The notes under the pieces: generated by a model
What the model was told of the DNA's origin: nothing
Seen by the model: the letters and a program-made list of their open reading frames with translations, nothing else
Database searches by the model: none
Origin: Naegleria gruberi
Taxonomy: Eukaryota
Length of the DNA stretch: 12,219 nt
Strand: one strand, 5' to 3'
NCBI GenBank assembly: GCA_000004985.1
Contig: GG739003.1
Position numbers and translations under genes: made by a program
Part shown: positions 1-12,219 of the stretch, in pieces
Numbering within the stretch: the first letter of the stretch is position 1
Layout of the letters: every line of letters begins with the position of its first letter

Positions 1-8211: not shown

Positions 8212-8285
8212 TATTCGTAATTTTTGGAGTAATTATTGGAAGAGCACTGAAGAAAGTTTCAGATGTGAGCATTTGGAAAAGTCAG
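8212..8285 (+). CDS. 7TM receptor-like protein, exon 2 (phase 1 in, phase 0 out): completes TM5 (…LL|VFVIFGVIIGRALKKVSDVSIWKSQ)
   Basis: Intron 8169-8211 (43 nt, gtaagtt…gaatag). The exon reads through in frame without stops and restores a hydrophobic helix. It is followed by the donor cag|gtatgtt at 8286. Confidence 0.55.
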
Positions 8286-8333
8286 GTATGTTTCTTCATT
8301 AACCTTTTCTAAATTATATTCGAAATCTTTCAG

Positions 8334-8639
8334 TTTGCCAAATATCTTGTATTTATCACTCTAGTTTACATTGCTTTCTGCATTTCTATTGCCCTAAGTC
8401 TTGGCATTTCCAATGAAAGTGCTCTGAAACAAACCCTCGACATATTATCAAGCTTAATTCTCCTTCTCGTTACAGCCAGTTTACTCAACATTGAATTCGA
8501 AATGGATGAATTGAAATCTTGCTATTCCTGTTGTTTCAAATCCAAACAAAATTTTTCCTCCAATCATTCACCACTTCTTCTTCATCATCATCCAGAACAA
8601 TCGAGCACTAATTACTATTCTGAAGTTATTGGAAATTGA
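8334..8639 (+). CDS. 7TM receptor-like protein, exon 3: TM6 (FAKYLVFITLVYIAFCISIALSLGI), TM7 (LDILSSLILLLVTASLLNI), cytoplasmic tail with CYSCC cluster and HHH; stop TGA 8637-8639
   Basis: Intron 8286-8333 (48 nt, gtatgtt…aatctttcag). The exon reads in frame from the TTTCAG acceptor to TGA. Confidence 0.6.
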   Translation, partial: FAKYLVFITLVYIAFCISIALSLGISNESALKQTLDILSSLILLLVTASLLNIEFEMDELKSCYSCCFKSKQNFSSNHSPLLLHHHPEQSSTNYYSEVIGN

Positions 8640-8682
8640 AACAATGAGCCAAACAGCAGTAGTGGTGGAAATGAAATCTCTA

Positions 8683-8803
8683 CTCGTACGTTTTAATTTT
8701 CCTCAGCACATCCAAGCTGCGTGCGCACCAATTTTCCTCTTGATTTTCATTCAAATTCGAAAAATAGACCTCTCCATCAAATAATTTCAAAAAAAAACAA
8801 AAC
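8683..8803 (-). repeat. Copy B of the repeated intergenic element (inverted relative to copy A at 1-113), between 7TM gene stop and SDR gene start
   Basis: The reverse complement of 8683-8735 matches 61-113 at 52 of 53 positions. The reverse complement of 8776-8803 (gttttgtttttttttgaaattatttgatg) matches 1-26. The core contains the palindromes GTGCGCAC (8721-8728) and CGTACG (8685-8690). Confidence 0.8.
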
Positions 8804-8855
8804 AACAACATCGCTCTCATAGCTAATCATCTGTACAAATTTATCAAGAAACAAA

Positions 8856-9713
8856 ATGGCCACTAAACAAGCATTGTGTGTTGGAGGTACATCAGGTATC
8901 GGAAGAGCATTGGCAATTAAATTCGCCTCTCAAAAATTCAATGTTTCAATCATGGGAAGAAGTGAAGAAGCAGGAAAGGAAATTATTGAAGAAATGAAAA
9001 AATTGAATCCAGATGGAAAATTTGAAATGATTAAAGTGGATGCCTCTCTCATGAAGGATATTGAAAAAGTGTGTGATGAATATAAACAAAATCATGATCG
9101 ATTGGATTATTGTGTTCTTTCACAGGGAATTGCAAGTATGAATGGAAGAACAGAAACAAAGGAAGGAATTGATGTAAAATTGGCACTTCATTATTATGGA
9201 AGAGTTATGTTTGTGAGACAATTGCAAGATTTATTGAGATTGACATCAAAGAATTCAGATGTGAGAGTCTTGACTGTTTTATCAGCTGGTGTTCATTCAC
9301 CTTACACTAAATTGGATGATTTGGATTTGAAACACAATTTTACATTGAAGAATGCAGCAGATGCAGCTGGATTTTACAATGATCTCGCCATGGATCAATT
9401 ATCCAAAGAAGAAGGCAATCAAAATATTGCATTCATTCATCAAGCTCCTGGATTCATTGCCACACAATGGGGACGTGAAATGCCAGCTGTCGTGAGATGG
9501 ACCACACGTTTCTTCCAAAACTTTGCCAGATCTCCAGAACAATGTGCCGACAATATTTACAAGGGATTAAGTTCAGAATCGACACGAAAGGGTTTCCATT
9601 TATTGGATGAACATGGAGAGCCAACAAAAGTGACAAAGAGTCATAGCGATAGTATCAGAGAAACAGTTTGGAAACACACTGTGGAATTGTTAAATAAGGC
9701 CCTTGGAAAATAA
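8856..9713 (+). CDS. Short-chain dehydrogenase/reductase (SDR) family Rossmann-fold protein, single exon; atypical (no canonical YxxxK)
   Basis: N-terminal VGGTSGIGRALA (TGxxxGxG dinucleotide-binding motif) with an IMGRS Arg after strand 2 (NADP-type). IHQAPGFIAT is a PG motif. The NNAG motif is replaced by LSQGIAS, and there is no Tyr-x3-Lys at the expected position. ATG at 8856, stop TAA at 9711-9713, AATAAA at 9741-9746. Confidence 0.7.
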   Translation: MATKQALCVGGTSGIGRALAIKFASQKFNVSIMGRSEEAGKEIIEEMKKLNPDGKFEMIKVDASLMKDIEKVCDEYKQNHDRLDYCVLSQGIASMNGRTETKEGIDVKLALHYYGRVMFVRQLQDLLRLTSKNSDVRVLTVLSAGVHSPYTKLDDLDLKHNFTLKNAADAAGFYNDLAMDQLSKEEGNQNIAFIHQAPGFIATQWGREMPAVVRWTTRFFQNFARSPEQCADNIYKGLSSESTRKGFHLLDEHGEPTKVTKSHSDSIRETVWKHTVELLNKALGK

Positions 9714-9944
9714 TCATTTAAAAACTAATAATTTGTAAATAATAAACTAAAACTAAATTAATTTCCTAATTTCATTTGGATAGCTCTTCAAATTTTTATG
9801 GTATTAATGCCACAAAGCAAAACTGAGCCATATACGACTTGAATCCAAACAGATTAAATGAATTTTACAGTTATTCGAATCTAATTATATTAATAGTTGT
9901 GAAAGATCAAAGTTCATTATCGTTGTAAAAAAAACAAGAAAAAA

Positions 9945-10937
9945 ATGCTTCCAATTCAACTCTTCGGACCCACGTGCGTTTTTGTTTCATCAAATGATGA
10001 AATTTTTATCGCTGATTGCAATAATCATCGAATTAGAAAATTAAATAATCAGAAAATCATGACAGTAGCAGGGAATGGTGAATTGGGGTTTTCGAGTGAT
10101 GGTGAATTGGCAATTAATGCTAAATTAAATTATCCGAATGGTGTGTTTGTTGTAAAGGAGGAAGTATATATTGCAGATTATCATAATCATCGAATTAGAA
10201 AGGTTTCGAATAATGCATAATTGAAACGATTGCTGGAAATGGAGAAGGTGGATTTGAAGGAGATAATGGTCCAGCTAAATTATCCAACGAGTGTGTTTGT
10301 TTCAGAAAATGGAGAAGTTTATATTTCGGATTATCTGAATAATCGAGTTAGAAAGGTTTTACAAAACGGAAATATTGTAACAATAGCAGGAAATGGAAAA
10401 TTAGGATGTTCAGGAGATGGTGGTTTGGCAATTAATGCCGAGCTCAACTGTCCAATGAATGTATTTGTATTCAACGAAGAGGTATATATTACGGATTCAG
10501 CAAATCATCGTATTAGAAAGGTTTCGAAAAGTGGAATAATTGAAACGATAGCTGGAAATGGAAACGAAGGATTCAGTGGAGATGACGGATTGGCCACTCA
10601 GGCTCAACTCAATTGTCCAATGAGCACATTTGTAAACTCTAATGGAGAAATTTATATTACAGATTCTAATAATTTTAGAATTAGAAAGGTTCAAAGAAAT
10701 GGAATAATTAAAACAATAGCAGGAAATGGAAATGATGGATTTGAAGGAGATGGTAGCTCAGCAACAAATGCCCAACTCAATTATCCAATGCATGTTTTTG
10801 TTTCTTCCAACGATGAAATGTATATATCCGATAGTGGCAATAATGCCATTCGAAAGGTATCAAGGAATGGAATTATTGAAACAGTAGCAGGAGAAGGGCC
10901 TTATTCACAAGGATACAGTGGCGATGTTTCGTTTTGA
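9945..10937 (+). CDS. Bacterial-type NHL-repeat beta-propeller protein: six tandem 54-56-aa repeats (consensus …TIAGNGxxGFSGDGGLAxxAQLNxPxxVFVxxxGEIYIxDxxNHRIRKVxxNGII…); frame disrupted at ~10215-10285 (possible pseudogene or assembly error)
   Basis: ATG at 9945 (AAAAAAATG context), stop TGA at 10935-10937. Repeat period is 162-168 nt, judged from the recurring attagaaagg landmark at 10032, 10194, ~10347, 10512, 10680 and ~10848. There is a single in-frame TAA at 10218-10220. The conserved peptide IIETIAGNGEGGFEGDNGPA is encoded in the +2 frame between 10217 and ~10276, and reading then returns to the original frame. Confidence 0.6.
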
Positions 10938-11092
10938 ATTCATGAAACACTGTTTCTAACATTTTCCAATCAAAATGACCAAGTTCGAAATCAGTTGACT
11001 CAAAACTATTCTTTGTAACCTTCAATTTCAATTCTGATTGAATATCTCAGCGTTTTCCACACCCAAGTGGAATTTTCAACCTCAAAAAAAAA

Positions 11093-11110
11093 ATGAAAGA
11101 CATTACTATG
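11093..11110 (+). CDS. Hypothetical 6-codon first exon (MKDITM) of the TM2-domain gene, donor atg|gtacgtttc at 11111; would splice in phase 0 to acceptor at 11328/11329
   Basis: ATG at 11093 in a CAAAAAAAAAATG context. GTACGT follows the 6th codon. There is no AG dinucleotide anywhere between 11113 and 11238. The phase is compatible with the exon starting at 11329. This is pure inference from splice-site logic. Confidence 0.25.
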
Positions 11111-11133
11111 GTACGTTTCGCGAATTTGATTTT

Positions 11134-11144
11134 TTTCCCGCCAA
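11134..11144 (+). promoter_or_regulatory. Second copy of TTTCCCGCCAA (E2F-like), with inverted CCAAT box (attgg) at 11206-11210
   Basis: ttttTTCCCGCCAAcac read directly, sharing an 11-mer with 6980-6990. gtgATTGGttc lies 65 bp downstream. Confidence 0.3.
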
Positions 11145-11328
11145 CACTTTGGATGCTCCATTTACCCACTTTCATGAACCAAAAAATTACGCGCCGATTG
11201 TGATTGGTTCATCATCATCGTCATCACGAATATTATTTGTATTTATTAATTATCTTATTATTCAATGTTCTTGCATGTTCGGTTTATCATGTCATTATCT
11301 TACATGTTTTTAAATATTTCCAAAATAG

Positions 11329-12174
11329 GCGTATGTGCTGTGGGCACTTTGTTTCTTTGGTTTATTTGGTATTCATCGATTTTATTTGAATTCGTGGACG
11401 ATGGGTATTGTTTACTTGTTCACATTTGGATTGTGTGGAGTGGGACAGATATTTGACGTTTTGTTGATTCCTGGATTGGTTGCCCAGGAGAATGGAACTA
11501 GCTCAAATAATAATGGATTAGTGTTTGGTTTTGGAAATAATATGTTTTCTGGTGGCAATTATGTTAACTTTAATAATGCTCAGCCTTATCAAGTCTCGAA
11601 TGGAAATGCTGGCTATTCTCAATATTATGTGAATGATGGACAACAGCAACCTCAATCATATGTTCCACCTCAACAACAAGAGCAACAAGAGGGTGGTGAA
11701 TCGAATGAATATGTACCACCTCAGCGAAATTCTGGATTTACAATGTACATTAATGGTCAACCTGTTGATTTGTCTAATGGAGGAACAATTTATATGGATG
11801 GCTCAGGAGAAGCTCAATACTACGCCAATGATGATGATAACGATGATCAGCATTTCAATAGTGTTTTTGATAACATGAGAAGAGCTGAGGAGAATAGAAG
11901 ATTACATGATAGCATCCGTAGAACGAACGAATCAATTAACAGAAGTAACGAAATACATAGAGAAAATATTAGACGAATGAATGAAAATATCCATAGAACC
12001 AATGAGCAAAATCGCAGAACCAACGAGAATAACATGAGAATGCATCATCAAAACATGAACAGAATGCACGACAATATGAGAATGCATCAAAATATTCATA
12101 GCCAGAACATGCAAAGAATGCATCAACAAAATACTATGAATAATATCAATAGAATGAATACTTTCAGAAGATAA
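11329..12174 (+). CDS. TM2-domain protein exon: two TM helices flanking HRFYL motif (AYVLWALCFFGLFGIHRFYLNSWTMGIVYLFTFGLCGVGQIFDVLL), followed by ~230-aa N/Q-rich then R/N/M/H-rich repetitive tail; stop TAA 12172-12174
   Basis: G-x-HRFYL-G between two hydrophobic helices matches the TM2 domain signature (Pfam TM2, conserved DRF/HRF motif). An in-frame TAG at 11326-11328 immediately precedes the exon and coincides with an …aaaatag acceptor. The ORF-track 'M' at 11335 is actually GTG. The tail contains quasi-periodic N-x-x-R-x-x-[EN] and MRMH/NRMH units. Confidence 0.65.
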   Translation, partial: AYVLWALCFFGLFGIHRFYLNSWTMGIVYLFTFGLCGVGQIFDVLLIPGLVAQENGTSSNNNGLVFGFGNNMFSGGNYVNFNNAQPYQVSNGNAGYSQYYVNDGQQQPQSYVPPQQQEQQEGGESNEYVPPQRNSGFTMYINGQPVDLSNGGTIYMDGSGEAQYYANDDDNDDQHFNSVFDNMRRAEENRRLHDSIRRTNESINRSNEIHRENIRRMNENIHRTNEQNRRTNENNMRMHHQNMNRMHDNMRMHQNIHSQNMQRMHQQNTMNNINRMNTFRR

Positions 12175-12219
12175 ACCTATCCTTTTTACAAGTAGAAAGA
12201 TTGTACTATTAGCAAGTTG

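What the first reader, a model, noticed from the sequence alone, without database searches (positions are those of the whole stretch)
8683..8803. Partner copy (B) of the inverted element, filling most of the 216-bp spacer between the 7TM gene stop and the SDR gene start
Same element as at 1-113, in reverse orientation. It occupies the short intergenic spacer between two closely spaced same-strand genes, in what would be the SDR gene's proximal promoter or an intercistronic region. It abuts a (CAA)n tract at 8799-8810.
Basis: seen in the sequence. Interest (0 to 1): 0.5.

Follow-up and report, generated by a model that had tools for sequence, protein, structure and literature searches.

The report
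Shared promoter of duplicated Naegleria genes
The "inverted element" is real, but it is most likely the shared upstream control region of two oppositely oriented copies of a dehydrogenase gene in the amoeba Naegleria gruberi, and it holds a short DNA motif found in front of this gene family in several related amoebae; this is ordinary biology, not a mobile element or an RNA gene.

Summary
Observation confirmed. Window 8675-8802 is an inverted copy of 1-120 (E=1.5e-23). It has a 59-nt core (95% identical) and a 25-nt A-rich distal block (92%), separated by about 40 nt that do not align. The window is a complete 12,219-bp Naegleria gruberi NEG-M scaffold, so copy A is cut by a scaffold end. There is no nematode and no SL1/SL2 context.

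Copy B lies 55-180 nt upstream of the SDR (FabG-like) ATG. Accession order on the allelic 304-kb scaffold places an inverted SDR paralogue on the copy-A side. That paralogue is identical in protein to the SDR allele over residues 1-198. The pair is therefore best read as the 5' flanks of two inverted paralogues that exchange sequence by gene conversion; mosaic patches are seen in a second strain.

The core holds GCGTGCGCA, which includes the palindrome GTGCGCAC. This 9-mer occurs, with at most 1 mismatch, within 300 nt upstream of every SDR homologue examined (N. fowleri, N. lovaniensis, two Willaertia magna paralogues, two metagenomic relatives). It occurs in none of 15 control upstream regions.

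I found no Rfam or tRNA match, no significant fold, no terminal inverted repeats, and no third copy in the window. Most likely it is a family-specific promoter module with an unknown transcription-factor site. Low to moderate interest.

The parts
8675..8802 (+). Copy B of the repeat: the whole homologous stretch, in the 216-bp spacer between the 7TM stop (8637-8639) and the SDR ATG (8856)
   Evidence: blastn 1-120 <-> 8802-8675, E=1.5e-23; nhmmer E=1.7e-34
8680..8738 (+). Core block of copy B, 59 nt, 95% identical to copy A and 53/53 identical to the other strain (L001) over the anchored 53 nt
8719..8727 (+). GCGTGCGCA, the conserved SDR-family upstream motif. It overlaps the perfect palindrome GTGCGCAC (8721-8728) and is followed by CCAAT (8728-8732). 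It lies 137 nt before the SDR ATG.
   Evidence: The only 9-mer of the element present at <=1 mismatch in 6/6 foreign SDR upstream regions, and in 0/15 controls
8685..8690 (+). CGTACG, a second small palindrome in the core. It is conserved in copies A, B and L001 but not in other species.
8739..8776 (+). Variable middle segment. It is 50% alike between A and B and between window-B and L001-B, while L001-B is 78% like window copy A. It is a replaced or converted patch.
8777..8802 (+). Distal A-rich block TCAAATAATTTCAAAAAAAAACAAAAC. It is conserved in A (22/24) and L001 (26/26), and upstream of a third SDR paralogue type (L010 17-49, 29/33). It contains AATAAT (8780-8785).
8803..8855 (+). 53-nt leader between the repeat and the SDR start codon (presumed 5' UTR). 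The matching part of copy A would lie beyond the scaffold end.
8856..9713 (+). SDR / FabG-domain gene (XP_002668596.1), a single exon of 285 aa; the gene the element precedes
   Evidence: Pfam adh_short E=1.3e-15; 100% tblastn; identity
1..120 (-). Copy A, read on the minus strand as core -> middle -> distal block. It is cut off at base 1 by the scaffold end. It lies at the far end of the 729-nt intergenic region in front of the NHL gene (ATG at 730).
58..116 (-). Core block of copy A; motif TGCGCACGC at 69-77 (+ strand reading), palindrome at 68-75, CGTACG at 106-111
1..25 (-). Distal A-rich block of copy A; the homology continues to the very last base of the scaffold

Best explanation
The two copies are the 5'-flanking regions (proximal promoter plus the start of the leader) of two inverted paralogues of a short-chain dehydrogenase/reductase gene in Naegleria gruberi. 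Copy B drives the SDR at 8856-9713. Copy A belongs to a paralogue on the minus strand just beyond the left end of this scaffold. The two genes bracket a block of five genes, with their 5' ends facing inward. The copies stay alike partly because the paralogues exchange sequence by gene conversion. They also stay alike because two blocks are functionally constrained. One is the core, whose heart GCGTGCGCA / GTGCGCAC is a palindromic binding site for an unidentified transcription factor that regulates this SDR family across Heterolobosea. The other is an A-rich distal block near the presumed transcription start. Shown: the repeat, its modular conservation, its position upstream of the SDR, the cross-species and family-specific conservation of the 9-mer, and the mosaic paralogue sequences. 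Inferred: that the paralogue directly adjoins copy A, that a protein binds the motif, and that the distal block marks the transcription start.
For: (1) The repeat is real and modular.
(2) The window is the whole 12,219-bp N. gruberi scaffold. Homology runs to its last base, as expected if the assembly broke inside a longer repeat.
(3) The allelic 304-kb scaffold carries the SDR allele (D2VW62, EFC39023) and an SDR paralogue (D2VW68, EFC38962). In the window, UniProt numbers follow position and EFC numbers list + strand genes before - strand genes (NHL 4Z6/35849, Tet 4Z7/35850, 254-aa 4Z9/35856, SDR 501/35852). Applying the same rules puts the paralogue on the opposite strand to the SDR and on the copy-A side. 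One same-strand gene lies between it and the 254-aa gene, and five genes lie between it and the SDR, matching the window's layout.
(4) The paralogue is identical to the SDR allele in residues 1-198 and diverges only after that. L001's SDR carries a paralogue-type patch at residues 251-266, and the middle of its element resembles copy A (31/40) rather than the window's copy B (26/49). This is patchy gene conversion between the two loci.
(5) GCGTGCGCA lies upstream of every SDR homologue fetched. It is exact in N. fowleri (115 nt before the ATG), N. lovaniensis (104 nt) and L006 (73 nt). It has one mismatch in L002 (78 nt) and in both divergent W. magna paralogues (67 and 264 nt). Per-region shuffle P is 0.0004-0.0014 for exact and 0.001-0.04 for <=1 mismatch.
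(6) In an unbiased scan of all 9-mers of the element, it is the only non-low-complexity word shared by 6/6 regions, and 0/15 control upstream regions have it. In the 12-kb window even TGCGCA occurs only in the two copies.
(7) Neighbouring genes differ between species, so the motif travels with the SDR gene.
(8) The distal block recurs upstream of a third paralogue type.
Against: The DNA left of copy A could not be read. Adjacency of the paralogue rests on accession-order logic. No NHL or Tet allele is annotated on the 304-kb scaffold, so the two haplotypes may differ structurally and the two genes next to the paralogue there are unidentified. The high identity of the core between A and B could come from gene conversion alone. 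Between strains, the core is no better conserved than its flanks (95-99% everywhere except the middle). Motif orientation and distance to the ATG vary among species. I had no transcript, TSS or protein-binding data. The genome-wide copy number in N. gruberi was not measured. Copy B must also overlap the 3' UTR of the 7TM gene.
Confidence: 0.7

Rival explanations
1. It is a neutral remnant of an inverted segmental duplication. The similarity comes only from recent duplication and ongoing gene conversion between the SDR paralogues, and the sequence has no regulatory role of its own.
For: Gene conversion between the paralogues is clearly frequent: identical N-terminal 198 residues, and mosaic patches in L001. 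Between strains the core is not more conserved than flanking DNA. A 40-nt patch could be replaced without obvious consequence.
Against: The 9-mer at the heart of the core is retained upstream of SDR homologues in other genera, where the surrounding upstream DNA is unalignable and synteny is lost. It is absent from 15 control promoters. Conversion cannot explain conservation across species.
Confidence: 0.15
2. It is a short non-autonomous mobile element (MITE- or SINE-like) that inserted twice in opposite orientations into intergenic DNA.
For: There are two inverted copies in intergenic DNA about 8.6 kb apart. The genome-wide copy number is untested.
Against: There are no terminal inverted repeats, and no internal hairpin beyond shuffled-sequence expectation. 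There is no third copy in the window or in L001. Metagenome and viral collections give no copies apart from two chance 21-nt matches in 48%-GC contigs. The position is conserved in a second strain. Motif and distal block are tied to SDR genes in several species and paralogues.
Confidence: 0.05
3. Copy B is mainly the 3' UTR / polyadenylation region of the upstream 7TM gene, or a small RNA gene.
For: The core begins 41 nt after the 7TM stop. The spacer has no canonical AAUAAA, which is the N. gruberi signal (PMC11529991). The nearest variant, AATAAT, lies in the distal block followed by an A-run. So the 7TM mRNA probably does run through the element.
Against: Copy A has no co-oriented gene in front of it: 121-729 is intergenic and the NHL gene diverges from it. 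The motif follows the SDR and not the neighbouring gene in other species. There is no Rfam hit on the element even at E<=10, no tRNA, and folding z-scores run from -1.8 to +0.8. The short ORF through the core has no start codon in copy A.
Confidence: 0.07
4. It is an intercistronic region of an operon, processed by SL trans-splicing.
For: The only support is that the two genes are close together on the same strand.
Against: The organism is Naegleria gruberi, not a nematode. SL trans-splicing and operons are not described in this lineage as far as I know. The same blocks occur where there is no upstream co-oriented gene (copy A).
Confidence: 0.01

Closest known systems
Inverted paralogous gene pairs homogenised by interlocus gene conversion (for example, arm-to-arm conversion in palindromic duplications)
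   Same: Two oppositely oriented gene copies share tracts of identity that include 5' flanks. The pattern is mosaic, differs between strains or haplotypes, and breaks assemblies.
   Different: Here the arms are short. They are separated by a roughly 8.6-kb block of five unrelated genes. Only the outermost 120 nt of one arm is visible in this scaffold.
Family-specific proximal promoter elements with palindromic GC-rich transcription-factor sites in AT-rich protist promoters (the sequence resembles NRF1 GCGCATGCGC, the C/EBP TTGCGCAA palindrome, and the AhR/ARNT TGCGTG core)
   Same: A short GC-rich palindromic word lies 60-140 nt upstream of the ATG. It tolerates either orientation, is conserved across genera in otherwise unalignable promoters, and is sometimes next to a CCAAT box.
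   Different: The binding factor is unknown. The word does not exactly match any of those consensus sites, and the resemblances come from memory only. I found no published Naegleria motif of this kind.
MITEs / short interspersed repeats
   Same: About 130 nt long, intergenic, and present in both orientations.
   Different: It has no terminal inverted repeats and no evidence of many copies. Its position is conserved relative to one gene family across species.

Membership tests
Cis-regulatory promoter module of a gene family | Lies in the proximal 5' flank of the gene, in all copies | tested here: met
   Copy B lies 55-180 nt before the SDR ATG. The motif lies 67-264 nt before the ATG in 7 other SDR genes. 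For copy A the downstream gene is inferred, not seen.
Cis-regulatory promoter module of a gene family | Conserved in orthologous promoters beyond the neutral background (phylogenetic footprint) | tested here: met
   GCGTGCGCA at <=1 mismatch in 6/6 foreign upstream regions; it is the only such non-low-complexity 9-mer; shuffle P is 0.001-0.04 per region.
Cis-regulatory promoter module of a gene family | Specific to the family and not a general feature of promoters | tested here: met
   0/15 control upstream regions have it. In about 42 kb of heterolobosean DNA, exact hits occur only upstream of SDR genes.
Cis-regulatory promoter module of a gene family | Binds a transcription factor and affects transcription | not testable with these tools
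   Needs EMSA or DAP-seq, reporter assays and TSS mapping.
Inverted segmental duplication carrying the SDR gene | A paralogous gene in inverted orientation next to copy A | tested here: inconclusive
   Accession-order logic places paralogue XP_002671706 on the copy-A side and on the opposite strand. The DNA could not be fetched, and NHL/Tet alleles are missing on that scaffold.
Inverted segmental duplication carrying the SDR gene | Evidence of sequence exchange between the copies | tested here: met
   P0003 = P0001 over residues 1-198. L001's SDR has a paralogue-type patch at 251-266, and the middle of its element is copy-A-like.
MITE / TIR transposon | Terminal inverted repeats | tested here: not met
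   No complementary ends are seen within 8675-8802 or 1-120.
MITE / TIR transposon | Target-site duplication | not testable with these tools
   One boundary of copy A lies beyond the scaffold end.
MITE / TIR transposon | Many dispersed copies in the genome | tested here: inconclusive
   Only 2 copies in 10.8 kb of resolved window and 1 in L001 at the orthologous site. No true copies in the JGI metagenome or IMG/VR scans. The N. gruberi assembly itself could not be searched.
Structured non-coding RNA gene | Match to a known family, or a stable and conserved secondary structure | tested here: not met
   No Rfam hit on the element at E<=10 and no tRNA. MFE z-scores range from -1.8 to +0.8. The copies vary too little for a covariation test.
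Nematode-type operon intercistronic region (SL2 trans-splicing) | Host lineage with SL trans-splicing and operons | tested here: not met
   The host is Naegleria gruberi. That SL trans-splicing is absent from this lineage is from my own knowledge.

The most novel reading that the evidence does not exclude
The two inverted SDR paralogues share at least about 600 bp of near-identical 5' coding sequence plus the promoter blocks, and their 5' ends face inward. They could act as recombination arms that invert the intervening 8.6-kb five-gene cassette (NHL, Tet-like dioxygenase, acidic protein, secreted 254-aa protein, 7TM) and swap promoters between the paralogues. On this reading, the separate 12-kb scaffold that ends exactly inside the repeat, and the missing NHL/Tet alleles on the 304-kb scaffold, are traces of a structural polymorphism between N. 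gruberi haplotypes.
Probability: 0.1. Interest if true: 0.5.

Novelty: new member of a known kind. Interest (0 to 1): 0.27.

Why it matters
Almost nothing is known about promoters and transcription-factor sites in Naegleria or in Heterolobosea generally. This finding gives a short palindromic motif, GCGTGCGCA(Y), that is tied to one SDR gene family from Naegleria to Willaertia. It is a concrete, testable candidate cis-element. It could be used to search for a regulon and its factor, including in the pathogen N. fowleri. The finding also documents active gene conversion between inverted paralogues in N. gruberi and explains why this small scaffold ends where it does. Otherwise it is ordinary genome biology.

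Tried and rejected
- **Fetching N. gruberi DNA beyond the scaffold end.** The window proteins and P0001, P0003 and P0004 are not on record in the contig index.
- **Scanning collections for a 21-nt core pattern.** The JGI metagenome scan gave two hits in 48%-GC contigs that match only 22-25 nt, about the number expected by chance. IMG/VR gave none.
- **RNA tests.** Rfam at E<=10, ARAGORN and RNA folding of both strands showed nothing on the element.
- **Extension of the inverted homology into the 7TM coding sequence.** Rejected: only weak short matches such as 280-325 / 8338-8382, E=1e-4, and no paralogous ORF next to copy A.
- **A conserved small ORF through the core (LLVRFNFPQHIQ.ACAPIFL).** Rejected: copy A has an in-frame stop upstream and no ATG.
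- **The middle of window copy B as a local inversion of the L001/copy-A middle.** Not supported: the reverse-complement alignment scores no better than the direct one.
- **Confirming adjacency through NHL and Tet alleles on the 304-kb scaffold.** No such alleles are annotated.
- **The motif upstream of the P0004-type paralogue.** Only a 2-mismatch version was found, and the contig begins just before the distal block, so any core there is out of view.
- **Literature search for a known Naegleria promoter motif or repeat family.** Nothing relevant was found.

Full report

Yes. The repeat finder reports arms 58-116 / 8680-8738 (59 nt, 95% complementary) and 1-25 / 8777-8801 (25 nt, 92%). Gapped blastn joins them into 1-120 <-> 8802-8675 (79% over 128 columns, E=1.5e-23). 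A profile built from the three known copies finds only these two sites in the window (E about 1e-33), and the next hit has E>7.

The 7TM reading frame stops at 8637-8639 and the SDR ATG is at 8856. The spacer is therefore 216 bp and the repeat fills about 60% of it. The '(CAA)n tract' is only CAACAACA (8803-8810).

The repeat is modular:

| Segment | winA vs winB | winB vs L001-B | winA vs L001-B |
|---|---|---|---|
| Core | 52/53 | 53/53 | 52/53 |
| Middle | 24/48 | 26/49 | 31/40 |
| Distal | 22/24 | 26/26 | 22/24 |

**2. What is the sequence context?**

The SDR ORF is 100% identical to N. gruberi NEG-M XP_002668596.1. The record that carries it is 12,219 bp long, so the window is an entire small scaffold with two N gaps (974-1654, 2974-3717). 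Copy A is therefore cut off by a scaffold end, and its homology to copy B continues to the very last base.

The annotated NHL gene starts at 730. Bases 1-729 are thus intergenic, with copy A at the far end, away from the NHL gene. No minus-strand ORF ends next to copy A, and the homology does not extend into the 7TM coding sequence. The nematode framing (SL1/SL2) does not apply.

**3. What it is not.**

- There is no Rfam hit on the element even at E<=10, and no tRNA. Folding z-scores lie between -1.8 and +0.8 on either strand.
- There are no terminal inverted repeats.
- A scan of the JGI metagenome collection with a 21-nt core pattern returned two 48%-GC contigs that match only 22-25 nt, roughly the chance expectation. 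The viral collection returned none.
- A small ORF through the core is open in both copies but has no start codon in copy A.

**4. Where is the partner gene?**

On the allelic 304,373-bp scaffold N. gruberi has the SDR allele P0001 (99%; EFC39023; D2VW62). It also has a paralogue P0003 (88-90%; EFC38962; D2VW68).

I calibrated the numbering with four window genes:
- UniProt accessions follow position: NHL D2W4Z6, Tet-like D2W4Z7, 254-aa D2W4Z9, SDR D2W501.
- GenBank EFC numbers list + strand genes first (NHL 35849, Tet 35850, SDR 35852) and then - strand genes (254-aa 35856).

On the big scaffold the 254-aa allele (38960) and the paralogue (38962) are numbered below the SDR allele (39023). They therefore lie on the strand opposite to the SDR, and that scaffold is reversed relative to the window. 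Rising UniProt numbers from the SDR (62) to the paralogue (68) then run toward the window's left end. One same-strand gene separates the 254-aa gene from the paralogue (the acidic-protein gene in the window). Five genes separate the SDR from the paralogue, exactly the window's count between the SDR and copy A.

This places an inverted SDR paralogue just beyond copy A. Copy A would then stand in the same position and orientation relative to the paralogue as copy B does to the SDR.

The caveat is that this is inference from numbering. I could not fetch the DNA. No NHL or Tet allele is annotated on the big scaffold, so the haplotypes may differ there.

**5. Gene conversion.**

- P0003 is identical to P0001 over residues 1-198, including E53 and E74 where the window allele has D. 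It is diverged in the last roughly 88 residues.
- L001 is a 4.4-kb metagenomic contig from a closely related Naegleria, 97.3% identical to window 5957-9824. Its SDR carries a patch at residues 251-266 that is exactly the paralogue's version.
- In the element, 21 of the 37 differences between window and L001 across 820 nt fall in 8736-8777. There, L001 resembles window copy A (31/40) and not window copy B (26/49).

The two loci evidently exchange patches repeatedly. The core and distal blocks survived a complete replacement of the spacer between them.

**6. Is there function in the core?**

I fetched the upstream regions of SDR homologues from N. fowleri (L005), N. lovaniensis (L009), Willaertia magna (L007, two divergently arranged paralogues) and two metagenomic relatives (L006, L002). 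The 9-mer GCGTGCGCA (8719-8727, overlapping the perfect palindrome GTGCGCAC) appears in each:

| Locus | Match | Distance to ATG |
|---|---|---|
| N. fowleri (L005) | exact | 115 nt |
| N. lovaniensis (L009) | exact | 104 nt |
| L006 | exact | 73 nt |
| L002 | 1 mismatch | 78 nt |
| W. magna paralogue 1 | 1 mismatch | 67 nt |
| W. magna paralogue 2 | 1 mismatch | 264 nt |

- Per-region probabilities from shuffles are 0.0004-0.0014 for an exact match and 0.001-0.04 for <=1 mismatch.
- In an unbiased scan of every 9-mer of copy B against those six regions, this word is the only one found in 6/6. The other multi-region words are A/T-rich low-complexity strings. None of 15 control upstream regions from the same loci has it.
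- In the 12-kb window even the hexamer TGCGCA occurs only in the two copies.
- Neighbouring genes differ between species: 7TM in N. gruberi, a 379-aa gene in N. fowleri, Brix in N. lovaniensis, a tRNA-Cys in L002/L006. The motif therefore follows the SDR gene.
- Orientation varies, which a palindromic site tolerates.
- The three Naegleria species share CTGCGTGCGCA followed by a CCAAT/ATTGG within about 20 nt and an A-run 50-60 nt further on.
- The two W. magna paralogues share their own roughly 50-nt upstream block ending in the motif.
- The distal block recurs upstream of a third N. gruberi-type paralogue (L010 17-49, 29/33, E about 3e-6).

**7. Mechanism.**

The best-supported reading is a family-specific proximal promoter module. 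It has a palindromic GC-rich transcription-factor site, possibly paired with a CCAAT box, and an A-rich block near the transcription start. The module was duplicated together with the gene and is kept similar by selection on the two blocks and by gene conversion.

Copy B must also be crossed by the 7TM mRNA's 3' end. N. gruberi uses AAUAAA (PMC11529991), the spacer has none, and the nearest variant, AATAAT at 8780-8785, lies in the distal block. A secondary role in 3'-end formation cannot be excluded, but it cannot explain copy A or the cross-species pattern.

The binding factor is unknown. Resemblances to NRF1, C/EBP or AhR/ARNT sites come from memory and are inexact.

**8. Novelty and verdict.**

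This is ordinary genome architecture: paralogous promoters in an inverted duplication with gene conversion. The small new item is a candidate heterolobosean cis-element that, as far as I could find, has not been described.

The most novel reading not excluded is that the inverted paralogues mediate inversion of the five-gene block between haplotypes and swap promoters. I put that at about 10%.

Interest is low to moderate.

Noticed in passing
window 3718-4515 (+), with upstream exons lost in the N gap 2974-3717: This is a Tet/JBP-like dioxygenase gene (XP_002668594.1). The full-length version from a related strain (P0130, 309 aa) matches the solved Naegleria Tet-like dioxygenase NgTet1 (4LT5, 5CG8) at E about 2.5e-26, so it is a paralogue of NgTet1. 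No allele of it is annotated on the 304-kb scaffold.
   Followed up: partly
window 9824 onward versus L001 3850-4366: The related strain's contig stops aligning with the window about 110 nt after the SDR stop. It then carries a minus-strand TLDc-like gene where the window has a plus-strand NHL-repeat gene. This is a structural difference between strains or haplotypes immediately downstream of the SDR.
   Followed up: partly
L002 364-455 and 1547-1638; L006 633-724: In two metagenomic SDR homologue loci, a 92-nt (long, probably intron-containing) tRNA-Cys(GCA) gene lies about 150 nt upstream of the SDR ATG, just before the conserved motif. L002 has a second copy downstream of the SDR.
   Followed up: no
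L007 804-1946 (-) and 4001-4888 (+): Willaertia magna also has two SDR paralogues in divergent orientation, 87% identical to each other, separated by about 2 kb with no called gene. They share a roughly 50-nt upstream block. Either the divergent pair is ancient and evolves in concert, or it arose independently, as in N. gruberi.
   Followed up: partly
window 244-263 versus 8744-8763: A 20-nt stretch in the variable middle of copy B (TTTTCATTCAAATTCGAAAA) is 90% complementary to a stretch about 130 nt from copy A. It could be chance, or a trace of the rearrangement that replaced the middle segment.
   Followed up: no
window 4653-5459 (-): This ORF encodes a very acidic, Glu-rich 268-aa protein beginning MGSACSS, a possible N-myristoylation motif. 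Its repetitive GAA/GAG codons account for most of the direct-repeat families reported in the window. The exact ORF is not the annotated model.
   Followed up: no
window 1823-2530 and 9945-10937: There are two separate NHL-repeat (six-bladed propeller) genes, one on each side of the block, with weak DNA-level repeat similarity between them (family D10). Annotators split the second into two ORFs at 10220/10221.
   Followed up: no
window 7370-7456 (+): There is a sub-threshold Rfam match to the C/D-box snoRNA family snR60/Z15 (26 bits against a gathering score of 41, E=0.97) inside the 7TM coding exon. It is most likely chance.
   Followed up: no

Follow-up and report, generated by a model that had tools for sequence, protein, structure and literature searches.

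A frame-disrupted copy of an NHL-repeat propeller gene on a haplotype-like scaffold of Naegleria gruberi

Introduction

Six-bladed NHL propellers are known from the teneurin NHL domain, NHLRC2, SOQ1, TRIM-NHL proteins and PknD. The gene considered here shares with them six NHL units and similarity to the members with solved structures, but the Naegleria protein stands alone, without an accompanying domain, and the copy in the window is interrupted. The window is the whole stretch of DNA that was analysed, and it comprises the full length (12,219 bp) of an unplaced scaffold from Naegleria gruberi NEG-M.

Heterozygous null alleles and young pseudogenes have indels that disrupt the frame and an early stop codon; the genome that carries them also has an intact, nearly identical counterpart, and they have hardly decayed further. 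The present locus resembles them in each of these respects. It also recalls compensated frameshift pairs, in which the combined length of two neighbouring indels is a multiple of three. In contrast to such pairs, the first shifted codon here is a TAA and no conserved product is translated from the shifted stretch, so that there is no compensation.

Naegleria has been described as a heterozygous diploid (PMC9928731). The scaffold is like a haplotig of such a genome in being small and unplaced, in carrying three collinear genes with approximately 99% protein identity to their counterparts, and in having variants that look selected. One variant of the window scaffold is shared with another isolate. 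A segmental duplication of very recent date would give the same picture as a haplotig. A disrupted NHL copy on a haplotig-like draft scaffold is of an ordinary kind and raises no new biological question; its interest lies mainly in the annotation.

The NHL-repeat gene and its reading frames

The gene comprises six repeat units, or blades, of 165-168 nt each (Table 1), which are only approximately 72-80% identical to one another. The AGNG anchors (the motif encoding IAGNG) are spaced at 164, 154, 165, 168 and 168 nt. The gene is the counterpart of an intact 335-aa protein from an environmental metagenome (P0122) and of EFC39022.1 (P0002) from the same genome, both of which map by tblastn to window positions 9945-10934. 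Translation from the ATG at 9945 gives an open reading frame of 9945-10220 and 91 aa, with ...HRIRKVSNNA as the last residues before the TAA, and this product covers blade 1 and most of blade 2. TAA is also the stop codon of the neighbouring short-chain dehydrogenase (SDR) and TM2 genes. Frame 0 is open anew from 10221, is NHL-like from (V)QLNYPTSVFV and ends at TGA 10935-10937. Both fragments match the NHL and teneurin-type NHL families of Pfam (53.2 and 67.1 bits), for which a gathering score of 20 bits is the cut-off for NHL-repeat membership. The DNA holds six units, but no uninterrupted six-blade polypeptide, owing to the TAA and the shifted segment that follows it.

Table 1. Features of the disrupted NHL-repeat locus, its neighbours and its intact counterparts
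Feature	Position	Strand	Basis or remark
513-aa membrane-protein gene, EFC35851.1	7007-8639	+	three exons; twin EFC39024.1
SDR, EFC35852.1	8856-9713	+	upstream, intact; twin EFC39023.1
Disrupted NHL-repeat gene	9945-10937	+	translations; Pfam NHL/TEN_NHL matches; repeat alignment; tblastn
Lesion 1	10214-10216	+	repeat-unit alignment; L001 alignment; P0002 and P0122 read NNGIIET here
Out-of-frame segment	10217-10275	+	+2-frame translation; L001 alignment
Premature TAA, made directly by lesion 1	10218-10220	+	ORF translation
Deposited model P0121 = EFC35853.1 / NAEGRDRAFT_76490, 223 aa	10266-10937	+	on window scaffold
Lesion 2, junction of 14-nt deletion	10275-10276	+	repeat-unit alignment; L001 alignment
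TM2-domain gene	11093-12174	+	downstream; intron 11111-11328 (GTACGT...AG)
P0002 = EFC39022.1 / NAEGRDRAFT_73266	304,373-bp scaffold		same-genome twin
P0122, 335 aa	ENA metagenome contig L001, 1,537 bp		uninterrupted orthologue

The intact metagenome protein consists of six NHL units of 55-56 aa and scores 104.6 bits against NHL (PF01436) and 130.5 bits against TEN_NHL (PF25021). Among solved structures it matches 9ifo_A and 9pt5_A, a teneurin-like protein, at E = 1e-86, followed by SOQ1 (3e-26), teneurin-2 (1e-21) and NHLRC2 (2e-17). Going by the intact counterparts, the ancestral gene is a 335-aa stand-alone six-bladed NHL beta-propeller. The best matches outside Naegleria are bacterial (Actinomycetota, Acidobacteriota and Bacteroidia), with 42-51% identity and E values down to 1e-158; the family may be of bacterial origin in Naegleria, or the matches may stem from consensus-like repeats. 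A second, distant NHL-repeat ORF lies at 1823-2530 (+), with a Pfam NHL match of E = 9e-23 and approximately 22% identity to P0002, and it is probably shortened by the N gaps that flank it (974-1654 and 2974-3717).

The two deletions

In the DNA alignment of repeat units one base is absent between 10214 and 10215, at the end of unit 1, and position 10216 is C in the window versus A in the metagenome contig L001; AAT GG(A/C) ATA has become AAT GCA TAA. Relative to L001 this may be a change of GGA-A to GC-A, that is, a deletion with an adjacent substitution at 10216. Alternatively, one G may have been lost from GGC, which was how the first-pass annotation had read the lesion; its 1-bp loss stands, with the lost G of GGC as one option beside the other.

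The out-of-frame segment encodes the repeat consensus in the +2 frame only, reading IIETIAGNGEGGFEGDNGPA from 10217, and over the 59 nt that separate the two lesions, DNA identity with the intact orthologue is 100%. Early in unit 2, a gap of 14 nt is seen against all four sister units as well as L001. It is a clean deletion with perfect flanks, in which AATTAATGCCAAAT of L001 is absent between window positions 10275 and 10276. Lesion 2 takes out residues I112-K115 plus 2 nt and restores frame 0, and both P0002 and P0122 read GPAINAKLNYP at this site. Simple slippage was considered for the 14-nt deletion and rejected, since the AATTA(A) direct repeats in the L001 sequence predict deletions of 11 nt or 16 nt and not the junction observed.

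The in-frame TAA inside a periodic NHL gene, the +2 placement of the consensus after it and the recovery of the original frame at LNYPTSVFV had all been noticed in the first-pass annotation, and translation agrees with it on each. The frame break by two lesions that it described is real in the sequence, but its dimensions have to be revised: the second lesion, given as about 5 nt at ~10277-10282, is 14 nt at 10275/10276; the net loss, given as 6 nt, is 1 + 14 = 15 nt (5 codons); and the intact product, given as 330 aa, is 335 aa. The net in-frame pair had also been taken to speak against random decay. This is a weak argument, since lesion 1 itself makes the TAA, and lesion 2 is therefore unable to rescue translation, whichever of the two came first. 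The in-frame sum is a coincidence, to be expected for about 1 in 3 pairs of indels, and carries no sign of selection or recoding.

Intact counterparts

With the conceptually repaired protein as query, N. gruberi P0002 was recovered at 96% identity. The 90% cluster of P0002 has three members, namely P0002 itself, the deposited window model P0121 and the metagenome protein P0122. The twin P0002 is unbroken across the lesion region, where it reads ...KVSNNGIIETIAGNGEGGFEGDNGPAINAKLNYPTSVFV... (longer stretch ...HRIRKVSNNGIIETIAGNGEGGFEGDNGPAINAKLNYPTSVFV...), and P0122 is likewise uninterrupted at both lesion sites and intact throughout. Comparison with relatives had been proposed as a check on the frame break, and both the NEG-M twin and the metagenome orthologue prove to be intact across it. 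Contig L001 aligns to window 9874-11332 and includes the start of the downstream TM2 gene, which indicates that it is orthologous. In the coding region the window differs from L001 by ten substitutions, by the missing G at 10214/10215 (with C versus A at 10216) and by the missing AATTAATGCCAAAT. The gaps of 1 nt and 14 nt disrupt the frame relative to L001, and the disruption is also evident against the P0002 protein. An intact twin together with an intact, independent orthologue argues that the ancestral state was an uninterrupted 335-aa propeller.

The P0002 model itself ends ...FRIRKVLKVE at 258 aa (at approximately window position 10690), where the window and L001 continue with QRNGIIKT... 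and run 80 residues further. At this C-terminus the copy on the main scaffold may have an assembly gap, a mis-modelled intron or a lesion of its own.

The scaffold and its neighbouring genes

EFC35851, EFC35852 and EFC35853 of the window are collinear with EFC39024, EFC39023 and EFC39022 of the 304,373-bp scaffold and are 99% identical to them at the protein level. The SDR is identical to its twin EFC39023.1 (P0123) at 282 of 285 positions, the only changes being D/E, D/E and T/A. The 513-aa membrane protein, the introns of which begin at ~8170 and ~8286 with GTAAGT and GTATGT, is identical to EFC39024.1 at 511 of 514 positions (P0243 versus P0244), the differences being two exchanges of I and V and the in-frame indel of a single codon. 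Over this ~2.4 kb of neighbouring coding sequence there are no frameshifts relative to the twins. The SDR variant D74, which distinguishes the window from its twin, recurs in an environmental strain (P0124). That strain is represented by metagenome contig L002, to which the window is 97.3% identical over 3.9 kb; of the 32 substitutions in coding sequence, third codon positions account for 22, and eight of the ten indels are intergenic.

The conservative differences in the neighbouring genes, together with a D74 variant shared with an independent sample, suggest that the scaffold is genuine and not built from junk reads. It is best described as the other haplotype of part of the 304-kb scaffold, or else as a copy that arose from that part by very recent duplication, and the relation is putatively allelic rather than paralogous. 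The NHL-TM2 synteny is retained in L001. An exact look-up of the reconstructed TM2 product, by which the collinearity might be extended downstream, gave no match in the protein collection.

The 12.2-kb scaffold duplicates part of the 304-kb scaffold, and the counts of the NHL family and of the two neighbouring genes are consequently inflated by one each.

Null allele or artefact

The NHL copy is probably a real null allele, or a pseudogene copy of a dispensable member of a gene family. As proposed, two deletions 60 nt apart, of 1 nt (10214/10215) and 14 nt (10275/10276), would have hit a six-bladed NHL propeller gene. Translation from ATG 9945 would stop after 91 residues, short of two blades, leaving a propeller unable to close. 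The second deletion would bring the total to 15 nt and return the downstream repeats to frame without functional effect. Function at the lesion region would presumably come from the intact twin EFC39022.1 and from paralogues in the family. One argument for a real mutation comes from the scaffold, which behaves as a real second haplotype and so moves the balance away from assembly error. The lesions probably lie in the DNA of the organism and not just in the assembly. If they do, they add a single minor case of gene loss confined to one allele of a heterozygous diploid protist.

The window copy has two private non-synonymous changes, P2L and G54E, at positions where the twin and the environmental orthologue agree with each other, against none in the twin over 254 aa; these are very small numbers. 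Relaxed constraint on the window copy is a possible explanation.

A sequencing, cloning or consensus artefact is the less probable but still weighty alternative. It holds that the second haplotype is intact and that the gaps arose in a low-coverage part of a small haplotig scaffold, possibly from a base-calling error or compression in the case of the single G, and from a clone deletion or consensus mis-alignment in the case of the 14 nt. The scaffold is indeed small and unplaced, with two N gaps, and the N. gruberi genome is reportedly a draft Sanger assembly, which makes local coverage by a single read possible. Moreover, the private changes all fall within ~330 nt (two substitutions, the deletion with its adjacent mismatch, and the 14-nt deletion), a pattern that a poor read or damaged clone could also give. 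Lesion 1, whether read as GG shortened to G beside a C or as an indel adjoining a mismatch, is of a kind that compression or poor base calls typically produce, and the perfect match to the intact orthologue between the lesions is also in keeping with an error.

The broken allele was not found in any independent assembly, either by exact-product look-ups or by a scan of JGI metagenomes. Exact look-ups of the 91-aa ORF and the 232-aa downstream ORF returned no record, nor did look-ups of the SDR, P0002 and P0121 products for independent assemblies; for the JGI scan a 20-mer from beside lesion 2 was used, and the four contigs recovered have no more than a chance 20-22-mer in common with the window.

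Against an artefact, the neighbouring coding sequence is free of frameshifts, the divergence pattern of the scaffold is shaped by selection, and one of its variants is common to an independent sample. A clean 14-nt deletion is not of the base-calling type, and two unrelated artefacts would be needed 60 nt apart. Mis-assembly of repeat units was rejected, as the errors amount to 1 and 14 nt and not to whole units of 165-168 nt, and as identity between units is only ~72-80%. The first-pass annotation had named sequencing or assembly error, or a recent inactivating mutation, as the likely causes; these are the only two serious explanations, but its placing of error first does not sit well with a scaffold that looks like a haplotype. 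Whether null allele or artefact, the sequence as written could not encode the propeller.

Under a narrower version of the null-allele reading, both deletions are real and were made together, by a single complex mutation, in one haplotype of a laboratory strain that has long been clonal. This narrower reading is improbable. If it is true, the amoeba, which is heterozygous and propagates mostly without sex, would here show gene death specific to one allele, and a genome-wide census of haplotig-specific null alleles could then gauge rates of independent haplotype decay.

Shortened-protein and rescue readings

The deposited EFC35853.1 starts MVQLNYPTSVFV at ATG 10266 and is a truncated, four-blade model, that start being the way in which the annotators handled the break. 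EFC35853.1 / NAEGRDRAFT_76490 (223 aa) should therefore be corrected in the annotation as a truncated model of a disrupted copy. The model also raises the idea that the locus still makes a functional shortened protein, either a 223-aa four-blade product from ATG 10266, or a propeller put together from two fragments of 91 aa and ~223 aa. Downstream, the ORF stays open for 223-238 codons, has been accepted as a gene model and contains repeats without further lesions. ATG 10266, however, lies within the out-of-frame stretch, without a promoter or 5' region of its own, and is fortuitous, since the intact allele reads GAT AAT GGT there in the other frame. Judging from the matched solved NHL propellers, a four-blade fragment would also be without six-blade NHL closure, and an absence of further decay is what is expected of a recent lesion. 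A functional shortened protein is for these reasons very unlikely. The exotic variant in which the 91-aa and 223-aa pieces would both be made and reassemble as a split propeller is, considered jointly with the reading of one mutational event, also rated as improbable.

Programmed rescue, by ribosomal frameshifts of -1 at ~10217 and +1 at ~10275 or by a 72-nt in-frame GT..AG intron at 10203-10274, is scarcely credible: the lesion sizes do sum to a multiple of three, and GT at 10203 and AG at 10273-10274 do enclose exactly 72 nt, but a frameshift would not be conserved, the twin and the orthologue being in a single frame, while the candidate intron starts GTTTCG where the three real window introns start GTAAGT, GTATGT and GTACGT, matches, at 100% identity, what is coding sequence in the intact orthologue, and would on splicing drop a whole beta-strand region. 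Recoding and splicing were both rejected, as there is no slippery X XXY YYZ heptamer in frame before the TAA (10150-10222), no host-type donor GTA[ACT]GT in 10100-10320, and the one GT..AG interval that is in frame and takes in both lesions corresponds to coding sequence of the orthologue.

Other features of the window

Several further differences were seen between the window and the environmental contigs. At window position 8103, TTTT corresponds to TTT in L002 (~2137). The shorter run shifts the frame of the L002 gene orthologous to that of the 513-aa membrane protein, so that its ORF stops at 374 aa; the cause is either a true mutation of that strain or a mistake in the assembly of the metagenome. 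A mosaic pattern seems to be present among the SDR copies. P0123 and P0125 are SDR paralogues on the 304-kb scaffold, P0125 being the second, and the C-terminus of the environmental SDR P0124 (L002 2889-3746), LLNQYGEPASVTKSHTDNIRE..., equals P0125, while the remainder resembles P0123. This pattern suggests gene conversion between tandem SDR paralogues. L002 departs from the window after 9824 and may be the orthologue of the other SDR locus.

The ORF at 4653-5459 (-) has no Pfam match and contains imperfect internal direct repeats at 4962-5147, with offsets of ~69 and ~123 nt and 86-89% identity. The region between the NHL and TM2 genes (window 10938-11092) has ~103 nt fewer than in the environmental strain of L001, and the TM2 intron of the window has 19 extra nt at 11199-11217 relative to L001, so that there is large indel polymorphism in non-coding DNA between the two. 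Finally, an element of ~60 bp occurs at 61-120 and, in inverted orientation and with 95% identity, at 8675-8738 upstream of the SDR. It is kept in the environmental strain (L002 2709-2834) and could be a small dispersed repeat or a shared regulatory element.

Follow-up and report, generated by a model that had tools for sequence, protein, structure and literature searches.

The region studied here, nt 9945–10937 on the plus strand, is the catalogued Naegleria gruberi NEG-M gene NAEGRDRAFT_76490 (protein EFC35853.1). N. gruberi is a free-living amoeba (Heterolobosea), and the stretch of DNA that was analysed (hereafter the window; 12,219 bp) spans an entire NEG-M scaffold, which is AT-rich (~34% GC), contains two runs of N and carries closely spaced, for the most part uninterrupted ORFs. 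These include a second NHL gene (1823–2530) and, preceding the region of interest, an SDR gene (8856–9713) whose product is an exact-sequence match to EFC35852.1 of NEG-M. The original prediction, made from the letters alone, had described a bacterial-style propeller gene in a metazoan-type locus. The host being Naegleria and no animal, this description of the locus does not hold, and the apparent contradiction between a bacterial gene and its animal surroundings goes away with it.

A copy of the SDR protein that is 99% identical to EFC35852.1 (EFC39023.1) is encoded on a 304,373-bp scaffold, where it adjoins the NHL protein EFC39022.1 (NAEGRDRAFT_73266; P0003 in our protein set), the two accessions being consecutive. 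Naegleria has been described as a heterozygous diploid (PMC9928731). Given this published description and a divergence of ~1–2%, a second haplotype, as opposed to a recent segmental duplicate, is the simplest reading: judging from the sequence comparison, the 12.2-kb mini-scaffold appears to be the second-haplotype copy of the region found on the 304-kb scaffold.

An ATG at 9945 and a TGA at 10935–10937 enclose six tandem NHL-type units of ~165 nt, in which we recognized the motifs TIAGNG, GFSGDGG, AQLN.P, YI[AST]D and NHRIRKV. The ORF listing nevertheless splits the region into 9945–10220 (91 aa, ending with TAA) and 10221–10937, and the deposited protein EFC35853.1 (P0123) is a 223-aa model that begins at an internal ATG at 10266. 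As an intact reference we used L001, an environmental contig of 1,537 nt from an N. gruberi-like organism (ENA sample ERZ929261), which is ~98% identical to the window at the DNA level, both flanks included, and which encodes an uninterrupted 335-codon gene (P0124). The features of the region are as follows.

9714..9944, no strand: SDR–NHL intergenic region, AT-rich, with stops in all frames
9945..10217, plus strand: 5' coding part, codons 1–91, comprising blade 1, blade 2 and the start of repeat unit 2 (ORF list; alignment with L001)
10044..10205, plus strand: repeat unit 1, 54 codons (RK[VL] motif and unit alignment)
10206..10358, plus strand: repeat unit 2, 56 codons in the intact allele, here 15 nt shorter and containing both lesions
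10215..10220, plus strand: lesion 1, a 1-nt deletion plus a G>C change; the intact allele reads AATGGAATAATT and the window AAT-GCATAATT (alignment with L001)
10216..10275, plus strand: frame-shifted segment, in the +1-shifted frame, still encoding the homologous IIETIAGNGEGGFEGDNGPA (three-frame translation)
10266..10937, plus strand: 3' coding part in the original frame, comprising the rest of blade 3, blades 4–6, the tail and the TGA (EFC35853.1 model; ORF list)
10275..10276, plus strand: lesion 2, the junction of a 14-nt deletion that removes AATTAATGCCAAAT (alignment with L001)
10359..10523, plus strand: repeat unit 3, 55 codons
10524..10691, plus strand: repeat unit 4, 56 codons
10692..10859, plus strand: repeat unit 5, 56 codons
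10860..10934, plus strand: C-terminal partial unit (SRNGIIETVAGEGPYSQGYSGDVSF), comprising the last strand of blade 6 followed by a disordered stretch (AF2)

The repeat signature on which the prediction was based was readily recovered, since all the quoted motifs are present, in six units. The frame-repaired translation of 9945–10937 was compared to Pfam models and scored 107.2 bits against NHL (PF01436; cut-off 20, E = 1.6e-31, four reported stretches) and 118.6 bits against TEN_NHL (PF25021; cut-off 27.1, E = 4.1e-34), while a blade HMM recovered six units. At the DNA level, TRF detected a period of 165 nt (2.9 copies, 71% matches) and the six copies are 61–80% identical to one another, in line with the similarity initially noted. 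The Pfam scores and the DNA periodicity together show that the repeats are real and far beyond chance.

On the upstream side, the environmental sample ERZ929261 also contains a second contig, L008, that is collinear with the window from 5957 to 9824 at 97.3% identity. Past ~9825, L008 diverges fully, into a convergent gene encoding a TLDc domain. L001, which bears the NHL gene, begins at window position 9874. Since L008 diverges at ~9825 and L001 starts at 9874, the environmental assembly branches right at the 5' boundary of the NHL gene. N. gruberi-like strains may differ structurally at this junction, or the metagenome assembly may be chimeric here.

Comparison with the intact alleles reveals how the reading frame is interrupted. 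Upstream of the first lesion, the 5' part (9945..10217) differs from L001 only by P2L, G54E and one synonymous change. Lesion 1 maps to the fourth strand of blade 2; through it, codon 91 is followed by an in-frame TAA (10218–10220). The segment that follows (10216..10275) is 100% identical to L001 in DNA and, at lesion 2, the spacing of the repeats falls to 150–154 nt, compared to 165–168 nt elsewhere. Because the net loss amounts to 15 nt (five codons), the original frame is regained after lesion 2. The 1-nt deletion would thus end translation at the TAA after codon 91, and the 14-nt deletion, 60 nt downstream, would put the frame back. As a result of these lesions, the window copy can yield just a 91-residue stub or a four-blade fragment initiated at the internal ATG, neither of which can close a six-bladed ring. 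The other NEG-M allele has the intact reading: EFC39022.1 and the L001 protein both read SNNGIIET at lesion 1, and EFC39022.1 matches the intact reading at both lesion sites. Note that EFC39022.1 is itself a 258-aa model with an aberrant C-terminus (…RIRKVLKVE), so that intactness in NEG-M is documented only to residue 254 and the full 335-aa ORF only in the environmental strain. With a frameshift and a premature stop relative to intact homologues (L001 and EFC39022.1), the window copy is a candidate pseudogene or null allele. The description of the gene as intronless consequently applies to the intact alleles; it does not suit the window copy, with its two lesions and its premature stop.

From the sequence, the window copy would be either a null or decaying allele, or else the product of a low-coverage assembly error. 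The latter possibility, under which both lesions arose when a low-coverage haplotig was sequenced or assembled and the cell has intact copies alone, deserves attention: the scaffold is small and contains two N gaps, the lesions lie 60 nt apart in a repeat-rich gene and jointly restore the frame, and the DNA between and around them is otherwise that of the intact allele. We nevertheless judge it unlikely. A clean 14-nt deletion and a deletion combined with a substitution are atypical of Sanger base-calling, and the nature of these two changes makes an assembly error the less likely reading. The allele moreover carries the two private amino-acid changes P2L and G54E, the second of which falls within the conserved GDGG motif. 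Finally, the NHL gene differs between the window and L001 at a non-synonymous to synonymous ratio of 7:2, as against 8:8 and 1:5 (9:13 in total) for two of its neighbours, for which L008 served as the comparison; this is suggestive of a relaxed constraint on the NHL gene, the counts being too small for significance.

Splicing of the 72-nt interval 10203–10274 would also bypass the stop and give an in-frame protein from the window copy, as this stretch is bounded by GT and AG and its length is divisible by three. We regard this as highly improbable, because the putative intron encodes a recognizable repeat segment in another frame and is plain coding sequence in the intact alleles, because its removal would delete the fourth strand of blade 2 plus the next loop, and because the deposited model EFC35853.1 does not use it. 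The canonical splice donor is of the GTAAGT type, which GTTTCG matches poorly.

We then considered the protein encoded by the intact allele. The 335-aa sequence was modelled with AF2 using a 32-sequence alignment (pLDDT 95.3, pTM 0.92), a single-sequence model (pLDDT 52.6) being discarded in favour of the alignment-based one. The model comprises 24 strands, arranged as six blades of four strands. The last strand of blade 6 corresponds to residues 315–321, and pLDDT drops below 50 at residues 327–335. The intact product would thus consist of six teneurin-type NHL blades alone, of 54–56 residues each, forming a ring-closing beta-propeller. Since residues 9–14 form the first strand of blade 1 in this high-confidence model, there is no room for a signal peptide, as had been predicted; the protein as modelled would likewise be devoid of a membrane segment and of a second domain. 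In agreement with this, the Pfam search gave nothing significant beyond NHL-type models, and no NCBIfam model scored above its cut-off.

A Foldseek search of the PDB returned as its top match the NHL domain of 9IFO (TM 0.86, rmsd 2.0 Å, 48% identity), far ahead in identity of plant SOQ1 (26–27%), human NHLRC2 (22–23%), metazoan teneurins (23–27%) and TRIM-NHL proteins (21–23%). The sequence-only search of the PDB agreed with the structure search on the order: the E-value was 1.2e-86 for the Bacillus domain, then 1e-26, followed by 1e-21 for teneurin-2, 1e-17 for NHLRC2 and 1e-9 to 1e-13 for TRIM-NHL proteins. The TEN_NHL score above the gathering cut-off and the fold match to 9IFO identify the propeller as teneurin-type NHL. 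The label "bacterial-style" is a fair one, because eukaryotic NHL domains reach only 21–27% identity compared to 48% for the Bacillus domain; indeed, the best matches outside Naegleria are bacterial or metagenomic proteins (45–51% identity), and the Bacillus domain is the closest solved structure.

This closest structure belongs to BiTLP of Bacillus inaquosorum (PDB 9IFO / 9PT5), whose NHL domain spans residues 929–1255 (PMC13018210). BiTLP and the Naegleria protein have in common the six-bladed teneurin-type NHL fold and the motif AG.G..GFSGDGG.A..A.L..P…D..N.RIR.V. BiTLP, however, exceeds 2,200 residues and combines its NHL domain with an FN-plug, a YD shell and a toxin cargo, whereas the Naegleria protein is a propeller alone. 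The superfold of teneurins and TLPs is defined by a single chain that contains an FN-plug, an NHL domain and a YD-repeat shell (PMC13018210); here, the 335 residues are all propeller, and the upstream intergenic DNA has stops in every frame. SOQ1, NHLRC2 and metazoan teneurins share the six-bladed NHL fold (query-normalised TM 0.70–0.88) at 22–27% identity, but are fused to other domains (Trx-like, YD shell, etc.), none of which is present in the Naegleria protein; in particular, Pfam gave no Trx-like match that would relate it to NHLRC2 or SOQ1, with which it shares 22–27% identity. TRIM-NHL proteins (TRIM71/LIN-41, TRIM2/3, Thin) and the product of the window gene at 1823–2530 belong to the same NHL propeller superfamily (21–24% identity). 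Their blades differ in that they have no AGNG..GFSGDGG loop and read HNHRIQ in place of NHRIRKV; TRIM-NHL proteins also have RING, B-box and coiled-coil domains, none of which was detected by Pfam in our protein (21–23% identity to TRIM-NHL structures). The two NHL genes of the window are accordingly unlike each other (24% identity), as originally noted. Finally, the PknD sensor and the "Pizza" designer propellers resemble this protein in having consensus-like, highly self-similar NHL blades; the sequence search of the PDB matched the Pizza proteins with E-values of 1e-15 to 1e-20 and PknD with 2.6e-8. Their blades are shorter (~42 residues) and are without the long GFSGDGG loop, and these domains are extracellular or artificial.

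As to function, the NHL propellers of teneurins, TRIM-NHL proteins and the PknD sensor act as binding platforms. By analogy, the intact protein is most likely a soluble, non-catalytic binding platform, in which the loops on the propeller faces would be offered to a binding partner. It might instead be an enzyme, namely a lactonase, a lyase or a PAL-like six-bladed propeller hydrolase, given that the JGI automatic annotation labels many homologues "sugar lactone lactonase YvrE" and that many homologues have precomputed Pfam matches to SGL and Vgb_lyase. This is very unlikely: for this protein, none of the SGL, arylesterase and Str_synth models reaches E = 0.01, the Vgb_lyase score of 15 bits is far below the cut-off of 50, and the closest structures are all non-catalytic NHL domains, virginiamycin B lyase being just 14% identical. 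The absence of a reported SGL match at E <= 0.01 likewise sets the protein apart from the SMP-30/gluconolactonase/YvrE group (SGL, COG3386).

The prediction had also proposed a recent internal amplification of the repeats, or concerted evolution. In the intact allele, the five full blades share 56–67% identity with one another in protein and 64–73% in DNA. At sites where two blades have the same residue, the codon is identical in 231 of 344 cases, compared to 170 (with the neighbours' codon usage) to 198 (with the gene's own usage) expected from codon bias. These identities, with only a modest excess of identical codons, do not support a recent amplification, and the sequence data are compatible with an old duplication followed by some homogenisation.

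The distribution of the family in the genus is available from a published orthogroup table. A literature search on Naegleria NHL or propeller genes, on the locus tags and on horizontal gene transfer yielded nothing relevant in main texts, the supplement of PMC9928731 being the informative source. There, EFC35853.1 is placed in OG0000061 ("Teneurin-2-like, six-bladed beta-propeller"), along with EFC35279.1 and EFC38321.1 (three members in N. gruberi) and ~15 N. lovaniensis proteins. OG0000061 is absent from N. fowleri and is one of 92 orthogroups missing from this pathogen and present in its non-pathogenic relatives (PMC9928731). The N. fowleri protein falls in a separate core orthogroup, OG0000307 ("NHLRC2-like"), which has three N. 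gruberi members (PMC9928731). The OG0000061 representative has the same type of repeat as our gene, the window copy being frame-disrupted, but starts with a signal peptide (MNLKKMKTFLVCCLILIIICTVSS…) and comprises seven or more repeat units, whereas our gene encodes no signal peptide and exactly six blades. The suggestion that the gene belongs to a lineage-specific family is in keeping with the presence of OG0000061 in N. gruberi and N. lovaniensis and its absence from N. fowleri. N. lovaniensis is the sister species of N. fowleri. From this relationship and the orthogroup distribution, the simplest scenario is that the ancestor of Naegleria had the family and that N. fowleri lost it. The family thus appears to predate the split of the Naegleria species, and any transfer would be old.

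FDP41_002998, the N. fowleri protein of OG0000307, shares the repeat type with our gene (43% identity) but has nine blades, which are on average 40% identical to one another compared to 63.5% in this gene. It is flanked by a second gene with ~five repeat units, and its gene neighbourhood is unrelated to that of the window: the two N. fowleri NHL genes (521 aa and 308 aa) are adjacent and lie among unrelated genes, with no other window gene within ~10 kb. Conversely, the loci of the best SDR matches in N. fowleri and Willaertia magna contain neither an NHL gene nor any other window gene within ~10 kb. The orthology of these SDR loci is uncertain, because N. gruberi has several SDR paralogues.

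We finally addressed the question of horizontal transfer. According to this hypothesis, the Naegleria family of this gene would have been acquired from bacteria before the split of N. gruberi and N. lovaniensis and would have since adapted fully to the codon usage of its host. On the sequence evidence, we consider it possible but somewhat less likely than not. No other named eukaryotic protein among those recovered is as close to ours as the bacterial or metagenomic ones: a bacterial protein gives the best single HSP (298 bits, 48% identity), FDP41_002998 (207 bits, 43%) ranks only 104th of 119 among the matches listed, and identity reaches 48% with the Bacillus NHL domain compared to 21–27% with SOQ1, NHLRC2, teneurins and TRIM-NHL proteins. 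Among the best 120 matches are the alleles and one N. fowleri protein (P0105, rank 105), the remainder being bacterial or metagenomic (37–51% identity, most at 42–50%). In addition, the stand-alone multi-NHL architecture is typical of the bacterial matches, the gene is without introns, and neither N. fowleri nor Willaertia magna has a syntenic counterpart of it beside the SDR gene.

These matches, however, carry no donor signal, as identity is flat (42–52%) over Acidobacteriota, Actinomycetota, Bacteroidota, Verrucomicrobiota, Chloroflexota and others. The same was seen in GTDB species genomes searched with query-specific peptides, in which Acidobacteriota, Streptomyces, Bacteroidota and others lie flat at 42–46%; together with JGI metagenomes, these searches gave nothing above 47%, so that neither a donor nor an intermediate relative was recovered. 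None of 1.84 billion cluster representatives exceeded ~52% identity. The sole match to a giant-virus MAG is 34% identical, and a viral donor was rejected. The family is very large (E <= 1e-3 is reached by 106,295 representatives and E <= 1e-30 by 32,806), and single bacterial blades are 62–72% identical to those of our protein, whose own blades are 66–67% identical to each other. Moreover, the similarity of a match to the query correlates with the homogeneity of its own blades (Spearman 0.70), which indicates that much of the ranking is a consensus-repeat effect. The ranking by total score within the family is dominated by blade number, and a blade-level tree, with its 56 near-consensus columns, cannot resolve the origin. 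When the N. fowleri protein P0105 was used as the query, it retrieved bacterial-like proteins at 31–45% identity, and no N. gruberi protein was among the best 120 listed. The "bacterial look" of the gene stems from its place in a very large, consensus-like multi-NHL family that is commonest in bacteria. Two further observations speak against a transfer. Naegleria has two orthogroups of this repeat type, one of which is core to the genus. Base composition and codon usage are also native, as had been noted: GC3 is 0.21–0.24, compared to 0.25–0.35 in the neighbouring genes, and the codon-preference correlation with these genes (r = 0.87) lies within the range that the neighbours show among themselves. 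The NHL gene is therefore devoid of the foreign composition that would be expected only of a recent transfer. Bacterial contamination of the assembly can be set aside as practically negligible: the bacterial-like best matches are the only point in its favour, but Naegleria genes lie on both sides, in the scaffold and in L001, the accession of EFC39022.1 is adjacent to that of the SDR copy EFC39023.1, and the gene has 34% GC and Naegleria codon usage.

A broader scenario combines a family of bacterial origin with a state of flux that persists to this day, as would be illustrated by the expansion in N. lovaniensis, the loss in N. fowleri, the decaying N. gruberi allele and a possible presence/absence or rearrangement polymorphism at ~9825. 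We consider this combination distinctly doubtful.

The NHL gene is already known, since it is deposited (EFC35853.1; allele EFC39022.1) and appears in a published orthogroup table, and its fold and family are standard. Taken together, the data make it probable that NAEGRDRAFT_76490, on its putative second-haplotype scaffold, is a frame-disrupted copy of a gene for a six-bladed, teneurin-type NHL propeller, which would act as a binding platform. This leads to a correction of the annotation, as the deposited 223-aa and 258-aa models are shortened versions of a 335-aa six-bladed propeller. More generally, for consensus-like repeat proteins such as those of this family, the identity of the best hit is unsafe evidence for horizontal transfer.

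The 335-aa ORF of the NHL propeller locus is longer than either of the NEG-M gene models for this locus, both of which are truncated. P0003 (EFC39022.1), the model on the main NEG-M scaffold, was deposited as a 258-aa protein with the C-terminus …RIRKVLKVE, and the intact allele reads …RIRKVQRNGIIKT… there.

To the 5' side, two environmental contigs from the same sample border on the NHL gene. The N. gruberi-like contig L008 is collinear with window 5957-9824 (97.3% identity) and then, from window ~9825, carries a convergent TLDc-domain gene (L008 3850-4366) in place of the NHL gene; the NHL-bearing contig starts at window 9874. The branch at ~9825 is due either to polymorphism in the structure of the locus or to a chimera produced in assembly.

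The other features of the window are as follows.

58-120 and 8675-8738: inverted dispersed repeat of ~63 nt (94-95% identity between copies)
730-960, +: possible 5' exon of the second NHL gene, before an N run
1823-2530, +: second NHL-repeat gene, unrelated to the gene studied (Pfam NHL, 8.9e-23)
3700-4515, +: ORF of an NgTet1 paralogue, immediately 3' of an N run ending at ~3700
4653-5459, -: 268-aa Glu-rich, extremely acidic protein, internally repetitive (84-nt units, 4962-5147)
5978-6742, -: 254-aa protein, N-terminus signal-peptide-like
7007-8179, +: 390-aa protein with membrane-like hydrophobic stretches
11335-12174, +: TM2-domain protein (Pfam, 1.9e-12); its tail is long and rich in Asn, Gln and Met

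The second NHL gene has HNHRIQ-type blades and shares 24% identity with the gene studied; its best NCBIfam similarity, at a score under the cut-off, is to the cyanobacterial ScyF. The label 'TRIM-NHL' given to it in the original prediction is only putative, since the upstream part, where a RING or B-box would be sought, is a gap. A gap also swallows the 5' part of the ORF at 3700-4515. As judged from its similarity to NgTet1 (PDB 4LT5 / 5CG8; E ~1e-26), this ORF is a paralogue of that Naegleria Tet-like 5-methylcytosine dioxygenase; its score on Pfam Tet_JBP is weak (E 0.008).

The Glu-rich protein begins with MGSACSS, an N-myristoylation-type start, and had no match in Pfam. Neither the 254-aa nor the 390-aa protein was matched in Pfam or NCBIfam, and both genes are kept in L008 (97% DNA identity). 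One copy of the inverted repeat lies at the scaffold end (58-120) and the other 5' of the SDR gene (8675-8738); the repeat is also present in L008, at 2709-2834. Upstream of the TM2 ORF there is an ATG followed by GTACGT (~11094-11115), which hints at an intron after a short first exon; the gene may thus really begin 5' of 11335.

Elsewhere, the N. fowleri sequence L004 (VFQX01000033.1) carries, at L004 10001-12571, two neighbouring teneurin-type NHL genes (521 and 308 aa, 78 nt apart), which may be a single gene split by annotation. On the metagenome contig L002 (JGI 3300002220, 3,140 nt), the gene for P0047 (810-2474 and onward) encodes a signal peptide, and its reading goes on in another frame past an apparent frameshift. 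No other protein has blades as close to the Naegleria ones as P0047 (up to 72%), and the two have the SVFV…NGE[IV]YIAD variant in common; L002 is AT-rich (GC 38%, GC3 0.23) and its codon preferences are Naegleria-like (r 0.83-0.89). As the case of P0047 suggests, some of the metagenome matches called 'bacterial' may not be so.

Follow-up and report, generated by a model that had tools for sequence, protein, structure and literature searches.

An open reading frame of Naegleria gruberi that begins directly behind an in-frame stop codon, at the first helix of a TM2 domain, raises the question where its protein starts and what kind of TM2 protein it encodes. The window analysed here, 12,219 bp in length, is the entire N. 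gruberi contig, and its protein corresponds to N. gruberi EFC35854.1/XP_002668598.1 with 100% identity. With a probability of about 0.8 we assign the locus to a two-exon gene, whose product is a membrane protein of 287 residues made up of a TM2 hairpin and a Naegleria-type tail. Translation would start at ATG 11093, with the MKDITM exon being spliced over a 218-nt phase-0 intron (11111-11328) to 11329-12174. The locus comprises the following elements:

10938-11092, plus strand: intergenic stretch with the 5′ leader, between the stop codon of the upstream NHL-repeat gene and ATG 11093
11093-11110, plus strand: coding exon 1, an 18-nt micro-exon ATG AAA GAC ATT ACT ATG = MKDITM
11111-11328, plus strand: intron 1, 218 nt, phase 0, GTACGT...AAAATAG, with the GTACGT donor at 11111
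11329-12174, plus strand: coding exon 2, residues 7-287 in an open frame and the TAA stop (12172-12174)
11329-11460, plus strand: exon-2 part of the TM2 domain (Pfam match to residues 2-50 of 287), loop motif HRF
11401-11403, plus strand: internal ATG (Met31), start of the public model XP_002668598.1

The individual features from which a sequence-only reading had assembled this gene, i.e. ATG, GTACGT donor, acceptor, stop and motifs, were all found at their positions. The stop of the upstream NHL-repeat ORF at 10937 leaves 155 nt to ATG 11093, and the two ATGs within 10938-11092 open ORFs of 5 and 7 codons only. An A-run lies directly 5′ of the start codon, and an A-rich run at this place is common to all four taxa compared. 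At the other end of the intron the in-frame TAG (11326-11328) doubles as AG acceptor, exon 2 opens from 11329 with AYVLWALCFFGLFGIHRFY, and its boundary coincides with the first helix of the Pfam TM2 domain. The predicted exon junction is ...ACTATG/GCGTATGTG and the predicted N-terminus of the protein is MKDITMAYV... For the comparison of splice signals a second intron was sought in the window, but the candidate in the NHL gene near 10218 resembles a frame disruption and was discarded.

The micro-exon and its 218-nt phase-0 intron, which the sequence-only reading had put forward as the only splice-compatible start, turned out to be conserved in four Naegleria-type genomes and to be used in two RNA-seq-guided annotations. 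The pattern ATG-AAA-GAY-NNN-NNN-NTG followed by GT is present, together with the intron position, in N. lovaniensis (L001), in an N. fowleri-type contig (L002) and in a fourth, Naegleria-like metagenome contig (L004). In these three the micro-exon encodes MKDLLL or MKDLVL in front of the GT donor, and the differences among the taxa are described as synonymous changes. The orthologous introns measure 149, 157 and 81 nt compared to 218 nt in N. gruberi, and they diverge faster than the flanking exons (identity among orthologous loci 0.51-0.61 versus 0.68-0.89). Both annotated proteins of N. lovaniensis and N. fowleri start with MKDLLLAY, and BRAKER1 with RNA-seq lies behind these annotations (PMC6125883, PMC6831594). 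In a second N. gruberi strain (L003) exon 2 is 98.4% identical and all indels are in-frame. The N. gruberi entries in the protein collection are a truncated model and, for the second strain, a prokaryote-style GTG-start call; the 287-aa product was not found in this collection. As far as sequence comparison goes, we regard the gene structure as established by the orthologues, the TM2 scores and the divergence of intron and exons.

Compared to the Pfam TM2 profile (PF05154, curated gathering threshold 27.9 bits), exon 2 alone reaches a significant 49.3-52.4 bits over profile positions 7-50 of 51. Addition of the micro-exon extends the match to positions 3-50 and raises it to 58.5 bits (E = 7.8e-16), which bears out the proposal of a TM2-domain protein with the hairpin at its extreme N-terminus. 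The model with a 90-nt intron scores 56.1 bits and the public model 14.0 bits. Since 56.1, 52.4 and 58.5 bits do not by themselves discriminate, the comparison with the orthologues decided between the models. The deposited single-exon model (XP_002668598.1, P0001; 257 aa, beginning with MGIVYLF) has the advantage that no intron is required; it starts at Met31 (11401), takes 11329-11400 as 5′ UTR and leaves the protein with one transmembrane helix. We consider it very improbable that this model is right, since the 72 nt 5′ of Met31 continue its frame and code for the first TM2 helix and the HRFYLNS loop conserved in four taxa, its TM2 score falls under the cut-off, and helix 1 is included in the annotations of the orthologues. 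The public model rather appears to be an N-terminal truncation, which lacks the first 30 residues and helix 1, and the protein as deposited is therefore not recognised as a TM2-domain protein. Hardly conceivable is a first intron of 90 nt (11239-11328), with the coding sequence continuing upstream via 11038-11238 to an unseen exon that possibly encodes a signal peptide. Although this interval has GT..AG ends, is phase-compatible and gives a good TM2 score, the frame 11038-11238 contains no Met, as had been remarked before, and a stop codon lies just before 11038. The mere 155 nt between the NHL gene and 11093 argue against any further upstream exon, every orthologue begins at MKD, and the upstream reading ...SSSSSSRILF has no counterpart at the orthologous loci, where the introns align poorly. 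Both the 90-nt alternative, for which the sequence-only reading had found no start codon, and the signal-peptide exon that it had named as a possible refutation are thus not supported.

Two motifs inside intron 1, the E2F-like TTTCCCGC at 11134-11141 and ATTGG at 11203-11207, had been pointed out as an E2F and an inverted CCAAT site. The E2F-like motif of N. gruberi does not recur in the orthologous introns, and neither motif was retained as a functional site. For the reference gene model XP_002668598.1 / D2W503 of N. gruberi, the comparison provides a correction. More generally, it indicates that 18-nt first coding exons escape ab initio annotation in Naegleria and are recovered by cross-species comparison. 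The practical value is modest, and no long-standing question is made newly testable.

Residues 2-50 would form two transmembrane helices connected by the short HRFYLNS loop, acting as membrane anchor and possibly as oligomerisation module. A helix-loop-helix was predicted for TM2 by AlphaFold2 in two orthologues. In 37 aligned family sequences the residues G17, G20, R23, Y25, G32, G40, G43, G45 and D49 are invariant (numbering of the 287-aa protein, +6 relative to the 281-aa query), and the HRF loop is common to all four Naegleria-type sequences, N. gruberi included, and to most bacterial relatives. The dN/dS ratio of the TM2 domain is 0.25 (N. lovaniensis versus N. fowleri-type). With respect to this domain, the protein belongs to a known family, within which it is ordinary and uncharacterised.

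The hairpin is followed by a tail of ∼230 residues, which is N/Q-rich at first, then R/N/M/H-rich and quasi-repetitive, as had been described from the sequence. Its parts are:

11509-11736, plus strand: disordered acidic N/G/Q/S/Y-rich linker, residues 67-142, pLDDT < 50, net charge -13
11656-11670 and 11707-11721, plus strand: two conserved (S/E)Y(V/I)PP motifs in the linker
11734-11808, plus strand: conserved block GFTMYINGQPVDLSNGGTIYMDGSG (residues 142-166), for which the model shows a small beta meander
11851-12168, plus strand: long predicted alpha-helix, residues 181-286, R/N/M/H-rich, with a 7-residue quasi-period
12061-12095, plus strand: 18-nt tandem duplication, 1.9 copies, (N)RMH(D/Q)NM units (TRF score 49, 82% matches)

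Orthologues with this tail are FDP41_005308 of N. fowleri (XP_044560694.1, 329 aa) and C9374_002191 of N. lovaniensis (304 aa), which carry the labels 'TM2 domain-containing protein' or 'hypothetical protein'. They are about 36-43% identical overall to the protein of N. gruberi. Common to all three proteins are the MKD micro-exon with its intron position, an N-terminal TM2, the YVPP motifs, the NGQxVDLSxGGT block, a basic R/N/M/Q helix of ∼100 residues and the NTFxRR end, while the linkers are G/H/S/T/P-rich in the orthologues and N/Q/Y-rich in N. gruberi. An exhaustive profile search with the tail in 1.84 billion representative proteins returned Naegleria-type proteins and two weak repeat matches only, and the tail is restricted to Naegleria-type sequences. 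No match was obtained for the tail with NCBIfam, with PDB sequence profiles or with PDB by Foldseek, and Pfam yielded no family common to the orthologues at E <= 10. A RodZ_C match was sub-threshold, fell into the low-complexity linker and was disregarded. Weak matches to bacterial proteins with cadherin/VCBS-type repeats, at E about 1e-6 for 8-13 repeats taken together, were attributed to a shared motif of the NGQPVDLSxGGT hairpin and rejected as homologues.

AlphaFold2 arrives at the same tail layout for two orthologues, and the tail is under purifying selection. The dN/dS ratio (N. lovaniensis versus N. fowleri-type) is ∼0.19 in the beta block and ∼0.29 in the helix; the linker, at ∼0.43, is the loosest region. 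The core NGQxVDLSxGGT of the block is invariant in the orthologue tails and occurs also in a protein fragment of the metagenome contig (P0080 from L004), its strands being a weak small motif predicted with low confidence (pLDDT about 40-60). The orthologues also retain the C-terminal end NTF(x)RR.

The helix comprises ∼105 residues with a pI of 11.9 and a net charge of +10 and was predicted by AlphaFold2 as one helix, with a pLDDT of 90-98 in N. gruberi and 80-94 in N. fowleri. It consists of 23% N, 20% R, 12% M, 9% H and 8% E, contains no K and is about 30% charged; 20 Arg fall within the last 100 residues of the tail. In these 100 residues of N. gruberi the quasi-repeats proved to exceed chance: 23 repeated 3-mers were counted versus 8.5 ± 2.6 in shuffled sequences, and the best off-diagonal self-alignment scored 115 at offset 7 versus 59.5 ± 9.6. 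Both orthologue tails are self-similar at offset 8 instead of 7 (P <= 0.01) and have far fewer His. Beyond the small 18-nt duplication no duplication at the DNA level was detected by TRF. Opposite charges are paired at i/i+3 and i/i+4 in 28 cases in N. gruberi versus 7.7 ± 2.4 in shuffles. For the three orthologues the counts are 28, 23 and 22 versus about 8 ± 2.4, an excess of about threefold. Because the second half of the helix has 1-2 acidic residues, this pattern is limited to the first ∼50 residues.

The confident long AlphaFold2 helix fits a monomer or an oligomer alike. We propose, at lower confidence, that it would be a monomeric spacer stabilised by salt bridges, of roughly 15 nm by our own estimate (105 residues at about 0.15 nm per residue), or else a polyanion-binding arm tethered to the membrane through the flexible acidic linker. 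A coiled-coil oligomerisation domain, which would make the protein a membrane-anchored dimer or trimer with no single alpha-helix, is unlikely. The 7-8-residue periodicity and the long, confidently predicted helix argue for it, as does the frequent spacing of Met, Ile and Leu by 3-4 residues in a direct reading of the sequence. However, in the best heptad registers 3-5 of 8 a/d positions are hydrophobic, the register drifts and there is no coiled-coil seam. Fourier analysis revealed no significant 3.5-residue hydrophobic signal in the tail, and in a helical-moment test the hydrophobic residues preferred no face at 100 or 102.9 degrees in any orthologue. The helix is thus probably not the classical coiled coil that had been suggested for the tail, and by the Fourier, register and helical-moment tests an amphipathic helix was rejected as well. 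Met/His motifs are known for Cu binding. Metal binding by the Met/His units (MRMHH, RMHD, RMHQ) was considered and dropped for lack of His conservation, since the number of His in the second helix half falls from 6 in N. gruberi to 3 in N. lovaniensis and 0 in N. fowleri. Prion-like domains have at least 30 Q/N per 80 consecutive residues and few charged residues. The counts are borderline, with a maximum of 28 for N. gruberi and of 30 and 32 for its two orthologues, the richest window lies in the Arg-rich predicted helix, and the N/Q/Y-rich linker is not conserved in the orthologues; a prion-like domain, also suggested earlier, is therefore not supported.

The tail, as we assume at lower confidence, would face the cytosol, like the DNA-binding-type tails of prokaryotic N-terminal-TM2 proteins, which presumably do so. 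The opposite orientation, with a cytosolic loop and with the short N-terminus and the entire 230-residue tail outside the cell or in a lumen, is possible but has the smaller probability. Metazoan TM2D proteins are drawn in this way, with the loop intracellular and both termini outside (PMC8714088). The charges that flank the hairpin (MKD, HR in the loop, QEN behind it) are ambiguous when read directly from the sequence: the only clear positive charge adjoining the hairpin is the HR of the loop, and the segment after helix 2 begins with QEN, which would suit a cytosolic loop, as would an NGT sequon at residue 61 in N. gruberi. An extracellular or lumenal tail is disfavoured by the absence of a signal peptide, by the lack of conserved Cys or conserved sequons in the tail and by its many Arg. 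In addition, the prokaryotic N-terminal-TM2 relatives bear winged-helix-like or helix-hairpin-helix tails, which are expected to be cytoplasmic (PMC3581485).

Among the proteins found, the nearest relatives come from prokaryotes; they are 160-200 aa long, have their TM2 at the N-terminus and bear the database names 'TM2 domain-containing membrane protein YozV' or 'NINE protein' (e.g. P0005, P0013, P0019). Like the Naegleria proteins they have the TM2 in the first ∼60 residues, an HRFY loop and a soluble tail thereafter, and they share the sequence YLFTFGLFGxGQxxDLxLIPGMVxxxN with a hairpin identity of up to 65%; N. gruberi GQIFDVLLIPGLVAQEN aligns with the consensus GQxxDLxLIPGMVxxxN of the prokaryotic family after helix 2. 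The tails, however, are unalignable and unrelated: the prokaryotic tail is a conserved, winged-helix-like module of ∼70 residues (LLxAAxxxxGxLS...TGAxRYxFD, with sub-threshold MarR_2 and PCI matches only), which is absent in all Naegleria sequences. Architectures with an N-terminal TM2 and a C-terminal tail have already been described (PMC3581485), and the unusual architecture claimed by the sequence-only reading holds in comparison to metazoan TM2D1-3 but not to these relatives. That the Naegleria lineage gained the hairpin by horizontal transfer from bacteria and fused it to a newly evolved tail is quite unlikely. It is true that the best matches outside Naegleria, whose identity reaches 65% in a stretch of about 55 residues, are prokaryotic and likewise combine an N-terminal TM2 with GQxxDxxLIPGxVxxxN after helix 2, and that metazoan TM2D1-3 are missing from the 79 significant matches of a search that was seeded by shared words and hence is biased. 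On the other hand, a TM2 of ∼50 residues is too short for a reliable tree, oyster multi-TM2 proteins, at 45% identity, also contain the YLFTFGLFGxG and FYLN motifs, and the gene is interrupted by a conserved spliceosomal intron and is Naegleria-like in base composition.

Metazoan TM2D1, TM2D2 and TM2D3 (biscotti, amaretto and almondex in Drosophila) also belong to PF05154 and have the two-helix hairpin with a conserved Arg-Phe in the loop. They begin with a signal sequence and a divergent ectodomain, have DRF in the loop and carry the TM2 near the C-terminus, with a short C-tail behind it (PMC8714088). The Naegleria protein differs by 6 residues before helix 1, by HRF instead of DRF and by a tail of 230 residues; a metazoan-type signal sequence and ectodomain were not found, and an upstream exon would have neither space nor an ORF. 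From work on Drosophila, the TM2D gene family was suggested to have arisen early in metazoans (PMC8714088). The Naegleria gene shows that eukaryotic TM2 proteins are not confined to the TM2D1-3 layout.

For the tail, the closest known systems are single alpha-helix (SAH) domains, such as the INCENP coil, the CAF-1 KER region and the myosin SAHs. The predicted Naegleria helix resembles them in its uninterrupted length and its ∼7-residue period; of the dense network of charge pairs at i/i+3 and i/i+4 typical of SAHs, it shows a strong enrichment in its first ∼50 residues. Basic SAHs bind microtubules or DNA (PMC4571873, PMC10335832), and the SAHs characterised so far consist mainly of E, K and R (PMC5347031, PMC5812594). 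The Naegleria helix is unlike these in being about 30% charged, with 23% Asn, 12% Met and almost no acidic residues in its second half. It is improbable, in our estimate, that this genus-specific protein combines a prokaryote-type TM2 and a newly evolved tail in which the Asn/Met/Arg-rich helix would represent a new compositional class of stable SAH, a membrane-tethered basic spacer for a polyanionic partner, with microtubules, nucleic acid or acidic lipids as candidates. If this helix proves to be a stable monomer, the sequence rules for single alpha-helices would have to be widened.

The TM2 gene of N. gruberi has two exons, the first of which encodes only six residues. It reads MKDITM from the ATG at 11093 and is followed by a GTACGT donor at 11111, an intron whose AG acceptor is supplied by an in-frame TAG (11326-11328), and a second exon in frame from 11329 (AYVLWALCFFGLFGIHRFYLNS...) to the TAA at 12172-12174. 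The sequence-only reading had proposed this micro-exon model with a 218-nt phase-0 intron; all its sequence statements were correct on re-reading the window, and the model itself was borne out, the deciding evidence being the comparison of four taxa.

First coding exon and splice sites of the TM2 gene in four taxa
N. gruberi (window): aaaaaaaaa ATGAAAGACATTACTATG, donor gtacgt; intron 218 nt; acceptor aaaatag, exon 2 GCGTATGTG
N. lovaniensis (L001): ATGAAAGACTTGTTGCTG, donor gtacgt; intron 149 nt; acceptor tttatag, exon 2 GCCTATGTC
N. fowleri-type contig (L002): ATGAAAGACTTGTTATTG, donor gtaagt; intron 157 nt; acceptor ttcatag, exon 2 GCCTATATT
Naegleria-like metagenome contig (L004): ATGAAAGATTTAGTGTTG, donor gtatgt; intron 81 nt; acceptor cgaaag, exon 2 GCTTACATT

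In all four taxa the first coding exon is 18 nt long, the ATG is preceded by an A-rich run and a phase-0 intron follows codon 6; the variation among their micro-exons includes synonymous changes (GAC/GAT; TTG/TTA/CTG). When N. lovaniensis is compared with the N. fowleri-type contig, the intron proves less conserved than the exons (identity 0.61, against 0.89 in exon 1 and 0.79 at the start of exon 2). In a second N. gruberi strain, on the metagenome contig L003, exon 2 is 98.4% identical to the window; two indels, one in a run of Asn and one in a run of Asp, keep the frame. Its part of the intron is far more diverged. The orthologues N. lovaniensis C9374_002191 and N. fowleri FDP41_005308 start with MKDLLLAYVCW and MKDLLLAYICW, respectively. 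The other species have Leu as residue 6, which makes ATG 11093, not ATG 11108, the conserved initiator. Both annotations were made by BRAKER1 with RNA-seq (PMC6125883, PMC6831594), and therefore the orthologous junction has indirect transcript support.

Exon 2 matches the Pfam TM2 profile PF05154 with 49.3-52.4 bits (cut-off 27.9 bits), in agreement with the earlier domain assignment. As this match begins at profile position 7 of 51, a few TM2 residues are missing from exon 2; with the micro-exon the score is 58.5 bits and the match reaches position 3. An alternative intron of 90 nt (11239-11328), also considered in the sequence-only reading, fails because the upstream reading provides no start codon (Met is absent from 11038-11238) and is not conserved in the orthologues. 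An upstream exon for a signal peptide is not credible either, since the interval between the preceding NHL gene's stop (10937) and ATG 11093 measures only 155 nt and contains ORFs of just 5 and 7 codons. The exon-2 ORF is 100% identical to the N. gruberi 'predicted protein' (EFC35854.1, XP_002668598.1, UniProt D2W503, NAEGRDRAFT_76491), but this public model starts at Met31 (11401), drops helix 1 and reaches only 14.0 bits against TM2. XP_002668598.1 is an N-terminal truncation. Database entries for the orthologues already carry the name 'TM2 domain-containing protein', and our literature search found no paper naming any of these loci; new are the corrected N. gruberi start, with 30 residues and the domain restored, and the description of the tail.

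The window is AT-rich (GC ~33%) with two N-masked gaps, and the eukaryotic neighbours of the gene include NHL-repeat proteins, a short-chain dehydrogenase and a Tet-like dioxygenase:

3751-4512, plus strand, Tet-like dioxygenase ORF running on from a masked gap, its N-terminal part inside the gap
4653-5459, minus strand, extremely Glu-rich ORF of 268 aa, beginning MGSACSS, with long EEEAEEVENKEEE-type repeats
9945-10937, plus strand, NHL-repeat gene upstream of the TM2 gene, with an in-frame TAA at 10218-10220

The two N runs (about 1000-1650 and about 2990-3720; assembly gaps or masking) break ORFs on both strands. ORF 3751-4512 encodes a paralogue of NgTet1, the Naegleria Tet-like dioxygenase whose structure is known (PDB 4LT5 and 5CG8; E about 1e-25), and is matched only weakly by Tet_JBP in Pfam (E = 0.0076). 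The MGSACSS start looks like an N-myristoylation/palmitoylation type. Within the NHL gene (10204-10265), about 50 nt match the NHL consensus (IETIAGNGEGGFEGDNGP) in another frame only; its reading implies two apparent, compensating frame disruptions, from a pseudogene or from assembly errors on a small scaffold. The window's own short-chain dehydrogenase gene lies upstream of the TM2 gene (8856-9713). In L003 (contig ERZ929261), another one (1144-2040) follows the TM2 gene after 199 nt, past the window's end. N. lovaniensis and the N. fowleri-type contig instead have a UAA/EamA transporter next to the TM2 gene on the downstream side, so synteny breaks down within the genus.

An E2F-like octamer (TTTSSCGC) occurs three times in the window versus 0.41 expected, a count reached in 0 of 200 shuffles:

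5704-5711, minus strand, within about 250 nt of ATG 5459 (minus strand)
6980-6987, plus strand, within about 250 nt of ATG 7007
11134-11141, plus strand, within about 250 nt of ATG 11093

Conservation of the octamer does not extend to the orthologous TM2 loci: N. lovaniensis has no copy, and in L002 a single copy lies 265 nt ahead of the ATG.

The quasi-periodicity noticed in the tail is real. The last 100 residues in N. gruberi contain 23 repeated 3-mers (8.5 +/- 2.6 in composition-preserving shuffles), and off-diagonal self-alignment peaks at offset 7 with a score of 115 (59.5 +/- 9.6 in shuffles); self-similarity recurs in the orthologues at offset 8. The DNA shows just a single small 18-nt duplication (12061-12095), so the repeat is old and degenerate rather than recently expanded. 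In an exhaustive search of 1.84 billion representative proteins, a profile of the three orthologue tails matched only Naegleria-type proteins (P0002, the public model P0001, and P0080 from L004), besides two bacterial cadherin/VCBS-like proteins, whose weak multi-repeat matches at the NGQPVDLSxGGT block we treat as motif resemblance, not homology. Nothing was found for the tail in Pfam, NCBIfam, PDB sequence searches or Foldseek. The conserved tail with its long predicted basic helix is confined to Naegleria-type sequences. On L004, the R/N/M/Q-rich tail (VREQNQRLNEEQQQRNQRIMDRMHRENEQQ...) lies on the opposite strand (1380-1541) and immediately follows the conserved NGQPVDLS block; the contig is probably a chimeric assembly with an inversion, and the LLLLESSLLIL end of the 139-aa P0080 would thus be artefactual.

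Comparing N. lovaniensis with the N. fowleri-type sequence gives a dN/dS of 0.25 for TM2, 0.43 for the linker, 0.19 for the conserved beta block and 0.29 for the C-terminal helix; the tail is under purifying selection. The AlphaFold2 models of N. gruberi and N. fowleri agree in layout: a TM hairpin comes first, then a linker predicted to be disordered (pLDDT below 50), a four-strand meander of low confidence at the conserved block, and an unbroken helix of ~100-106 residues (pLDDT 90-98 and 80-94, respectively). The linker has a net charge of -13, the last 100 residues of +10 (pI 11.9).

The suggested coiled coil found no support: in the best heptad registers just 3-5 of 8 a/d positions are filled and the register drifts, a preferred hydrophobic face is absent at 100 and 102.9 degrees in either helix half of all three orthologues, and a 3.5-residue hydrophobic periodicity is not significant. 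The case for a prion-like tail is weak as well, as the Q/N maximum per 80 residues (28, 30 and 32 in the three orthologues) falls inside the Arg-rich helix and the N/Q/Y-rich linker composition of N. gruberi is not conserved. A Met/His metal site is unlikely, since His is not conserved. Opposite-charge pairs at i/i+3 and i/i+4 number 28, 23 and 22, about threefold the shuffles (about 8 +/- 2.4), and conserved Arg and Glu come at 7-residue intervals. Such an enrichment of charge pairs is what characterises single alpha-helix domains (PMC5347031, PMC5812594), which the Naegleria helix seems partially to resemble; it differs in being only about 30% charged, with 23% Asn and 12% Met, and nearly free of acidic residues in its second half.

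We propose that the hairpin anchors the protein in the membrane, where it may also mediate its association, while the tail would face the cytosol. The latter is suggested by the absent signal peptide, the lack of conserved Cys or sequons in the tail, the 20 Arg in its last 100 residues and the DNA-binding-type tails of prokaryotic relatives. In drawings of metazoan TM2D proteins the arrangement is the opposite, the loop lying inside and the two termini outside; the charges flanking the Naegleria hairpin are ambiguous. The helix could form a basic, semi-rigid arm some 15 nm long (estimated from its length) on a flexible acidic tether, acting perhaps as spacer or polyanion-binding element. Basic single alpha-helices bind microtubules in INCENP and DNA in CAF-1 (PMC4571873, PMC10335832).

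What is known of the biological function of TM2 domains comes from metazoan TM2D proteins alone, through Notch and gamma-secretase genetics (PMC8714088, PMC3581485). In metazoan TM2D1-3, a signal sequence and a divergent ectodomain come before TM2, which carries a DRF motif in its loop and lies close to the C-terminus, leaving a short tail (PMC8714088), whereas the Naegleria protein has none of these four features and its TM2 hairpin sits at the N-terminus. The architecture is therefore unusual, as claimed, compared to metazoan TM2D1-3, but not within the TM2 family as a whole: bacterial proteins in which SHOCT and helix-hairpin-helix modules come after an N-terminal TM2 were already described (PMC3581485), and oyster proteins carry four TM2 units in tandem. 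The best non-Naegleria matches are prokaryotic proteins of 160-200 residues with up to 65% hairpin identity, which likewise have TM2 within the first ~60 residues, then a soluble tail, and share the HRFY loop and the YLFTFGLFGxGQxxDLxLIPGMVxxxN motif. Their tail is a conserved winged-helix-like module, with MarR_2 and PCI matches at sub-threshold level only; the Naegleria protein thus keeps a widespread hairpin type with a tail of its own.
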